Sequence record: NC_071007.1
Direction: 5' to 3' (one strand)
Length of the DNA stretch: 64,000 nucleotides
How positions within the stretch are numbered: position 1 is the stretch's first letter; each line of letters begins with the position of its first letter. The translations under genes and the position numbers were made by a program. The notes below the pieces were generated by a model. It was not told where the DNA came from. It saw only the letters and a program-made list of their open reading frames with translations, and ran no database searches. Shown piece after piece: positions 1-64,000 of the stretch.

Positions 1-610
1 CCATTTCATACAACTTAATAATTGTTGAAAGGTATTTTAACTCTTTTTCAATTTCACTAGGGAAATTGGAATTAAAGTTAGAGGTTGGCTTTGAAAGTGT
101 TTTAACTAAAATGGGATTGTAAGTTACTTTTTCACAACCATCTCGAAGAACGTCTGCTGAATCCAACGCATCTGTCAGATTCTCAATACGTTTTTGTAAA
201 ATTTCTAAGGACATTGTTAACTCTGTCCATCGACGTGAAAATGTATCTTGTAATTGATTAGCCCAGCGTTTGATATCTTTAAATGTTTCATCTAAAATGG
301 ATTCTAAACCACTTACGCGAGAAGCACGCCATTCACTAGGAGTGATGTCCAGACCAAAAGCCTCATTCCCAGTAATTTGAAGCACACCGCCTGGTCGAAT
401 TTTTAACCCACCGAAATCATTGATAACACGATCAACTTCAGCTGCTTTATCAGGGGTAATTTCATAGTCAGCTTTAGAATTAATAAAATCCAAAGCTTGG
501 GTAACACGTTCCTTTACTTCAATAGAAGTTCTAAGATCAGTTAATGCTTTTTTGGCTTCGGTTTGGAGCGCACCAACATCAGGGACTTTTGCCAAACTAA
601 CTTCAGCCAT
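1..610 (-). CDS. Virion head (inner/ejection) protein, phiKZ gp93-97 / SPN3US gp53-54-like paralog family; runs off the left edge
   Basis: Not in the ORF track. ATG at 610 with no stop down to base 1 (MAEVSLAKVPDVGALQTEAKK...ITGNEAFGLD...VSGLESIL...). Carries TGNE/SGLE prohead-protease-like sites and sits in the head-gene cluster. Confidence 0.6.
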   Translation of the reverse strand, partial: MAEVSLAKVPDVGALQTEAKKALTDLRTSIEVKERVTQALDFINSKADYEITPDKAAEVDRVINDFGGLKIRPGGVLQITGNEAFGLDITPSEWRASRVSGLESILDETFKDIKRWANQLQDTFSRRWTELTMSLEILQKRIENLTDALDSADVLRDGCEKVTYNPILVKTLSKPTSNFNSNFPSEIEKELKYLSTIIKLYEM

Positions 611-632
611 TTGGAGATCACGTACCAGTGTA

Positions 633-1157
633 TCACTCATAGTAAACTCCATCCAAACTCATCAAGAACTTAGCGGTGAGTTCAGGGCCCATCGCTGCCA
701 TAATGTCATAAAGATGTTTATTTTCAATATTGGAAAAATCAACATCTTCAATTTTAAATTTATCACGAATCGGATCATATTCGTTATACATCACCGGAAC
801 TTGAATTTGCGTTCCTGGTTTGCTGATGTTTAAACGATTAAAGTCTTGACGTAATTGCCCGGTAATGGCCTTAAACGAAACTTGACCATTAATGTAGGCA
901 ATCATCTTGCGAACCAATTCACGACGAGCGCCGACACCCATTCTAAAATTAACAAAACACCAATTACGGAAATCGTCACCAATGTATTCAGTGGCAATGT
1001 TGAAAACTTCCGCATGGCTTTCTGCATTAGAAAGAAGACCAACTGAATCAAATGTTTTCAAAAAACTTTTGAGGATTTGCTCATTGGCCTCCATCCTGGC
1101 ATCTGTCATATCCAAAGGGACAAGACCAAAACGCGCATGACGGAAATCTTTAGCCAT
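633..1157 (-). CDS. Conserved virion/head-associated hypothetical protein
   Basis: ORF track 633..1190; likely start ATG 1157 (MAKDFRH), overlapping the upstream stop; synteny. Confidence 0.5.
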   Translation of the reverse strand: MAKDFRHARFGLVPLDMTDARMEANEQILKSFLKTFDSVGLLSNAESHAEVFNIATEYIGDDFRNWCFVNFRMGVGARRELVRKMIAYINGQVSFKAITGQLRQDFNRLNISKPGTQIQVPVMYNEYDPIRDKFKIEDVDFSNIENKHLYDIMAAMGPELTAKFLMSLDGVYYE

Positions 1158-2025
1158 TGTACTTCTCCCGAATTTGGCGGATGTACGCATTATCTTTGAT
1201 GATTTGGTCTGTATAAATCTCGATTTGATGATCCAAGGTTGGATCTTCCAAACCGCTTGACTTATTATTCAAGCGAGCAATTTTCATTGCAAGTAGATCG
1301 ATACGCGCTTGCGCTGTTTTAATAGCACGAACATCACGCTTCATTACCCATAGTAAATACCAGTGGACAGGGTTCAGTTGATGGGGAGAAAGTCCTTCCT
1401 TAATAGAAACAGCACCAATACCATCAACGCCCTTTACAATCTCTTCTGACAAATTGTCAACTACTTCATCAGAAAGTTGCTCAATCATTTCGGAAAGAGC
1501 TTTAGCCGGTTGATTAAAGCGGATCAGCAAAGTAGCATAGTAGTTTGCGGTATCAGTAAAGAAAGAATAATCAACTTTGGTCAGTTGTTTACTGACATCA
1601 GTTTTGTCATAACCGTAAGTGGTTAGAACATCAATAATCATAGTGGTATAACGATTAAAGAAATTGATTGCAGAGATTGCGTCCAAAATCCCACGTTCTT
1701 TAAAGGTTACCGTGTGTTCGTCATAAACCTGTGTAGAAGATTTATTAACCAGATCTTTCAGACGACCCATCCACAGTTCAATGTTTTCAATCCCAAAGCC
1801 AATAATACGGATCAAATCAGTTTGTGAGTTCAAGCCTTTTTTGACTTGACCATTAATTGATTTCAGTATTGCGTTTTGATTAATCAAAGCCATCATTTCG
1901 TCTTTGACTTTATCACTTACCCCGGAAAGCATTACCAAATTGTCTTTCAATCCAACAAGATAATTTTGCTCCCGTTCAATAACGTTGATAACTTCCCCTT
2001 TGCGGGTATCTTTAATATGCAACAT
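1150..2025 (-). CDS. Virion head protein (phiKZ gp90-like)
   Basis: 291-aa ORF coupled to the upstream gene; position in the phiKZ-like head module. Confidence 0.5.
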   Translation of the reverse strand: MLHIKDTRKGEVINVIEREQNYLVGLKDNLVMLSGVSDKVKDEMMALINQNAILKSINGQVKKGLNSQTDLIRIIGFGIENIELWMGRLKDLVNKSSTQVYDEHTVTFKERGILDAISAINFFNRYTTMIIDVLTTYGYDKTDVSKQLTKVDYSFFTDTANYYATLLIRFNQPAKALSEMIEQLSDEVVDNLSEEIVKGVDGIGAVSIKEGLSPHQLNPVHWYLLWVMKRDVRAIKTAQARIDLLAMKIARLNNKSSGLEDPTLDHQIEIYTDQIIKDNAYIRQIREKYNG

Positions 2026-2027
2026 TG

Positions 2028-3116
2028 TTATCGCCCACCAAACAGTTTCAGAAGAGAAGCAAGGTCCAAGGAGGTATCTTTCTTAGCCGTTGCGGTAATA
2101 TTACGAATAGTGAAAGTCTCAGGCAGAACACTACCACTATTCCAGAAAGTAATCAGACCTTCACCATCATTAATAATGACAATGGTGTTAGCCAAAACTG
2201 CTTTACGAATACGAGGCATTCCAGTCTTATCAAATCGGAAACCATTTTCGCTTTCAATTTGTTTAGCTGTTTCAGCGGAAAGCACAATAGTATTTGCCAT
2301 GGTATTCATGGACATAACACCACTTGCCAGTGCAGCAGCACGATTTCGACTTTGACGATCTTGGGCTTCTTCATAGTAACCAGAAAGGTCATTAGCGCGA
2401 ATATTAAATTCACGTTTAATGATATCGGTCCCTTTAAGAAATTCAGGACGAGTCAACTCATCAGCACGATACATCATAACACGACCAAACCAACCGTCTT
2501 CAGGACGAGCTGCTTCGAACATGACTTTAAGATCGTTTGAACTCATAGGGACAGGAACTTCTTTAAAGTTCAGAGGGAAACAAACTTGGGTTTGACCAAT
2601 TTGGGTTTGAGCAGTAACAGTCCGACCCACTGCCAGTGCGGCATTAACTGTAATCTCACCAAGTTCCTTACCACCAAAATTAGCACTCTTACCATTTGTA
2701 GGACCGGCTTCTGACCCACTGATCAATTGTTTCTTAGCAAGTGCTTCAACACCCTGCAAAGAAAGAAACCCGCCAGTACGTCGGGGCTGAATAGAATCCA
2801 CCAGGCTACTGATTTTGATCCCTTCAATTTCACCTTGCATAGCAATGTGGGTCAAGGCATCTTTAATATCACGAAGCATGATAACTGTCAGTAAATCCTG
2901 CATGTAATCTGCATGAACAAGATCACGTTCGATTGCTACCATAGGTGCAACAGTAACTCGACCTGCCGATTGCGAAACAGACATTGTGTTAAACAGATTG
3001 TATGCTTTACCGGCCATTTTAACCGCTTTATCTACTGCATTAACGGTATCCCCGGTTTTACCTGCCGCTTTGGCAAGCTGAACAAGGAAACCGCCAAAGT
3101 TGATGACACTCAGCAT
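2028..3116 (-). CDS. Virion head protein (phiKZ gp89-like)
   Basis: 362-aa ORF with SD (aaggag) and QGVEA/SGSEA processing-like motifs; synteny. Confidence 0.5.
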   Translation of the reverse strand: MLSVINFGGFLVQLAKAAGKTGDTVNAVDKAVKMAGKAYNLFNTMSVSQSAGRVTVAPMVAIERDLVHADYMQDLLTVIMLRDIKDALTHIAMQGEIEGIKISSLVDSIQPRRTGGFLSLQGVEALAKKQLISGSEAGPTNGKSANFGGKELGEITVNAALAVGRTVTAQTQIGQTQVCFPLNFKEVPVPMSSNDLKVMFEAARPEDGWFGRVMMYRADELTRPEFLKGTDIIKREFNIRANDLSGYYEEAQDRQSRNRAAALASGVMSMNTMANTIVLSAETAKQIESENGFRFDKTGMPRIRKAVLANTIVIINDGEGLITFWNSGSVLPETFTIRNITATAKKDTSLDLASLLKLFGGR

Positions 3117-3141
3117 CTTTGACTCCTTAAAGGTATAAATT

Positions 3142-4215
3142 ATGAATGAACAAGAAAATGATTTTACAAATTATTCGGGAGAGACCATAGAAAAAAGAAA
3201 AGAGGTTTTTGATACCGCTTTAAGGGATCAAGGTTCTCCGGGTTACACGTCACCATTAATAAACTCTTTGAGGGGTTTTAGAATACTGGGGACGGGGCCG
3301 GCAATGATGCCGCTCTCGGATAACACCATAGGATTGAGCTTTGTAACAAGACCGCAACTCAATTTAACAGATGATAATGTAAGTCGATCTGAGAAACTTT
3401 GTAGTCTTTATGGGTGTGGACAATACAGCATTGGTGCCTATATACGTGGTATGTTAGATGAGCGCTGGGCCGCCGCCAACCAACCAGTTGCTCTGAATAA
3501 TAAAATTCCTTTTATACCGTGTCTAACCAGTTATCTAAAAACAAGTACTGGATTTGGTGATTTGCAAATGCAAATCCAAACTTCCGATCCTGGTATTCGT
3601 GATCAGGTTTATCAGCGTGTCGCTAGTAAATTGGAAGAAAACGGTTTATACACAATGTCGCAAACTTATTTTAATCCCAAGCCTGGTGTCATACCAGCAT
3701 TATTTCAGACATGGGAAGATTACATTTCGGAAGTAACTTCCGGTGATCGTAATTTAAGTCCTAGGGATTTTTATTTGTTTAGTAATCGGATTGATTACGA
3801 TTGCCGTATCTATCATTTAATCATGAATAAAGATGCGGAATACTTAGAGCATATTTTTGCTACAGTTCAATCTATTCCTAATACGTATCAAGCTGGTGCA
3901 TTAGCTAATATTGACAACACTCAAAATTCAATCAGAGCAGAAGGTCAAGATGACTTTAGTGTACAATTTAGTTCTGTTGGGATGCGTTTCAATGAACTTG
4001 GCTTGATCCAATCATTTAATGAACACAGTTTTTCTTATAATCCTAATCTTAGACCGGAACGGCGGGCAGGATATTATCGAATGTTAAAAACATCCGAATA
4101 TCAAGATTATGGATTTGGTGCATATCCATTACTTTTACCAATGACTGATGATCGCCGTAATCCAAATGGTGTTGGACGGTATGGTATCAAGCTCACCTGG
4201 TGGGTAGAAAAGTAA
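3142..4215 (+). CDS. Virion tail/baseplate protein (phiKZ gp88-like)
   Basis: 357-aa ORF, divergent from the head genes and directly upstream of the large baseplate gene; synteny only. Confidence 0.45.
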   Translation: MNEQENDFTNYSGETIEKRKEVFDTALRDQGSPGYTSPLINSLRGFRILGTGPAMMPLSDNTIGLSFVTRPQLNLTDDNVSRSEKLCSLYGCGQYSIGAYIRGMLDERWAAANQPVALNNKIPFIPCLTSYLKTSTGFGDLQMQIQTSDPGIRDQVYQRVASKLEENGLYTMSQTYFNPKPGVIPALFQTWEDYISEVTSGDRNLSPRDFYLFSNRIDYDCRIYHLIMNKDAEYLEHIFATVQSIPNTYQAGALANIDNTQNSIRAEGQDDFSVQFSSVGMRFNELGLIQSFNEHSFSYNPNLRPERRAGYYRMLKTSEYQDYGFGAYPLLLPMTDDRRNPNGVGRYGIKLTWWVEK

Positions 4216-4240
4216 ATCTAATTTAAGCTATGGAGTAATT

Positions 4241-7159
4241 ATGGACTTTTCAGTTCTTGAAAAATATGCAAATAACCCCAGCCGAATTATACCGGTTATT
4301 TTTAATGACATTGAACAAGCAGCCGATGCTGGAGGTGGACAATTAAATGCAACGGGCCATCCTTTTGCATATATGGTTGATTTGATCATTGGAACTAATT
4401 ACGGTTTTATTAGCCGTCTTGGAGATAGTACAGCAAAAACTTATCCAGCCCATGCACGCAACTTACAAGACTTATCAAAGGTAATGAGTGATGAGGATTG
4501 GGTTGGGGTGTTCTCAGAACCTAGCGGAGAAACAATTCGTTGGATCATTGGGATTGAATCTCTTGGGAAGATTGCGAAAGAGTACACTGAGCAAGATGGG
4601 ACTTTAGTTAATAGTTATAAAAAATTAGAGTTACCACCCGACACTCAGTTTTATGTCGCAGGAATTCCATTTTTATTGGAAAACCCAGTAGAAATTAGAA
4701 TTATGGAACACGGTGGAATACAAGTTGTTTATAATAGCAATTATAATTCTCCATTTAAACCGTTGGTGGATAATTCACCTGAACGTGAAATTATTCAAAT
4801 CAATGGTGAAAATAAATTAGCTATCCATCTTCCAGTAAGACAACTGGAAATTAAAGAGTACCCAAGCCGGCCTGTTAACATCACTTCTGGTTATCGTGAA
4901 ACCATTACTTTTAGTGATCGTCTTTTTGGTATTCGCGCTTTTATCACCCCGGATGGTTCAAATAAACGTCAAGAACTTTCTATTGTTTATAACAATGAAA
5001 TTTTTGATCCTAATCAACCGACTCTTGTTATTGATATGATTGACGATCATAATTTTCAAGCAAGCATTCCTACTGTATATTTGCAAAATGAAACTGCATT
5101 AGGTCGGTTAACTATTTTGACATATACTACCCGTGGAGAACTTTATCAAGATCTTTCTACCTTAAGAACGCAAGAACATAAAGTTGGTTATTATGATTAT
5201 CGTAACGAAAAAGGTAAGCTCTCTACTTATTCTGAAGAGTTACGAAATGTTAATGACGTGTTGGTGGACAGTCTTACTCCAATCACTGGGGGTAAAAACG
5301 GTTCTAGTTTTGAAGAAATCAAGAACATGGTTATTTACGGATATCGTCGTAGACAAATCCCTATTTCCAATAGTGATTTTAGCCAACTGTTATCAAGAGC
5401 AGGATTTGATAATGCAAAATCAATTGATACAGTAAGCCGTCGTCTGTTCAGAACTACCAAAGATCTACCCATCCAAGAAAATAAACTATTTGAAGGGGAA
5501 GATGTTGCTCGGTTTAATAGTTCTATTGGAACATATACTGGGAGTACTCTGACATCTATTGAGGAATTAGTAAGTTCCGGTAACGCCATTGATAACGGCA
5601 GACGAATTACTATCTTGCGAGGATGTGTTTACGACATCACTGAGCAAACTCCACGTCTTGTTCCTTTGTATGAAATTGAAGCATTAAAGAACGCAAGTAA
5701 TCAAGTTAAAATAGATACCATGGGTAACCACTCAATGGTTTATCTTCCATTCATGTATGTTATCGATGTCACTAATGATCGAGCAGAGGTCAGATGTTAT
5801 CGAGTCACAAAACCAGAGATTCGGTATCAGACCTTTAGGTATGAAAATGCAACTCTAGGAATGCAAGTTTCTGTTGGTGCAATTAATATTGTATCTGATG
5901 AAACAGGTTACACTATTTCCTTAGAAACGAAATCAACCGATACATATAAACAACTTTCGAATGATGTTGTTGGAATTCAATTAAGTTTTAAAGTAGAAGG
6001 TTCGACAGCTCCTGCTGTAATGAAAGGAACACTCTTAGGTAAAACTTCAGAAGGTGAACGTATATTCCAATTTAAGATTCCAAGTCGTTTTGACATTGAT
6101 GCAAATGACACAATTGATTTGAAAAACTTTAATCAGTTTGGAAGACCACAAGAAACGATTCGAGTTAATCTGGAAGAAACGGCTAACTTTATCTTTACTT
6201 ATAGTGGAGATGGTCTGTCATTAAAATCCAGTACTGACTTTAAAATTGATCAAACCTTGTTTAACAATATCACTGTTGCTATTATTGAGACTGAATACAA
6301 ACTAACGTTTGGACAAACCTTAAACAGTTTGTACACTCGTATTCGTCCCATGATAGGTGAAGCGCAGTATGAGAAATATCTTCAAGGTGTTCCTGAGACT
6401 TATTTAACAGATACATTTGTATACGAAAATGGTAAGTTAAAGATTGTTGACGGTAAAGCAGTTATTGAACATCGTAAAGGAGAAGTTGTTTATAATACAG
6501 ATGGTTCTATTAGATGGAAACACCTGGCTGGAACAACTGTTTATGATGAAGATGGAAACCCGGTACTATTGAAGCCACGTGAACTCAAATATCATTGGGA
6601 TTTCATCGGATTTGATTTTAACTATCTCCTAAGTGAAGATGATTACGATGCCGATTATGTTACGTTGGTAGAAGATTTCTTTGCACAACAGGTAGATAAC
6701 GAAGTCATTGAGTTTAATAAGAAAACATTGGATGAAACCAAGATCGTTTTCAAACCTCGTTCCACTATGGGGTTTACTCAAGTTATCCTTAATGAAAACA
6801 TCACCAAGACAATTCGAACTGATATTCGTTTGGCGGTTACATACTACTTAACAACAGAAGGAATGAGTAATGAGGATTTGAAAAAGTCCTTGAAAAACAA
6901 TACTCATAAAGTTTCTAATGAACAATTGGCAAAAGGAACTTTCTCTGTCAGTGAGTTGACTAACCAGCTGAGAACATCTGATGCTGTTGCAGTTAAGATT
7001 ATTGCCACAGCGGGAATTGATAACGTTGATGTTATTACCAACATTGATGAAACAAATGGATTTTCAATTCGTAAAGTCTTGGATCAAACATCAGACCGAC
7101 TGTTAACTATTAAAGAGGATATTGATATTACATTTAAAGCTCATATCCAAAATAAATAA
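4241..7159 (+). CDS. Baseplate wedge protein (T4 gp6 / baseplate-J-like; phiKZ gp87-like)
   Basis: 972 aa; segment GGKNGSSFEEIKNM...RQIPISNSDFSQLL resembles the gp6/J-family GGxDxESxEEIR...RAVTxxDY motif; size and synteny fit. Confidence 0.6.
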   Translation: MDFSVLEKYANNPSRIIPVIFNDIEQAADAGGGQLNATGHPFAYMVDLIIGTNYGFISRLGDSTAKTYPAHARNLQDLSKVMSDEDWVGVFSEPSGETIRWIIGIESLGKIAKEYTEQDGTLVNSYKKLELPPDTQFYVAGIPFLLENPVEIRIMEHGGIQVVYNSNYNSPFKPLVDNSPEREIIQINGENKLAIHLPVRQLEIKEYPSRPVNITSGYRETITFSDRLFGIRAFITPDGSNKRQELSIVYNNEIFDPNQPTLVIDMIDDHNFQASIPTVYLQNETALGRLTILTYTTRGELYQDLSTLRTQEHKVGYYDYRNEKGKLSTYSEELRNVNDVLVDSLTPITGGKNGSSFEEIKNMVIYGYRRRQIPISNSDFSQLLSRAGFDNAKSIDTVSRRLFRTTKDLPIQENKLFEGEDVARFNSSIGTYTGSTLTSIEELVSSGNAIDNGRRITILRGCVYDITEQTPRLVPLYEIEALKNASNQVKIDTMGNHSMVYLPFMYVIDVTNDRAEVRCYRVTKPEIRYQTFRYENATLGMQVSVGAINIVSDETGYTISLETKSTDTYKQLSNDVVGIQLSFKVEGSTAPAVMKGTLLGKTSEGERIFQFKIPSRFDIDANDTIDLKNFNQFGRPQETIRVNLEETANFIFTYSGDGLSLKSSTDFKIDQTLFNNITVAIIETEYKLTFGQTLNSLYTRIRPMIGEAQYEKYLQGVPETYLTDTFVYENGKLKIVDGKAVIEHRKGEVVYNTDGSIRWKHLAGTTVYDEDGNPVLLKPRELKYHWDFIGFDFNYLLSEDDYDADYVTLVEDFFAQQVDNEVIEFNKKTLDETKIVFKPRSTMGFTQVILNENITKTIRTDIRLAVTYYLTTEGMSNEDLKKSLKNNTHKVSNEQLAKGTFSVSELTNQLRTSDAVAVKIIATAGIDNVDVITNIDETNGFSIRKVLDQTSDRLLTIKEDIDITFKAHIQNK

Positions 7160-7168
7160 CAAATAAAC

Positions 7169-7201
7169 CTACTCTCTAGCGCACAGTGCGCTAGAGAGTA
7201 G
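7169..7201. terminator. Bidirectional hairpin between convergent genes
   Basis: ctactctctagcgcac-a-gtgcgctagagagtag, 16-bp arms. Confidence 0.75.
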
Positions 7202-7210
7202 AATATTTGT

Positions 7211-7882
7211 TTAGTAATTCAAAAACGTATCAAGATAGTCAAGATAACTTTCAATAGATGTCAACGTAATGTCGTTATCCAAATTCCACCAATCATACCA
7301 AATAGATGGGTGGATGTCATTATCATAACTTAACTTCTGCAATAACTCATCTAGTGTGTTATTAAGGTAATCGATATATTCGTTTACCTCTACTTCGCAC
7401 CATTGATCTTTTTGAATTGACACAATTGGTTGAGATTTGCAAACTGTAATCAAACGACCAACTGCACGACGTAAATACGTTTGACGCTCCTTAGCGTCTT
7501 TTAACGTACTTTTGTCTAGCTGTTCGTGAATCCACTTGATATGTTCAGCAATTGATTCTAAAAGCGTTCTACGAGCTTTAAACAGCTCTTTAGCATTATG
7601 GGTCTCAACGGCTGATTTACCAAGCAACATTCTTAAACGATTAGAATTAAATTCACTTTTTGCACCAAGTAGTGTAATACTCATATCCATCAGTTCACGA
7701 TGAAAGATACGAGGTGTTGCTGAATTTTCATTATTATCAGTTAATGACTTAATAAATTCAATGCAACCTTTTTTACATCTTGGTTGATTTGTGAATTCAA
7801 TATAGTGCTCTCGGAACTTGTTCTGGTTATTGATCAGAATTCTTAACTCCGAGATAATCTTTTTAACTTCTTCTTTAACCAT
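7211..7882 (-). CDS. Hypothetical protein
   Basis: 223-aa ORF tightly following the upstream gene. Confidence 0.6.
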   Translation of the reverse strand: MVKEEVKKIISELRILINNQNKFREHYIEFTNQPRCKKGCIEFIKSLTDNNENSATPRIFHRELMDMSITLLGAKSEFNSNRLRMLLGKSAVETHNAKELFKARRTLLESIAEHIKWIHEQLDKSTLKDAKERQTYLRRAVGRLITVCKSQPIVSIQKDQWCEVEVNEYIDYLNNTLDELLQKLSYDNDIHPSIWYDWWNLDNDITLTSIESYLDYLDTFLNY

Positions 7883-7886
7883 GTTA

Positions 7887-9434
7887 TTACACCTTCATTG
7901 GGAGTCCAAGCTCCTTCAGTAAGTTGTTCATCGGAGTTTTGACTTGGGGAAGTTCTTTAAGAATCCTGACAACGTCAATGCTTTCTTGCTTCAAATCAAA
8001 TTCTGGATAATAGGCTTTTAATACCTTTGTATCATCAGGAAGTAAACGAGGAAGATTTAGTGAACCATCAGAATTTTTAGAAAAGAATTCTTGTTCATAA
8101 CCAGGTGTTGCTTCTTGATGTGCAAGGATAATTTTCTCGGCATCTTGGGTAACGTACGCCATCCCAAGGGTTTGGAGAGATGTAATCCATTTACTGATCG
8201 AAGCTGTGGTGATAGCACAACGCTGAAGAACATCAGAAATCAAATTAACAGATTCATTAAAGTTTGTAATAGCATTTGAGAATGCCATATAGGAACCGAT
8301 TAACCCTGAATGTTGGGGATACATCTGAACAACAGAATCCAGGACTTGAGCAAATTTATCATCTACCGCGTCTTTGAGATTTGAGTAATCAAAGCCGGTA
8401 ATACGATGATACTCATTTTCATTAACACGTTTGATGTAAGACTTTTGAAGTTCTTGATAAATATTAACGTGGTCTTCTGAGATCGCCTGCTTGGTTTGTT
8501 CTAAATTGGCTTTTAATGTTTCACTGATAACTTTAAAGGTAGTCTGGACACCCAGATCTTTAATTTCAATCTCATAAATCTGTTCAACCAACCGTTTTGC
8601 CATTTCAGCATATTGGGTCGGATCCAGATTTTCCATTACCAATTTATCCAAATCACTGGTAAATGCAATAACATCTGCTTCAGTCACATTCTTACTTTTA
8701 ACAATGTTTCTGAAATTATTGGTGATTCGCACATAGTTGTTTTTAACATTGCGGGACTTTTGACTACCCTCAATTAACAATTTATATGCTTTATCAATAT
8801 CTTCAGATGCTTTATTCATTGCATTGACTACATCACTCGCACTTTGCGCGCGATTCTTAATGATAGTCATTGCTTCTTTACCAGTCACACCTTTTGGAAG
8901 AGTTTCCATAAACTCATCTAAATTAAAGCTAACTGCTTCTGGTGTTCCACCAAACGCACGAATCATAAAGTTCCGCAGGAGAGGTTTCAATTTCTCCATG
9001 TGTTGTTCGGCGGCAGCAATTTCTTTTTCGGTTTTATTAAAACCAAACAATGATTTTAATTTGGTCAGCGCCCAATCAATAATGGCACCTAGCCATTTAC
9101 GAATTGCTTTGATGATTGTCACAAATCCTTCTTTCAATGTAGAAAGAAAAGACTCCCCACCCATACGAGCATTGTGTTTATCATAAACAGGGAGGAAACT
9201 TTCAGTTCCAGAGATTTTTAACGCGGAAAAGGATTCACGGTGTAACCGGCCTTTGCTAAAAAACTCTTTAGTAGAACGTTGAATAACTTTTAAAGCTTCC
9301 TGACCCGTTGTTTCATAAAGATCATCAAGGGAGATTAAATCTTCTCCCTCATCGTTTTTTGCAAGAACGGTGACTTTTTCACTTTCGCCATGGGGAGAAA
9401 GTTGAATGACACTTGAGAGTGTAACATCAGACAT
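7887..9434 (-). CDS. Head/ejection protein with prohead-protease-type sites (SPN3US gp47-like)
   Basis: Likely start ATG 9434 (SD ggag). Contains TGQEA, SGTES and GGESF followed by the amphipathic helix FLSTLKEGFVTIIKAIRKWLGAIIDW typical of phiKZ internal head proteins. Confidence 0.55.
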   Translation of the reverse strand: MSDVTLSSVIQLSPHGESEKVTVLAKNDEGEDLISLDDLYETTGQEALKVIQRSTKEFFSKGRLHRESFSALKISGTESFLPVYDKHNARMGGESFLSTLKEGFVTIIKAIRKWLGAIIDWALTKLKSLFGFNKTEKEIAAAEQHMEKLKPLLRNFMIRAFGGTPEAVSFNLDEFMETLPKGVTGKEAMTIIKNRAQSASDVVNAMNKASEDIDKAYKLLIEGSQKSRNVKNNYVRITNNFRNIVKSKNVTEADVIAFTSDLDKLVMENLDPTQYAEMAKRLVEQIYEIEIKDLGVQTTFKVISETLKANLEQTKQAISEDHVNIYQELQKSYIKRVNENEYHRITGFDYSNLKDAVDDKFAQVLDSVVQMYPQHSGLIGSYMAFSNAITNFNESVNLISDVLQRCAITTASISKWITSLQTLGMAYVTQDAEKIILAHQEATPGYEQEFFSKNSDGSLNLPRLLPDDTKVLKAYYPEFDLKQESIDVVRILKELPQVKTPMNNLLKELGLPMKV

Positions 9435-9439
9435 TACGT

Positions 9440-9862
9440 TTACTCCACATAGCAATGTTGAAAGTCTTTGTATTTACCTTCTGCTTCTTTCACTAAGGTT
9501 TCAACCAAATCAGTGTAACCGGGTGTTTCAACAACGCTACCTTCAAATTCAATGGGTGCAATTTGAAGTGTAATCTTGTCAAGAGAAGCGATGTTTTTAA
9601 TAGCTTCGTTTAATTGGCCATTAAAGTGAGTGATTTCAGCAATAACCAAGTTACCGGCAACCGGATGAACTTCATTCCAGTAAGCAAGCACATAACGATA
9701 AAAATCGCCTTGATGTTCAGCTGGAATATTCAGTTTATTTTTCACCATAAACAAAGCGCGAACGTAAGCGGTTCGAACAACTTCAATCTGTTTTACAGGA
9801 TCGGTTACACCCAAGCCAATCAACGCTTGTTTAACGGTGACAATGTGAGATAAATGGGACAT
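9440..9862 (-). CDS. Conserved virion-associated hypothetical protein
   Basis: 140-aa ORF with SD gagg; synteny. Confidence 0.5.
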   Translation of the reverse strand: MSHLSHIVTVKQALIGLGVTDPVKQIEVVRTAYVRALFMVKNKLNIPAEHQGDFYRYVLAYWNEVHPVAGNLVIAEITHFNGQLNEAIKNIASLDKITLQIAPIEFEGSVVETPGYTDLVETLVKEAEGKYKDFQHCYVE

Positions 9863-9864
9863 GT

Positions 9865-11220
9865 TTATTCCTCAGTAAAATATTGGGTATAAAGAGAAAG
9901 ATTATGACTAAGCAGTTCTTGGGTGAAATGTTCAAAATCACGTGCTTTAAAATCAGTTCCGAATTCTAGCCAATTCATGACTCGTTGTACAGAAGTTCCT
10001 TCAAAATAAGGTTTAACTTCATCCAGGATCTTTTCCATTTCACGCGCTTTCTTTAATAACTCAGTTTTCTCTTTTACAGAGATTTCTTTCTTGTTATTAA
10101 TTTCTGCCGCATAAACACGTAACACGTTTTTAGCTCGTCGATAAGGGCTATCGTATTCGTTATTAATTTCAAGTGTATAGGAAAGTTTACACAAACCAAA
10201 AATAATTGAAAGCGCAGCAACATGAACGCCTACATAAATACCGACCGGTGGGGAAATAAAGAATAACGTTGCAGTAGCCACACCACCAATACTAAATAAC
10301 TTCCCTAATGGGATAGGAAAATCAGTCAGTGAAGAAAGAGCCACGACTAAAGTTTTGGGGCATCCTACTTTTAACGCATAGATATCAGCGTACGTTTCAG
10401 AAAGACGAGTATATACACCTAACGACAAAGTCCGTCTGGTATTACGATCGTTGATAAATTTGGTGACCATGACATTTAATGCTGTTTCATCCAAGCCTTC
10501 AAGATCTTCTTTTTTAACGGGGGTTTCTGTCCCAGTCTCTTTACCAAAATCTTTAATAATATTATAACGATCAATTCCTGTTTTTGCATTAGCTGCAAGA
10601 CGTGATGTCACATAACAAGAAACTGTATCGAAACATTGACTTTGAATGGTTAAGAAATGGGTAAAGACATGGCCGATCTCGTGACAAATAAAAACAGCTA
10701 TTGCAGAATGATACGGAACTTTGTATTTTTCATGAAGTTCTTTGAAAAAGTATCGGTCAATACTACCACCAACTAACAGCTCAAATTTTACTTTACTAAA
10801 GTCTCCACCGATGCGTCCTGTTTTTGTGTCTACCCAGCCCTTTAAAATATCAGTTTTAAACGTTCTCATTGCCATAGCGACAGAAGAGTGTTGTGCTGAG
10901 TAGTAATCTTCCACTAGTTTGGAATTCATCAAATGGTTAGGGAGTATATAACCACTATCAATAGCTAGCTCTGGCTCTCCGGGTTCTGGACTACGGGAAT
11001 TAACCAACACACCTGATTCCGCAAAAACGATTGTATTTAAATCTTTATAATCGTTTTTGTTCATTACCAGTCTAACAGCACCATCAATTTCTTTAACCAA
11101 TGGTGCAAAGAAATCTTCTAGTTTTTTAAACATGGTTGGAGCAACACGTTCCATAAATTCTAAGCCAGCAACACTGACTTCAAATGGAACGTCTTTTTTA
11201 AGAAAATCTATTCCAATCAT
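9865..11220 (-). CDS. Virion protein with a zinc-metallopeptidase (HExxH) motif and hydrophobic segments
   Basis: ICHEIGH, downstream SETYADIYA, hydrophobic stretch LFSIGGVATATLFFISPPVGIYVGVHVAALSIIFGL, N-terminal AGLE motif; lies in the head module. Confidence 0.55.
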   Translation of the reverse strand: MIGIDFLKKDVPFEVSVAGLEFMERVAPTMFKKLEDFFAPLVKEIDGAVRLVMNKNDYKDLNTIVFAESGVLVNSRSPEPGEPELAIDSGYILPNHLMNSKLVEDYYSAQHSSVAMAMRTFKTDILKGWVDTKTGRIGGDFSKVKFELLVGGSIDRYFFKELHEKYKVPYHSAIAVFICHEIGHVFTHFLTIQSQCFDTVSCYVTSRLAANAKTGIDRYNIIKDFGKETGTETPVKKEDLEGLDETALNVMVTKFINDRNTRRTLSLGVYTRLSETYADIYALKVGCPKTLVVALSSLTDFPIPLGKLFSIGGVATATLFFISPPVGIYVGVHVAALSIIFGLCKLSYTLEINNEYDSPYRRAKNVLRVYAAEINNKKEISVKEKTELLKKAREMEKILDEVKPYFEGTSVQRVMNWLEFGTDFKARDFEHFTQELLSHNLSLYTQYFTEE

Positions 11221-11306
11221 TGTTATACTCCGGAGTAAATTAAAAAGAAAGAGGCAATAGTTTAGACCACCTCTTAATAAGACGTCATAACATTCGGGCC
11301 ATTATT

Positions 11307-13025
11307 ATGCAAAAGAAATTAGTAGCTCGTGTTTGTAAACACGCTTATCTATCGTTTTATAAATACAATAAAGAAAAAGATCTTCTTACAGCAAAGATTA
11401 CAAATATCTTTGATGATGGTTCAAGAGAAAGTCAATTAGTTCATATTGAAGATTATAAGCGTGACTTCTATATTGTCAAAAAGAAATACAGAACATTTAA
11501 AGATTCACGCGACTATATTGAATTGAACAAATGCGATAAATTCCAATCTAACGAGGGGCGTTTAGCGACTAATATTTCTAAAGTTCTTTTTGGTAGACCT
11601 GATCGTCAATCTGATTTAAATGAACTTAAGAATAATCCTTTTATTTTTGGTTGTCAGGAAACCGTCCCTGTTGTTTTTAAACAACGGTTCTATGACAAAT
11701 ACCCTGACCATCAACCACAAGAAGCCTATAGTGTTGCAGCGTATGACGTTGAAACATTTATTTTGCCAGATGGTTCCGTTGGACCTGTGTGTATGGCTTC
11801 CACCACATCCGAGAATCGCGTATATTGGTCTGGGTTACGCTCTATCTTTAAAGGCGAATCTGATCACGTTATCATTAAGAAATTAAATGAGTACGCTGAT
11901 AAGTACCTTAAAGAGTACATGGAAAAACACAATGTTGTTATTCATTTCCAATTAGAAGATACTCCCGGAAAGGTTGTCTATAACAATATTCAGTTCTGGC
12001 ATGAATTAGGTCCTGACTACGTTGTTTCTTGGAACGCTAACTTTGATATGGAAGCAAACCAAAGAGAACTGAAAAATGAAGGGTTTGATTTAGCAAGAAC
12101 GTATTCCGATCCTAATACACCAAATGGTTATCAGGATTATTTTTATTATCCAGGTCGTGAATTTAAAACTAAAGTTGATGGGACTAAAACACCCCTTGAT
12201 AACCATGAACGGTTTCCTGTTGTTAAAGCACCTGCTAAATGGCAGTGGTTTGATGGCATGTCATTTTACGCTATTAAACGTGCACCGCAAGGAAAGAAAG
12301 AGTCGTATTCACTTCAAGCTACTGCTCAGCATGAGAAAGTGCTCTCAAAGCTTTATACAGACGTTGGGAACCATTTACAAGAAGGTTCTGCTGAATGGCA
12401 TAAATGGATGTTGGAAAACGAACCTTATTTGTATTCCATGTACAACATTCAAGATAACTGGGTTATTGAAGATATTAATCGGGCAACTAATGATTATTCA
12501 ATGTCACTTCCGTCATTGTTGACTTCTTCTGAACTAAACTCGTACCAATCTCAACCAAGCATGATTTCGGATATGCTTTCTTTTATTGCATTGAAGAATG
12601 GTTATGTTTGGGGGACAGTAGGTCGTCGTAAAGAAGATCCTTTTAAAGAAATGAAACCAGACCTTCGTGATTGGATCGCCCTGCTTCATGCAGAGATGAA
12701 TGAAGAGAATGGTAAGAAACTTTATGAAGGATTAAATAACTGGGGTTCTAAAGCCCATGGTTACACTGATGACATTGACGTTAGTTCAGCGTATCCTTCT
12801 GTAACTGTTAGTTTGAACGTTAGTAACAAAACAACCAAGCTAGAGGTATGTAAGATAGAAGGGATTGATCGCATTGAATATAGACGACTTGGGGTAAACT
12901 ACGCAAGTAGTCCATTAGCTAATGCAGTTACCTTGGCGTCTACTATTTATGGGATGCCTTCATTGATTGAAATTAATAACTTCTATACGACTAAAGTTAA
13001 AGCCTTTATTGAAGAACAAAATTAA
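11307..13025 (+). CDS. DNA polymerase, split family B, N-terminal subunit (3'-5' exonuclease + motif A; phiKZ gp82-like)
   Basis: ExoI AYDVET, ExoII SWNANFD, ExoIII YNIQD, polymerase motif A DIDVSSAYPS. Confidence 0.85.
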   Translation: MQKKLVARVCKHAYLSFYKYNKEKDLLTAKITNIFDDGSRESQLVHIEDYKRDFYIVKKKYRTFKDSRDYIELNKCDKFQSNEGRLATNISKVLFGRPDRQSDLNELKNNPFIFGCQETVPVVFKQRFYDKYPDHQPQEAYSVAAYDVETFILPDGSVGPVCMASTTSENRVYWSGLRSIFKGESDHVIIKKLNEYADKYLKEYMEKHNVVIHFQLEDTPGKVVYNNIQFWHELGPDYVVSWNANFDMEANQRELKNEGFDLARTYSDPNTPNGYQDYFYYPGREFKTKVDGTKTPLDNHERFPVVKAPAKWQWFDGMSFYAIKRAPQGKKESYSLQATAQHEKVLSKLYTDVGNHLQEGSAEWHKWMLENEPYLYSMYNIQDNWVIEDINRATNDYSMSLPSLLTSSELNSYQSQPSMISDMLSFIALKNGYVWGTVGRRKEDPFKEMKPDLRDWIALLHAEMNEENGKKLYEGLNNWGSKAHGYTDDIDVSSAYPSVTVSLNVSNKTTKLEVCKIEGIDRIEYRRLGVNYASSPLANAVTLASTIYGMPSLIEINNFYTTKVKAFIEEQN

Positions 13026-13040
13026 TTTTTTAGCCTTAAT

Positions 13041-13073
13041 ATTCCTACCTACTCCAATGGAGTAGGTAGGAAT
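13041..13073. terminator. Bidirectional hairpin between convergent genes
   Basis: attcctacctactcca-a-tggagtaggtaggaat, 16-bp arms. Confidence 0.75.
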
Positions 13074-13138
13074 TTATATTATATTTTTGTCAACATCCAT
13101 AAAGATTGGACCACGACATTATGGGTTAAAAATATTAT

Positions 13139-14146
13139 TTATTTAAAACTAGCGACATTGTCATCTAACATAAGCTTATCAAATTCAGCAAGTATTTGTT
13201 TACTATTATTATCATTACCAGAAATATTTGCCTCCATTTTGACACAAACATCAGCAATGTTAAAAATATATTTCTCGCAATCTTTACTGAGTTTTACCAA
13301 CTTGGCAATAGATTTCCCAAGTTGGATAGTGTAAGTTTCAAGACGTTCGTGTTGCTTAGTAAGGTTTTCATCTTTCCCAACAAACTGTTTATTCCTGTTC
13401 AAAGCTTGGGTTGCAATTTCAAGATCAGCAGTCATAGTCGCAATTAGCTTCTTTGCTTCTGTACGAACAGAAGCAATAATATTGGCCATTGATTGTCCGT
13501 CTTCGACTGCCTTAAAAAGAGCAAGTATTGAACCGTCCTGAGTTCTACCATTTTCATGGTCTTTGATCATTTTAGTCAGTTTTTCAAGTTCTGCACGAAG
13601 CTTGGTCCCGTTATAACCTTCAGCATTACCAAGTGTAGTAATAGAAAGACCTGTTAGGTCAAGTTTTCTATAGGACGCCGACATAGTCTCTGTCATTACA
13701 TCCCAGAATTCATTGTAACTTGCAAAACGCACGCTTCCATATTTCCCAGAAAGAATACTTTCCAGTTTTGCTTTGGATGCGGTCGCTTCTTCCAATAACT
13801 TTTCTAGTTTATGATTTGGAGCGGCCTTGATTACAAATGTCGATTTGGGAATTTGTTCAATCACTTTTGAAAGACTTGTGTCACTTTTACCAGAACGACT
13901 GCCAAAAAAGAATTCCTTAATCGCCCGTAAGAAATTCATGATCATTTCGAGTATTTTCTTACCTCCAGCTTTAATAGCGGTACCAAACCCTTCTTGACCA
14001 GAGATCGCTCCCATATCTACGCCATTGAGCTTCAGTACAGTTTGAGCGTAGATACCATCAGGGGTTTTAAAATCTTTATTAGCAATAGATTCAAATCCAG
14101 AAAGTACACTAAAGACATGATCCATTTGTTCAATATTAACGTTCAT
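13139..14146 (-). CDS. phiKZ-like internal head protein paralog
   Basis: SGFES and SGQEG motifs followed by FGTAIKAGGKKILEMIMNFLRAIKEFFFG, the same architecture as 7887..9434. Confidence 0.55.
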   Translation of the reverse strand: MNVNIEQMDHVFSVLSGFESIANKDFKTPDGIYAQTVLKLNGVDMGAISGQEGFGTAIKAGGKKILEMIMNFLRAIKEFFFGSRSGKSDTSLSKVIEQIPKSTFVIKAAPNHKLEKLLEEATASKAKLESILSGKYGSVRFASYNEFWDVMTETMSASYRKLDLTGLSITTLGNAEGYNGTKLRAELEKLTKMIKDHENGRTQDGSILALFKAVEDGQSMANIIASVRTEAKKLIATMTADLEIATQALNRNKQFVGKDENLTKQHERLETYTIQLGKSIAKLVKLSKDCEKYIFNIADVCVKMEANISGNDNNSKQILAEFDKLMLDDNVASFK

Positions 14147-14214
14147 ATTAAAATCCTTTAAAATAAAAATACCCAGTATAGCAAAATATTAAGCAAACAA
14201 AAAATATTATAACC

Positions 14215-14244
14215 CTCCCATTTCCTAGTGTTAGGAAATGGGAG
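14215..14244 (-). terminator. Intrinsic terminator-like hairpin
   Basis: ctcccatttccta-gtgt-taggaaatgggag, with an A-rich tract on the + strand to its left. Confidence 0.7.
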
Positions 14245-14250
14245 ATAAAA

Positions 14251-14664
14251 CTATGCATTCAATTGGTAATTATCTTCCATTTCTTGTTTTTGAGGATCAA
14301 CAAGATTTAGAAAATATTCTTCTTTGATTTTCTTTAAACTAGCTAAAGGGGAATTCAATGTAAAGAATTCTGGATACGGGACAATATCAGATTCAACATC
14401 AAATCCAGGAATAAATAATTTATTTTTAGGTGTAATGTAAATGAATATTAAACTGTCGCTTAATGATCGTACTGCGTGTTTAGTCCCTGTTGGAATTGTA
14501 TCTTTATTAAAATCAGAAATATGACAACGATAACCTACCAGCTTTGGCAATATTAATTGAACTGTATTCTTTTCACAGAAAAAAGATCCAATATAATTAT
14601 TGTCTTTTAAAACAATTAATTCTGAAATTAACATAATAACTCCATCAATTTGCAATCCGGTCAA
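14251..14664 (-). CDS. Hypothetical protein
   Basis: 137-aa ORF overlapping the upstream gene; exact start uncertain. Confidence 0.5.
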   Translation of the reverse strand: MTGLQIDGVIMLISELIVLKDNNYIGSFFCEKNTVQLILPKLVGYRCHISDFNKDTIPTGTKHAVRSLSDSLIFIYITPKNKLFIPGFDVESDIVPYPEFFTLNSPLASLKKIKEEYFLNLVDPQKQEMEDNYQLNA

Positions 14665-15223
14665 TATAACGTTTCATAATCTGATTTGTTGTTTCCAACA
14701 TTTCATTTTTGAATTGATTCAACAAATCTTGTACTTCTTGATTAGTGTAGGTTTCTTTATGGAGTGACCATTGATTGATGTGGGTCTTTGGCTTAAGCAG
14801 CTCTGTGTGTAATTTAACTTCCCCGATAGGGCTGAAAGAATGATAAAGGGTTTCTAAAGCAGTCAAAACAGAATTGAATTCATTATCCCTTCCTACGACA
14901 ACATAATCTTCCTCGTTAGTTAAAGGAAACTCTTTAAATTCCGACATTTGTTTAAAAGTCTTTTCAATACTAATAAAGATATAATTTTTATTTGCAGTTT
15001 TTATAATATTGAGATAACATAGATTTTTACTATTGAACCGGTTTTTAACCGCAGTAAGATTATCTAATCTATTTTTCCATCTACTAGATTCTTTTCCGGA
15101 TACTTCTAGTGGATTAATACCCTTGTCCCAGCTCAAATAGATATACCCACTGGTGTTATAGACAAAATCCGTAAAACCACCATTACTGAATCGATTCAAG
15201 ATAACGTTATCATTAATAGACAT
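14645..15223 (-). CDS. Hypothetical protein
   Basis: 192-aa ORF with SD aagga, downstream of a promoter motif. Confidence 0.6.
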   Translation of the reverse strand: MSINDNVILNRFSNGGFTDFVYNTSGYIYLSWDKGINPLEVSGKESSRWKNRLDNLTAVKNRFNSKNLCYLNIIKTANKNYIFISIEKTFKQMSEFKEFPLTNEEDYVVVGRDNEFNSVLTALETLYHSFSPIGEVKLHTELLKPKTHINQWSLHKETYTNQEVQDLLNQFKNEMLETTNQIMKRYIDRIAN

Positions 15224-15245
15224 GTTTGTTTCCTTTTGTCGGTTA

Positions 15246-15265
15246 CATATAAATAATATCGGTTT
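15246..15265 (-). promoter_or_regulatory. Phage promoter motif (early-type)
   Basis: Minus strand AAACC-GATATTAT-ttata-TG. Confidence 0.65.
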
Positions 15266-15283
15266 ATAAAAATATAGATAAAA

Positions 15284-15318
15284 TTAACTCTTACCTCCAA
15301 ATTGGAGGTAAGAGTTAA
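15284..15318 (-). terminator. Hairpin terminator
   Basis: ttaactcttacctccaa-a-ttggaggtaagagttaa, 17-bp arms. Confidence 0.75.
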
Positions 15319-15329
15319 ATAAAGTATTA

Positions 15330-15875
15330 TTAACGATATGCGTAGTTGTTCAAAGTCTGAGCTGCGTTTGCCGGGAACATATGAACAAGTTTTGCGACAT
15401 CAAAACCATTAATGAATTGGTCGCGCACTTTGATGTTAGCGGAAAGCATTACCATGAACAACATGAATTTCTTGTAACGATCGATATCCATGGCAGGAGC
15501 AAGTTTTTGCTTTTCAATTTCATAAAGAGGGGCGTACAAACTGTTTTGACCAAATACAGGTTTGTTTTCTGCGATTTTAACTACCCAGTGGTCAAGTACT
15601 TCATGTGCTTGATTTCCATCAATTTGAAGAAGATTAACAATGTCCTTCATAAAGGCAATTTGGAAATCAGTTCGTTCTTCTGGAGAACTGTTTTTATATT
15701 CTCCTTTAAGGAACAGAATAAACTTATCAAAACCATTCTTATAAATGGTTGCCGGAGTTGTAGGAATGACTTCAGTAGGAACACCCAGAGCGGTATCCAT
15801 CCCCTTTACTTTATCAGTTTGTTCTTCAACAACGTTACTGCGGGTTTCAACAACAGGCGGTTTTAACGTTTTCAT
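15330..15875 (-). CDS. Conserved hypothetical protein
   Basis: 181-aa ORF abutting the upstream gene. Confidence 0.6.
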   Translation of the reverse strand: MKTLKPPVVETRSNVVEEQTDKVKGMDTALGVPTEVIPTTPATIYKNGFDKFILFLKGEYKNSSPEERTDFQIAFMKDIVNLLQIDGNQAHEVLDHWVVKIAENKPVFGQNSLYAPLYEIEKQKLAPAMDIDRYKKFMLFMVMLSANIKVRDQFINGFDVAKLVHMFPANAAQTLNNYAYR

Positions 15876-16262
15876 TTACATGTTATCCTTAATGTGTTTT
15901 TCCAACATTTTTGTTGGATCTAAATTACCCATTTTGTTTTTAGCGGCACGCTGCGCTTGTTCTTTGGCTTTACGTTTACCTACCGCTACACCTTCCAAAA
16001 GATCATCAATCAAATTGACAGGAGAATCCATGTAATCTTTCAAAGGTATTAATGTGTCGTATTCACGAAGCCCAAATGTTTCACCGATACTTTTAATTGA
16101 AAATATATGGAAAAAATCTCTACGTTGATGATTATACACTAACGTATTCGCCATTGTTTCTTTTTCATTAACCCATCCGTATGACATGCAATATGCACGA
16201 TGTTCGGAAAACAACGTCTCCAAGCTAGAGACGTTGTCTTTTCTATAGGTATTGTAAAGCAA
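15876..16262 (-). CDS. Conserved hypothetical protein
   Basis: 128-aa ORF with TTG start. Confidence 0.5.
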   Translation of the reverse strand: MLYNTYRKDNVSSLETLFSEHRAYCMSYGWVNEKETMANTLVYNHQRRDFFHIFSIKSIGETFGLREYDTLIPLKDYMDSPVNLIDDLLEGVAVGKRKAKEQAQRAAKNKMGNLDPTKMLEKHIKDNM

Positions 16263-16315
16263 CTTATTGGCTGATTCTAACCATCGTTTTCCACTACCGG
16301 TGTGGTCGGGATAAC

Positions 16316-17926
16316 TTAAGAAAGAATTTCCTCTTGTAAAGCTCCGATCTCCCGACGAAGTGCTATCAACATCCGGGCCTGGTCGAAAAAATTCAATATT
16401 GGATCAATTGGTGTAAATCCAGCACGAATTTCTTTTTGAGGATGATGTTGTTTGCATTTTGGACATTGATCGTCGGCAATACCAACAAAGGTATAAGAGA
16501 AACGAGGAATAACTTTTAGCACTTTAGTAAGTGCCTCGGTGTAGAACTCTTCATCCTCATTGAACATATCAATGAGACCTTGGTTAAACTCACCAGGGTC
16601 TTCTGACCGAAGAATTACTTCATCTTTCTCATCGGGGTTAAGAGGATCTGCTTTATTTGTCATTGATTTAAAATATTGCAGATAATCGATCATTCGCAAA
16701 GAACTAATGAGTTCTTTTCTCTTTTCGCTAAATTCGTTGGCATTTGGGAATTGAGATGCTAGTTCTCGAATTTCTTTATTAACCAGATTAGCTGCGTGAT
16801 CGAAACAAGTGAAATATTCAGACAAATAAGGACTGTCAATATCAAGTACAATATCGCCAGTTGGGCTGACCACTTTGGAATCAATATCTGTCATATCGAC
16901 ATCACGATAAGGAACTGTACTTTTCCACAACTCTTCACGGGTATATTTTTTACCAGTGTTAATTGTTTCAAGCATTTGATTCCAATATGCTTCAGGATAC
17001 CGGATATCATCAAAAACAACCAGCTCAGCGGGGTCAACCAAAATGTTCCGAGAGTCTTGGCAACTTTCCGCAAGACAGGTAAGACGATAAGAAACGCCCT
17101 TAGGTGCTGCAATAGCCAAAATAGCAGTGGCAATAATATCAGCATCTTCACGCTTAATAACGGTCAGCAGTTCTTCTGATTCGACAATATCACTAACTGA
17201 CCAATAAGTGCAACGGCTCAGTACCCAATTCATGATGGTTCTGATAATCAATGCGCGTTCCAAATGTAAACTTGAAATACGAATTCGACCACCAAACTGA
17301 GTACGTTGTAGCGATACAGAAATATTATTAATTAGACTAGCCAATTCCCATGGAGTAGGAACTTTAACCCGAAGTAAAATTCGAGAGTTCATCAGAGTGA
17401 TAATAAATTCATCTGCCGATGACGATGCTTTCAAAAGACTACGCCGCATTCGATCACGAATACTTGTCTTATTACGTGTGTTTTTAACCGGAACTGGTTC
17501 AATAAGACTCATTACACCAGCTTCACGTTGAATCTGGTTGCTGAATCTTTCTGCATTGAGAAGATCTAAGTTATCTTGACGGCGAAGAGTCCGTTCACCA
17601 CGTTGGATAAAGGTAAAGTAATTACCCAGGGTTTGTTCCAATTCATCTTCATTAACATCGGAGAAATGTTTCTCTTTTAACTCTTGATATTTAACTTCCA
17701 AAGAGTTGATGATCTGATCAGGAACGCCTTTGCCTTCTTCTTTATCCATCTTCATTTGACGAAGTTGAACAAAGACAACTGCTGTCTCCATGATGGCTTC
17801 GTGTTGTTCTTTCAAAGAACCCAAGAAAAGGGGCGTTGCAAACCCTGCGTTATTTTCCCCTTCTTTAAACGGGGATTTATAACCAGCACCTTTGCGCTGG
17901 TCGTGATCATTAACTTGTTCAGACAT
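16316..17926 (-). CDS. Conserved phiKZ-like protein with C-terminal CxxC (phiKZ gp77-like)
   Basis: Likely start ATG 17926 (MSEQVND); C-terminal DQCPKC...FTPIDPILNFF; synteny. Confidence 0.5.
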   Translation of the reverse strand: MSEQVNDHDQRKGAGYKSPFKEGENNAGFATPLFLGSLKEQHEAIMETAVVFVQLRQMKMDKEEGKGVPDQIINSLEVKYQELKEKHFSDVNEDELEQTLGNYFTFIQRGERTLRRQDNLDLLNAERFSNQIQREAGVMSLIEPVPVKNTRNKTSIRDRMRRSLLKASSSADEFIITLMNSRILLRVKVPTPWELASLINNISVSLQRTQFGGRIRISSLHLERALIIRTIMNWVLSRCTYWSVSDIVESEELLTVIKREDADIIATAILAIAAPKGVSYRLTCLAESCQDSRNILVDPAELVVFDDIRYPEAYWNQMLETINTGKKYTREELWKSTVPYRDVDMTDIDSKVVSPTGDIVLDIDSPYLSEYFTCFDHAANLVNKEIRELASQFPNANEFSEKRKELISSLRMIDYLQYFKSMTNKADPLNPDEKDEVILRSEDPGEFNQGLIDMFNEDEEFYTEALTKVLKVIPRFSYTFVGIADDQCPKCKQHHPQKEIRAGFTPIDPILNFFDQARMLIALRREIGALQEEILS

Positions 17927-18608
17927 TTTGCATAAACTCCGATTTAACGCTGGCTTGTTCCAAAATACTGTATGCGACCGCTTCGGTAACGGCAATACGT
18001 GCTTCATCCATAGTAACTGATGGGTTTTCGATCATATACTCTTTTGCAGATCCAGTGACGTAACCTGCAATAGTGATACCATGTTGACCATCGATTTTTC
18101 CAATCTCTTCGTACAGTTCAGTAGCACGAGTTTCCAATTCACTACCAATGTCGAAAATATTCATTACAAATTTTTCTGGAGCAGCTTCTTCAAGTGCTTT
18201 AAGACCAGAAAACGTTTTGTCGATGTTCATCATCGAGCGGGCGATGTCTTCAATATCGATACTTGGCTGATAATCGATTTTCCCTTGTTCACTCAATTTA
18301 ACTGCTAGGGCATTATAACAGAAAAGTTTGAAGCAATCGCCGATAGCTTGACGAGTAGAAACAATAAGTTCCTCGGTATTAATTTTACCCAATACTTCTT
18401 TATTAATTCCACCTGCATCTTTGATAATTGAATCCAATTCATTATTATCAAGAGAAGTACGGATTTTTTCTAGTGTTTTATTGAACGTTTTAGATTTAAC
18501 GGGTTTAACACTAATCTGATTACGATTAGCATTTTTCTTTTTTGCAGCACTGATAGTTTTACGAGCAGCACGCTTTTTGCTTGCTTTTAATTGTGCTTTA
18601 TTGGACAT
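17919..18608 (-). CDS. Hypothetical protein with Lys/Arg/Ala-rich N-terminus
   Basis: 229 aa; MSNKAQLKASKKRAARKTISAAKKK; SD ggag. Confidence 0.6.
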   Translation of the reverse strand: MSNKAQLKASKKRAARKTISAAKKKNANRNQISVKPVKSKTFNKTLEKIRTSLDNNELDSIIKDAGGINKEVLGKINTEELIVSTRQAIGDCFKLFCYNALAVKLSEQGKIDYQPSIDIEDIARSMMNIDKTFSGLKALEEAAPEKFVMNIFDIGSELETRATELYEEIGKIDGQHGITIAGYVTGSAKEYMIENPSVTMDEARIAVTEAVAYSILEQASVKSEFMQNV

Positions 18609-18646
18609 TGTATGACTCCACCTTTTGTTAAATAAAGGAACAAAAT

Positions 18647-19525
18647 ATGTTTGATGTTATTGATATTGAAAATGAAGATTTTGCGCTTTCTGATATTGGA
18701 GAAATGTGGTTAGACTTTTGTGTTACCTGCTCCGAACAATCAGCTATACAATTCAAAACGGCGTATAACTTAATTACACTTTCATTCCCAGACAATAACC
18801 TTGGTAATGATATTACCCACATTTTAATTGACGACAGTATTGAAACTGTTGACAAATCTTCTCATGTTAGAAAAATCCTTGTCTTTGGTTTGATTGACTG
18901 TTTAAATGTATTAGGGATCACTATTGATCTTGATTTTACTGAACCTAATCACCTTAAAGATATTACGTTGATTCTTGATACTCTTTATACTACTGATGGA
19001 TTTGAAGATATTCTTTCTTTAAATACCATTTTGGAAAATGAAGAGTTAGATACCAAAGGACGTTTTATTGAGGTCATTAAGAAACTTTATCCAGATCAAG
19101 ATTGTGAGTGTTTTGATTACATAATTAAAGATGTAAACCCAATGGTTACTAAAGGTATCCTAGTTGGTTTGAACATTCTCTCAACTGACGATAACGAGTA
19201 TCTTGAACCCTCTTTGAAAAAACGAATGGTTGCTAACAAGCCATTTTTAAAAGGAACCTTAGGAGAACGACATATTATTAACGGCGGTGCGCCAGGATTA
19301 AACTTAGAAAATTTAACTATGCTGTTTGTAAATGAGTTAGGTCAAGCCATGGTTGAATCCCAAGATCAGTACCTTAAAGAAGTATTAAGTTTAATGGTGG
19401 TCGCTAATTTAAGTGACAGTCAAATTGAATCACAATTCATGTCTTTGGTTAATCAATTTGGTGAAGATTTCCAATTACTTTATCGTGCTCAAGAAATGTT
19501 GAAACAGGTAACTCTTCATGAATAA
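18647..19525 (+). CDS. Conserved virion protein (phiKZ gp79-like)
   Basis: 292 aa; SD aagga; overlaps the start of the vRNAP subunit gene. Confidence 0.5.
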   Translation: MFDVIDIENEDFALSDIGEMWLDFCVTCSEQSAIQFKTAYNLITLSFPDNNLGNDITHILIDDSIETVDKSSHVRKILVFGLIDCLNVLGITIDLDFTEPNHLKDITLILDTLYTTDGFEDILSLNTILENEELDTKGRFIEVIKKLYPDQDCECFDYIIKDVNPMVTKGILVGLNILSTDDNEYLEPSLKKRMVANKPFLKGTLGERHIINGGAPGLNLENLTMLFVNELGQAMVESQDQYLKEVLSLMVVANLSDSQIESQFMSLVNQFGEDFQLLYRAQEMLKQVTLHE

Positions 19526-20813
19526 GTTTGATTATCTATTTGAAGCCTTTAATCAAAGAGCTTATGTTAATAAAAGTTTCTTGTTATCTATTTTTTCTAT
19601 TGTTAAAGATACCCCTACAAATAACACTAAGCTAAAAACTATTCCCTATGCCATGTTTAGGGATAGTGAAAAGAAAGAAGTTTATTTCATAAAGAATGAT
19701 GAACGAATTGTTATTGATCATCCTAATTTTGAATTACCGTTATTTGACAAAGATGAAAGGGTTAAAATTAATCCTGAAATTCACGGGTTTATTCAAGATA
19801 GTTTTGAAACAACAGTAGGGATCCTGTTAACCAACTTAGTTGTGTTATATGAAACAGTTGGAACAGCATCATCTTATATTAATGGTGAAATTACTGCCAA
19901 TAAGATTAAGTCATTAATAGATAAAGTTATGGTGGATGATGGAGATAATATTCCAGATGGAAAGGCCTCCGTTACAGATGTATTAAAAATTACTAAAAAC
20001 TTAGATTACCTAGAAGGGTTAAACCAAGTATTTGTAAAGGCATCTAGTTTGGACGTCCTGACAGTTCATCCTGAGGTTATTGCGCTTCGAGATAAGCTAC
20101 TGAATGAACTAGAAGCTCAAGGTAAGCTAGATGACCCTACAGCTGTTGCAAAAGCAATTGACCAAGTAATTGAATTAGATGCTAAAATTCAATTTTCAGG
20201 GCCGTCTAAAGATTTCTTTATCAACCCTAAGTTTATAGATAACGCCAGAAAGAAAATGTTTATCATTTTTGATATGGTTCCTGATTTTAATACAGGTAAA
20301 TATAAACTACTAAGAAAATCTCTCAACGAACGTTGGGATGTTGAAAACTATCCTGCTTATATCAATACAGCCATTTCCGCGTCATTTGACCGTGGCAACG
20401 CCACCGGTGAAGGTGGTGCTGAAGTTAAGTTGGCTATATTGTTAACTGGCCGTATGTTGGCAATCGATACCGATTGTGGAAGCACGCGCACTGAAACAGT
20501 TAATCTTAGTAAGTTAAACTTTAATGGTTGGGTGGGTGGTTATTACCTTAAAGACGGTAAAGTTGAACTACTGGATAAATCTCAAACTGATCTGATTGGA
20601 TCGACTTTGGAATTTAGAGTTCCTCAGAACTGTAAGCAGCCTGATGACAATTTGTGCCGTATCTGTTGCGGTGAAAAGCTAGGAAGTATTGAAACACGGC
20701 TTTCTTCTGAAACAGTTTTCATCTTTACTCAATACATGTTGACTCGAATGAAAGCGATGCACGTTTCTCAACTAAAAACATTAACCATTCCATTTGATTC
20801 AATGTTTAGATAA
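19518..20813 (+). CDS. Virion RNA polymerase beta' subunit, middle part (phiKZ gp80-like)
   Basis: Bridge-helix-like TGEGGAEVKL, then DTDCGS, CKQPDDNLCRICCGE (beta' Zn site) and TQYMLTRMKAMH. Confidence 0.8.
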   Translation: MNKFDYLFEAFNQRAYVNKSFLLSIFSIVKDTPTNNTKLKTIPYAMFRDSEKKEVYFIKNDERIVIDHPNFELPLFDKDERVKINPEIHGFIQDSFETTVGILLTNLVVLYETVGTASSYINGEITANKIKSLIDKVMVDDGDNIPDGKASVTDVLKITKNLDYLEGLNQVFVKASSLDVLTVHPEVIALRDKLLNELEAQGKLDDPTAVAKAIDQVIELDAKIQFSGPSKDFFINPKFIDNARKKMFIIFDMVPDFNTGKYKLLRKSLNERWDVENYPAYINTAISASFDRGNATGEGGAEVKLAILLTGRMLAIDTDCGSTRTETVNLSKLNFNGWVGGYYLKDGKVELLDKSQTDLIGSTLEFRVPQNCKQPDDNLCRICCGEKLGSIETRLSSETVFIFTQYMLTRMKAMHVSQLKTLTIPFDSMFR

Positions 20814-20832
20814 AACAAATGAAATAAAGATC

Positions 20833-20859
20833 CCTCTGCAACCCATTGGGTTGCAGAGG
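20833..20859. terminator. Bidirectional hairpin between convergent genes
   Basis: cctctgcaaccca-t-tgggttgcagagg. Confidence 0.75.
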
Positions 20860-20866
20860 TGATCAA

Positions 20867-21448
20867 TTAGAATAACAAACATTGAACAGCAACCGTTAAT
20901 TGTGTAGTTGTTGTATAGTACCGAAAGTTAACTAAATTCAATTTATTTGCCATTGACATTTCTTCATAAAGATAATTAACGTTTTCATTATAACTATCAC
21001 AACTAATGTCTTCTGCCAATTTGTTAATAAAATTAGTTAATTGGTTTTCAATGTAAATAGCTTGTTCTACATAACCTGTTTCTGTTTTAGGAATTTCATG
21101 AAAATCATAGAAAGACCCATCACAATGGTTTTGCATCAAACTTACTGTTTCGCAAATTAATTGTTCTTCTATATCTGCAAAATCATCAATGGGTTCTAAT
21201 AAGGTAATCCGTGGGTGAAAGATGACATTCAGACTACATTCTAATGCTAAATGAATCTGTTCTTCGTTCCAGCCTTCAACGTAATCTTCTAAATCACAAA
21301 CGTTAAAATTTAGAACTAATATTTCTTTGTTTGGTTTGTAAAAGGGTTCATTCCCAATATCCGATTTTAAAGTCTGGATCAGCGAACAAGACAAATCTTG
21401 TTGTGGTATCATAAATTGTTGTGACATATTTATAAAATCCTGCATCAC
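20867..21448 (-). CDS. Acidic hypothetical protein
   Basis: 193-aa ORF; start may lie a few codons in. Confidence 0.55.
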   Translation of the reverse strand: MMQDFINMSQQFMIPQQDLSCSLIQTLKSDIGNEPFYKPNKEILVLNFNVCDLEDYVEGWNEEQIHLALECSLNVIFHPRITLLEPIDDFADIEEQLICETVSLMQNHCDGSFYDFHEIPKTETGYVEQAIYIENQLTNFINKLAEDISCDSYNENVNYLYEEMSMANKLNLVNFRYYTTTTQLTVAVQCLLF

Positions 21449-21791
21449 TAAAGTTTAAACCGTAAAAGGTTGGATCATGCCAAAGTGCATTGTAATGTTT
21501 CTGAATTTCTTCATAAACCAATTGACAGTTTAGTTTATCCAAAGGTCCAAGATTGTTGTAAAGTTCCTGCACACTCGTCATTGCATCATTATAGTCACCT
21601 GGTGCAGAGACAAGTGTTTGTCCTAATGAATATATTAAAATTTCTAGCAATACGATCTGGGGAGTATCAACGGCTGTAACAAATTTTGGGTTAATCATTA
21701 ACCAAGCAGTTGTTGTTACATTTGGGACTTGTACGGGTTTATCGTCATAAACCCCAACTCCAATTGCGTTTAATTCATTTTCATCAAACAT
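21348..21791 (-). CDS. Acidic hypothetical protein
   Basis: Likely start ATG 21791 (MFDENEL), overlapping the upstream stop. Confidence 0.55.
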   Translation of the reverse strand: MFDENELNAIGVGVYDDKPVQVPNVTTTAWLMINPKFVTAVDTPQIVLLEILIYSLGQTLVSAPGDYNDAMTSVQELYNNLGPLDKLNCQLVYEEIQKHYNALWHDPTFYGLNFSDAGFYKYVTTIYDTTTRFVLFADPDFKIGYWE

Positions 21792-22275
21792 AATTAATAT
21801 CCGGTGGAAGACCAACAATGTTGGTATAATTAACATAATTGTCAATTGTTGCGTATATACCCATTAGTGTACTATTAGCATCTGGGGACAATCCTTCCTG
21901 TAACGCTATAATAATCGTTTTAGGTTTAATTTGGTACACACACATGGAAATTCCTTCTGACGTTGTTATAACATCATTTAAGAGTGCTCCTTGATTGACC
22001 ATGATATCTCTTAAACCTTCATTACATATACTGTATTCTTTTTCAAAGTTTGCGACACTTCCATAACAATCGGCCAGCATTTCACCCATTGCAAAACTTG
22101 CAATGTCCAATGAGAAAACATTATCGATAGATGTATCCGGATTATCTCGGCTATGGGCAATTAATGTACATATCCCACTACCTATTACATGAAGAAGGTC
22201 CTCATCTTCAATATCAATGTAAAATGAAAAAGTTAATATATTTGGTAGTGTAAAATTCTCTAATAATTTTTCCAT
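21784..22275 (-). CDS. Acidic hypothetical protein
   Basis: 163-aa ORF with SD aagg. Confidence 0.55.
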   Translation of the reverse strand: MEKLLENFTLPNILTFSFYIDIEDEDLLHVIGSGICTLIAHSRDNPDTSIDNVFSLDIASFAMGEMLADCYGSVANFEKEYSICNEGLRDIMVNQGALLNDVITTSEGISMCVYQIKPKTIIIALQEGLSPDANSTLMGIYATIDNYVNYTNIVGLPPDINYV

Positions 22276-22293
22276 GGTAAACCTTGGGATAGT

Positions 22294-22324
22294 TGACTTT
22301 AGGAACCATAGGCTCCTAAAGTCA
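22294..22324 (-). terminator. Hairpin terminator (probably the original helicase terminator)
   Basis: tgactttagga...tcctaaagtca, immediately after the displaced helicase 3'-end copy. Confidence 0.65.
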
Positions 22325-22337
22325 GTTTTAATTTAAG

Positions 22338-22409
22338 TTAAACAGTTACACCACTATCAATCGGTTCAAAAACTTTCATCTTTTTAGTAAAGATACCTTT
22401 TCTTTTCCT
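22338..22409 (-). repeat. Displaced duplicate of the last 23 codons + stop of the SF2 helicase gene
   Basis: Translates RKRKGIFTKKMKVFEPIDSGVTV*, versus helicase C-terminus RKRKGIFTKKMKTFEPIDSGVTV* (23488..23559); 17 nt differences in 69, all synonymous except one codon. Confidence 0.92.
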
Positions 22410-23430
22410 TAGAAAAAAGATGCTGTTTTTGTTCATCAGTTAAACCATTTGGATATTTCGAACCCTCTTCTTTTGAGACTCTTGTCCAAATACAACCTTT
22501 GTGGAATCTTATCTTTTTATTTATATTGTCGGCTATTCCACTGGGTGAAAACCCATATTTTTCTAATTCTTTACTACCGTATAAAACAAACTGCTGATTT
22601 TTACAAGGACCTTCTGAGATAATAGTCCCGACTGTTGCTAACACGTTAGATCTTCCATTAGATGGGTCTCTCAGTATTTTTAAATCTTTGTTTGAAATAC
22701 CTAATTCTTTATTTTGGACTTCTTCTGCATCAACCTTTTCCCATAAACAATTAAGGTATAAATTTCCGGTATTAATGGCGTCATAGACTTCACCATTATT
22801 AAACCCGTATTTTCTTAAGCTTGGAATTTGATAAAAATAATATTCTTTTTCAAACAAAGGTCCAGGGAGTTTAACAATACATTTAAAATACGTCGATTTC
22901 TTAACACCTGACCCAATGGCTTTAAGTATATTTTCTTTTTGAGTTACCCATTCAAGATTTGATTTAAGATTATGGGTTTTGTTATCATTTTTATGGTTGA
23001 CAACAAGTTTCTTTTTAAAACTTTTCAAGTGTTTTGGGATAGGGATAAATGTGCAAGCTACTACTCGATGTGCTTTGAATCTTTCAAAACCATTTTTGGT
23101 TTTTAAATCAACTGCAAGATAACCTTTACCATTGTTATATCCAATTGTAACACTTAAATCTTTTCTACCACTAGAAATTAAACGCCCACTGGTACTTATT
23201 AATTTTGAAAAATCAACTATTGTTTTAGATTCTTTATTTTTCCCGCCACCGTATTTACTCCCAAAATGTTCTGGGAAATCCCACCCGACATAATTAGGAT
23301 TTTTCTTTCTTTGTTTTTCAATGTATTCATGTCGCAACTGAACACGTTGGTCATAAGTAAGTATATCCCAATCAAAATTAAGAACGATTGAAATAGGTTT
23401 ATAAAATAATAATCTTTCATCTATTTTCAT
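22384..23430 (-). mobile_element. Free-standing HNH homing endonuclease
   Basis: HRVVACTFIP...VVNHKNDNKTHNLKSNLEWVTQKEN (HNH_3-type core) and two C-terminal DNA-binding-like repeats; SD taaggt; inserted at the helicase 3' end. Confidence 0.9.
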
Positions 23431-23445
23431 GACATAACCTTAGAG

Positions 23446-23479
23446 CTAACTTACCAAGACAGCTGTCTTGGTAAGTTAG
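23446..23479 (-). terminator. 34-bp perfect palindrome between helicase and HNH genes
   Basis: ctaacttaccaagacag|ctgtcttggtaagttag. Confidence 0.75.
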
Positions 23480-23487
23480 TATTTAAT

Positions 23488-25020
23488 TTAAACTGTAACG
23501 CCGCTGTCTATAGGTTCAAATGTTTTCATTTTCTTAGTGAAAATACCTTTTCTCTTGCGCCCGTAAGCCACCTGTTTTGGCTCGTCCACACAAACAAAGT
23601 AAACAAAGATTGGATCAAGATCACTCCACCATTCATCAATTGGTCTAGTTCTACCAACCATTTGATCATTACGTTGTGAAGATGATACAGCTATAGGTGA
23701 AAATACCGCATAAAGCTTTTTAATATCTTTACCTGTTCCACAGCTTCCAGGTGTTGTTACGACATTTCGATGTTCTCGATAGGCCGTTGGATTCTTTTTG
23801 TTTGTAACTGAGTTAAAAACGATAGAATCAAGTTCTGGGTAGTCTTGAAGTAATCGTTTATTAAATCTTTCACAAAACTCAATTGTCGCAAAGAACCACA
23901 TCGACTTCTGACCTTCTCGATACTCATCCATGTAAAACATGTCATAAGCACCTTTGAGCATTTGATAATAACGCTCAAACACATCTGCTCTTTTTAGGAT
24001 ACCTTGTTCAAATTTAACATGAGAATATCCCCCAAAGCCTTTTGTATTAATTCTGTATTCCCATAACTTCATTCGATGGAAATAAGAAATTACACGAATA
24101 TACTGAGTATACTCAGGTGGTTTTAAATAAGAGGTATGTGGGAAGATTTGCGAATAAATACCATTGATAAACTCATCATCACCTTTTAAGGTTGCTGAAA
24201 GAATAATGGTTTTATTCACGTTACCGTACATTAAGCTATTGTAAACAGAATAAATTGATTCATGAGCTTCATCAATAATTCTGGTACCAATTCCAAGGTC
24301 ACTATAGATTTGATCGAGTGTTGGCAGAGTTGGTTCTTCCTTACACTTTTTCAGATAAATGTCAATTTTACTTAATGGTAAAATAATGACTTTTGGATCA
24401 CAAATGCCGTTCTTAATATTTTCATGGACTTGTTGAACATTAAGGATATCAGCAACTAAAATATCTTGAGGAGAGATATTGTAAAACTCCCCCATAGCTT
24501 TAATCCAAATATCTACGTATCTTGGAAGAACAGTAATTAAGACACGTTCGCCTAAGTTTTTAGCTGTATATAGCGCGCAGAAGCTCTTCCCACCGCCTGT
24601 TGTCATATTGTTTACAACTAACGAAAGTGGTCCTCCCATGAAATCACAATACTCTTCTTGCATTTCATTACGAGGTTTAATCTTGTCATTTAGAAAAGGA
24701 ATATTAACTTTTTTAGCTTCTATTTTCTTTTCATCTTCAATTCTAATTCTTGAGCGCTTGTATCCGCTACTTTCCATAATCCTAAGCAATTCTTCTAGCT
24801 TAGAGGGATTAAAGCGTAATTCTGTTTCATTGTGATTAAAGCGGGCATAAACTTGTTTTACTTCCCACTTAAATGTTCCGAATAATTCACCCGGAACCTT
24901 CTGAAATCGAAAGAAGTTCCTTTTGCAAAAAGGTCTTAACACTTGTCTAACGAGTTCAGGCTTGAAGTCCGTTAGGCGGACATAGGTACTCGCCTTATAG
25001 ACTGTCAACGTAGTTCTCAT
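23488..25020 (-). CDS. Superfamily 2 (DExH) helicase (phiKZ gp75-like)
   Basis: Walker A TTGGGKS, motif II DEAH, motif III SAT, motif VI QMVGRTR; likely start ATG 25020. Confidence 0.9.
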   Translation of the reverse strand: MRTTLTVYKASTYVRLTDFKPELVRQVLRPFCKRNFFRFQKVPGELFGTFKWEVKQVYARFNHNETELRFNPSKLEELLRIMESSGYKRSRIRIEDEKKIEAKKVNIPFLNDKIKPRNEMQEEYCDFMGGPLSLVVNNMTTGGGKSFCALYTAKNLGERVLITVLPRYVDIWIKAMGEFYNISPQDILVADILNVQQVHENIKNGICDPKVIILPLSKIDIYLKKCKEEPTLPTLDQIYSDLGIGTRIIDEAHESIYSVYNSLMYGNVNKTIILSATLKGDDEFINGIYSQIFPHTSYLKPPEYTQYIRVISYFHRMKLWEYRINTKGFGGYSHVKFEQGILKRADVFERYYQMLKGAYDMFYMDEYREGQKSMWFFATIEFCERFNKRLLQDYPELDSIVFNSVTNKKNPTAYREHRNVVTTPGSCGTGKDIKKLYAVFSPIAVSSSQRNDQMVGRTRPIDEWWSDLDPIFVYFVCVDEPKQVAYGRKRKGIFTKKMKTFEPIDSGVTV

Positions 25021-25131
25021 ACGAAACCTCAACTGAACACATAGGAATTTAAATTAGACCCTTGATTTTACTGGGTTCAAACTATTATTGTCTAATGAAT
25101 GCTCATTCCAGTGTTTTTATAACCATTTTGA

Positions 25132-25151
25132 AAAGGGAACATGTTCCCTTT
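25132..25151 (-). terminator. 20-bp perfect palindrome / hairpin
   Basis: aaagggaaca|tgttcccttt. Confidence 0.5.
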
Positions 25152-25157
25152 GTTATT

Positions 25158-25529
25158 TTACTTAATTTCGGTTAAAACTTCTTTACCATTTATAATGTTA
25201 AATTGGTAGTGTTTCTTTTCACCAAAGAAAGTTTGCTTTTCTTTACTGGCAATTGCAAAACCGCTACCAATACCGACGCGGCCAATATCCGCATCATACA
25301 TTTGTTTAATTGTAAAATAGATGTCGTCAGTATGAACACTTGATTTCAATAGCAAACAAACAGTTTGCGTTCCGGTTTGTCTAATCCCCAGACAAGATTT
25401 AGCAAAAACAATTTTCCCTTTCTTATTTTTAATTTCAGCTTGTCTATTTTTACTGATAAAATCCATCAACCAGCGTGGAACTTTCCGGCCTTGTTTAAAA
25501 CAATAAAACTTTTTCATTTTATCACCCAT
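25158..25529 (-). CDS. Basic hypothetical protein
   Basis: 123-aa ORF overlapping the upstream stop. Confidence 0.55.
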   Translation of the reverse strand: MGDKMKKFYCFKQGRKVPRWLMDFISKNRQAEIKNKKGKIVFAKSCLGIRQTGTQTVCLLLKSSVHTDDIYFTIKQMYDADIGRVGIGSGFAIASKEKQTFFGEKKHYQFNIINGKEVLTEIK

Positions 25530-25776
25530 TATAAATTAAAGTAAACTTTTTAATTAAATCGAGATATTTCTGGTCAGCGTTTGGACTAAATTTAATTAAA
25601 GGTCCTGAAGCTTTAACAGAAGTAGGCATTGCAATCCATCTGTCACCATCCTTTTTAATATATAAATCTGTACCGGCAGTGATGGTCACCTTTTTATTAG
25701 TTTGAGGAATTAAAGGGTAGGTAATAAGTTCTTTTGGGAATTCATCCCCTTCTCTTATTAAGAAATGTTTTTTCAT
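25522..25776 (-). CDS. Hypothetical protein
   Basis: 84-aa ORF; ATGA overlap with the upstream small ORF. Confidence 0.55.
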   Translation of the reverse strand: MKKHFLIREGDEFPKELITYPLIPQTNKKVTITAGTDLYIKKDGDRWIAMPTSVKASGPLIKFSPNADQKYLDLIKKFTLIYNG

Positions 25777-25931
25777 TTGACTTTTCCCGAATTTAGTTCT
25801 ATTACCAATACGTTATCCCGATTTATTGGCTTAGGTGTAGGTGGTCTTTTTGCTAGTATTTTAGTTACTTGAAAACCACGTCTGATTAATTCTTTAATTA
25901 AATCATCGGTTTCAATATTAGAAAGTTTCAT
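25773..25931 (-). CDS. Small hypothetical protein (52 aa), not in the ORF track
   Basis: MKLSNIETDDLIKELIRRGFQVTKILAKRPPTPKPINRDNVLVIELNSGKVK; SD taaggag; its stop overlaps the next ATG (ATGA). Confidence 0.65.
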   Translation of the reverse strand: MKLSNIETDDLIKELIRRGFQVTKILAKRPPTPKPINRDNVLVIELNSGKVK

Positions 25932-25954
25932 ATTAAAAGAAAACTCCTTAAAAA

Positions 25955-25978
25955 GTCAGAGGAGTTTCCTCCTCTGAC
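25955..25978 (-). terminator. Hairpin terminator after nvRNAP beta'-C
   Basis: gtcagaggag-tttc-ctcctctgac. Confidence 0.65.
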
Positions 25979-25984
25979 CTAATG

Positions 25985-28003
25985 TTAATTTGCCAATGTC
26001 TGCATAAATGCTTCCAGCGCCCCACCTTGCCGATTCTTAATTAAGAACTTATAAGGATCTTTAAGGAGTGATTCATTTTGATAACCATAAATTAGTGCGT
26101 TACACATTCCTCGATGGATGACAGCTTCATGCAAGGAAAGGATAACACGTTGGTCATCAGCACCAGGAAGACCATAGTTAAGATTAGTTGGATCTCGGGC
26201 CATACAGGAGAACAAGAAAATATCGTGCAAAACAATGTTTGCATTTTTATACTTCTCATCCACCACTTTCCACAAAGAAACCAACAATTCACCATGTATT
26301 TCTTCGGTGATAAAATAATCCCATCGACGACGAAGTTCTTTAAACAAGAAGAAAGATTCTACTCGTTTACGATAAGCATCGAGATCTTCGTTAACTTCCG
26401 GTAGTTCAAATGCAGGTTCATCGGAACTAAAATCTTTTAAGGATATTTTATATGTTTTACCTTCATTCTCAATGGGTTGAGACATTAGGTATTCCACAAA
26501 TGTCTTTGTCATCCTAGCATCGCGACTGGCTACTGTAGTAACAATAATCGGATAATGGGTAGCTCGAACATCTGGGAACATTGGATTGACAACAGATACT
26601 TTTAACTGGATTTTCTCGTATGTTCTTAGGCGGTTTCCATCAAGTTCATCTAATGATTCCATGAAAGAGTAATCAGAGAAATCTTGTTGGGTTTCTTTAT
26701 CCAAGATCAAATAAGGGTCAGCTTCCTCATTCAAAATCTTTTCATTAAAATAAATGAAATCTCCTTGTTCATCTGTTTTAATATAATCAGCATCTCGAGG
26801 GTTGACTTTATACCCAACTGAAGTTGCTGTCCCTATCCGGTGTTTTGTTTTTAGGATAGATTGGCCGATAGGCTCGGCGAATGTCGACCCATAAAACAAT
26901 CCCGGAACGGCTCCACGTTTAGTGTATGGGTTATATGGAACCGCTGATTCCATTTTACCAAAACACTTAGAACATGGTTTTCCTGTTCTTCCGTGATTAC
27001 ACCAACCAACAGAACGGATCTTAATGAAATCCCCGGTATTGATTTTATCTAATGCTTCTCCATAAAGTAGTTCAGTTGTTCCATCATCCAGGATTCGCCA
27101 TTTACCGGCTAAGGATTTCTTAAAGTCTTTACTAATCACTTTAATTTTGGGACCTTTGGTGGAACCGCAATCTGTTTGATAAGTAATTCCTTGAACAACC
27201 TGAGCAAGGTTATGAACTTTCTTGTGGAACCATTCTGAATCTTGGAGGGCTGCGCCGTTAGAGATCAAAGAGAAACCGGCACCTTTACTATCAGCAAGAG
27301 AATCTGCTAGGTTAGTAATCCCATCCCCATATGAACTCAATACAGCGTTAGGAAGAATGCTGGAATCCAGATCAGTTACGTATCCTCGAGCAATGATCAA
27401 TTGGAAAGATTGGACGCTTGATACAGCCCTTGTTCGATAAAGCAATCCAAATACTGAACGATCAAAATCAGGATCCGTCATCATGATCTGTTCAAATTCA
27501 ATCATTGCATCACCCAGGTTTGTTTCACCCCTTGTGACACGTTCTTTTAGATTAGCTATTTTTGGATTCTTATAAGCGTGGTTAATGTCATATGTACTAC
27601 CAGCAACAACACCTGTTTCTGACTTAACACACATATAGTTGTGTATTTGATTATGCCAAACAAAAATCAATTGTTTAATCAGATCATAACCATCGGGATC
27701 ATTCATGTCGATCATGACACGTTTCAAGAAATTATCGATGGGTTTAGTGAGAAGACCGTCATCAATAAAGGCTTGTCGGTTTTCTTCTGGTTTTAATACC
27801 ACTACTTCATCGATTAAGTATGGGTAATTGTTAAAATAACGATGTATTCCCAAACTGAACCAAGTGAGAGCAAGTAACCAGGAATCGGTGACAACTTTAT
27901 CTCCATTATCATCTTCAACCTCACAACGATAGCGTCTTGTCGTATCATCCAAAACAGTTACTAAATTACTGTTTGCCCATTCGCGCAATTTGATCTTTTT
28001 CAT
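25985..28003 (-). CDS. Non-virion RNA polymerase beta' subunit, C-terminal part (phiKZ gp74-like)
   Basis: 672 aa; QLIIARG, bridge-helix region SEWFHKK, TDCGS, C-H...CSKC Zn site, trigger-loop-like EPIGQSILKTKH. Confidence 0.88.
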   Translation of the reverse strand: MKKIKLREWANSNLVTVLDDTTRRYRCEVEDDNGDKVVTDSWLLALTWFSLGIHRYFNNYPYLIDEVVVLKPEENRQAFIDDGLLTKPIDNFLKRVMIDMNDPDGYDLIKQLIFVWHNQIHNYMCVKSETGVVAGSTYDINHAYKNPKIANLKERVTRGETNLGDAMIEFEQIMMTDPDFDRSVFGLLYRTRAVSSVQSFQLIIARGYVTDLDSSILPNAVLSSYGDGITNLADSLADSKGAGFSLISNGAALQDSEWFHKKVHNLAQVVQGITYQTDCGSTKGPKIKVISKDFKKSLAGKWRILDDGTTELLYGEALDKINTGDFIKIRSVGWCNHGRTGKPCSKCFGKMESAVPYNPYTKRGAVPGLFYGSTFAEPIGQSILKTKHRIGTATSVGYKVNPRDADYIKTDEQGDFIYFNEKILNEEADPYLILDKETQQDFSDYSFMESLDELDGNRLRTYEKIQLKVSVVNPMFPDVRATHYPIIVTTVASRDARMTKTFVEYLMSQPIENEGKTYKISLKDFSSDEPAFELPEVNEDLDAYRKRVESFFLFKELRRRWDYFITEEIHGELLVSLWKVVDEKYKNANIVLHDIFLFSCMARDPTNLNYGLPGADDQRVILSLHEAVIHRGMCNALIYGYQNESLLKDPYKFLIKNRQGGALEAFMQTLAN

Positions 28004-28052
28004 TGCTTTCCCTTAATGCAAGAAAATGCGGTCAATTGACCGCATTACCTTT

Positions 28053-30167
28053 TTATACAATATCAGATGGTTTTTCTTTACGCAATCTTATTCCAAAATC
28101 ACTCATTATGTTTTCAATTACTTGGATAGAATGGTTATCATTCTCTTCCCCTGGACGAACCAACTGTTGGATTAAGAATGGATTAGGAGCTCGCAGGATG
28201 CGTTTACAAGCTTTATCCAAGTTCTTAGGTCCATTAGCGAGTGAAAGTGCTCGAACAGCAGCAGCTCCCCCACGTTGGTTTACCAACAATCGACCTTCTG
28301 TTTCACCCACGTTACGGTTAAGGACGGCTCGATAAAATTCCCTAGCACGTTCGTGTTTACTTAGTGAAGTTGGAAGACCAAAGATGTTTAATTTAGGAAG
28401 TGATTGACAACTGATATCATCACCAAACTTATCAAGCATGATGTAATACAAAGAAGAAATAGGAATAGGATATCTGGTCCTTATTGTTTCTCCAAATTCA
28501 TTTTTATAAGTAACTGGTGTGGGTTTAATATTGGGATAGGCTTTTTCAAGTCGATCAGAAATTTTAATACCGATAACATCTCCGGATTGAGCACCTTTTA
28601 CAGAAAACTCATATTCATTTCGGGTAATCCAATCAATATGCTCAATTCGTTGATCAGCATTAAGACTATCCGCAAGAGCAGCAAAATCAGGGTTAACAGT
28701 ATCGTAAAACTTAAAAGCAATATCCCAAGCTTCTTGATAATTACCTGCTTCCTTGGCTGCTTTAATTTTTGGCCATAGATGAATATTAACAAAATTGATA
28801 TCTTGTTCAAGCAAGGAACTCAATATCTGACGTCTGAATGCCGGAGTGTTACCAACAATCATATCCGCCATGTTTCCATGATCATCCACTGGCGCCATTT
28901 CAGTAGGAAGAACTTTCATGATAACTGATTTGTTACCATCCATCCCTGTATTTTTAAACCGGACTTTACCTTCAACATCTTCTTTCAACCGGATAATAAT
29001 ACGCCAGTCTTTAAGCGGGATGTTATAAATTTTACGCTTAACTTTATGGAAACGACCGTTAGCTCCAGGGGTGTGATAATCCCTTGTCACGTTACCAAGA
29101 CAACGAATGATAAAATTTTCTAGGGCTTCGGTCACCGGGACGTTATTTGCATATTGATGATTTTTGCGACGATACCAACGTAGTACCTCATTATAAAAAC
29201 TGTTGTATGATTCCTCGATCTTTTCCAAAATAACAGTGTGGGGTTGTGTTGCTTTTTCCGCCCTTCTATTATTAGATTGGTTTTTATACCGTTCTGTTTG
29301 TACTTCAATGTCGGCAACAATACAACCAGGTGTTGAATAGAACAGTACGTCATAAACCGGGTCAGGTTTCATCAGTGCTTTCTTGCTCAAACCCGCTAAT
29401 GAAGCGTTGGGATCCTTTTTACGGAAACCCATAACAATTCCATCTGGTCTAACTGCTTCACCCGATAATGGGGTGGGTTGATGAAAATCCACAGTACCAT
29501 AAAGATTCAACGGAACCCATTCATCTTCATTCCATTGATGATCATGAGTCCTTTGGAAGGTAACAGCAATTTTCTTTGCGTAATGTTCAAATATAACAAC
29601 AGCATCTTCTTCGGTGTAAACATGAGACATTGTTGCTACGGCCGTTTCTATTCCAGGACACCACTCACCACTATCTGTAATTCGAGCAGATGTTCCAAAT
29701 ACCGTTCCTTTCTTAAACATTGCGTCTTCGCGCACGTTTCTAAGCAACTCTTGATCGTAACGATACTCAAAGCCCAAGTCCATGTTTTGAGCATTGAACT
29801 TGGTCATTTCGATCAAGTCATAATAACCAGTTTCCAATTGTTTAACGATAACATAAACGTTACCCCAGAGCATCGGCTCTGCACTATTTTGGATATCTTT
29901 GACAAAGAAAACACCTTCTACTCTGACATCAGAGTCCAATTCAATCTTTCTTGCTGTTTTTGCATATTCAATTTCTTCGCCAGAAGTGTAACGTCTTGGA
30001 GTACTATGGTGAATGACCGCTGCCTTACCCAGGTTTTTACCTAGCATGTAAAGCCGTGATGGAGAAACTAATACTCGACTTGCATTCATCCCTACAGCAA
30101 CACTTGCTGTTCGATTAGTGCATTGGTTAACAAAATTCGCTACCTTGTTAACTTTAACAACTTTCAT
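28053..30167 (-). CDS. Non-virion RNA polymerase beta subunit, C-terminal part (phiKZ gp71-73-like), uninterrupted
   Basis: EDAVVI, KVRFKNTGMDGNKSVI (cf. GDKxxGRHGNKG) and RNVGETEGR (cf. GQRxGEME). Confidence 0.88.
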   Translation of the reverse strand: MKVVKVNKVANFVNQCTNRTASVAVGMNASRVLVSPSRLYMLGKNLGKAAVIHHSTPRRYTSGEEIEYAKTARKIELDSDVRVEGVFFVKDIQNSAEPMLWGNVYVIVKQLETGYYDLIEMTKFNAQNMDLGFEYRYDQELLRNVREDAMFKKGTVFGTSARITDSGEWCPGIETAVATMSHVYTEEDAVVIFEHYAKKIAVTFQRTHDHQWNEDEWVPLNLYGTVDFHQPTPLSGEAVRPDGIVMGFRKKDPNASLAGLSKKALMKPDPVYDVLFYSTPGCIVADIEVQTERYKNQSNNRRAEKATQPHTVILEKIEESYNSFYNEVLRWYRRKNHQYANNVPVTEALENFIIRCLGNVTRDYHTPGANGRFHKVKRKIYNIPLKDWRIIIRLKEDVEGKVRFKNTGMDGNKSVIMKVLPTEMAPVDDHGNMADMIVGNTPAFRRQILSSLLEQDINFVNIHLWPKIKAAKEAGNYQEAWDIAFKFYDTVNPDFAALADSLNADQRIEHIDWITRNEYEFSVKGAQSGDVIGIKISDRLEKAYPNIKPTPVTYKNEFGETIRTRYPIPISSLYYIMLDKFGDDISCQSLPKLNIFGLPTSLSKHERAREFYRAVLNRNVGETEGRLLVNQRGGAAAVRALSLANGPKNLDKACKRILRAPNPFLIQQLVRPGEENDNHSIQVIENIMSDFGIRLRKEKPSDIV

Positions 30168-30188
30168 TTAACACCTCCCATTGTTATA

Positions 30189-30208
30189 CAAATAGATAAT
30201 ATCGGTTT
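30189..30208 (-). promoter_or_regulatory. Phage promoter motif upstream of nvRNAP beta-C
   Basis: Minus strand AAACC-GATATTAT-ctatt-TG. Confidence 0.65.
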
Positions 30209-30248
30209 GTATTTATATAAGGTCAGTAAAAAATTACGGAGAGACATA

Positions 30249-30584
30249 ATGCCTATTAATCTCAATTCTGGGAATGAATATTTTTATACCGAAGAATTTA
30301 AAACCACTATTAGATCTTGTAAAGAAATTATATTAGCACAAGCATCTTGGGCTGGGTTTGAATCTCCGGCTGTTAAACAAGCATATAAAGGAAATTTTCA
30401 TAAATTACTTAGGGCATTTGGAGGTGAGACTCCTATTGTTCCTGAAGATATGATTTGGGTAATTTCATATATTAATGGAATTGAAAATCCTGCGTCAGAT
30501 TTTGGTCATTTAGATGGATTATGGGTTGTTGACCGTTCTGTCATTACTAGCATTGTTCAAGTTAATCGTGTTGTTCGTGAATAA
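30249..30584 (+). CDS. Small conserved protein, possibly T4 gp53/LysM-like baseplate component
   Basis: Likely start ATG 30249 (SD ggag); IWVISYINGIENP resembles the gp53-family YWxILxxNxIxDP motif. Function uncertain. Confidence 0.4.
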   Translation: MPINLNSGNEYFYTEEFKTTIRSCKEIILAQASWAGFESPAVKQAYKGNFHKLLRAFGGETPIVPEDMIWVISYINGIENPASDFGHLDGLWVVDRSVITSIVQVNRVVRE

Positions 30585-30599
30585 AATTAAAAAAATAAT

Positions 30600-30630
30600 A
30601 GCGAGAGTAACCCATTGGGTTACTCTCGCT
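30600..30630. terminator. Bidirectional hairpin between convergent genes
   Basis: agcgagagtaaccca-t-tgggttactctcgct. Confidence 0.75.
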
Positions 30631-30641
30631 TACTTTGGTAT

Positions 30642-32135
30642 TTAGAAATTATTGATGTTAGTTATTCCACCAACTACATCAACAGGGTTGGTTTGGACTT
30701 CCCCCCAACCATTGTTTTGTGTTCCCCAACCATTGTTGTTATTTTGGTTAGCGGGAACCAACTGACGGCTATAGGGATCAACTACATAACCACTTGGAGC
30801 ACCTACTCCATAAAGAGGAGGGACACCAGGTGCCCCCATCCCACCTTGAGCCAACAGCAGAGCTGCTTGAACGCGGGGATCGATTATTCCCATTCCCAAG
30901 TTCATTCCAAGCGAATTAAGTGTGTTTTGTTGCATCATGGGATTAATGATATTTTCAGAAATCAGACCGCCGCCTTCTGAAATATTGGTTACACGCTCCA
31001 TTCCATTACTAGTTTGGTAACGATACTCAAAAATCCCGTTGGTTTCATTGTAAGTTACACCAATAAACTTTTCACCTGCACGGGGAGAAGGTTTAACTGG
31101 CAGAGCCGGTGTGGGTTTACTTTGAACCTGATACGGTTGTTGGGTTTGGTAATGTTGTTGGTCACTTTGTGTGTTCAGTACATTACCATAAACATTTGTA
31201 TTTACATTTTCTTCGGGGCCAGTATTGATGTTCTGGTTATTGTAATCCAAGGAAGGAATCAGACCTTTCAAACTACCCAAGTTATCCAGTTCTACACTCC
31301 ATTCTACATCAATACCATATTGACCAGCAGAATCAAATTCTTTACGGTGTTTACCAATAAGAGAATTCAATCCAGTTGCTACCATAACGTAAGAGTTAAG
31401 ATAAGCTGTCAATCTAGCGGCGTCCGGAGAAACAACAAATGCGGTGCAAGTATCTGGATCACTTGCGCTTGGGAAACAGATTTCCATCAAGTGAACCATC
31501 AGTTCCAACGCTTCCCGACTTACCGCAGAACTATTGAAGTTAAGACGATCGACTTGACTACCTTGATTTTTCAACAAGAACTTACACAGTTCATTGTAAT
31601 ACGGAAATACAGGTGTAGCAGTCCAGTAGATGTGACGATCATTTTCGTCTTTACCGCCTTTATGCATGTTGAAACTAATCAGTCGATTATCGATCCCGGC
31701 AGAATCCAAAGTGATTCCTACACCTTTAATCAATTGAATCAACTGTTGTTTAACTTCTTGGCTTGCATTTTTAAATGGTGCAAGGGTTGCGACCATTTTA
31801 TCAGAAAGTGTTTTACCAGTTTTCTTACCGGCAACTGCAAACAGAACTTGAGCAATTGGTTGCCAAGTACTATAAATTTTAGCACAGGTTAATTTGCGGA
31901 TTACCTTAAAGATTTCAGTTTCTTTGCTCATGATAGATTCACAAGCCGGATGGAAAAAGATTTTTCCAATGGTGACAGCAGACAGGTTTTCCGCAGTTGG
32001 CAAATAGACATTTTTATCGTCTACTTTAACTGGATGTTCCGCACCACCCATTGAAAGCATCAAGGCGTATTCTGGGGTGAATGTAACGTTCCAAGACAAC
32101 AACATGGCTTCGTAAAGCTTATTAAGAGCGTTCAT
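30642..32135 (-). CDS. Conserved nucleus-block protein with low-complexity C-terminus (phiKZ gp70-like)
   Basis: 497 aa, directly downstream of the probable PicA; Q/N/G/P-rich tail. Confidence 0.55.
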   Translation of the reverse strand: MNALNKLYEAMLLSWNVTFTPEYALMLSMGGAEHPVKVDDKNVYLPTAENLSAVTIGKIFFHPACESIMSKETEIFKVIRKLTCAKIYSTWQPIAQVLFAVAGKKTGKTLSDKMVATLAPFKNASQEVKQQLIQLIKGVGITLDSAGIDNRLISFNMHKGGKDENDRHIYWTATPVFPYYNELCKFLLKNQGSQVDRLNFNSSAVSREALELMVHLMEICFPSASDPDTCTAFVVSPDAARLTAYLNSYVMVATGLNSLIGKHRKEFDSAGQYGIDVEWSVELDNLGSLKGLIPSLDYNNQNINTGPEENVNTNVYGNVLNTQSDQQHYQTQQPYQVQSKPTPALPVKPSPRAGEKFIGVTYNETNGIFEYRYQTSNGMERVTNISEGGGLISENIINPMMQQNTLNSLGMNLGMGIIDPRVQAALLLAQGGMGAPGVPPLYGVGAPSGYVVDPYSRQLVPANQNNNNGWGTQNNGWGEVQTNPVDVVGGITNINNF

Positions 32136-32156
32136 TAGTCAAAAGTCCTTTATAAA

Positions 32157-33689
32157 TTAGAGAGAGAAGTATTCACGGATATTGTTAAGGAAATTCAAAC
32201 CCATTGCGGAAGATGCTTCAGAAGTACCAAGTACGTTACTAGCATTATTGATCGCAAAGGTTGGGAAGGAATATGTTTTCATTCCTTCAATACTTCCGGT
32301 GTTATCCATGGAGAAACCTGAACTAATATTATTTTCATTTACCAATGTCATGTTGATCTGAACAGTACCAAACAACTCGGCAGTGACTTCAAATCGAATT
32401 GGAGTGCAAGCATGAATTGCTTCACCACGAAGTCGTGCAAAAATCTGGTTGGAAAGATCTTGACAGAAGTTTTCAACTTTAGGGCCCAGGTTCCAGTCAT
32501 CATTAGACATTGAAACACCACCCCACGGAAGAAGCACTACATTTCCAAAATCATCTTGACCAAAGTTATCACAGTTTGACCCTCGGAATGAAACCCCCAC
32601 CAATCCATGACGAATCAGTAGATCACAAACGTTAAACATGATCTGATGAACAACAATTTCCTGAATGGTTGCAGTACCCATGGTCTCCGCTGTTTGAGTA
32701 AAGTCCATTGGAACAAACATGGTACTATCAAACAAATCCAGATCAACAATTTCTTCGAAGTTTTCATACATATAAATAATATCCCCGATAGAATATCCGG
32801 AGAAGTTATTCATACGAACTTGACCAAGAGAGCCGTTCATGTCATTAAAGAAATGATCGCGGAGCAGACCAGGTTCACGTTGACTGGTATTATGGGCAAG
32901 CATTGACAATTCCCCATCGACACCTTCTCCCAGACTGATTTCACTTGGTGATCCACTTCCACTCCCTTGATAGTTACGAATACGGAATTGGTAATCCGTA
33001 CCGACATTCAACATCTCAGCAGCATATTGGGAAGGGTTCATATTAGAACGACGAGAAGTTACAACACCCAATCGACTAATATCAGCAGAAGCAGCAGTCA
33101 TTGTTGGAACAACACCACTAAGACCTTCTTCTTCCATTTGACGAATGATATCGGCCTTATTATTTTCGTTCAGACCCAACTGAATAATATCAGTTGGTCG
33201 AAGTGCAACCAGTTTGCTGTCGTTAGATCCGTCATTCAACAAGTAATCAGTACGTTCACCAATTGTCCTACGAGTAGATACTGGGTTTGCAATATCACCA
33301 CTGCCAACCATTGCTTCTTCAGTTTTCCAAGAAAATTGAGGAACAAATTTAGCATTGGTAGAAAGACCTTGAGCATCGTTATTGACAATGTAACCAATGA
33401 CATGCATATATATAACATGGACGTTACTTTGTTCAACAATAAAATCCAGTTTCATCAAACCTTTACTGTCATTCCACCCCCCAGCAATAGTAGCAAAATC
33501 AGATGCTTGGGCGTTAAGACAACCCGACATTGCTGCGGCATTTAGAATACTTGCTTTGGAAACACCACCACTCAGGTTTTCTGAAATGAGTTTATCAACA
33601 ACTTGATTAGACATATCAACTTGTTGTTGACGAATAACTTGGTTTACGTAATAGTTGGTCAAACCTACTTTTGCGGCGATCAATTGCAT
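32157..33689 (-). CDS. picA: Probable phage-nucleus protein import factor PicA/Imp1 (phiKZ gp69-like)
   Basis: 510 aa; position between the sigma-like nvRNAP subunit and the gp70-like gene matches the conserved gp67-68-69-70-71 order. Mostly synteny. Confidence 0.6.
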   Translation of the reverse strand: MQLIAAKVGLTNYYVNQVIRQQQVDMSNQVVDKLISENLSGGVSKASILNAAAMSGCLNAQASDFATIAGGWNDSKGLMKLDFIVEQSNVHVIYMHVIGYIVNNDAQGLSTNAKFVPQFSWKTEEAMVGSGDIANPVSTRRTIGERTDYLLNDGSNDSKLVALRPTDIIQLGLNENNKADIIRQMEEEGLSGVVPTMTAASADISRLGVVTSRRSNMNPSQYAAEMLNVGTDYQFRIRNYQGSGSGSPSEISLGEGVDGELSMLAHNTSQREPGLLRDHFFNDMNGSLGQVRMNNFSGYSIGDIIYMYENFEEIVDLDLFDSTMFVPMDFTQTAETMGTATIQEIVVHQIMFNVCDLLIRHGLVGVSFRGSNCDNFGQDDFGNVVLLPWGGVSMSNDDWNLGPKVENFCQDLSNQIFARLRGEAIHACTPIRFEVTAELFGTVQINMTLVNENNISSGFSMDNTGSIEGMKTYSFPTFAINNASNVLGTSEASSAMGLNFLNNIREYFSL

Positions 33690-33694
33690 TTTTA

Positions 33695-35287
33695 TTATTC
33701 CTCTACGATTTCATTTACTTGTTTAATGAAGGCAACCAGTTCCTGTTTTATTTCAGGAACTAAATCAATAGGATACATATCACCTTGTCCAATAGCATCA
33801 ATAAAAACTTGATTACCTAATAGGCCAGGTTCAATGTTGGATTCCCAACTGGATGATGCTAATTCATCCAAAAAGTTTTGAGTTCCAATAACCATAAAGT
33901 TATCAGTGGTTGCTGTATTTTGACCACTATAAATATATGACAAATTACACAACTCTTCACGTTCTTTTGTGTTAAGTTTAAATTCATCATTAATAAAAGT
34001 CATCGCACCATTTTTATTTCTAACGGCGCAAATAACAGTTGCAAGATGTTCATAACCCATTTCAAACAACTTTACTTGCGCAAGACAAATAGCGGCAAGC
34101 AATTGTCGATAATCCATTGCTGGATAAAGGTAATAGTTTACGTCTTCTGCAAATGTCAACTGAAGCAGCTGATATTGAATATTGGTAAAACGGAAATTCC
34201 AAACCGCGGGTAGATTGTTATAAAGCTTTTCTGCCAATGCTTGATTCTTAATTCCTAAACCAATAGCTTGGTGTTTAAAGAAATCATGATAAATTGGGTT
34301 GTCATTTTCATCAAACATTCCAAATGAAAAATATTCGCACAGCGCCAATTCATCTGTACCATTAACTGCTTGAGCAATACGATAACTTTCTGGAATGGAT
34401 TGATCTTCCGATCCTTTTCTTGTTTCAGAAAAGGTGGAAAATTTAAATGACTGATCTTTTCTTTCTTCTCCCGCTACCAAACTGTTTAGTTCTTTGCTTA
34501 AGTTTTTATCCTTAACTTTACTTGGTATAAAGGATAAACACAATTTATTAAACAGACCTTTTGATACAATATGATCGATGTATTTTGCATCAGATACTAC
34601 AGTTGCTGTGTTGCGTTTTCCCTCTTGGCGAGCGGCGCTGGCACGGATATATGTATCCATTATTTTCCATCCAGCCATATCCGGAATATATCCGATATTA
34701 GGTATCATATTTCCGGCGACCGCATACTGATAATCTTTACCAGTTACTTCATTGATTTGATCCAGAAGTTGATGGACAAGTGGATAAGACAACTGCGCTG
34801 TAAATGCAAGTTTTACCAACTCCGCATATTTGATATTATCAATGGTTGTTTCTTCAGGGTAATCACCCATTGACGCCATTTGCATGAGATCTTTGGGAGC
34901 GACACATCGACCAGTTACGTCAGCAGCATAAGCAATGTCATTAGGAGAGATAATTGCGTACATCTCCTTAATAATAGCTTGTAGCTTTTCTGTCAGGAAC
35001 TCGTAATCCAGGCTTTTAGCACGGAGCTGGATAAGTTCTTCAGTTTCTTCTTCTTCAAAGTAACCAGGCTCTAAAATTCGTTTACCTTGTTTAAACAGAT
35101 TAAAAATTTTATCAATGTTATTTGGATCAGAGCCTTCAAAGAACTCGTTAAGAAATTCAAAGAGTTCTTGAGTGGCGTCACCTCCATTGACAGTCGCAAC
35201 ACCTCTGAATTCTATTTTTTCATTATTGTGGGAAACAATGATACTATCAATTCTTCGTTTTCCACTCATTGTGATGTCGTAACGCAT
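33695..35287 (-). CDS. Non-virion RNAP sigma-like specificity subunit (phiKZ gp68-like)
   Basis: About 530 aa; likely start ATG 35287 (SD ggagag); synteny with ChmC and PicA. Confidence 0.6.
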   Translation of the reverse strand: MRYDITMSGKRRIDSIIVSHNNEKIEFRGVATVNGGDATQELFEFLNEFFEGSDPNNIDKIFNLFKQGKRILEPGYFEEEETEELIQLRAKSLDYEFLTEKLQAIIKEMYAIISPNDIAYAADVTGRCVAPKDLMQMASMGDYPEETTIDNIKYAELVKLAFTAQLSYPLVHQLLDQINEVTGKDYQYAVAGNMIPNIGYIPDMAGWKIMDTYIRASAARQEGKRNTATVVSDAKYIDHIVSKGLFNKLCLSFIPSKVKDKNLSKELNSLVAGEERKDQSFKFSTFSETRKGSEDQSIPESYRIAQAVNGTDELALCEYFSFGMFDENDNPIYHDFFKHQAIGLGIKNQALAEKLYNNLPAVWNFRFTNIQYQLLQLTFAEDVNYYLYPAMDYRQLLAAICLAQVKLFEMGYEHLATVICAVRNKNGAMTFINDEFKLNTKEREELCNLSYIYSGQNTATTDNFMVIGTQNFLDELASSSWESNIEPGLLGNQVFIDAIGQGDMYPIDLVPEIKQELVAFIKQVNEIVEE

Positions 35288-35308
35288 TAAAGACTCTCCA
35301 TTGTTAAA

Positions 35309-35323
35309 CATGATAATAATATC
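35309..35323 (-). promoter_or_regulatory. Phage promoter motif upstream of the gp68-like gene
   Basis: Minus strand GATATTAT-tatca-TG. Confidence 0.6.
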
Positions 35324-35358
35324 TGCTTAAAAACTTATAGAAGAACAAAAATAAAATA

Positions 35359-35384
35359 ATCCAAGGGACCTATGTCCCTTGGAT
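35359..35384 (-). terminator. Hairpin terminator
   Basis: atccaagggac-ctat-gtcccttggat, with an A tract to its left. Confidence 0.7.
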
Positions 35385-35399
35385 ATTATTTATGGAATA

Positions 35400-36107
35400 T
35401 TAAAATTCAATGTCATCAAAATCACTGGTGTTACTTGGTGCAGAGTTTCCGCCACCACGGTTATTATTACCGTTATTGTTATTTCCACCACTATCTTTCT
35501 TTTCACGAGGTTTGTAATTTTCAATCTCGTATTTATCAAGAATCTTACTGGAGAATTCAATAAATGCTTTACAATAAACCCGTGACATCAAACCTTTATC
35601 TTCTTGCGGTTCACCGTCTTTTTGAACCAAGATCATAGATTCGAATGGGGAAGTAAAGTGGAACATGACTTTATATGTCCCTTTACTGTAACCAACAGAA
35701 ATTTTTCCTTCTGGACTACGAACAACAGTAAAAATACCCAGAGTAGAAGGATGGTCATTTAGACGGCCACCGGCACCAAATACTGTTTGTTTTACATGGT
35801 ATTGGGCTTTAGTAAAATCTTTATTATCACAAGCTTCACGCATCAAATTAAAAAGTGAATTCCGATCCATGGCACTTAGCGGAACTTCTTTTAGTTTTGC
35901 GTTTCGATCATCTTTACCGTAAATCCCATCATTAACTTTAAAATAGATTTTACCATCAAGTCCCAACTCATAGGTCCAACGTGCTGGGTATTTGGCACCA
36001 TCAACTGGTTGATCGGAAGTTGGCATTGGATAACGATAGTCATTCAGCATGGAACCAGGGCGGCGTTGAAATTGCTGGTTGCCATTGTTATTGTAGTTAC
36101 TGGACAT
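35400..36107 (-). CDS. chmC: Probable ChmC-like single-stranded nucleic-acid-binding protein (phiKZ gp67-like)
   Basis: 235 aa; disordered N/G-rich termini and an SSB-like acidic-aromatic tail DFDDIEF; immediately upstream of the gp68-like gene. Confidence 0.6.
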   Translation of the reverse strand: MSSNYNNNGNQQFQRRPGSMLNDYRYPMPTSDQPVDGAKYPARWTYELGLDGKIYFKVNDGIYGKDDRNAKLKEVPLSAMDRNSLFNLMREACDNKDFTKAQYHVKQTVFGAGGRLNDHPSTLGIFTVVRSPEGKISVGYSKGTYKVMFHFTSPFESMILVQKDGEPQEDKGLMSRVYCKAFIEFSSKILDKYEIENYKPREKKDSGGNNNNGNNNRGGGNSAPSNTSDFDDIEF

Positions 36108-36119
36108 GGTTATAATTCC

Positions 36120-36935
36120 TTATATCATTTTTAACAAAATAGGTTTAGCGGGATTAGTGTTAGGAAGTTTATTAATCGAATTTCTAACAAAACTAACAGT
36201 AGAACCAGTACTCCAAGGAACACTTGTTGCAAGCTGTTTAATTTCATTTTTAATGTTCATTGGTTGCGCATAAAAATGGTTAGCCCTGTCCCCGAATACT
36301 TGTATCGTCAATTTATTTAACGGAACATTTGGAAGTTCGCTTGCACCTGTTAGTTTTGTACTAAATAATGGAAAGTTTTTGATTGTCCCCGTATAAGATT
36401 CCAATAGATGTAATCTAGCGTAACTTTCTGTTGTTACTAAATCTACTGGTAAATGGGTTAATATTAACCCATCACCACCGAATTGTGGAATAGAACAATC
36501 TACTTGGTTTATGTATTTGTCAAACTCCTTCAAAATTCTTTTTATTACACCGTTATCTAAAAGAATCTGTTCTCGTCTATTTTGTTCTTTAGGACCTGTT
36601 AATTTCTTAGGATCCATTTCCTTTAATTTAGCAAAAGGAAAAAGACGAGGAAGAGATTGATAACTTGGATAATAAAATTTTAAATCTAGAATTGTCTTCA
36701 GTTTTAAAGAATTAATGTATTCGGCTATCCCGACCATGTCTTCTTTTACTGATTCAAACAATGAATCTTCATTTGGAAGCTCCTCAAAGCTCTCTCGCGC
36801 ATTTCTAATAATAGTCCTAATGTTGATAAGGAAAGATTGGAAACGATACATAGGAGTGTTTTGGAAAGCTTCTACAGCTAATGCAGTACCGACACTAATC
36901 GGTACTGTACCTAATGTTCTAATTGGACTAGTCAT
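36120..36935 (-). CDS. Conserved chimallivirus protein (phiKZ gp66-like)
   Basis: 271 aa; overlaps the SbcD stop; synteny. Confidence 0.5.
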   Translation of the reverse strand: MTSPIRTLGTVPISVGTALAVEAFQNTPMYRFQSFLINIRTIIRNARESFEELPNEDSLFESVKEDMVGIAEYINSLKLKTILDLKFYYPSYQSLPRLFPFAKLKEMDPKKLTGPKEQNRREQILLDNGVIKRILKEFDKYINQVDCSIPQFGGDGLILTHLPVDLVTTESYARLHLLESYTGTIKNFPLFSTKLTGASELPNVPLNKLTIQVFGDRANHFYAQPMNIKNEIKQLATSVPWSTGSTVSFVRNSINKLPNTNPAKPILLKMI

Positions 36936-38085
36936 TCATTGCCTCATCCAATAATTCATCTAAAAGATCTTTATCAAAAACTTCAAATAGTTTATCATTC
37001 CCATTTTGTTTTTGAATAAACCGATAAAGATTATCTTTTAAATTTTCTTTTGTTAGTTGTACACCAGCATATTCATCGGGATCGTATAGAGTTTCATCAA
37101 TGTTGATGTTTTCTTTCTTTACGTTGTCAGAATCAAATACATAATCAGGGTATTGTTCTTTATATTCATTTAACAAAGGTACAACAACTGACCCGTCTCC
37201 ATTTCTAACTTTAATATGTGTTCTTGCTGGCGGGTTCTTCTCAAGATATTTATTGAGAATTTTAATTAATTCTTTTGTGCTTGTTTCTGGGTTAACATCA
37301 ATGTAGTCATAAATTTGAGCATCTTTGTTATTCCAGAATTTGGCAAAAAATGTCTCTTTATCAAAACTAAATTGATACGCACCCTTTGGATGCATTTCAC
37401 CGTAAGCAATTCGGTTAAATGATCCAGAACAATAAATATTAAGGTGCTGGGCAGGTTTATGAATGTGACCTGAGAAGATAGCGTGTTTTGCTAACTTAGA
37501 CCATTTTAATTCATCATACAGTGTCCCATGTTTATCTGCAATAGGGGGAAGTTGAAATTTAAATCCCCCGTGCAGAAATATAAAATCAACTTGGGTTAAA
37601 TTGTGTTTAGCTAATTCAACTAAAGCTAATTCATAAATAGTTTCTGTATTTACTTTACCAAAATTATCAGGGACGTAAAGTACATTAATATCCAAATCAG
37701 GAAAATATTCAATACACAATGTATTGATGTACTTAATATATGGCGAACCCTTAGGTTTACTGATCTCTAATAATTCTGGTTGTTTCCAATCGTGAGAAGA
37801 TGTTCCTTCCAAATACCTAACATGTGTTTTATTTTCATGACAAATGTGATTATATTTTTTAAACCACCTTTGTACCAAAATCATATTTGGATCACTTGCT
37901 GTAGCAAGATCATGAAAAACATCGCCCCCAAAAATAGATAATTTTATTTCTTTTGGGTTATTATCTTTATAATAAAATTTATCCATACAACTTAATGTAT
38001 GACGCGTAGAAGTATGCGGATGGAGGTTATGATGATCCGAACTCCATAGTGCTTTAACCATTGACATAGTTCGTTTCTCCGCCAT
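36928..38085 (-). CDS. sbcD: SbcD/Mre11-like metallophosphoesterase nuclease
   Basis: Motifs SSDHH, GGDVFH, LEGTSSHD, FLHG, SGHIH. Confidence 0.85.
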   Translation of the reverse strand: MAEKRTMSMVKALWSSDHHNLHPHTSTRHTLSCMDKFYYKDNNPKEIKLSIFGGDVFHDLATASDPNMILVQRWFKKYNHICHENKTHVRYLEGTSSHDWKQPELLEISKPKGSPYIKYINTLCIEYFPDLDINVLYVPDNFGKVNTETIYELALVELAKHNLTQVDFIFLHGGFKFQLPPIADKHGTLYDELKWSKLAKHAIFSGHIHKPAQHLNIYCSGSFNRIAYGEMHPKGAYQFSFDKETFFAKFWNNKDAQIYDYIDVNPETSTKELIKILNKYLEKNPPARTHIKVRNGDGSVVVPLLNEYKEQYPDYVFDSDNVKKENINIDETLYDPDEYAGVQLTKENLKDNLYRFIQKQNGNDKLFEVFDKDLLDELLDEAMND

Positions 38086-38100
38086 CCGCTGATATCAAAA

Positions 38101-38925
38101 TTAATCCTCAAATGGATCAAATGGGGGTTTTGGTTTTTCTTCAACGGGTGGCAATTGTTCTGGTTCTAACAAATTACCTGTCCAGTCAAAATTAAATTGA
38201 TTATCAGTTACTTCCAAAACAAACAGTTTATCGTTATCCGATACTTTTCCTTCAGTATTCCAAGTAAACAAAATCTTTTCGATTCTTTTGATAATATCCC
38301 CATCCGGATCAATAGGTTGATCAGCAAATTTAAAATTATCACGAATATAGATAACTTGTTGCAGAGTCCGAGGATCCACATTGTGCTTACGATAATACCA
38401 CAGAGGAATCATACCGCTAATTGTATTATCCGTATTATCTTGTTCGGTAATAGATTTGACTTGCAGGGCAAATTGTTTAACTAAGTCATCACGTTCTTGA
38501 TCTTCGGCATGAAGAGCATGGGACGCGTAAGAACCACAGAAATTAAGTTTCTCAATACCTTCTTGGGAAAGACCCATGTCTGTAAATTTACGGATCAGCA
38601 ATACAGGTTCTTTTTGCTCGTTAATGACAATAACACCTTTGGTGAAACCATCAGTAAGCAAACTCCACTCTTCCATGTTGAAATAGTTTTTATCACCAAC
38701 TTGATGAATGGCGAATTGTACCAACCAGTTATTAACAAAATAATCTTCTTCCATCAAAACGTGTTCAACAAATAACCCATCTGGGGTTTGAATAACACGT
38801 TGTTGTCCAACGGTTGCGTATTTAAAAGAACCTGTCAAAAACTCCAGTAACTTACCATGATCCATTTGATCAATATTTTCAAGGCCTTTGGTATTGAGTG
38901 TTTCAAAGGTAATTTGTTCAGACAT
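38101..38925 (-). CDS. Conserved hypothetical protein
   Basis: 274-aa ORF overlapping the upstream stop. Confidence 0.6.
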   Translation of the reverse strand: MSEQITFETLNTKGLENIDQMDHGKLLEFLTGSFKYATVGQQRVIQTPDGLFVEHVLMEEDYFVNNWLVQFAIHQVGDKNYFNMEEWSLLTDGFTKGVIVINEQKEPVLLIRKFTDMGLSQEGIEKLNFCGSYASHALHAEDQERDDLVKQFALQVKSITEQDNTDNTISGMIPLWYYRKHNVDPRTLQQVIYIRDNFKFADQPIDPDGDIIKRIEKILFTWNTEGKVSDNDKLFVLEVTDNQFNFDWTGNLLEPEQLPPVEEKPKPPFDPFED

Positions 38926-39322
38926 TTTTTCTTCCTTCTCTTATTTTTTCAAAAGTTTTTCCATTCAATAAAACTGAATGCGAAATATCGTAATAGTTGT
39001 CTTTTTCTAATACTCGACCAGAAACAGCAAGAGTAAACATTTTGTTTCCTACTTCGTAACCGGGAGCTGAAGCTTTAACTTCTGCTCCATCAAAACACTC
39101 GAGTAGAAAACTTTGTAAATTTGTTTGAATCTCTTCCAAGAATCCATCTATTTGTTTATCGTCTTGGTGTTTTGCAACAACATATTGAAAACTCTGGATA
39201 TTTCTAAAAATAATAGATTGATCCTTGCGATTAGCAAACCAATAAGCAATTAATCTATCTATTTTTACGACAGGTTCATTTACCCATCCTAATGTATCCA
39301 TTGTTCCGACCATTCCAGCCAT
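38918..39322 (-). CDS. Conserved hypothetical protein
   Basis: 134-aa ORF with SD ggag. Confidence 0.6.
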   Translation of the reverse strand: MAGMVGTMDTLGWVNEPVVKIDRLIAYWFANRKDQSIIFRNIQSFQYVVAKHQDDKQIDGFLEEIQTNLQSFLLECFDGAEVKASAPGYEVGNKMFTLAVSGRVLEKDNYYDISHSVLLNGKTFEKIREGRKNV

Positions 39323-39354
39323 AACAACTCCAGAAAAAAAAAATAATAAAAGAA

Positions 39355-39378
39355 AGTCCGACCCAATTGGGTCGGACT
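39355..39378 (-). terminator. 24-bp perfect palindrome / terminator
   Basis: agtccgacccaa|ttgggtcggact, with an A tract to its left. Confidence 0.7.
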
Positions 39379-39384
39379 ATTTCT

Positions 39385-39522
39385 TTACGCTTCATTGAAA
39401 CGGGCCATTTGGCGAGGTTGTTTTTGTTTTTTGTTTTCTTTCCACTCTTTGTAATAATGGAAAGCCAAAGAACCAAAAACGACCAGACCGATAGAACCAA
39501 AGAAAACGTTAGCGATTGTCAT
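39385..39522 (-). CDS. Small single-pass membrane protein (45 aa), not in the ORF track
   Basis: MTIANVFFGSIGLVVFGSLAFHYYKEWKENKKQKQPRQMARFNEA; SD aagga; hydrophobic N-terminus and basic tail; followed directly by the terminator. Confidence 0.7.
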   Translation of the reverse strand: MTIANVFFGSIGLVVFGSLAFHYYKEWKENKKQKQPRQMARFNEA

Positions 39523-39533
39523 GTTATATCCTT

Positions 39534-40010
39534 TTATTTCATTTTAGAGACGTTACTGATGCGATCAAAATCCATCAGGATATCTTTCAAAGTTTCAGCT
39601 GCGGGACAGAGAGTCATATCCAGACCGTAAGAAAAAACTTCAGCCAGCTTGATATCAAGCCATGGAATGAGTTGTTCAATTGTGCTGTACGGAGGATTTA
39701 CTTGGGTTAAACATTTGGCACTGTCATACAGCACCCAGGCTACAGTAAGAATATCAGCGATTCCAACAATAGCTTGTTTACGATCTTTATGACCTTTTGC
39801 AAAGTCTTTTGAATCAAGAACGTTGCAAAAATAGATCATTACTGCGGAAGTAAAAACCTCCAACTTTCTAGATCGTTTTTCAACCAGCTGGTGGTGTTTT
39901 TCCATTTCCACTTTGTCACCCAGGTCTAATTTAACCAGGGCGTTGTTTCCGGTGATGGCAGCCAGATTCTCAAAGAAAATATCGCCCGGACTCTTGTCGG
40001 TGTTAGACAT
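39534..40010 (-). CDS. Hypothetical protein with its own early-type promoter
   Basis: 158 aa; SD aggag; promoter motif at 40054..40073. Confidence 0.65.
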   Translation of the reverse strand: MSNTDKSPGDIFFENLAAITGNNALVKLDLGDKVEMEKHHQLVEKRSRKLEVFTSAVMIYFCNVLDSKDFAKGHKDRKQAIVGIADILTVAWVLYDSAKCLTQVNPPYSTIEQLIPWLDIKLAEVFSYGLDMTLCPAAETLKDILMDFDRISNVSKMK

Positions 40011-40053
40011 ATCTCTCTCCTAACTAAATTAGTTAAACATTGTTGTTGTTTAT

Positions 40054-40073
40054 CACTTTAGTAATATAGGTTT
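40054..40073 (-). promoter_or_regulatory. Phage early promoter (phiKZ-type TATATTAC)
   Basis: Minus strand AAACC-TATATTAC-taaag-TG. Confidence 0.7.
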
Positions 40074-40088
40074 GAGATAGAATGGGTA

Positions 40089-40568
40089 TTAATGTTTACA
40101 CTCATTCCAAGTCTCTCGACACAACTTAATGGTTTTAGGGAAAAGATCTTTCTCCCACATCTTGTTAAGAATACGATATCCAATTTCTGTTGAAGGTCCG
40201 TAGTTCAAAGAAATGTGAAGTTTAAGATCTGGGAAGCTATGTTGGAAACCAAGATCTAAAAGTTGTTTAAATCGTTTCTGTACTGCTTCACATTCAAGTA
40301 CAAGAACTAGTGCATAGTAATTCCCATTTGGATTACCCATCTTCTCAAAAGCAACTACATTGGCTGTATAGATAGTATTATCAATACCTGGATCAATATT
40401 TGGATCACGTTTGTCATACATTAAAGTTGCATGGATTTCATTACCAGATAAATTAACCATTTCCCATTTTTCTTCTTCTGGAAATTCCTTAAGGTATTTA
40501 CTCACTGCATTATAAATATCTGAAATTGATTTAACGTCAACGCACAGTGACGAGTATCCCATTCCCAT
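40089..40568 (-). CDS. acb1: Anti-CBASS nuclease Acb1-like 2H phosphodiesterase (T4 gp57B family)
   Basis: Two 2H motifs, IHATLMY and LHISLNY. ALVLVLECEAVQKRFKQLLDLGFQHSFPDLKLHISLNY aligns by eye with T4 57B [38 protein letters not shown] (recalled sequence). Confidence 0.8.
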   Translation of the reverse strand: MGMGYSSLCVDVKSISDIYNAVSKYLKEFPEEEKWEMVNLSGNEIHATLMYDKRDPNIDPGIDNTIYTANVVAFEKMGNPNGNYYALVLVLECEAVQKRFKQLLDLGFQHSFPDLKLHISLNYGPSTEIGYRILNKMWEKDLFPKTIKLCRETWNECKH

Positions 40569-40948
40569 TACGATTTCTCCGTATCATATACATTTCTTGC
40601 TTTACGATTTTCAATACGACTATTCAATGCAAACAGTGCTGACTTCAAACCATCTAATGCAATATCATTATACTCGCATTTAAATTGATTTTGATTAAAC
40701 TTATCTAATCTATAAATACAGGTTGCGATAACAGCTTCTAGCGTTGCACCATTTATGCCCACGGTAGGTGAGCCATTTTGAAAGGTAATTTTACCTAATT
40801 CTTTTTGTTCATTATCTAAAACGACATAATCATTTAAAGACCCAGAACGAATAATCGTACATATATCATCAGTATGAATAATTTCAGTTGTTAATTCCAT
40901 TTTAAATCCAAATAAAAAATAGTTGTAGGTAAAAGAGGTAACTGCCAT
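40568..40948 (-). CDS. tad1: Tad1-like immune-signal sponge protein (Thoeris anti-defence 1 family)
   Basis: ITFQNG...RLDKFNQNQFKCEYNDIALDGLKSALFALNSRIENRKARNVYDT aligns by eye with Tad1 IKFQKG...[44 protein letters not shown] (recalled sequence). Confidence 0.7.
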   Translation of the reverse strand: MAVTSFTYNYFLFGFKMELTTEIIHTDDICTIIRSGSLNDYVVLDNEQKELGKITFQNGSPTVGINGATLEAVIATCIYRLDKFNQNQFKCEYNDIALDGLKSALFALNSRIENRKARNVYDTEKS

Positions 40949-40968
40949 TGGCAGTTACCTCTCACTTA

Positions 40969-41643
40969 TTAATCCCCGCTTTCAGCTTCTTCTAATGCTT
41001 TTCTTCTTTCCTCTAATACCTTAAGGGCAGCTTCGTCATCAAGACGATTTTCCCCCAGCATATTAGTTGGATCAAATAGTTCATTTGCAAGATGCAAATT
41101 AGAAGCCTGCCACGTTCTGAAAATATCAATTCTTTCTTTAACAGAAAGTCTGACAAAATCGTCGCGATTAGTTAAGTATTGAGTTCGTTCAATAATCCCA
41201 TCATCATTCAGACGATTGAGACCATCTACTGCTCTATTATAGAAATAGTTATCACGCCCTATTCCAGTACAATATGCAGAAAACTCACTATCATAACCAC
41301 TGATGTGTCCGGAATCATAAAGTTCCATCATAAGCGGATTTGCCATGATGTAATTTCTCATGAATCCAACCGCTTGTTGTTGGTATTTCAGATCGCTTAG
41401 ATAACCAATCTCAAAACGGCCTACGTAGTAACCGTCTTTACCGACCCTGCTAGAAAATTCCCACATTCGAGAGTTCATGAATTTCTCGTGGGATTTTTTA
41501 ACACTATCAATTGCGCCTGATAACCAACCCGTCAGATTACTAAATTGATTATAAAGTCCTCCCATATAACTGTTGTAAGAAGCGGCAGCACCTTCTGACA
41601 TAGCGCCACCACAACCATACATAAAAGCGCTGGTTGCATTCAC
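40969..41643 (-). CDS. Conserved chimallivirus protein (probably phiKZ gp59-like by synteny)
   Basis: 224 aa, GTG start immediately after the nvRNAP exon-2 stop. Confidence 0.5.
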   Translation of the reverse strand: MNATSAFMYGCGGAMSEGAAASYNSYMGGLYNQFSNLTGWLSGAIDSVKKSHEKFMNSRMWEFSSRVGKDGYYVGRFEIGYLSDLKYQQQAVGFMRNYIMANPLMMELYDSGHISGYDSEFSAYCTGIGRDNYFYNRAVDGLNRLNDDGIIERTQYLTNRDDFVRLSVKERIDIFRTWQASNLHLANELFDPTNMLGENRLDDEAALKVLEERRKALEEAESGD

Positions 41644-41646
41644 TTA

Positions 41647-41841
41647 CTAATCCTCTTGTATGGGTTCATCCAAAAACAGTGCGTTCATATTTAACAAGTT
41701 TGTTTTAGTTGCAGTTGCAAAACGACTTGTCTTAAACAGGCGGTTTGGATCCAACATTTGGTGGTGTCCAAAAGAACTATACGCTTGAATTCGACTAATT
41801 AGGTCTGGCAACATAATGCAATACATTTGGTCTCCATCAAA
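41647..41841 (-). CDS. nvRNAP beta'-N subunit, exon 2
   Basis: Begins TTT GAT GGA GAC (FDGD) right after the intron's terminal G; 64 aa + stop. Confidence 0.9.
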   Translation of the reverse strand, partial: FDGDQMYCIMLPDLISRIQAYSSFGHHQMLDPNRLFKTSRFATATKTNLLNMNALFLDEPIQED

Positions 41842-42432
41842 CCTTTTGTCCACGTTATTACCGTTCACCCGAAGGTTATCATAATAACGCCGGTGCGATA
41901 CCTGGCACCCGCCATCCTTATTAGGGTGGAGCAGACTATATCATTACCTACGCCATTACACGGTTAGGTACTTCATACTTCAGATCACCTGGTGACCCTA
42001 CTCCCAGCCACGGGATAGTCGTTGAACCTGATTCGTATCCATTCATCTCGAATGTATTTAGAACCTCGGCTGCTTGGGAACCCCTTGTTAATATCCCTTA
42101 GCATTATTTTTTAGCTTAGGACAGGTTCTCTGTTGTTTCTGTCTTTCGACACCATGAACATGAATGTTTCCAAACATGATTAGGTAGAGAACTTTTGTGG
42201 GTTTTCCAGCAATTCAAAAAGTACACACTAGGACTTTCACCCCAGCGGGACTGTTGCATTAACACTCAGATATAACTTAACACATGTCCTTTCCAGTGAC
42301 CTTTTGATCAATGCATTCTTTTTGACAATGCAGCATCGGTACTACCTAGTTTTTCAGCAGCAATATAAATTTAATTAAAGTTCTGAGTTGTTTCATTCTC
42401 ACCTTTGGCTTTGGTGAGTGTTAATGCAGTTT
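41842..42432 (-). mobile_element. Group I self-splicing intron (591 nt, no intact ORF)
   Basis: Exon 1 ends in U (GCC GAU) and the intron ends in G (AAAAGG). Core elements P AAUUGCUGGAAA (42203-14), Q CCAAGCAG (42070-77), R GUUCAACGACUA (42016-27), S GAUAUAGUCU (41933-42); P7 GACUA/UAGUC. Splicing restores GADFDGD. Confidence 0.92.
42266..42421 (-). pseudogene. Relic of a homing-endonuclease C-terminal DNA-binding (NUMOD1-like) domain in the intron's 5' loop
   Basis: Frame reads TLTKAKGENETTQNFN*IYIAAEKLGSTDAALSKRMH*SKGHWKGHVLSYI*, with two internal stops. Confidence 0.55.
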
Positions 42433-43830
42433 ATCGGCACCAAATTCTTTTACGACTGTTATTGGAATACGTATTGATTTATCTTCAACGTCCCTATTGA
42501 ATTTCAAAAAGAACGTTCTTGCAGAGAGATATTGAATAGAAGGATTTCGACCTGCAATTGCCATTGCATATTGGTTAGTTTCTACCCAATCAAAGAACTC
42601 TTCAACAACCGGATGTCGATAGTTGGCCGCACTTCGAATAATCTCTTTTGCTTTTAATGGACTGTAACCTTTTACACGGTACAGCCAGTTTGATAAATGT
42701 TTATCATAACAAGTAATCCCGTACAACCAAGGAACTACAATGGTATCAGACCTACAAACACCAGATTCACCAGTGATGATAGACCGCCCAGTCATAGGGA
42801 GTTTACCAGCACCTGCATGGTAACGAATCATCCCCTTCTTCTTAAACACTACCGCTTCCATGACTTTATACATCACAGTCCGGAGTTTGGTAAAGTTTTT
42901 ACCCATCAACGTTCCGTTGTCTTCTGAACGAATGTCATAAGCCGGGAACATATCAGCAATGGTAAAGAAGAATTTATCTAGATCTGTCTTTTCTTTATTG
43001 ATATAACGATCTCGTTGATCGCTTTCAATAATGGTGGTTATTTTATTTGGTATTGGGAAATATTGGCTTACTGCTAAATGTTTAAATTTATTCCAGAATT
43101 GAGAATAGTGTTCTCTTGAACGATCATCAACATCTAGAATTCCGCAAAGATCCTGATTAACAGCAGCGTCAATAATCAAATCAATGTTTTCAATGAATTG
43201 ATTATATCCAAATTCCAACCCTAATGTATCTCTGAATGCTTCAATTTTGCAAGCAATCTTAAATGCAGTGTTGGTTGGATCCCTAAATCGTTTCTCCTTT
43301 CTTAAATCACTGTTAATCCAGTATTCTACTAAATTAACTTTAGGTGTTTTAGTGTTTAAGTTGTCAAAGAAAACTTTACAAATAGATGGGTTGAGAAACC
43401 CCGCTACTTTATCTGGTGTTCTGAGCCATACCTTTGTTTCTATTTTATCAACCAAAGGTTTAGTAACACTGTGTCCGCAATCTTCGCAGACAATGTCCAT
43501 ATCCAGATAAATATTGGAACGATATTTCTTACATTCGCACGACGCTACTGTATCAAAACAGTTTCCTTCGTACTCTGTTCTAAGTAGGTTAATAATCCGA
43601 GAACGATCTTCTTCTTTGTTAAAATCAAAATCGTTCAGATAAATAGGAGTATTGATAGAACAATTATGTCTGGCATCATAATCGTCAAAATCAGGGTACA
43701 AGGGTTTATAAAAACTTTCATCATCTCTTGGTACTAAAAATCCAGTCTCTTTAATGATCTTATTAAAGATAGCTGATGGCAACAAATTTTCTACTTCATA
43801 AGGTTTTAGTATTTCCGCTAAAGTAGCCAC
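42433..43830 (-). CDS. Non-virion RNA polymerase beta' subunit, N-terminal part (phiKZ gp55-like), exon 1; spliced product 530 aa
   Basis: Zn-finger CECKKY...CEDC, GRSIITG, RNPSIQ, and ends KEFGAD, joined by splicing to FDGD. Confidence 0.9.
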
Positions 43831-43867
43831 ATTACACTCCTGTGTTGCTAATACTTTCTTACTCTCT

Positions 43868-43882
43868 CATAATAATGATATC
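43868..43882 (-). promoter_or_regulatory. Phage promoter motif (1 mismatch) upstream of nvRNAP beta'-N
   Basis: Minus strand GATATCAT-tatta-TG. Confidence 0.5.
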
Positions 43883-43914
43883 TAGTTAAAAATAAAATAG
43901 AAAACATAAAAACA

Positions 43915-43942
43915 CAGAGGGTGGGTTTTACCCCACCCTCTG
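43915..43942 (-). terminator. Terminator after chimallin
   Basis: cagagggtggg-ttttac-cccaccctctg, with a long A-rich tract to its left. Confidence 0.75.
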
Positions 43943-43960
43943 CATAATTACATTTTGATA

Positions 43961-45949
43961 TTACATGGTAGTGAAGAGACCGGACAGACCCAGAGCACTG
44001 TTCTGATTCTGAGGAGCCAGAGTGGCAGTCATCATCATGTTCAGGATCTCGTTGTCTACCTGGTGAGTCCACTGACCATTGTAGTTGGAAGCAGATACCG
44101 CAACAGTACCGGCAGCAACCATTGCCTGTGCCATAGTGGAAGCAAAGGCGTTGGAAACGATCAGACGCAGATCCCAACCTTCGATACGTGCAGTATTGTT
44201 AGTCAGCGCTTGGAGGCGGCTGATGATATTGAACTGACGTACACGAACATCCAGGTTACCGGTACCTTGAATCAGAGCCATGAACTCAGCAATTGCTTGT
44301 TCGTTCTGACCGTAGTATTCCGGCTGACGGAGCCACATTGCATCGATTTCACCCAGATCAAACAGTTTGTTGTCTTTACCAAATGCGGTGCCGTGCGGAC
44401 GCAGCACTTTGGTTTGGTGAACAATTGCATCACCGACTTTCCACTGTTTGTTTTGGTCACGACCTTGCTCGTTACCGTTCTGAGTTGCCAGTTCACTGAA
44501 CTTGCCTTTGGACAGCGCGTTCATACCAGCAATAACTGCACGGTAGTACGGAGAGGTCACATCTTTGCTTGCAACACCAAACCAGAATTCAGCGATGGCA
44601 CTGTTTTCCAGGTTCGGGGCGATATCAATGACATAGACCGGGTTGGTGGAAACATACTTTTGGATCCAGCTGGAAACTACTGCGATGTTCATGATGTTTT
44701 TGTCGGTCAGCAGCTCGTTACCAACATAGACACCAGGGAGCATTGCAGCCAGAGTGTTGTTAAACACACTCAGGTTACCACGGTACCCAACTTCTTTCCC
44801 ACGATAAGCTTCTGCCAGAGTAGCTTGACCGTTTGCACACAGCGCTGCATACAGACCCATGATAGAAGCGATCGGGCTGGCATTGTGGTTCAGGGTTTCA
44901 CCCGGCTGAGAAGTACCGATAGAAACCACCGGAACCAGCGGACCTACACCACCTTGACCAGGACGAGCAACGCGTGCCTGTTGGAATTGACCAGGGCTCA
45001 TCATTTCCAGCTGAACGTTCAGGTTGGTAGTGATGATAGATTTGCTGTTGTTGTTCTGGCTGTAACCGCCTTGGTTTTTGTTGGTAGAAGCCAGTTTAAC
45101 GCTCAGGTTGTACGGAGTAGGAACACCATTGTGAACATGACGGCTCATCGCTTCAATGCGAGCCAGAGCAGCATCGTGATCACCAAACAGTTTACCGTCT
45201 TTTGCCGGAGAAGGCAGAGTGACGTTGTTCTTAACACCCAGCAGAATGCCCAGAGAGAGCAGACCCAGGTTCCAGTCATCCATCATGCGGTTAACAACAG
45301 CACGGATCAGATCACCTTCTTTGATGTCATTCTTGATGTAACGTTCCAGGTTGATTACGTTTTGGGACATTACATAAACTTCATCCATCTTGTTGCCTTC
45401 AACAATACCAAAGGCTTGCTTGACACGAGTCAGCAGCTCTTTGGTCATGAAGCTGTTCGGAACTTTAGCAAAGCCACGCGGTGCTTCGTTTTGCAGTTGA
45501 ACAGTATCGGTAGCGTCAGTGACACCATCTTTGAAGAACAGGACCGGCATAACGAATGCAACTTTATTGATGATGGTGTAAACAGCAACACCGGGCAGTT
45601 GCGGAGAAATTTCAGTAGACAGAGTTTGAACAGCTTTGGGCAGAGTTGCTTTTTGAGCTTCTGCGGCGGTGTTCATACGCAGAGTTTTGGTACGCTCATC
45701 CAACTCTTTGATAACCAGATCCAGCTCAGGGATTTGATGTTGGCTGGCGACGATGTTGTGCATACCCAGGAGAGTGGTCAGAGCATTAACGGAAGTGGAC
45801 ATGTTTACGTTTCCTTGTTGTTTAGAAGATGAATCTTTAATTTCGGGTTCGGATTGAAAAGGCTTATCTTGCGGTTGCTGACCAAAAGAAATGTCAGCGC
45901 CAAGTTGATGACCAGATTGCGACTCTGGAATATCATCAGTTTCGATCAT
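43961..45949 (-). CDS. chmA: Chimallin, phage nuclear shell protein
   Basis: 662 aa; disordered N-terminus. NPVYVIDIAPN...VIAGMNALSKGKFSE and KLFDLGEIDAM correspond to recalled 201phi2-1 gp105 segments NPVFQIDLNR...IIRQINNLGGGGFER and KRDRRDLDNL. Directly upstream of beta'-N; very strong high-expression codon bias; SD taagga. Confidence 0.88.
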   Translation of the reverse strand: MIETDDIPESQSGHQLGADISFGQQPQDKPFQSEPEIKDSSSKQQGNVNMSTSVNALTTLLGMHNIVASQHQIPELDLVIKELDERTKTLRMNTAAEAQKATLPKAVQTLSTEISPQLPGVAVYTIINKVAFVMPVLFFKDGVTDATDTVQLQNEAPRGFAKVPNSFMTKELLTRVKQAFGIVEGNKMDEVYVMSQNVINLERYIKNDIKEGDLIRAVVNRMMDDWNLGLLSLGILLGVKNNVTLPSPAKDGKLFGDHDAALARIEAMSRHVHNGVPTPYNLSVKLASTNKNQGGYSQNNNSKSIITTNLNVQLEMMSPGQFQQARVARPGQGGVGPLVPVVSIGTSQPGETLNHNASPIASIMGLYAALCANGQATLAEAYRGKEVGYRGNLSVFNNTLAAMLPGVYVGNELLTDKNIMNIAVVSSWIQKYVSTNPVYVIDIAPNLENSAIAEFWFGVASKDVTSPYYRAVIAGMNALSKGKFSELATQNGNEQGRDQNKQWKVGDAIVHQTKVLRPHGTAFGKDNKLFDLGEIDAMWLRQPEYYGQNEQAIAEFMALIQGTGNLDVRVRQFNIISRLQALTNNTARIEGWDLRLIVSNAFASTMAQAMVAAGTVAVSASNYNGQWTHQVDNEILNMMMTATLAPQNQNSALGLSGLFTTM

Positions 45950-46023
45950 GACTTTTTATTCCTTAGCTAAGAATAGTGATTATTGTTGAGAATAAAAGAA
46001 ATCTAAATATCCAACTCCCTTTA

Positions 46024-46043
46024 CACTCTAGTAATATCGGTTT
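46024..46043 (-). promoter_or_regulatory. Phage early promoter upstream of chimallin
   Basis: Minus strand AAACC-GATATTAC-tagag-TG. Confidence 0.7.
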
Positions 46044-46116
46044 CAAAAATTATAGAAATAACTTTTTAACCGGAATTGTTTGCATAAATTTACAATAGAC
46101 GTATATCTACCGCATT

Positions 46117-46140
46117 CTAACTAATCCGTAGATTAGTTAG
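46117..46140. other. Hairpin in the divergent intergenic region
   Basis: ctaactaatc-cgta-gattagttag. Confidence 0.45.
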
Positions 46141-46194
46141 TTGTTTACATATAATAGTAAATTAGGTAGAAAAATAATTTACAAGGATTTGACA

Positions 46195-47289
46195 ATGAAT
46201 CAATTTCTTTTAACACCTGGGGGAACTAAACCAAGTATTCCTCTATTTGGTAAGCTACAAAATTTACGTGCTATACATAAAAGGAATACGGAAAGGTTTA
46301 AAACCTTCTATGGGATGGGAAATAGAGTATTACCAAACCAACATCCTCTTGTGCAATTTTTATTACAACTTTCTGTTGACCCTAATTGGACCCCCAATCA
46401 GCTGTACGATAATATTGTCATGAGCAGTAAAAAAATAGCAAGTAATGTCAACATTACTTCTCTTTATAATCGTGGGAAAGATCATCCTTTAAGTGTTTAT
46501 CCTGAAGAGAACCATCACACTCTCATTGTTATTCCTTATGATAAAGATTTAGAAACTTTTTGGGAACCTGGTAAGATTGCTTCCATAAAGAAAACCATGA
46601 CACCTGCACTAACTCCTTTAATGACTACTAGTAAAACTCATTATTGGAACATGGATTTTTTAATAGACGGTATTGTAAGAAAAACAACTGAAGATGTCTA
46701 TACTGTTCTAGAACTAGATCCTTTTGCACTAGCATTTGGTTTTTATTGGTACTTAAAAGAAAGAATAATGAATAAAATCAATGTGGGATTAACACCGCAT
46801 CATTACGTTATGTTGGTTTTAATGGAAACTTACATTGCACATAACAATCTTGTTATTCTTAATTTAATTACAGATAACGAACCAATCTCTGTTCAACCAC
46901 CGGGATTTGCGTTAGAACAATATAGTCATTTGCAGAATGAACATACTAGATGGGCAAGATCCGTTTTATTATCAGAACGAATTAAATCCGCAGGAGAATG
47001 GATTAATATTTGCGATGGCTGTTTTGAAGAAGTAAGAAGTTATAAATCTGTTTTTCCTAAAAGAATGGACAGTGTTATGTTTGTTCAACTTGGTTGGGTT
47101 TATACATTGTGTTCTTTATATTGGGGAAGTTCTTATTTATTCTTTATGGACTTTATGGGGTCATTTGACCCGACGGTAACCAGTAAACTAAAAACGTTTT
47201 ATAAGATACCAATGAACTTTAATACTAATCAAATTAAAGATTCTTATTGGAATAGTTTTTATTGCAACGTTTGGAAAAACTTAAGTTAA
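46195..47289 (+). CDS. Conserved chimallivirus protein (phiKZ gp52-like)
   Basis: Likely start ATG 46195 (SD aagga); opposite-strand gene between DNA polymerase and chimallin, as in relatives. Confidence 0.55.
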   Translation: MNQFLLTPGGTKPSIPLFGKLQNLRAIHKRNTERFKTFYGMGNRVLPNQHPLVQFLLQLSVDPNWTPNQLYDNIVMSSKKIASNVNITSLYNRGKDHPLSVYPEENHHTLIVIPYDKDLETFWEPGKIASIKKTMTPALTPLMTTSKTHYWNMDFLIDGIVRKTTEDVYTVLELDPFALAFGFYWYLKERIMNKINVGLTPHHYVMLVLMETYIAHNNLVILNLITDNEPISVQPPGFALEQYSHLQNEHTRWARSVLLSERIKSAGEWINICDGCFEEVRSYKSVFPKRMDSVMFVQLGWVYTLCSLYWGSSYLFFMDFMGSFDPTVTSKLKTFYKIPMNFNTNQIKDSYWNSFYCNVWKNLS

Positions 47290-47305
47290 TGACACCAAAT
47301 GTAGT

Positions 47306-47336
47306 TCCCCCTGACTCCACAGTGGAGTCAGGGGGA
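47306..47336. terminator. Bidirectional hairpin between convergent genes
   Basis: tccccctgactccac-a-gtggagtcaggggga. Confidence 0.75.
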
Positions 47337-47362
47337 GATGCAACGTTAGTTACAAAATATTG

Positions 47363-49432
47363 TTAATGTTCGTCAGAAATCAATCGAGTGATATTATCAT
47401 TCATGACATAAATCCCAGTAGAGTGCAAAACCTCATAAATGGATTTACAGTTTTGTTTGATAATGGTTCGATAATCAATAGCTTCTTTAAACTCTTTTGG
47501 AATGTCTCCTAAGTTTTGGAGTATTTCGCGTGGAATATAAAGATTACTAAGACTATCTTTTCCTTTCTCCATTAACCAAGTCATTAACCTTTCTTTAATC
47601 TCACCATCTTGGATAGATTCGACCCAGGCCTTTAATTTTGTTTTAGATCCCATGTCAACTGACATTTTAGCTGCGACATAAGGAAGTTCTGGAGCTGGAC
47701 CATACTTATGAGCAAAACACTGCTCCCACATGTCATGGTACATGTATTTTTCACTAAAGGGATTTGTGTATGCACTAGCGTTCTTAATGGTTTCGCGGGT
47801 CAACCAAGACCAATTACCTGCCATAATTTCATTAATGATTTCACGTTCCATTTCGCCAATTTCAAATAGGATTGTAGGAGCATGAAGTTTTTTCTTTTGC
47901 TCAACTGCATTCACTACCGCTTCCATAATTTCTTGTGCTTTTCCTTTAATGTTAGCAGCAATTTTAGAAGACTTTAAGTGAACACCTTTAATTTCCATTT
48001 CTGGTTCTTTGTTAGCAACACCTTCTACCATTCGCTGAGAAGCATAATAGTGTTTTGACATCAGTGTAGTAACATAGCTACCAAAGAAATATTCATTCTT
48101 CATATTGAGCATACGAAGATTACGTTTACTAACGTTCATGTTGGCTGACAGTTGCCCGTGTTGATCAACCGAGATCATCCGAATAAAGTATGTCAAGACA
48201 GCATTCAATCTCACACCTTTATCATAATCATCAGTGTAATCTTCAGTCATTGCATCAACAGTATAAATAGATGAGTCGGTATCGGAAGTTAATACACAAT
48301 CTCGAACTGCATGTATAACGTCAAACAACCCAGAAGGAGGAATTGGTGATTTAAAGAATATATTCATGAAATCAAAATACTTAGTTTCTAATTCCATGTG
48401 ATATGCATTAAGCTGGTTGATTTCTATCTTTTCAGGATCTGAATGAAGTTTAGAAATAGCTAAAACATACTTATCACCATTGTCGGGTTTTAATCCTTCA
48501 TTTCCTTCTATGATTTTTGGAACTTCAACATACTCGTCAAAAAACTGTTGAATAAATGTTTTATTGAAATTATAGAGTGTCACCAAATCAAGCGTATATG
48601 CAATAGTCGCTAGTTCAACTTCATTTAATGAATCTAGGAACATTTTGATATACTGCATTGTTGACCGAGACTCCCAATACCTCCTGGAACATCCCTCAAC
48701 AATTTTCAATACTTGTTCTGAGCTAGGATAATGAAGTTTATACCTTTCCATTACCTTTGCTACTTTATCAAAATTAGTAACACGCAGTCTAGCAACAATT
48801 GACTGCATTGTATTTTCAGGGGTATTATAAAAACGGTTACCAGCAATAAATTGCTCATTAACCAGGTTTGCGGTTGACGTTAAACAACGACAAGTCGAGG
48901 TTAATGTGGTATGCCCGGTTTTATTGTTTATCGGTGTCCCTTCGGAGGACATTGCACCAGATTGAGCATTGTTAAAGATTTTAAAGGCATTTTGCAATTC
49001 GTTATATTTAATATAAAGATCTTTATTACCAGCTGCCTTGGCTTCTTGGCGTTTATCTTTATAAAATTTACGGTTAGCAAGAAAATCGCGCGTCCCTATT
49101 GCGTTAACACACTCTTCTTCATCAGAATGTTTATACGCAATCATTGATGGACTAAAATGATAATTTTTATCCTGTACATGTTTTAATACACTTGAGAAAG
49201 GAACTACCTTTACTTCCCTATCTTCATTTTTATTTTTAATCAGTATCTTGGCACGTTTAGATTTAAAATCATCTTTCTTTGCTTTAAAATACTCGACCAA
49301 TTCTTTTTTAACTTGATCAAACGGAACATTTTGTATTTTACTTAATACAGTTGCATATTGATCAATTGAATGTTTAATTAGATTTCTATCAACGTCGTAC
49401 TCATCAGAGACGAACGGACTTGCGGTGGACAT
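47363..49432 (-). CDS. DNA polymerase, split family B, C-terminal catalytic subunit (phiKZ gp50-like)
   Basis: Motif B QNAFKIFNNAQSG, motif C TSDTDSSIY, KGVHL; likely start ATG 49432. Confidence 0.88.
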   Translation of the reverse strand: MSTASPFVSDEYDVDRNLIKHSIDQYATVLSKIQNVPFDQVKKELVEYFKAKKDDFKSKRAKILIKNKNEDREVKVVPFSSVLKHVQDKNYHFSPSMIAYKHSDEEECVNAIGTRDFLANRKFYKDKRQEAKAAGNKDLYIKYNELQNAFKIFNNAQSGAMSSEGTPINNKTGHTTLTSTCRCLTSTANLVNEQFIAGNRFYNTPENTMQSIVARLRVTNFDKVAKVMERYKLHYPSSEQVLKIVEGCSRRYWESRSTMQYIKMFLDSLNEVELATIAYTLDLVTLYNFNKTFIQQFFDEYVEVPKIIEGNEGLKPDNGDKYVLAISKLHSDPEKIEINQLNAYHMELETKYFDFMNIFFKSPIPPSGLFDVIHAVRDCVLTSDTDSSIYTVDAMTEDYTDDYDKGVRLNAVLTYFIRMISVDQHGQLSANMNVSKRNLRMLNMKNEYFFGSYVTTLMSKHYYASQRMVEGVANKEPEMEIKGVHLKSSKIAANIKGKAQEIMEAVVNAVEQKKKLHAPTILFEIGEMEREIINEIMAGNWSWLTRETIKNASAYTNPFSEKYMYHDMWEQCFAHKYGPAPELPYVAAKMSVDMGSKTKLKAWVESIQDGEIKERLMTWLMEKGKDSLSNLYIPREILQNLGDIPKEFKEAIDYRTIIKQNCKSIYEVLHSTGIYVMNDNITRLISDEH

Positions 49433-49466
49433 AACGTTCCCTCTAATAGAAAAAAAAAATAAATAT

Positions 49467-49500
49467 CTTACTAGACCTACCAAATGGCGGGTCTAGTAAG
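49467..49500 (-). terminator. Hairpin terminator
   Basis: cttactagacc...ggtctagtaag around a ccaaatgg core, with an A10 tract to its left. Confidence 0.7.
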
Positions 49501-49507
49501 AATAAAC

Positions 49508-49930
49508 TTATTGTTTATCTGTCACCTGGAGGGTATAAGAAACATTTAAGTTAGCAAAGAAATCTTTAACTGGCGCGTTGTAACGTTCTTGCCAATCCCC
49601 AATCAAAATCGTCGCAACTCTACCTTTGGTAACTTCTAACGTCCCAGGTTGAATCCATGGTTCCCCAATCACAATAACCTGGTTGGTATTAGCATCAGGT
49701 TTAATGATTAAGTAATCATAAATTGTTGGGTCATTAATATTATTTACATTTTCTTTAAACTTTGGGTAGAAGTTTTGATGTTTAACATTGAGTTCAGGAT
49801 CAATGATACTAGCAGCCTCATAACCGACCACACCTTGAACAAGCACACTTTTATATTGGGACCCAAAGATCCCAGGTGCGATCATATCAAAGTTTACCAT
49901 ATCGCCTTTACGTAATTCATTAATTTTCAT
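49508..49930 (-). CDS. Conserved chimallivirus protein (phiKZ gp49-like)
   Basis: 140 aa; ATGA overlap with the upstream gene; synteny. Confidence 0.5.
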   Translation of the reverse strand: MKINELRKGDMVNFDMIAPGIFGSQYKSVLVQGVVGYEAASIIDPELNVKHQNFYPKFKENVNNINDPTIYDYLIIKPDANTNQVIVIGEPWIQPGTLEVTKGRVATILIGDWQERYNAPVKDFFANLNVSYTLQVTDKQ

Positions 49931-50595
49931 ATCGTTGGTCTCACTATTGCAACAAGTGTTGGGAACCTAATCAAATTATCCCCATACTTAACAGTAGGAC
50001 CTTTAAGATCTAGAACGACCAATTCCCAAACAAGATTAGGATCATTTTCTTCGATGTACAACATCTCTTTGATCTGACGTTCAATTAAGATATCGGCTTC
50101 ATCTTTCTTTTCAAGTTGTTCTACGTTATCGATAATGTCCATAATCTCTAGATCAATGTCTGTCAAAAGACTTTCAATTTCACTAGGAGAAATCATGATG
50201 GTAATCGTATCGATTTCATCTTCATCCAGATATGTTCCGTAAAAATCTTTTACCAGCTTTAATACGGGATACATCGGATCTTCTTTTGTAAAAGTCTGTC
50301 CTAACTTTTTACTAAATTCAGCAAGTATTTCTGTGCAATCAGGACTATCGATACCATCTTTAATCAATGAAAGAGCATCAATTAAATTATTGATCAACGT
50401 CTTATATTTACAAGGAGCGTCAATCTTTTTAAACTTACCTACTCTCCCTAGCTTTTTAAATATTTCTGCTAGAATTTCGGTTGTCAAAACAGTATCTTTT
50501 AATTGCTTTTGCGTTACAATTGTTTCAAGTAACTCATCATATTTAAAGTTATCCAGATGTATCCACATGTTGTTCTCACTATTGTGAACATTCAA
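49927..50595 (-). CDS. Acidic hypothetical protein
   Basis: 222-aa ORF in a chain of overlapping genes. Confidence 0.55.
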   Translation of the reverse strand: MNVHNSENNMWIHLDNFKYDELLETIVTQKQLKDTVLTTEILAEIFKKLGRVGKFKKIDAPCKYKTLINNLIDALSLIKDGIDSPDCTEILAEFSKKLGQTFTKEDPMYPVLKLVKDFYGTYLDEDEIDTITIMISPSEIESLLTDIDLEIMDIIDNVEQLEKKDEADILIERQIKEMLYIEENDPNLVWELVVLDLKGPTVKYGDNLIRFPTLVAIVRPTI

Positions 50596-50893
50596 ATGTT
50601 AAAAATATAACATTATCATATATTTGTCCTTTACAAGTACAAGCGGTAAAGGTTTCATTAATATGGTGACATAGATTTTTTAATTCCAGGAATTTTGCCA
50701 AGACAGGAGTATCGATCAACGGATCACCTGTCGTTAGTATAGCGTCACTTTCGATACTAACTGGAAAGGCGTGTGTGATCCCATATGTCTGGATCAATGC
50801 ACCAACTGCACTTATTCCATTTTCAATTGGGATCCCAGGAAACCCAAGATGAAATGTAATAATTTCCTTATGACCCAGTATTGGTGTCAACAT
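50579..50893 (-). CDS. Hypothetical protein
   Basis: 104-aa ORF in the overlapping chain. Confidence 0.55.
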   Translation of the reverse strand: MLTPILGHKEIITFHLGFPGIPIENGISAVGALIQTYGITHAFPVSIESDAILTTGDPLIDTPVLAKFLELKNLCHHINETFTACTCKGQIYDNVIFLTFECSQ

Positions 50894-51180
50894 TTGGATT
50901 CTCCAAACACAATTAATGTGTTATTATTAATTTTAATAAAATCTGAATGTGGTTGAAAATCGATTGCGTGAATTATATCATTTAAATGAATCATCAACTG
51001 GGATTTTATCAATGTTCCAGCAAAGCCAAATTCATTCACCAATCTAATATTCAAAAGTTCCACATTTCTGGTTTGTAGGTATTCTTTTATGATTTCAAAG
51101 AAACGGGTCTGCGACAGTTGGTAACGGCTCGCAATCTCCTTTAAGGGAAACAAATTGACAGTCAGGCATGAGCTGGTCAT
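50887..51180 (-). CDS. Hypothetical protein
   Basis: 97-aa ORF with SD ggag. Confidence 0.5.
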   Translation of the reverse strand: MTSSCLTVNLFPLKEIASRYQLSQTRFFEIIKEYLQTRNVELLNIRLVNEFGFAGTLIKSQLMIHLNDIIHAIDFQPHSDFIKINNNTLIVFGESKC

Positions 51181-51553
51181 GATCGTCTCCTACTTCATAT
51201 AGGATAAAATTAAAATTATCTTTATATCGAGATAACGCATAATTTTTAGTTAGATCTAATCCAAGTTGGTAAACCAAGAAATCTCTAAACTTTAAATAAA
51301 GATCATCGAATTCTTCGATCAATACATCTTGATTAAACCAAACTTTAATATCGCCTTCTTTACAGTATCCATTTAACGAAAATATTCCACATGCTCGGAT
51401 GAGATAAGTTTGTAGCATCAAAACAATTGCAGGCTTATCTTTTTCTTTAATTAATTTATTAGCGTGTATTTGATTTTGTTCAAGGGCTTCTTCTATAAAG
51501 AAAAAGAAGCCAGAGAAATTAATTGATTGGACATTGACCTTTGAAGAGCTCAT
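51095..51553 (-). CDS. Hypothetical protein
   Basis: 152-aa ORF with SD gagg. Confidence 0.55.
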   Translation of the reverse strand: MSSSKVNVQSINFSGFFFFIEEALEQNQIHANKLIKEKDKPAIVLMLQTYLIRACGIFSLNGYCKEGDIKVWFNQDVLIEEFDDLYLKFRDFLVYQLGLDLTKNYALSRYKDNFNFILYEVGDDHDQLMPDCQFVSLKGDCEPLPTVADPFL

Positions 51554-52016
51554 TTAAAACCTCAATATTTGGATGATCTTCAACACAATGGCTAATATCA
51601 TTATTATCAGAATTGGAATTAAATACCAATACGGTCATTTCCAAATCCATAATAATAGTGCAAACTTTCCTTAGTCCAAATTTCTTAGTAACAACTTTAT
51701 ACATAAGTCTTGGATCAAAACCCGAGGTATAAAATTGCATTTTAACATCGTGAACAAGTTGAGCAATTAAAGGACAGAGTTCATAAAACAAAGGTTCTTC
51801 ATTTTGGTATTGAACAATCATTGCATCAAGAACAGTATCAATTTTATCCTTTTTGTTATTGAGTGCTTGTACAGCACAATCGATCACTAACGTACTGAAA
51901 TATTCCAAGCGTTCATCAGTGTTTTGTGTCTGATTTTCAAAACCAAAAAACTTACACAACAAAGCTATCCGCATTTTTAAATCATCAGTATCAATCGTGT
52001 ACATGTATTTACCCAT
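51519..52016 (-). CDS. Conserved hypothetical protein
   Basis: 165-aa ORF abutting the upstream stop. Confidence 0.55.
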   Translation of the reverse strand: MGKYMYTIDTDDLKMRIALLCKFFGFENQTQNTDERLEYFSTLVIDCAVQALNNKKDKIDTVLDAMIVQYQNEEPLFYELCPLIAQLVHDVKMQFYTSGFDPRLMYKVVTKKFGLRKVCTIIMDLEMTVLVFNSNSDNNDISHCVEDHPNIEVLNELFKGQCPIN

Positions 52017-52295
52017 TCAATAAAAAGTTAATTGAAAACGCAAGTGACCTAAATTTACTAACGTTGCGTTATCCGGAGTTGGTATTGTTGCAATTTGTTC
52101 ATCCACATAGCCTTTTACAATTTCATAAACACTGCTATGAATAAATGAAATATTGCGGTCAAAAGGACTAGGTGGAAGTGGTATTCCTTGATCAAGACAT
52201 GCATCTTGAATAACAGAATACGCTAAACTTTCTGGGCATTCGGAAAGTGTTTTTAAATCCTGACAGTGTCCCGCTAAATTAAAAATAAGTTGCAT
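52017..52295 (-). CDS. Hypothetical protein
   Basis: 92-aa ORF. Confidence 0.5.
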   Translation of the reverse strand: MQLIFNLAGHCQDLKTLSECPESLAYSVIQDACLDQGIPLPPSPFDRNISFIHSSVYEIVKGYVDEQIATIPTPDNATLVNLGHLRFQLTFY

Positions 52296-52303
52296 AAATA
52301 AAT

Positions 52304-52329
52304 AGAGGGGTAGCTTTAACTACCCCTCT
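52304..52329 (-). terminator. Terminator after PhuZ
   Basis: agaggggtag-ctttaa-ctacccctct. Confidence 0.7.
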
Positions 52330-52347
52330 TCTCCATTAATCTAAAGA

Positions 52348-53301
52348 TTAAAGGTACATGCCATCCGGAGATGCATCAGACAGATCAACTGGTTTTACTT
52401 TATGGCGACCAGCCAGTTCAGCTTGTTTAGCTTGTTGTTCTTTAATCATCTCTTCAAGTTCAATCAAAGTAGAACCATGGTCAAGAACAACGTGTGCTGT
52501 ATCAACATAACCTTTTGTTATATCGGTAAACAAACCAGCTTTGCGATAAAGCAAATTACTGAATGGTGAACGGATTTGTTCAATGTCATTATAAATGGAC
52601 AATGCTGCAACTGGAACCCGCTTGTATTCAGTTACTTTTTCTTCATTGCAGAAACTTACCTGTGACAAGATAGGATCTGCTTTAACTACGTTAGTAAAGA
52701 AGAACAGGTTTTTGATATCGGCATAGTCAATGCGTTCGTTATTCAAGTTCAGCATCAACAGTGCGTTATCAATGGTACGGGTTACTTCAGTGTTAATTGC
52801 ACCTTGAGTATTCTTAGTGCTATTTTCGCGATAGCAGAACAATACAGGTGCTTCATGAAGTTGTGCTTGAGCAAGCAGAGACCGAAGTGTACCTACAGTG
52901 TTATCCATTTCTTTAATGGAAGTGGAATCCCCAATTACAATGGACAATACTGGAATTCCTTTTTCCAGCATGGCTTTAACCATATATGGACCAAGAATAG
53001 AACCAGAACCGCCAGATGCTGAATAGATCAAGATATTCAGTTTATTAGGAGGGAGTTTAGCCAAAGCACGCTTAACCAGATCCGGTGCAAGTGGTGCATT
53101 ACTTGCTTTATTAGAACCAGAACCTTCTACCCCTTCCATGCGCTCAATATGATAAGCGCCATCAGTACCTGGGTTTGCGTCAGAGAAATCAACACCAAGT
53201 ACGTTTTCAACAAATTTTCCTTGATTGGTGTTTTTCAGAAAATGATTCAGGTTAGTAATCCCAGCGCCGCCCAGACCATAAATATTAAAACACTTTTGCA
53301 T
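52348..53301 (-). CDS. phuZ: PhuZ phage tubulin
   Basis: N-terminal YGLGGAG, tubulin signature SASGGSGS, T7-like IDYADI, PhuZ-type C-terminal tail ...DGMYL; likely start ATG 53301 (SD ggag). Confidence 0.92.
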   Translation of the reverse strand: MQKCFNIYGLGGAGITNLNHFLKNTNQGKFVENVLGVDFSDANPGTDGAYHIERMEGVEGSGSNKASNAPLAPDLVKRALAKLPPNKLNILIYSASGGSGSILGPYMVKAMLEKGIPVLSIVIGDSTSIKEMDNTVGTLRSLLAQAQLHEAPVLFCYRENSTKNTQGAINTEVTRTIDNALLMLNLNNERIDYADIKNLFFFTNVVKADPILSQVSFCNEEKVTEYKRVPVAALSIYNDIEQIRSPFSNLLYRKAGLFTDITKGYVDTAHVVLDHGSTLIELEEMIKEQQAKQAELAGRHKVKPVDLSDASPDGMYL

Positions 53302-53416
53302 TTTTATCTCCATTGTTGTTAAAAGCTTCTGTATGAGGCTATAAACGTTTTTTGTTGCTACAGTATTGTAACGAGTGTTTATTAAAAAGAAATTCGTTAT
53401 ACTTCTTTATAGAAGC

Positions 53417-53821
53417 TTAGGTAAGAATAGAAAGAACACATTCAGGAATAAATTCTCGGATTCTTTTATAAATCTCTGAATAAAGTTCTTCATCATCATC
53501 GATACTTTCAATCAAGTAATTTTGAGCGTAAATACCACCCTGGGGAACGGACAACGCATAAATATTACTTTCTTTAAATTGAGTATCCGGAATACTGAAC
53601 CACCCATTCAAAATAAGTACATAAGTCCCTGGTTGATTTTCAGGATAAGCCGAAATTTGAATTCGAAATTCATCCTCATTATTTACTCTCAATCCAAAAC
53701 TAAGGAGATTTTGGATATGGGAAACCGTTGGCCAAGGCTTAGAACCTTGTTCATCCAACATTGCATTCACTTGATCTTGAATCATCAAGGAAATAACTTC
53801 AGCACGTTTTGTTGTACTCAT
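53417..53821 (-). CDS. Hypothetical protein
   Basis: 134-aa ORF. Confidence 0.55.
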   Translation of the reverse strand: MSTTKRAEVISLMIQDQVNAMLDEQGSKPWPTVSHIQNLLSFGLRVNNEDEFRIQISAYPENQPGTYVLILNGWFSIPDTQFKESNIYALSVPQGGIYAQNYLIESIDDDEELYSEIYKRIREFIPECVLSILT

Positions 53822-54185
53822 GGATAACCACCTTTGCTTTATCTAATTTTTCAGCTAATAGTGAAGGAATATCATGTTCAATAATGTCAAGTAAAGAACG
53901 ATGATTAATTTTAAGACCTTTCTTAAAAAGTGTCTTAGTATATTTTTTCCAAAGTTTAATGTGTGTAATATGAATACGGACATTTTTATTTGGATTCTCT
54001 AATCTTATCATGACACCGATAATTAAAACATCAATTTTATTTAACCGATATCTGAAAGTAGAAAAGAAATTTAATCGGTCGCCTGGTGACATGTGTTTAA
54101 TGTCATAAACATTTTTATATGCTTTTGGTTTATTCTCCAGTAATTCGTTTTTAAAGATATCTTTAATCATTTTTTCAGTATTCAT
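53799..54185 (-). CDS. Basic hypothetical protein
   Basis: 128-aa ORF downstream of a promoter motif. Confidence 0.55.
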   Translation of the reverse strand: MNTEKMIKDIFKNELLENKPKAYKNVYDIKHMSPGDRLNFFSTFRYRLNKIDVLIIGVMIRLENPNKNVRIHITHIKLWKKYTKTLFKKGLKINHRSLLDIIEHDIPSLLAEKLDKAKVVIHEYNKTC

Positions 54186-54226
54186 AATAGATACCTGTTT
54201 CGATAAGAAATACCTCCTTGATTATA

Positions 54227-54241
54227 CAATGAGATAATATC
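54227..54241 (-). promoter_or_regulatory. Phage promoter motif
   Basis: Minus strand GATATTAT-ctcat-TG. Confidence 0.6.
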
Positions 54242-54273
54242 TAGGTAAAAAAATATAAAGGTAACAAAATAAA

Positions 54274-54302
54274 ACCCAGGAGTTCCATTGGAACTCCTGG
54301 GT
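54274..54302 (-). terminator. Hairpin terminator
   Basis: acccaggagttcca-t-tggaactcctgggt. Confidence 0.75.
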
Positions 54303-54312
54303 AATAAGTTAA

Positions 54313-56277
54313 TTATTGTTGAGCAGGAAATAGTTTCATCAATATTTGTTTACGATATTCTTTATCTGAAGAAAATTGTAAACCTGAAAAGATAGTCCCG
54401 CGACTGGCTGCAAAGTGTTTGGACCGGATAACCTCAACCCTGGTTTTCCACATCGGGAATCCAAAGTTATCATGTTCCAGATAACAAACGACCTTCATTT
54501 CCATAACACAATCTTTGTAATGACGGGAAATGCCAGGTGTTCCTGTATTTGCATGGTAGGTGATCGCTTCTTTCCAGAACTCATTCAGACGATCACCAAG
54601 CCGATCCCTGATTTTATTCTGTTGACTCTCAAACTTTCCGGCAGCTTGCTGATACAGTGCGATTTGGAACTTCAGGATAGCAATACATTCCTTTTCATCC
54701 ATATCCTCCAGTGTTATACCAATTGCTTCTTTAACGGCAGGAATTCCACCAAGAGCCTTGATGATACATTTGGTATCATATTTGTTCTTGGCGTGAATGT
54801 TGAGGAATGTCAAAACTTCTTTAACTTTATCATAAGAAATTTCTCCATTCCGGATTTGGTTTATGATCTCGCTAAAGGACTTTTCAGTTTTTGCTTCCTG
54901 TTCCTTAATGCGTTCATCAAAAATCTTGATGATCCCCTTTACTACATTTCCCCAGTTACCATTAACTACCGGCTTAACACTGACCGCGTGGGAATTATCT
55001 CCCGCTACGTAATCGAGACGTTTTGTCTTCAATGCTTCTTGGGTCGGTGAATAGGTCTGGGACGCAAGTTTGTTGTTCATGATCCAGGCTTCGCAGGGTT
55101 CACAAACACTAGGTTTTAAATTTTCTTTATCGATGACAATAAAGAGAGCTCCGTTGTCCAAATCGGGAAGATCGTGATTACATTTTTGTGTTTCCCGTTC
55201 TATGGTGATGACATGACTAACAAGTTCTTTTAGAGAAATTCCAGAAACATTTCTCAACCCCAGGAATTGGTGACTGACTACCAGATCACAACCGGTGAGT
55301 TTGGTAAACAACTCGTCAGCTGTGAAATAGTTTTGGAGAATCTCCAGTCCTGTATTAACATCGCTTTCGTGGTCTTCTGAAAGCTCCTGTTTAACAAAGG
55401 CGATAAAAGACTCGATTACTAGATCTTTATCTTTTTCAACATTTATTGGTAGTTTTCCAAGTTCAAAAATGTGGGAGTCTGTAAGACTTTCGTTATTTAT
55501 TTGGAACGTGGATTTTCTTCCAGCTTTGTCTATTGGAGTATTACTAAAATCCAGGGTAGGTTTATCAATGTTAACTTCCATCGGTAATGTCATCAGTTTT
55601 ATGGCTTTTTCATATCCTACCCCAAAACAGATTTCTCGATGTGTCAGATAAATTCGTTGATGTTCAGAACCACCTGCAAGAATTTTTGCAGCAATTCCTT
55701 GGGTTAAAATCCCTACCTGGATAGAGGTAGTTACAGGGATGCAAACAACAGCACCAAGTAACCAAAATTCTTCATCTGAAATATTGTAACTTGAGCGGAC
55801 TTTGTCCAAAATAGCACGATCTTTAATGATGACAGTGTTGTCATTAATTTGTTTTGACATTTTTACTGGTTCCTTTTTAATTTGTTTGGTGATTGGTGAT
55901 GGAGTTTTAACATCTTGTAATTCGGTTAAACGTTCCTGAGTACAAAAATCAACATGATTTCTAAAAACTTGCAATTTTGCAAGGATGTATTTAAAATCTC
56001 TTACACTTTCATTTTTAGGAAAAATGGTATTGATTTCTGCAACAACTTCAAACAACTGGGAAAAATCGTTTTGATATAGTAAAGTACTGAGTGCTGCTGT
56101 AATAGCACCTTTTACTCCCAATTGAGGAACGTGATTAGTGGAAGGCGTTTCTACACTCCTTTCAAGATGATGATAAAATGCGATAGGTGATTTAAAACAT
56201 TTATCATTATATTTTTTACGCGGATTTTTATCCATGTTGATCGCTATGGTTCCAAGGATCAATTTTAATTCGTTCAT
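54313..56277 (-). CDS. Large, apparently mosaic hypothetical protein
   Basis: 654 aa; SD aagga; GC shift within the gene; N-terminus similar to 59491..60624. Confidence 0.6.
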   Translation of the reverse strand: MNELKLILGTIAINMDKNPRKKYNDKCFKSPIAFYHHLERSVETPSTNHVPQLGVKGAITAALSTLLYQNDFSQLFEVVAEINTIFPKNESVRDFKYILAKLQVFRNHVDFCTQERLTELQDVKTPSPITKQIKKEPVKMSKQINDNTVIIKDRAILDKVRSSYNISDEEFWLLGAVVCIPVTTSIQVGILTQGIAAKILAGGSEHQRIYLTHREICFGVGYEKAIKLMTLPMEVNIDKPTLDFSNTPIDKAGRKSTFQINNESLTDSHIFELGKLPINVEKDKDLVIESFIAFVKQELSEDHESDVNTGLEILQNYFTADELFTKLTGCDLVVSHQFLGLRNVSGISLKELVSHVITIERETQKCNHDLPDLDNGALFIVIDKENLKPSVCEPCEAWIMNNKLASQTYSPTQEALKTKRLDYVAGDNSHAVSVKPVVNGNWGNVVKGIIKIFDERIKEQEAKTEKSFSEIINQIRNGEISYDKVKEVLTFLNIHAKNKYDTKCIIKALGGIPAVKEAIGITLEDMDEKECIAILKFQIALYQQAAGKFESQQNKIRDRLGDRLNEFWKEAITYHANTGTPGISRHYKDCVMEMKVVCYLEHDNFGFPMWKTRVEVIRSKHFAASRGTIFSGLQFSSDKEYRKQILMKLFPAQQ

Positions 56278-56302
56278 TATGTTTTCCTTTTTCTAAATAA
56301 AA

Positions 56303-56767
56303 TTACATTTGCATTTCATTATTAACAAATTTGGCATATTGATGTTCTTGTATTTTAAACCCAGTAGTTGGATCAATTTTACAATTTTCAAATATCAACT
56401 TACCAGTATTAACACTTCCTAAGAAACCAACCTGACTATTTTTAAAATCAGTATAAGGTATCATAGAAACAAAATCTAATTTGCTATTTTGAATTTTTGT
56501 ATCATTAAGGTGACATGATCGAAGTTCCACATTTCCAACAAGAGCAAGTTCATGTCTTACCTTTATAACAGAATGTCCTTTTAAAATAAGATTCAATTTC
56601 TTTTTGTAGATGTCTGTCATCAAATCACACAAAACAGAATCCATTAACAAAGAACCATCTTTTTTATTTGCAGGACAAAATCTGATTGTTAATGCTCCTT
56701 TATTTTCTTTATCCAAGAAAATAATTTTATCTCCTTGAATTTCATATTCGTAGCGAAAACCTTCCAT
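56303..56767 (-). CDS. Hypothetical protein (possible beta-helix/pentapeptide-like C-terminus)
   Basis: 154 aa; LRSCHLNDTKIQNSKL...FKNSQV...FENCKI. Confidence 0.5.
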   Translation of the reverse strand: MEGFRYEYEIQGDKIIFLDKENKGALTIRFCPANKKDGSLLMDSVLCDLMTDIYKKKLNLILKGHSVIKVRHELALVGNVELRSCHLNDTKIQNSKLDFVSMIPYTDFKNSQVGFLGSVNTGKLIFENCKIDPTTGFKIQEHQYAKFVNNEMQM

Positions 56768-56787
56768 GGAAAGACTCCTTAGATAAG

Positions 56788-57273
56788 TTATTGAATATTA
56801 AAAATTTCACACTCTAATTCAGAAAGAATTTCCCCTGAGTTAAACAAGTATCGAATACCTTTTATGCATTTTTGAATGTCATCTAGGGTATTTGGAGCTT
56901 CGGTTAAAACATGAACAGATTGTTTTATATTGTATTCATTTAAAACATAAGAAACAAAATGTTCATCATTAGAAAATCTTTTCATAATTTCATGATCAAA
57001 CAAATAACCACAAAGCTCTATTTTCAAAAGTTCTGTTTTATAAAAATTTTTCAGTCCATGTAGATAGTCTACAGAATAATTAACCACTTGCTTTTTAGTT
57101 CCATCGGAAGAAACAAAAGAGCAAATGTATCCATCTACATTAGAAACAAGTTCAACGCAAACATTTTCATTAACATCAATGTTAACTTTTCCAGATTGAT
57201 GGTTAAAGAATTTATTAAGCTCACCAGCAAATTTTGATAAAGCGGTGATAATTTCTTTTGACGTTGTTTTCAT
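56788..57273 (-). CDS. Hypothetical protein
   Basis: 161 aa; SD aagga. Confidence 0.55.
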   Translation of the reverse strand: MKTTSKEIITALSKFAGELNKFFNHQSGKVNIDVNENVCVELVSNVDGYICSFVSSDGTKKQVVNYSVDYLHGLKNFYKTELLKIELCGYLFDHEIMKRFSNDEHFVSYVLNEYNIKQSVHVLTEAPNTLDDIQKCIKGIRYLFNSGEILSELECEIFNIQ

Positions 57274-57320
57274 AATGTTTTCCTTTTAGGTTCATCTTAT
57301 AATGGTTAACGTAAAATTAA

Positions 57321-57352
57321 AAGAGCAACTGAGGAATTCCTCAGTTGCTCTT
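57321..57352 (-). terminator. 32-bp perfect palindrome / terminator
   Basis: aagagcaactgaggaa|ttcctcagttgctctt. Confidence 0.75.
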
Positions 57353-57359
57353 AATTATA

Positions 57360-57755
57360 TTATTGATTTATATGTTTAAGACTATTGATAATAAGTGGTG
57401 AAATGGTTCTTTCCAACTTACTATCTGAAACTCCGTCCATTACATCACCTACCGTAAATGTCATTGTACCAACTAAATTACCTTTAAATTTAATTTTAAA
57501 GATTGCTAGAACATAATTTTTATTTCCAACAAAAGGAGGAACGTTAAAGTTAGGTATTTGATGCGGACCGAGCTTTTTAAAACTTGGGGTTGCCGAAAAA
57601 CAAGCAGATGGATGATCGCGATGATATCTACCATTTTTTCGGTTATACAGTTCAAACTTGTTTGTTTTAACTTGTTCTAAAAGAATATTAAACAAGTCAT
57701 TAAAACAACGATTCAATCCTGCTTCCAATCCACAAGTTTCTTTTGCAATAGTCAT
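57360..57755 (-). CDS. Hypothetical protein
   Basis: 131-aa ORF. Confidence 0.55.
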   Translation of the reverse strand: MTIAKETCGLEAGLNRCFNDLFNILLEQVKTNKFELYNRKNGRYHRDHPSACFSATPSFKKLGPHQIPNFNVPPFVGNKNYVLAIFKIKFKGNLVGTMTFTVGDVMDGVSDSKLERTISPLIINSLKHINQ

Positions 57756-57791
57756 TTTTGTTTATCCCGATTATAAACGTATTAGTCGCAG

Positions 57792-58532
57792 TTAACGCTT
57801 ATATAGCACCACTGCGGATGTTTTCACGTCTTGATAAAAGTGACCTGCTAAATGAAGCAGGGTCAAATCTTCTATCAGATAATCGAAGATAACTTTGACT
57901 TGGTGATGGAAATCATGAGTTAACCCAGTAGGAGTAAAGTAGAATTTACCTTCTTTATGGTACTCTGATGCATTTGCATATATGTTTGTCTTACCATCAT
58001 TTTCCATTCCGGGGATAACTAACCAACGTCGTTCATCTTGTATTGAAATTTTTCTAACTATTGCACCAGCCGGCGTAGTAATCTTGTACTCAAAGGCGTC
58101 TTCTCCTTTAGCCACAATATCAATGTAGGGATAAATTTCTTTCAATCTTTCCCAATTTTGTTCATAGAGTAAATTCTCAATAATCAAAGATAAATTTTGT
58201 GTTTTATTATGATTATGGTTAAACAAAATCTTTTTGGTAATTTTAATAATCAACTGATCTACTAAAGTTGTGACATTGAATTTTATATCTTTGTCACTTT
58301 TAGAGACCAGAAAAGTAATTGTGTTTTCGGCAATTCCAAGCACAATTGGAATAAAATCATCATTAGGTTGTTTTGTAAAAACAGATATTTCTATCCCGTA
58401 AATAGTGGTTGGAAAATAACACTTAGCTAAGTTTTGTGAATTTAATCTTTTATTAAAATATTCCAAAATCTCTGATCTAGCATCCAACAGTTGCTTAATG
58501 CTGACTTTGTAGTCAGTTCTTAAATCAAACAT
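57792..58532 (-). CDS. Hypothetical protein
   Basis: 246-aa ORF. Confidence 0.6.
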   Translation of the reverse strand: MFDLRTDYKVSIKQLLDARSEILEYFNKRLNSQNLAKCYFPTTIYGIEISVFTKQPNDDFIPIVLGIAENTITFLVSKSDKDIKFNVTTLVDQLIIKITKKILFNHNHNKTQNLSLIIENLLYEQNWERLKEIYPYIDIVAKGEDAFEYKITTPAGAIVRKISIQDERRWLVIPGMENDGKTNIYANASEYHKEGKFYFTPTGLTHDFHHQVKVIFDYLIEDLTLLHLAGHFYQDVKTSAVVLYKR

Positions 58533-58546
58533 GCTCTTTCCCTTTT

Positions 58547-59038
58547 TTAAAATTCGGCTGCTAAACGAGTAAGTGACTTAAATAATCCCTTTACTCGATC
58601 ATAGTCGCGATGAAAATTATCTCTTGCTTCTTGCGCTAGTTTATGAGCGGGCGAATTAGTTTCATTGATCAGTTCATGATAATAGTTTATATTATCAAAA
58701 ATCATTTTTCCAGTTCTTCCATGGATGTTAAACATTTCTTTAGCAAGTGCTTTAAAGATTTGCGTAACAAGTTGTTTATGACTATATGTCCTAAAATGTG
58801 GAAGAGAAAGAATAGTCACATCTTCTTGTGTCGGGGAATAATAACTGACTGTAAAACGAAGATCTGATTTATCATTATTAAATGGATTGATCCGAAATTC
58901 TAAAAGAAGATCAGGAATAATTGTTTCATAATGATAATCACCCAGCTCCCAGAGACTTTTCAATTGCAAAGGAGAAACTTTATTTTCTACAATTTGACGC
59001 AATGCTGAAATATTTTCAATAACTGACATAATAATCAT
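58547..59038 (-). CDS. Hypothetical protein
   Basis: 163-aa ORF downstream of a promoter motif. Confidence 0.6.
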   Translation of the reverse strand: MIIMSVIENISALRQIVENKVSPLQLKSLWELGDYHYETIIPDLLLEFRINPFNNDKSDLRFTVSYYSPTQEDVTILSLPHFRTYSHKQLVTQIFKALAKEMFNIHGRTGKMIFDNINYYHELINETNSPAHKLAQEARDNFHRDYDRVKGLFKSLTRLAAEF

Positions 59039-59075
59039 TCCCTTTCTAAATAAAGAATTTAATAGGTTGTTTAAC

Positions 59076-59090
59076 CACAGTGATAATATC
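59076..59090 (-). promoter_or_regulatory. Phage promoter motif
   Basis: Minus strand GATATTAT-cactg-TG. Confidence 0.6.
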
Positions 59091-59110
59091 TAATTGTTTT
59101 TATTTGGGAA

Positions 59111-59389
59111 TTAAATTAAATCTTCTCCCCTAGTAAGAAATCCTTTTGCTATGGTCACTTCTTTATTATTAATTAAATCGCTGACTTTGCTTTCCCAATA
59201 TCCATTTTCTTTTAAGTCATGTACAAATTTTAGCTTACTACCTAACCCAGTAAACTTATTTCCATGTATACTAATTAATCTATTTTTAGTATCATTGATT
59301 TGGTATGATCTAACAGATGTTTTTGTTAAGATACTATTATTTAAAGTTTGTGAAACGCCAAAATCAATGTCTTCTACTAACTGTATCAT
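59111..59389 (-). CDS. Hypothetical protein
   Basis: 92-aa ORF with SD aagg. Confidence 0.5.
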   Translation of the reverse strand: MIQLVEDIDFGVSQTLNNSILTKTSVRSYQINDTKNRLISIHGNKFTGLGSKLKFVHDLKENGYWESKVSDLINNKEVTIAKGFLTRGEDLI

Positions 59390-59452
59390 CCCGTTGTGAC
59401 CTTTTCTAAATAAGAGAATTTATTTTAATAAAAATTAAAATAAGAAGATTAT

Positions 59453-59482
59453 AACTCCTAGTTCCAATTGGAACTAGGAGTT
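59453..59482 (-). terminator. 30-bp perfect palindrome / terminator
   Basis: aactcctagttccaa|ttggaactaggagtt. Confidence 0.75.
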
Positions 59483-59490
59483 TAAACTAA

Positions 59491-60624
59491 CTATCGTTTC
59501 ATTAACCAATAATGAACAAGTACACCCACACATTCTTTCTTACTTAAACAGTAAACATTTTCAAATTTGACAAACGTTTCACTTTGTTTAGTAAGATAAA
59601 GATAAAGCACTCGTCTGATATCCAACTTGGATTTCTTATGACAAATTTTTATCAATTCACCTCGAAATTCCCAAATGGTCACTTCTGGATTTTCATACAA
59701 CGCAATAACATCTTCTTCTCTTTTTATTTCTTTGATTGGAAGATTAATAACAACATCTAGCTCTTGATAAAAACGTACTTTGGCTTCATCATAGAGTTGT
59801 TCCAATAATGGAACTTCGGTGTCTCGCGTTTCAATAAACCCATAATTCTTAAGAGCTAAAATCAAAACATCGTCAGTTATAAAATCATCAATATATTTTT
59901 TATCACTCCAACTTTGAATAATTTCTGTTTTATCTTTTAATCCATAATCAGTATATGTGATCATATTGATCAACAGATCTGTTGTTTTTGAGATAACAGT
60001 GTTTCTAAAAGTAGGAGAATACAGATAGACAATTTTCTTCCAAACCTGTTGTAAATTATCCTCCATTTCTCCTATGGTATTTATTACAACATTGTCACCA
60101 ATATAACTATCAATAAGTTCACTAAGTCCAAATTGATATTTTTCCATGTAATATTCAAAATCGGGAACCGTTGCTTTATTCCACTTTACCAGCTCGGTGA
60201 TAATGTCATTTTCATTCAATCCGATATTTTTTCTTATTTTTACTTTCCATGGAACTATACCGTAAATATAATCATTAAAACCCATTAGAATTAATTTGCT
60301 GTATAGCTGATTGTAAATTTCATCTACGAAAGCTAGATCAGTTATTTTAGATTCAATTTCTGATATAACATCGTAAAGAACAGAAGTATCATTAGATTTT
60401 TTAATATGTTCAATTGCATTATCACAAGCGGTCGCAACACTGACTTTGTCTTGATCGGGAATTTCTAAACTTTGTACATTACTTAATTGTTGTTTAAGAA
60501 AATCAAATATTGATTTACCGTTGTTCTCGAGGATGGTGTCATCATACTGCTTCCTTGGGTGTAATTTAATATTACAAACAAGTGTCGCTATTAATTTATC
60601 TAAAGAAGAGATATTGATTTGCAT
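59491..60624 (-). CDS. Hypothetical protein
   Basis: 377 aa; N-terminus similar to 54313..56277. Confidence 0.6.
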   Translation of the reverse strand: MQINISSLDKLIATLVCNIKLHPRKQYDDTILENNGKSIFDFLKQQLSNVQSLEIPDQDKVSVATACDNAIEHIKKSNDTSVLYDVISEIESKITDLAFVDEIYNQLYSKLILMGFNDYIYGIVPWKVKIRKNIGLNENDIITELVKWNKATVPDFEYYMEKYQFGLSELIDSYIGDNVVINTIGEMEDNLQQVWKKIVYLYSPTFRNTVISKTTDLLINMITYTDYGLKDKTEIIQSWSDKKYIDDFITDDVLILALKNYGFIETRDTEVPLLEQLYDEAKVRFYQELDVVINLPIKEIKREEDVIALYENPEVTIWEFRGELIKICHKKSKLDIRRVLYLYLTKQSETFVKFENVYCLSKKECVGVLVHYWLMKR

Positions 60625-60637
60625 ATTTATTTTTTCC

Positions 60638-61282
60638 CTAGATGCTGTTATGTACTAACATTGCATTTGCTAAATACTGACTACCCATTTTCTTTCCCTC
60701 TTCCGAGAAATATTGAGTAGTCTGGATAAAGTGTTTATTACGCTCAACAAATTTTCTAAGCGTATAAATACCTATTTTAGGTCCCCATGCTAAAAAGAGA
60801 CGATTAATACTTCTTTCATTACAGAAAACTAAACTGTAAAGAATATCAGCGTCACGCAGAATTGCCTCTAAACGGTTTTCAGGAGACGATTGATATGGAT
60901 AAAGAGTGGACTTGATAAGTTCAATAACCTTTTCTTTAAACTTGTTTGGAGCGTAATAATCAAGCTCAAATACATTAATTGCTGTAACAATATTACCAAC
61001 GTCGTTTTTGGGATTATGGTAATCAATATCGTGATGAATGGCGGCTACAACAACAGCTTCCAAATCAGGATCTTCACCCAGCAATTTTTCTACTATCATT
61101 GCTACCCCAACTAAATGAGATATGGAATGATAAGGACAATTCCACTGGCGTTTACTTTTCAATAAAGAAAGTTGTTTATCCCATTTTAAAAGAAATTGTT
61201 CAACATTAAATTCTTCTAAACCAAACAAGATATCTTCTTCTTTGAGTTTATTTAGGATAACATTATCTTTAATATCCATCAT
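60638..61282 (-). CDS. HD-domain metal-dependent phosphohydrolase
   Basis: YHSISH...AAIHHDIDY...ILRDADILY; likely start ATG 61282 (SD ggag). Confidence 0.75.
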   Translation of the reverse strand: MMDIKDNVILNKLKEEDILFGLEEFNVEQFLLKWDKQLSLLKSKRQWNCPYHSISHLVGVAMIVEKLLGEDPDLEAVVVAAIHHDIDYHNPKNDVGNIVTAINVFELDYYAPNKFKEKVIELIKSTLYPYQSSPENRLEAILRDADILYSLVFCNERSINRLFLAWGPKIGIYTLRKFVERNKHFIQTTQYFSEEGKKMGSQYLANAMLVHNSI

Positions 61283-61925
61283 TAAATTTCTCCAGTTCTG
61301 CTTCAAGTTTGATCTCTGCCAACATTTTCTTTTTACGAAGTAGTTCAAAAATAACCATACTTGTATTACTATAATAATCACCGCGATGAAGAGTGGGATT
61401 AATAAACTCTTCCCAGAGCTGGTCATAATCCAATTCTCCCAATCCAAGCAGATCAATCATATTTCTAAAATTGGTCTGGAGTGGTGCCAAATACGACATT
61501 GTTGGTTCATGATTAAAATTATCTTTTTCAAAATAATAAAGAACGGCTTTAGCCAATTCCTTTTCATTAAGTTCTGTATGAATTGTTTTATATTCTAATG
61601 GAAGTTTTTCTATAATGTACGAAAGGAATTCTTTTCTTTGTACAATCATTTCAACATAAATTTGTACTTCTTTTTCATCAACAAGACTAGACTTATATTT
61701 TTCTAACAAATCAGTTAGCATCAAAGGAATAACGTTGATATATTCAAAAATATAATTTTTGTCTGGATCAAATATGTAAGATAGATTCTTATAATCTTGT
61801 TCTTTATTTGTTTCTGGAATTTCGATGTCTTTACGTTTAAATGTAAAACGCATAAAGTAAATGAGTTCTTTTAAAATAAGAACAAAATCTTTTTGTTTAA
61901 ATAACACAATTTGATTATTTTTCAT
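61269..61925 (-). CDS. Hypothetical protein
   Basis: 218-aa ORF with SD aagga. Confidence 0.55.
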   Translation of the reverse strand: MKNNQIVLFKQKDFVLILKELIYFMRFTFKRKDIEIPETNKEQDYKNLSYIFDPDKNYIFEYINVIPLMLTDLLEKYKSSLVDEKEVQIYVEMIVQRKEFLSYIIEKLPLEYKTIHTELNEKELAKAVLYYFEKDNFNHEPTMSYLAPLQTNFRNMIDLLGLGELDYDQLWEEFINPTLHRGDYYSNTSMVIFELLRKKKMLAEIKLEAELEKFNDGY

Positions 61926-61956
61926 AATACCGTTCCTTAAAAAATAAATAATAAAA

Positions 61957-61987
61957 AGGTATCTGATGGAAATTCCATCAGATACCT
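61957..61987 (-). terminator. Hairpin terminator
   Basis: aggtatctgatggaa-a-ttccatcagatacct. Confidence 0.75.
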
Positions 61988-62043
61988 CACCGTGTTAATT
62001 TATATTAATTGTTTCAACTTGGATGGTGTCCATGTATTATTCC

Positions 62044-62724
62044 TTATTGAAAAACAAATCTGGTAATGTTTTTTGCCAGATAAGTGGAAAGACTTTTGTA
62101 ATCATTACCAAATGTTACATCCATGGTAACAGACTCTTTTCGTTTTGCGTGTATTTGTTCAAATACACTAAATAAAACTAAAGGTAGCATTCCAGTTTGA
62201 CTAACACCTTTTACTCTAACCCCTCCCCAAACCTTCCACAATGCTTCATAATCATTAATAATATAAAACTTGTGTATTGAGTCATTTATATCAAAAGAAA
62301 TTTTCTTAGGTCGTTTCAGGAGTTTATCCAATAAGTTTCTATTCTCAACCTTTAACGTATTTTGAATCTTTGTTCTAATAAATTCAAAATAACTGTTTTC
62401 TAAATGCTCCTTATAAATACTCACGCCCAAGTAGTTCATAATTTTGTTAATCTGTTCTTGTTTAAACAAATTACCTAATGCAGATAACCTAACCACCTGT
62501 TCTGATTTATTAATCAAATCGATCACTTTAAGCGAATAGATGTGATTTTTATTTCTTTGTAAAATAAAGGAGGTGTTTAATACTTCCCCTATCTTAACTA
62601 CTAAACAACCTTTCTTATTTCCAATAACTTCTAATAAACGTTTTCTGGTATATTCACTTTCCATATACAAGGGAAAGAAAAACAAATATACAGCCAATTC
62701 CCGATAATAATTAAAATGATTCAT
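62044..62724 (-). CDS. Hypothetical protein
   Basis: 226-aa ORF with SD aagga. Confidence 0.55.
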   Translation of the reverse strand: MNHFNYYRELAVYLFFFPLYMESEYTRKRLLEVIGNKKGCLVVKIGEVLNTSFILQRNKNHIYSLKVIDLINKSEQVVRLSALGNLFKQEQINKIMNYLGVSIYKEHLENSYFEFIRTKIQNTLKVENRNLLDKLLKRPKKISFDINDSIHKFYIINDYEALWKVWGGVRVKGVSQTGMLPLVLFSVFEQIHAKRKESVTMDVTFGNDYKSLSTYLAKNITRFVFQ

Positions 62725-62744
62725 AATCTAATTATTCCTTTTAA

Positions 62745-63239
62745 TTAAAAACCTACTTCTAAGGTTTCACCAATTTCAGAAGTAGTATAAACTTTCCAAA
62801 GTACAGTGCTGAGTTTATCTAATTGTTCTTTTTCACATCTCATCAAAATTGTGTCAAGACTATGCCATTCAAATTCTCTTTCTACTTCTTTTCTGATTTC
62901 TTCACAATCAAAAATCAAATCAAAGTTATTTTCAAAGATCAATGTCGCAATTTCTTTAATCAATAACTTTTTGTAGATATCACATCTCACTGCAAATGGA
63001 GCGTTAATAATATCTTCATTGATTTCTTCTTCGATTACCTTCTGAGCTTTCATAACGTCCATATTGGTAATTTTAATAATAGCAGTTCCATTTTCTCTAA
63101 TTAAATTAATTCCTCTTCCAACAATTTCTTTGTTATCAAATACAATCAAAGCTCTGTCCGTCTTCTTGTCCAGAAAACGCAACACACTGAACATACAAGT
63201 GTCAATGGCTTGTTTAACTTCTTTCAATGTTATTTTCAT
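62745..63239 (-). CDS. Hypothetical protein
   Basis: 164-aa ORF with SD aagga. Confidence 0.55.
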   Translation of the reverse strand: MKITLKEVKQAIDTCMFSVLRFLDKKTDRALIVFDNKEIVGRGINLIRENGTAIIKITNMDVMKAQKVIEEEINEDIINAPFAVRCDIYKKLLIKEIATLIFENNFDLIFDCEEIRKEVEREFEWHSLDTILMRCEKEQLDKLSTVLWKVYTTSEIGETLEVGF

Positions 63240-63276
63240 ATTCTTATTCCTTTTCTAAATTGTAAGAATTGATAAT

Positions 63277-63987
63277 TTATAAAACTTGTGTTTTAACCAA
63301 TTGTTTTATTTGAGTTGCAATTGTCCGACTAATGACTTGTTTATAGTGATTTTTATTTATTTTAGAATAACGACATTTATCAATTCGTACTGATATTGAT
63401 CTTGCATTGTAAATATTTTTAAGCCAGGTTTCTACAATAGAACCAGTAACCCAACTACTTAAAATAGAACCAATACCCAGATTAATATTAATTACTGTTT
63501 CTTTAGAACCATTGAATTTCTTTTCATACAAATCCAATTGGAAATATTTCATAATAGGACTTTCAAATTTAGTTACTGTCGGTTTAATTTTACCATACCA
63601 CGTTTTATTAACATTAATGTCGTTTTCCAACAACTCCCAAAATACAGTCTTTTCAAGTTTTTCTTCCCAGTTATCAGGAATGAATGCCTTTATGGGTTCA
63701 TACATTTGCATATAAAAAGCTTCATCAAATTCAGCACAAACCTTCCGATTGATTTCTTCAACCGGAGTATCATTAATATTTGCAAGTGTAAAATATCGTT
63801 GTTCTTGCTCATTCCATTCTAAGCTGAATATAATATCTCGACAACTGATAATATCAATTTCTTTCTTTTTCCTTTCCATTTCATCATTAACTGAATTTAC
63901 AATTTGTTCCATTACTTCCATAGTTGCACAGAACGCTACCCAGTTCATCAATGAAGATACAGATTTTTCAATCACTAATGGAAACAT
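63277..63987 (-). CDS. Hypothetical protein
   Basis: 236-aa ORF with SD aagga. Confidence 0.55.
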   Translation of the reverse strand: MFPLVIEKSVSSLMNWVAFCATMEVMEQIVNSVNDEMERKKKEIDIISCRDIIFSLEWNEQEQRYFTLANINDTPVEEINRKVCAEFDEAFYMQMYEPIKAFIPDNWEEKLEKTVFWELLENDINVNKTWYGKIKPTVTKFESPIMKYFQLDLYEKKFNGSKETVININLGIGSILSSWVTGSIVETWLKNIYNARSISVRIDKCRYSKINKNHYKQVISRTIATQIKQLVKTQVL

Positions 63988-64000
63988 AATTTTATCCTTT

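Follow-up and report, generated by a model that had tools for sequence, protein, structure and literature searches.

The helicase gene of the Aeromonas jumbo phage ZPAH34 (Chaoshanvirus; phiKZ-like), the source of the 64-kb window analyzed here, probably carries in its 3' end a homing-endonuclease cassette that uses neither an intron nor an intein and that passes through a cycle of gain, loss and re-invasion. The mobile unit would comprise a copy of the helicase end, a hairpin and the gene for an HNH endonuclease, with a second copy of the helicase end, the native hairpin and the next gene lying beyond it. Since such a unit brings along a complete in-frame end with its own stop codon and hairpin, the helicase remains intact despite the presence of an element inside its coding sequence.

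All features of the locus are on the minus strand. The host gene (23488..25020, an annotated CDS in OM810292; the mechanically called ORF begins at a TTG, 25032) encodes an essential-looking SF2 helicase of the ResIII/DEAD type, 510 aa long, which matches the DNA helicase family phrog_16 at 4.9e-35 and Pfam ResIII weakly, and has 145 homologues among related jumbo phages (E<=1e-30). In GenBank, the gene is mislabelled as 'putative terminase large subunit'. The final 23 codons and the stop codon of the helicase occur twice, once as a functional copy contiguous with the helicase ORF (23488..23559; RKRKGIFTKKMKTFEPIDSGVTV and stop) and once as an orphan copy (22338..22409; RKRKGIFTKKMKVFEPIDSGVTV and stop), where the helicase frame falls outside any long ORF (none of at least 40 aa in the ORF list). 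Separated by 1150 nt, the two copies flank the 348-aa HNH gene (22384..23430) and are the same at 22 of 23 amino acids, with 17 of 72 nucleotides differing across 14 codons, of which 13 are changed synonymously and one exchanges T and V. A sequence-only reading of the window had described this duplication, and its coordinates and counts are reproduced here, as is its statement that the HNH gene takes its TAA (22384..22386) from the orphan in another frame. The HNH ORF is otherwise separate, with its own ATG 57 nt past the helicase stop; its final ~8 codons and the stop overlap the orphan and are read in a frame that lies 1 nt upstream of the one in which the orphan encodes the helicase end. 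In a repeat scan, the similar stretches (22321-22406 and 23471-23556) reach 86 nt with 77% identity; the runner-up pair in the 7-kb region is 41 nt long. A tblastx comparison of the window against itself (E<=1e-4) detected no further internal repeat at the protein level anywhere in the 64 kb.

The differences between the copies are of the coding type. When 17 substitutions are placed at random, the mean number of amino acid changes is 11, and none of 200,000 trials gave one or fewer; in the related phage CF8, which has the same two copies, 11 of 11 changed codons are synonymous, and the synonymous excess is significant in each phage (P<5e-6 in ZPAH34, P<5e-6 in CF8). Because the differences are nearly all synonymous, both copies must derive from working genes, and the conclusion that both diverged under helicase-frame selection is supported. 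The codon bias that the sequence-only reading had emphasized, AT-rich in the orphan and GC-rich in the functional copy, is present in ZPAH34 (GC3 of 0.22 versus 0.35) but is not a general feature, being reversed in CF8 (0.48 versus 0.39), and GC-rich recoding was therefore dropped as a mark of an imported copy.

Each copy is followed by a strongly folding hairpin. On the cassette side, hairpin T1 separates the helicase stop from the beginning of the HNH gene (23446..23479; -23 kcal/mol, z -5.5) and is homologous to the cassette hairpin of CF8, the alignment revealing a common ACCAAG...CTTGGT core; the native hairpin T2 (22294..22324; -21.3 kcal/mol, z -4.9) directly follows the helicase in HNH-less relatives. 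The sequence-only reading had called both structures terminators. Their folding confirms them as hairpins, but no U-tract by the scan criteria follows either on the coding strand, so the terminator role can only be putative. A sigma-70 promoter scan was uninformative, since it returned 7 sites against 6.8 expected and phages of this type use their own RNA polymerases. A resemblance in ZPAH34 (AAGGTT..CATG) that might take the duplicated unit on into the ribosome-binding site and start of the gene beyond was rejected and treated as chance, because it is absent in CF8 and because paralogues located elsewhere have kept the HNH N-terminus MKIDERL.

The HNH protein belongs to the phrog_59 'HNH endonuclease' family (1.3e-27). 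Its score against Pfam HNH_3 (PF13392), 22.8 bits, is under the gathering cut-off of 24.8, a shortfall that, given the phrog_59 match, reflects divergence of the domain and not its absence. By sequence and fold alike, the sole significant match in the PDB is I-HmuI, the intron-encoded HNH homing nickase of Bacillus phage SPO1 (PDB 1U3E): phmmer aligned the protein to 1U3E residues 38-117 at 2.7e-7, and Foldseek, run with a predicted model of mean pLDDT 81, retrieved 1u3e_M with an E-value of 4.5e-6, a probability of 1.00 and a TM (target) of 0.47, the next match having E 0.1. The two enzymes share the catalytic core HR..A...F......LVV(D/N)HK..NK..NL..NL.WVTQK.N, and across 12 relatives there is little or no variation at residues H121, R122, N145, H146, K147, N158 and N167. 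I-HmuI, however, has 174 aa and is encoded within a group I intron, whereas the ZPAH34 protein has 348 aa and is encoded outside any intron, possesses a ~100-aa N-terminal region conserved across its family and, in the model, a C-terminal half made of two tandem beta-beta-alpha-alpha-beta modules. No Rfam intron family was found in 21700..25100. The I-HmuI match and this negative result agree with the earlier description of the element as an intron-free HNH cassette of the homing type. Related phages carry 2-8 copies of the HNH family per genome, at sites that vary. Multiple copies at varying sites are typical of mobile homing-endonuclease genes.

The comparison set consisted of two carriers, ZPAH34 and CF8, and three close empty sites, those of AerS_266 and the Logan contigs L012 and L013. 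CF8, ~71% identical to ZPAH34, has the same cassette layout, with both copies and with the HNH gene at the identical junction. At this exact site, the gene is absent from AerS_266, L012, L013, L015, pAEv1810, PS1, AVP1, AhC3_1 and ACP1, so that presence and absence are polymorphic among close relatives, as the sequence-only reading presumed; AerS_266 is 86% and L012 93-97% identical to ZPAH34, and L013 is CF8-like. No further orthologue of the ZPAH34 HNH gene was found at the helicase site, the relatives after CF8 (63% aa identity) being at most 52% identical and located at other sites. AerS_266, L012, L013 and five more distant phages have a single helicase end followed by a hairpin of the native type, and the 163-aa downstream gene (21784..22275), which would form the right-hand homology arm, directly follows the helicase in all HNH-less relatives. 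The prediction that HNH-less relatives run on into the hairpin at 22294 thus held for all of them: the 62-nt spacer on the orphan side is identical at 62 of 62 positions in L012 and at 59 of 62 in AerS_266, and the downstream gene has 95.7% nt identity between ZPAH34 and L012. Searches of IMG/VR with a back-translated helicase pattern found no relative, and searches of viral_contigs and metagenome_contigs with a degenerate DNA pattern for the end KMKxFEPIDSGVTV plus stop gave no match, so GenBank phages and Logan/ENA contigs retrieved by protein searches supply all the comparative material.

On the basis of these data, we infer that, upon co-infection with a cassette-free relative, the I-HmuI-like enzyme would nick or cut the naive genome at its one helicase end. 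The cassette-bearing genome would then serve as the repair template, with the helicase body as the left arm and the orphan, the native hairpin and the downstream gene as the right arm. Neither copy in the carrier would rebuild the naive site, the functional copy differing from it by synonymous changes and the orphan having HNH instead of helicase sequence on its 5' side. As both copies are homologous to the recipient's single copy, crossovers are expected inside the repeat, and the same repeat would allow the cassette to be lost precisely; together, crossovers in the repeat and precise loss would yield a cycle of gain, loss and re-invasion that leaves chimeric empty sites.

Chimeric empty sites are indeed observed. 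Over codons 1-18, L012 agrees with the functional copy of ZPAH34 at 12 of 13 informative sites and with the orphan at 1 of 13; past codons 18/19, it agrees with the orphan at 4 of 4 (codons 19-24), a switch with a Fisher p=0.002 at a breakpoint chosen post hoc. This apparent exchange point is at 23503..23508 in the functional copy and at 22353..22358 in the orphan. L013, compared with the CF8 copies, agrees with the functional one at 10 informative sites and with the orphan at 2, following the functional copy to the stop codon and then passing into the native hairpin. Identity between ZPAH34 and L012 is ~92% in the last 100 nt of the helicase and 100% in nucleotides 101-200 from the orphan start, which span the hairpin, the spacer and the beginning of the next gene, so that the divergence which co-conversion might leave beside the element is seen here only as a step at the repeat. 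The L012 and L013 matches place the boundaries between native and foreign sequence within the repeat or at its end and not at its 5' edge; alternatively, these two empty sites are secondary recombinants. The view of the orphan as the original end and of the functional copy as an import accordingly holds in part, for the hairpin and spacer in all relatives and for codons 19-24 of L012 but not for codons 1-18 of L012 or for L013, and the expectation that HNH-less relatives would be nearer the orphan is not supported in the form in which it was made. AerS_266 is mixed (7 informative sites for the functional copy versus 9 for the orphan); it differs from the orphan at 9 positions and from the functional copy at 11 (6 versus 11 with two junction codons omitted), and because ~10 differences are expected from background it was dropped as an arbiter of the native copy. 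The sequence-only reading had itself named a match of HNH-less relatives to the functional copy as the outcome that would speak against it, and such a match is what the coding sequences of L012 and L013 display. This resemblance of the coding sequence at the nearest two empty sites to the functional copy counts against a single clean invasion with an untouched orphan. Given two carriers, three close empty sites and a 72-nt repeat whose four copies are roughly equidistant (13-20 differences), phylogenetic inference is weak.

Two ways of assigning native and foreign sequence have to be weighed. In the strict form of the sequence-only reading, which puts the putative target site across the GRKRKG codons, the cassette is exactly the functional copy, T1 and the HNH gene, inserted at the RKRKG junction; the orphan would then be an original end left untouched, the functional copy would have been brought in whole, with a recoding that confers immunity, and L012 and L013 would be secondary products, either of cassette loss by recombination between the copies or of break repair copied from the functional copy without the HNH gene, that keep the immune sequence. 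We regard this as a serious possibility, although one on the lower side of even. It fits the shared codon position of the orphan junction in both carriers, the integrity of all 23 orphan codons, which implies that the whole orphan was recently part of a working gene, the slight lean of AerS_266 towards the orphan, the way in which the fungal precedent operates, and the retention in both chimeric empty sites of a 5' part of the functional type, as expected if immunity resides there. On the other hand, the functional copy differs from L012 at 6 of 72 nt, no more than the flanking helicase background (92-93% identity), and that of CF8 differs from L013 at 5 of 72 against a background identity of 93%, so that both look orthologous and not imported. 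Clade-specific codons common to the functional copy and the orphan would be unexpected if the former travels between lineages with the cassette, and the switch in L012 falls within a 2-nt identity window, which is unlikely for a simple homologous deletion.

The other assignment, which we consider rather doubtful, involves a duplication made once, long ago, and a composite block (the 3' part of the functional copy, T1, the HNH gene and the 5' part of the orphan) that moves by ordinary double-strand-break repair into naive, L012-like genomes. With the left crossover in the helicase or functional copy and the right one in the orphan or T2, codons 1-18 of the functional copy and codons 19-24 of the orphan plus T2 would be native in ZPAH34, and the cut would be near codons 18/19 (GAC|AGT). 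The predicted pattern is seen against L012, including the rise in identity at the exchange point, and a mirror pattern exists at a paralogous locus: the HNH genes ACP1_0134, PS1_0055 and PS1_0063 each lie between two copies of the downstream gene's 5' end, in mirror image to the ZPAH34 arrangement, and in the comparison of ACP1_0134 with naive PS1 the two 100-nt windows nearest the HNH gene have identities of 63% and 82%, those further out 95-98%. The divergence spike is thus confined to HNH-adjacent sequence, the HNH-proximal parts of both copies appearing foreign and the distal parts native. However, a cut that is always at codons 18/19 would never renew orphan codons 1-18, which should have decayed since the split of ZPAH34 and CF8, and no decay is seen, as the two orphans differ in 9 codons of this segment, 7 of them synonymously; moreover, the exchange point between CF8 and L013 is the stop codon. 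The recurrence of duplication at these paralogues also speaks for the inferred homing cycle as such; it is not obligatory for the family, since ~13 of 18 members had none in a flank-duplication test. The small 'hypothetical' ORFs ACP1_0133 and PS1_0054 beside HNH genes are orphan gene ends.

The cycle of gain, loss and re-invasion also bears on the ages of the components. Between ZPAH34 and CF8, the HNH genes have 63% amino acid identity, dS of 1.58 and dN/dS of 0.17, and appear old and constrained. The orphans in the two phages have 0-1 amino acid changes, from which (~52 nonsynonymous sites) fewer than ~0.06-0.09 neutral substitutions per site are estimated since orphaning, set against a dS of 0.38-0.40 to the nearest empty relatives. 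Codon 8 is clade-specific in both copies, ACT in ZPAH34 and AerS_266 and GAG in CF8 and L013, which, with the youth of the orphans, suggests that they were renewed within each clade. As judged from these sequences, an old, constrained HNH gene beside young-looking orphans argues for repeated re-invasion. If the HNH gene were instead resident or domesticated and immobile, the repeat being a relic of one ancient insertion and the HNH-less relatives having lost the gene, its divergence would be expected to track the hosts, which it roughly does at this shared site, and purifying selection would fit as well. This is nonetheless improbable, as an ancient relic should be scrambled and the orphans are not, and as the clade-specific codons in the orphans, the varying sites and copy number of the family and the divergence spikes beside paralogues all point away from immobility. 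The intactness of the orphan could also reflect selection on the orphan itself instead of renewal, through translation (for example, as an HNH-helicase-tail frameshift fusion) or as a homology arm. Its near-perfect amino acid conservation in two phages and the placement of the helicase frame 1 nt downstream of the HNH frame in both would agree with a function, which we still consider very improbable: no long ORF exists in the helicase frame, and re-invasion renewal accounts for the same data without a new function. The frameshift fusion was dropped, since the overlaps in ZPAH34 (CTTTTTTCTAAGG) and CF8 (ATATTTCCGCAAG) have no slippery sequence in common.

The fungal mitochondrial precedent invoked in the sequence-only reading is real. 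Mobile endonuclease ORFs (mORFs) with a foreign C-terminus have been described in atp6 of Allomyces macrogynus and in atp6, atp9, cox2 and nad3 of Glomus sp. (PMC3630166), and in cob and atp6 of Endoconidiophora (PMC6279837). As in those elements, the host gene in ZPAH34, and in CF8 too, runs in frame into an inserted C-terminus that is followed by an endonuclease ORF and a displaced native C-terminus (C*), the duplicated copies are similar in protein and diverged in DNA, and close relatives are element-free. The host here, however, is a lytic jumbo phage and not an organelle, and the enzyme is an I-HmuI-like HNH protein, whereas the mORF papers name the LAGLIDADG and GIY-YIG families. The native C* of Glomus and Allomyces is clearly nearer the relatives than the inserted copy, whereas the closest empty sites here match the functional copy in coding sequence; ZPAH34 further differs in duplicating a hairpin along with the coding end and in having an HNH family with mirror-image 5'-end duplications. 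Given the HNH type and the phage genome, the cassette is an analogue of the mORFs by mechanism and not a member of the family.

Phage endonucleases known for intronless homing, such as those of T4 and ICP1, are found between genes or divide a gene so that it yields two polypeptides, as an endonuclease element reportedly does in nrdA of Aeh1. The ZPAH34 gene resembles such endonucleases (Seg and Mob of T4, those of ICP1) in being variably present among lytic phage relatives and in lying at a sequence-exchange boundary beside a conserved, probably essential gene; in ICP1, homing-endonuclease genes are found at recombination boundaries (PMC10448857). That study makes no mention of a duplicated target-gene end, and none was found in a literature search on phages. 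The intron-encoded homing endonuclease gp210 of PhiPA3 acts in competition between co-infecting jumbo phages (PMC11620839). Like the ZPAH34 enzyme, it belongs to a phiKZ-like jumbo phage and its target is a relative's essential gene; unlike it, gp210 is intron-encoded, and interference, demonstrated there, is pure speculation for the ZPAH34 enzyme.

The known routes by which a homing endonuclease can enter a phage coding sequence and leave the gene working are the intron, the intein and the splitting of the gene in two. The ZPAH34 locus would represent a fourth route in a phage, in which the element carries a spare gene end, a solution until now documented mainly in fungal mitochondria. With two carriers, three close empty sites with chimeric ends and mirror-image 5' cases, it is compact and testable, and it could be used to study the gain-loss cycle of homing, the boundaries of co-conversion and possibly, in chimalliviruses, competition between phages. 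For annotation, the lesson is that ORFs beside HNH genes may be orphan gene ends, and that a helicase was wrongly called a terminase. More tentatively, the HNH family may constitute a class, not described so far, of 'gene-end replacement' cassettes that home actively in nucleus-forming Aeromonas jumbo phages and that would enter coding sequence at the 3' or 5' end by means of a differently spelled spare gene end, with the orphan continually renewed as a homology arm and the enzyme serving as a weapon against cassette-free relatives inside the phage nucleus.

At 100% identity, the region matches Aeromonas phage ZPAH34 (OM810292), a phiKZ-like jumbo phage of 234.5 kb in the genus Chaoshanvirus, and the locus, which lies on the minus strand, comprises a helicase gene (23488..25020), an HNH ORF (22384..23430) and the next gene (21784..22275). 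As the sequence-only reading had claimed, the helicase 3' end is present twice around the HNH gene, and the duplication is real and well-formed: the functional copy of the last 23 codons, F (23488..23559), and the orphan copy beyond the HNH gene, O (22338..22409), share 22/23 amino acids and show 17 differences in 72 nt. The repeat as a whole spans 86 nt (77% identity), far above any other pair in the region, and is the sole protein-level internal repeat within the 64 kb. The stop codon of the HNH gene falls within O, in a different frame. Both copies are followed by strong hairpins, T1 between the helicase stop and the HNH start (23446..23479, z -5.5) and T2 3' of O (22294..22324, z -4.9), with no U-tract on the coding strand 3' of either. 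On the opposite, plus strand, T1 (23445..23480) has a T-rich run behind it and scores as a terminator-like site.

The gene upstream of HNH is an SF2 helicase (phrog_16, with a weak ResIII match); the GenBank label for 23488..25020, 'putative terminase large subunit', was rejected on the basis of profile searches, which indicate an SF2 DNA/RNA helicase, and orthologues carry the labels 'DarB-like antirestriction' or 'transcript termination protein' in other records. In relatives the gene contains an intein at the P-loop, at a point matching 24585/24586 of the window (Walker A, between GGGK and SFCALY). The intein-containing helicases have 862 aa in AerS_266 (L001 2580-5168, with a LAGLIDADG_3 domain), 741 aa in Logan contig L012 (4001-6226, with a faint Hint match), 743 aa in AhC3_1 and ~713 aa in Logan contig L013 (4001-6145), PS1 and ACP1, and those of ZPAH34, CF8, pAEv1810 and AVP1 are without it. 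No genome among the close relatives sampled combines the intein with the 3'-end cassette (F, T1 and the HNH gene).

In each relative without HNH at this site, the single helicase end leads into a T2-type hairpin and then the same downstream gene; these relatives are AerS_266 (86% identical to ZPAH34), L012 (93–97% identical), the CF8-like L013, L015, pAEv1810, PS1, AVP1, AhC3_1 and ACP1. CF8 (~71% identical) has an orthologous HNH gene (63% aa) at the same junction as ZPAH34, a cassette hairpin homologous to T1, and both helicase-end copies (23/23 aa, 13 nt differences). The expectation that HNH-less relatives resemble the orphan side is borne out by the hairpin and by the 62-nt spacer 3' of the orphan (62/62 in L012, 59/62 in AerS_266), but not by the coding part in the closest relatives. 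At informative sites, L012 agrees with the functional copy of ZPAH34 over codons 1–18 (12 versus 1 for the orphan) and with the orphan over codons 19–24 (4 versus 0), a switch with Fisher p=0.002 for a breakpoint chosen post hoc. L013 agrees with the functional copy of CF8 (10 versus 2), turning to orphan-side sequence immediately after the stop codon, and AerS_266 is divided between the ZPAH34 copies (functional 7, orphan 9).

The original proposal, that F was imported and O is the original end, can be held tentatively; it accounts for the full-length integrity of O and for the conserved junction, but L012 and L013 must then be secondary recombinants that retained F-type sequence. The L012 pattern, together with the identity step from ~92% to 100% at the repeat, agrees with import into an L012-like genome of a composite of F codons 19–24, T1, the HNH gene and O codons 1–18. 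This reading is likewise tentative; it leaves the lack of decay in the HNH-proximal part of O unexplained, and the CF8-L013 exchange point differs from the one it involves. A mixture of both types of event amid frequent recombination is plausible. Over the 8-kb locus, 100-nt stretches vary from 85% to 100% in identity between ZPAH34 and L012 (Logan contig ERR11172747_323), which suggests that these phages often recombine in patches.

When the observed F/O differences were placed at random in 200,000 trials, ~11 residue changes were expected in ZPAH34 and ~9 in CF8; the observed 1 and 0 were reached in 0/200,000 trials, and both copies therefore diverged under helicase-frame selection. Between the ZPAH34 and CF8 orphans, 10/12 changed codons are synonymous, and codon 8 is clade-specific and the same in both copies of each phage (ACT in ZPAH34, AerS_266 and L012; GAG in CF8 and L013). 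A dS of 1.58 places the split between the HNH genes of ZPAH34 and CF8 far back in time, and a dN/dS of 0.17 shows that they are under constraint. The time spent by the orphans as non-coding DNA is estimated, from 0–1 changes at ~52 nonsynonymous sites, at less than ~0.06–0.09 neutral substitutions per site, below the dS of 0.38–0.40 measured against the closest empty relatives. Recurrent re-invasion would be expected to give this combination of an old element and young orphans. Alternatively, the orphans could be kept intact by selection on the orphan itself; we found neither an ORF nor, between ZPAH34 and CF8, a shared slippery site in support of this.

By homology and predicted structure, the inserted gene is a putative I-HmuI-like HNH endonuclease. 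The protein matches phrog_59 (1.3e-27) and, by phmmer, PDB 1U3E (2.7e-7), which is also the sole significant Foldseek match of its model (E 4.5e-6; pLDDT 81); the catalytic motif does not vary across 12 relatives, the Pfam HNH_3 score is slightly under the cut-off, and no intron RNA family is present at the locus. The first ~55 residues are the best-conserved part of the family, even in paralogues at other sites, and the C-terminal half is predicted to form two tandem beta-beta-alpha-alpha-beta modules (residues 181-238 and 265-323), which, on the model, are probably DNA-binding repeats; neither these modules nor residues 1-57 matched a solved structure.

The HNH family has 2–8 copies per genome in related phages, and around three paralogues it is the 5' end of the downstream gene that is duplicated, in mirror image: ACP1_0134 (27/30 aa identical over a 30-codon match, differences mostly synonymous), PS1_0055 (31/40 aa) and PS1_0063 (12 aa). 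ACP1 is identical to naive PS1 in the promoter and in the first 27 nt of its orphan, and divergence is confined to ~200 nt of the functional gene adjoining HNH. No flanking duplication was found around 13 other family members. In ACP1 (L010 2389-2487 versus 3588-3683), the tiny 'hypothetical' ORF ACP1_0133, whose stop overlaps the start of ACP1_0134, duplicates, as an orphan, the 5' end of the 699-aa gene downstream and has kept the native promoter region. In PS1 (L027), PS1_0054 is the orphan start of PS1_0056, with PS1_0055 between them (1726-1845 versus 2963-3082), and upstream of PS1_0063 there is an orphan copy of the first 12 codons of PS1_0064 (7316-7351 versus 8451-8486). A second HNH paralogue, ~2 kb downstream in CF8 (CF8_0080, L002 7542-8228) and L013 (8459-9496), precedes the virion RNA polymerase gene and is absent from ZPAH34, L012 and AerS_266; no flank duplication was found around the L013 copy.

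In T4-like phages, free-standing endonucleases are a classic case of intronless homing. Fungal mitochondrial endonuclease mORFs, which bring along a replacement C-terminus (PMC3630166, PMC6279837), have the same architecture as the ZPAH34 locus, and in ICP1 recombination boundaries are marked by HEGs (PMC10448857). Our limited literature search, which does not prove absence, turned up no phage for which duplication of a target-gene end is described. Because relatives in the ZPAH34 group encode chimallin (also in the AerS_266 paper), the phage nucleus is a reasonable background for the earlier suggestion of phage-phage interference within it, for which the interference between jumbo phages demonstrated for the PhiPA3 homing endonuclease gp210 (PMC11620839) serves purely as an analogy. 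The core interpretation of the locus as an HNH homing-type cassette at the helicase 3' end holds.
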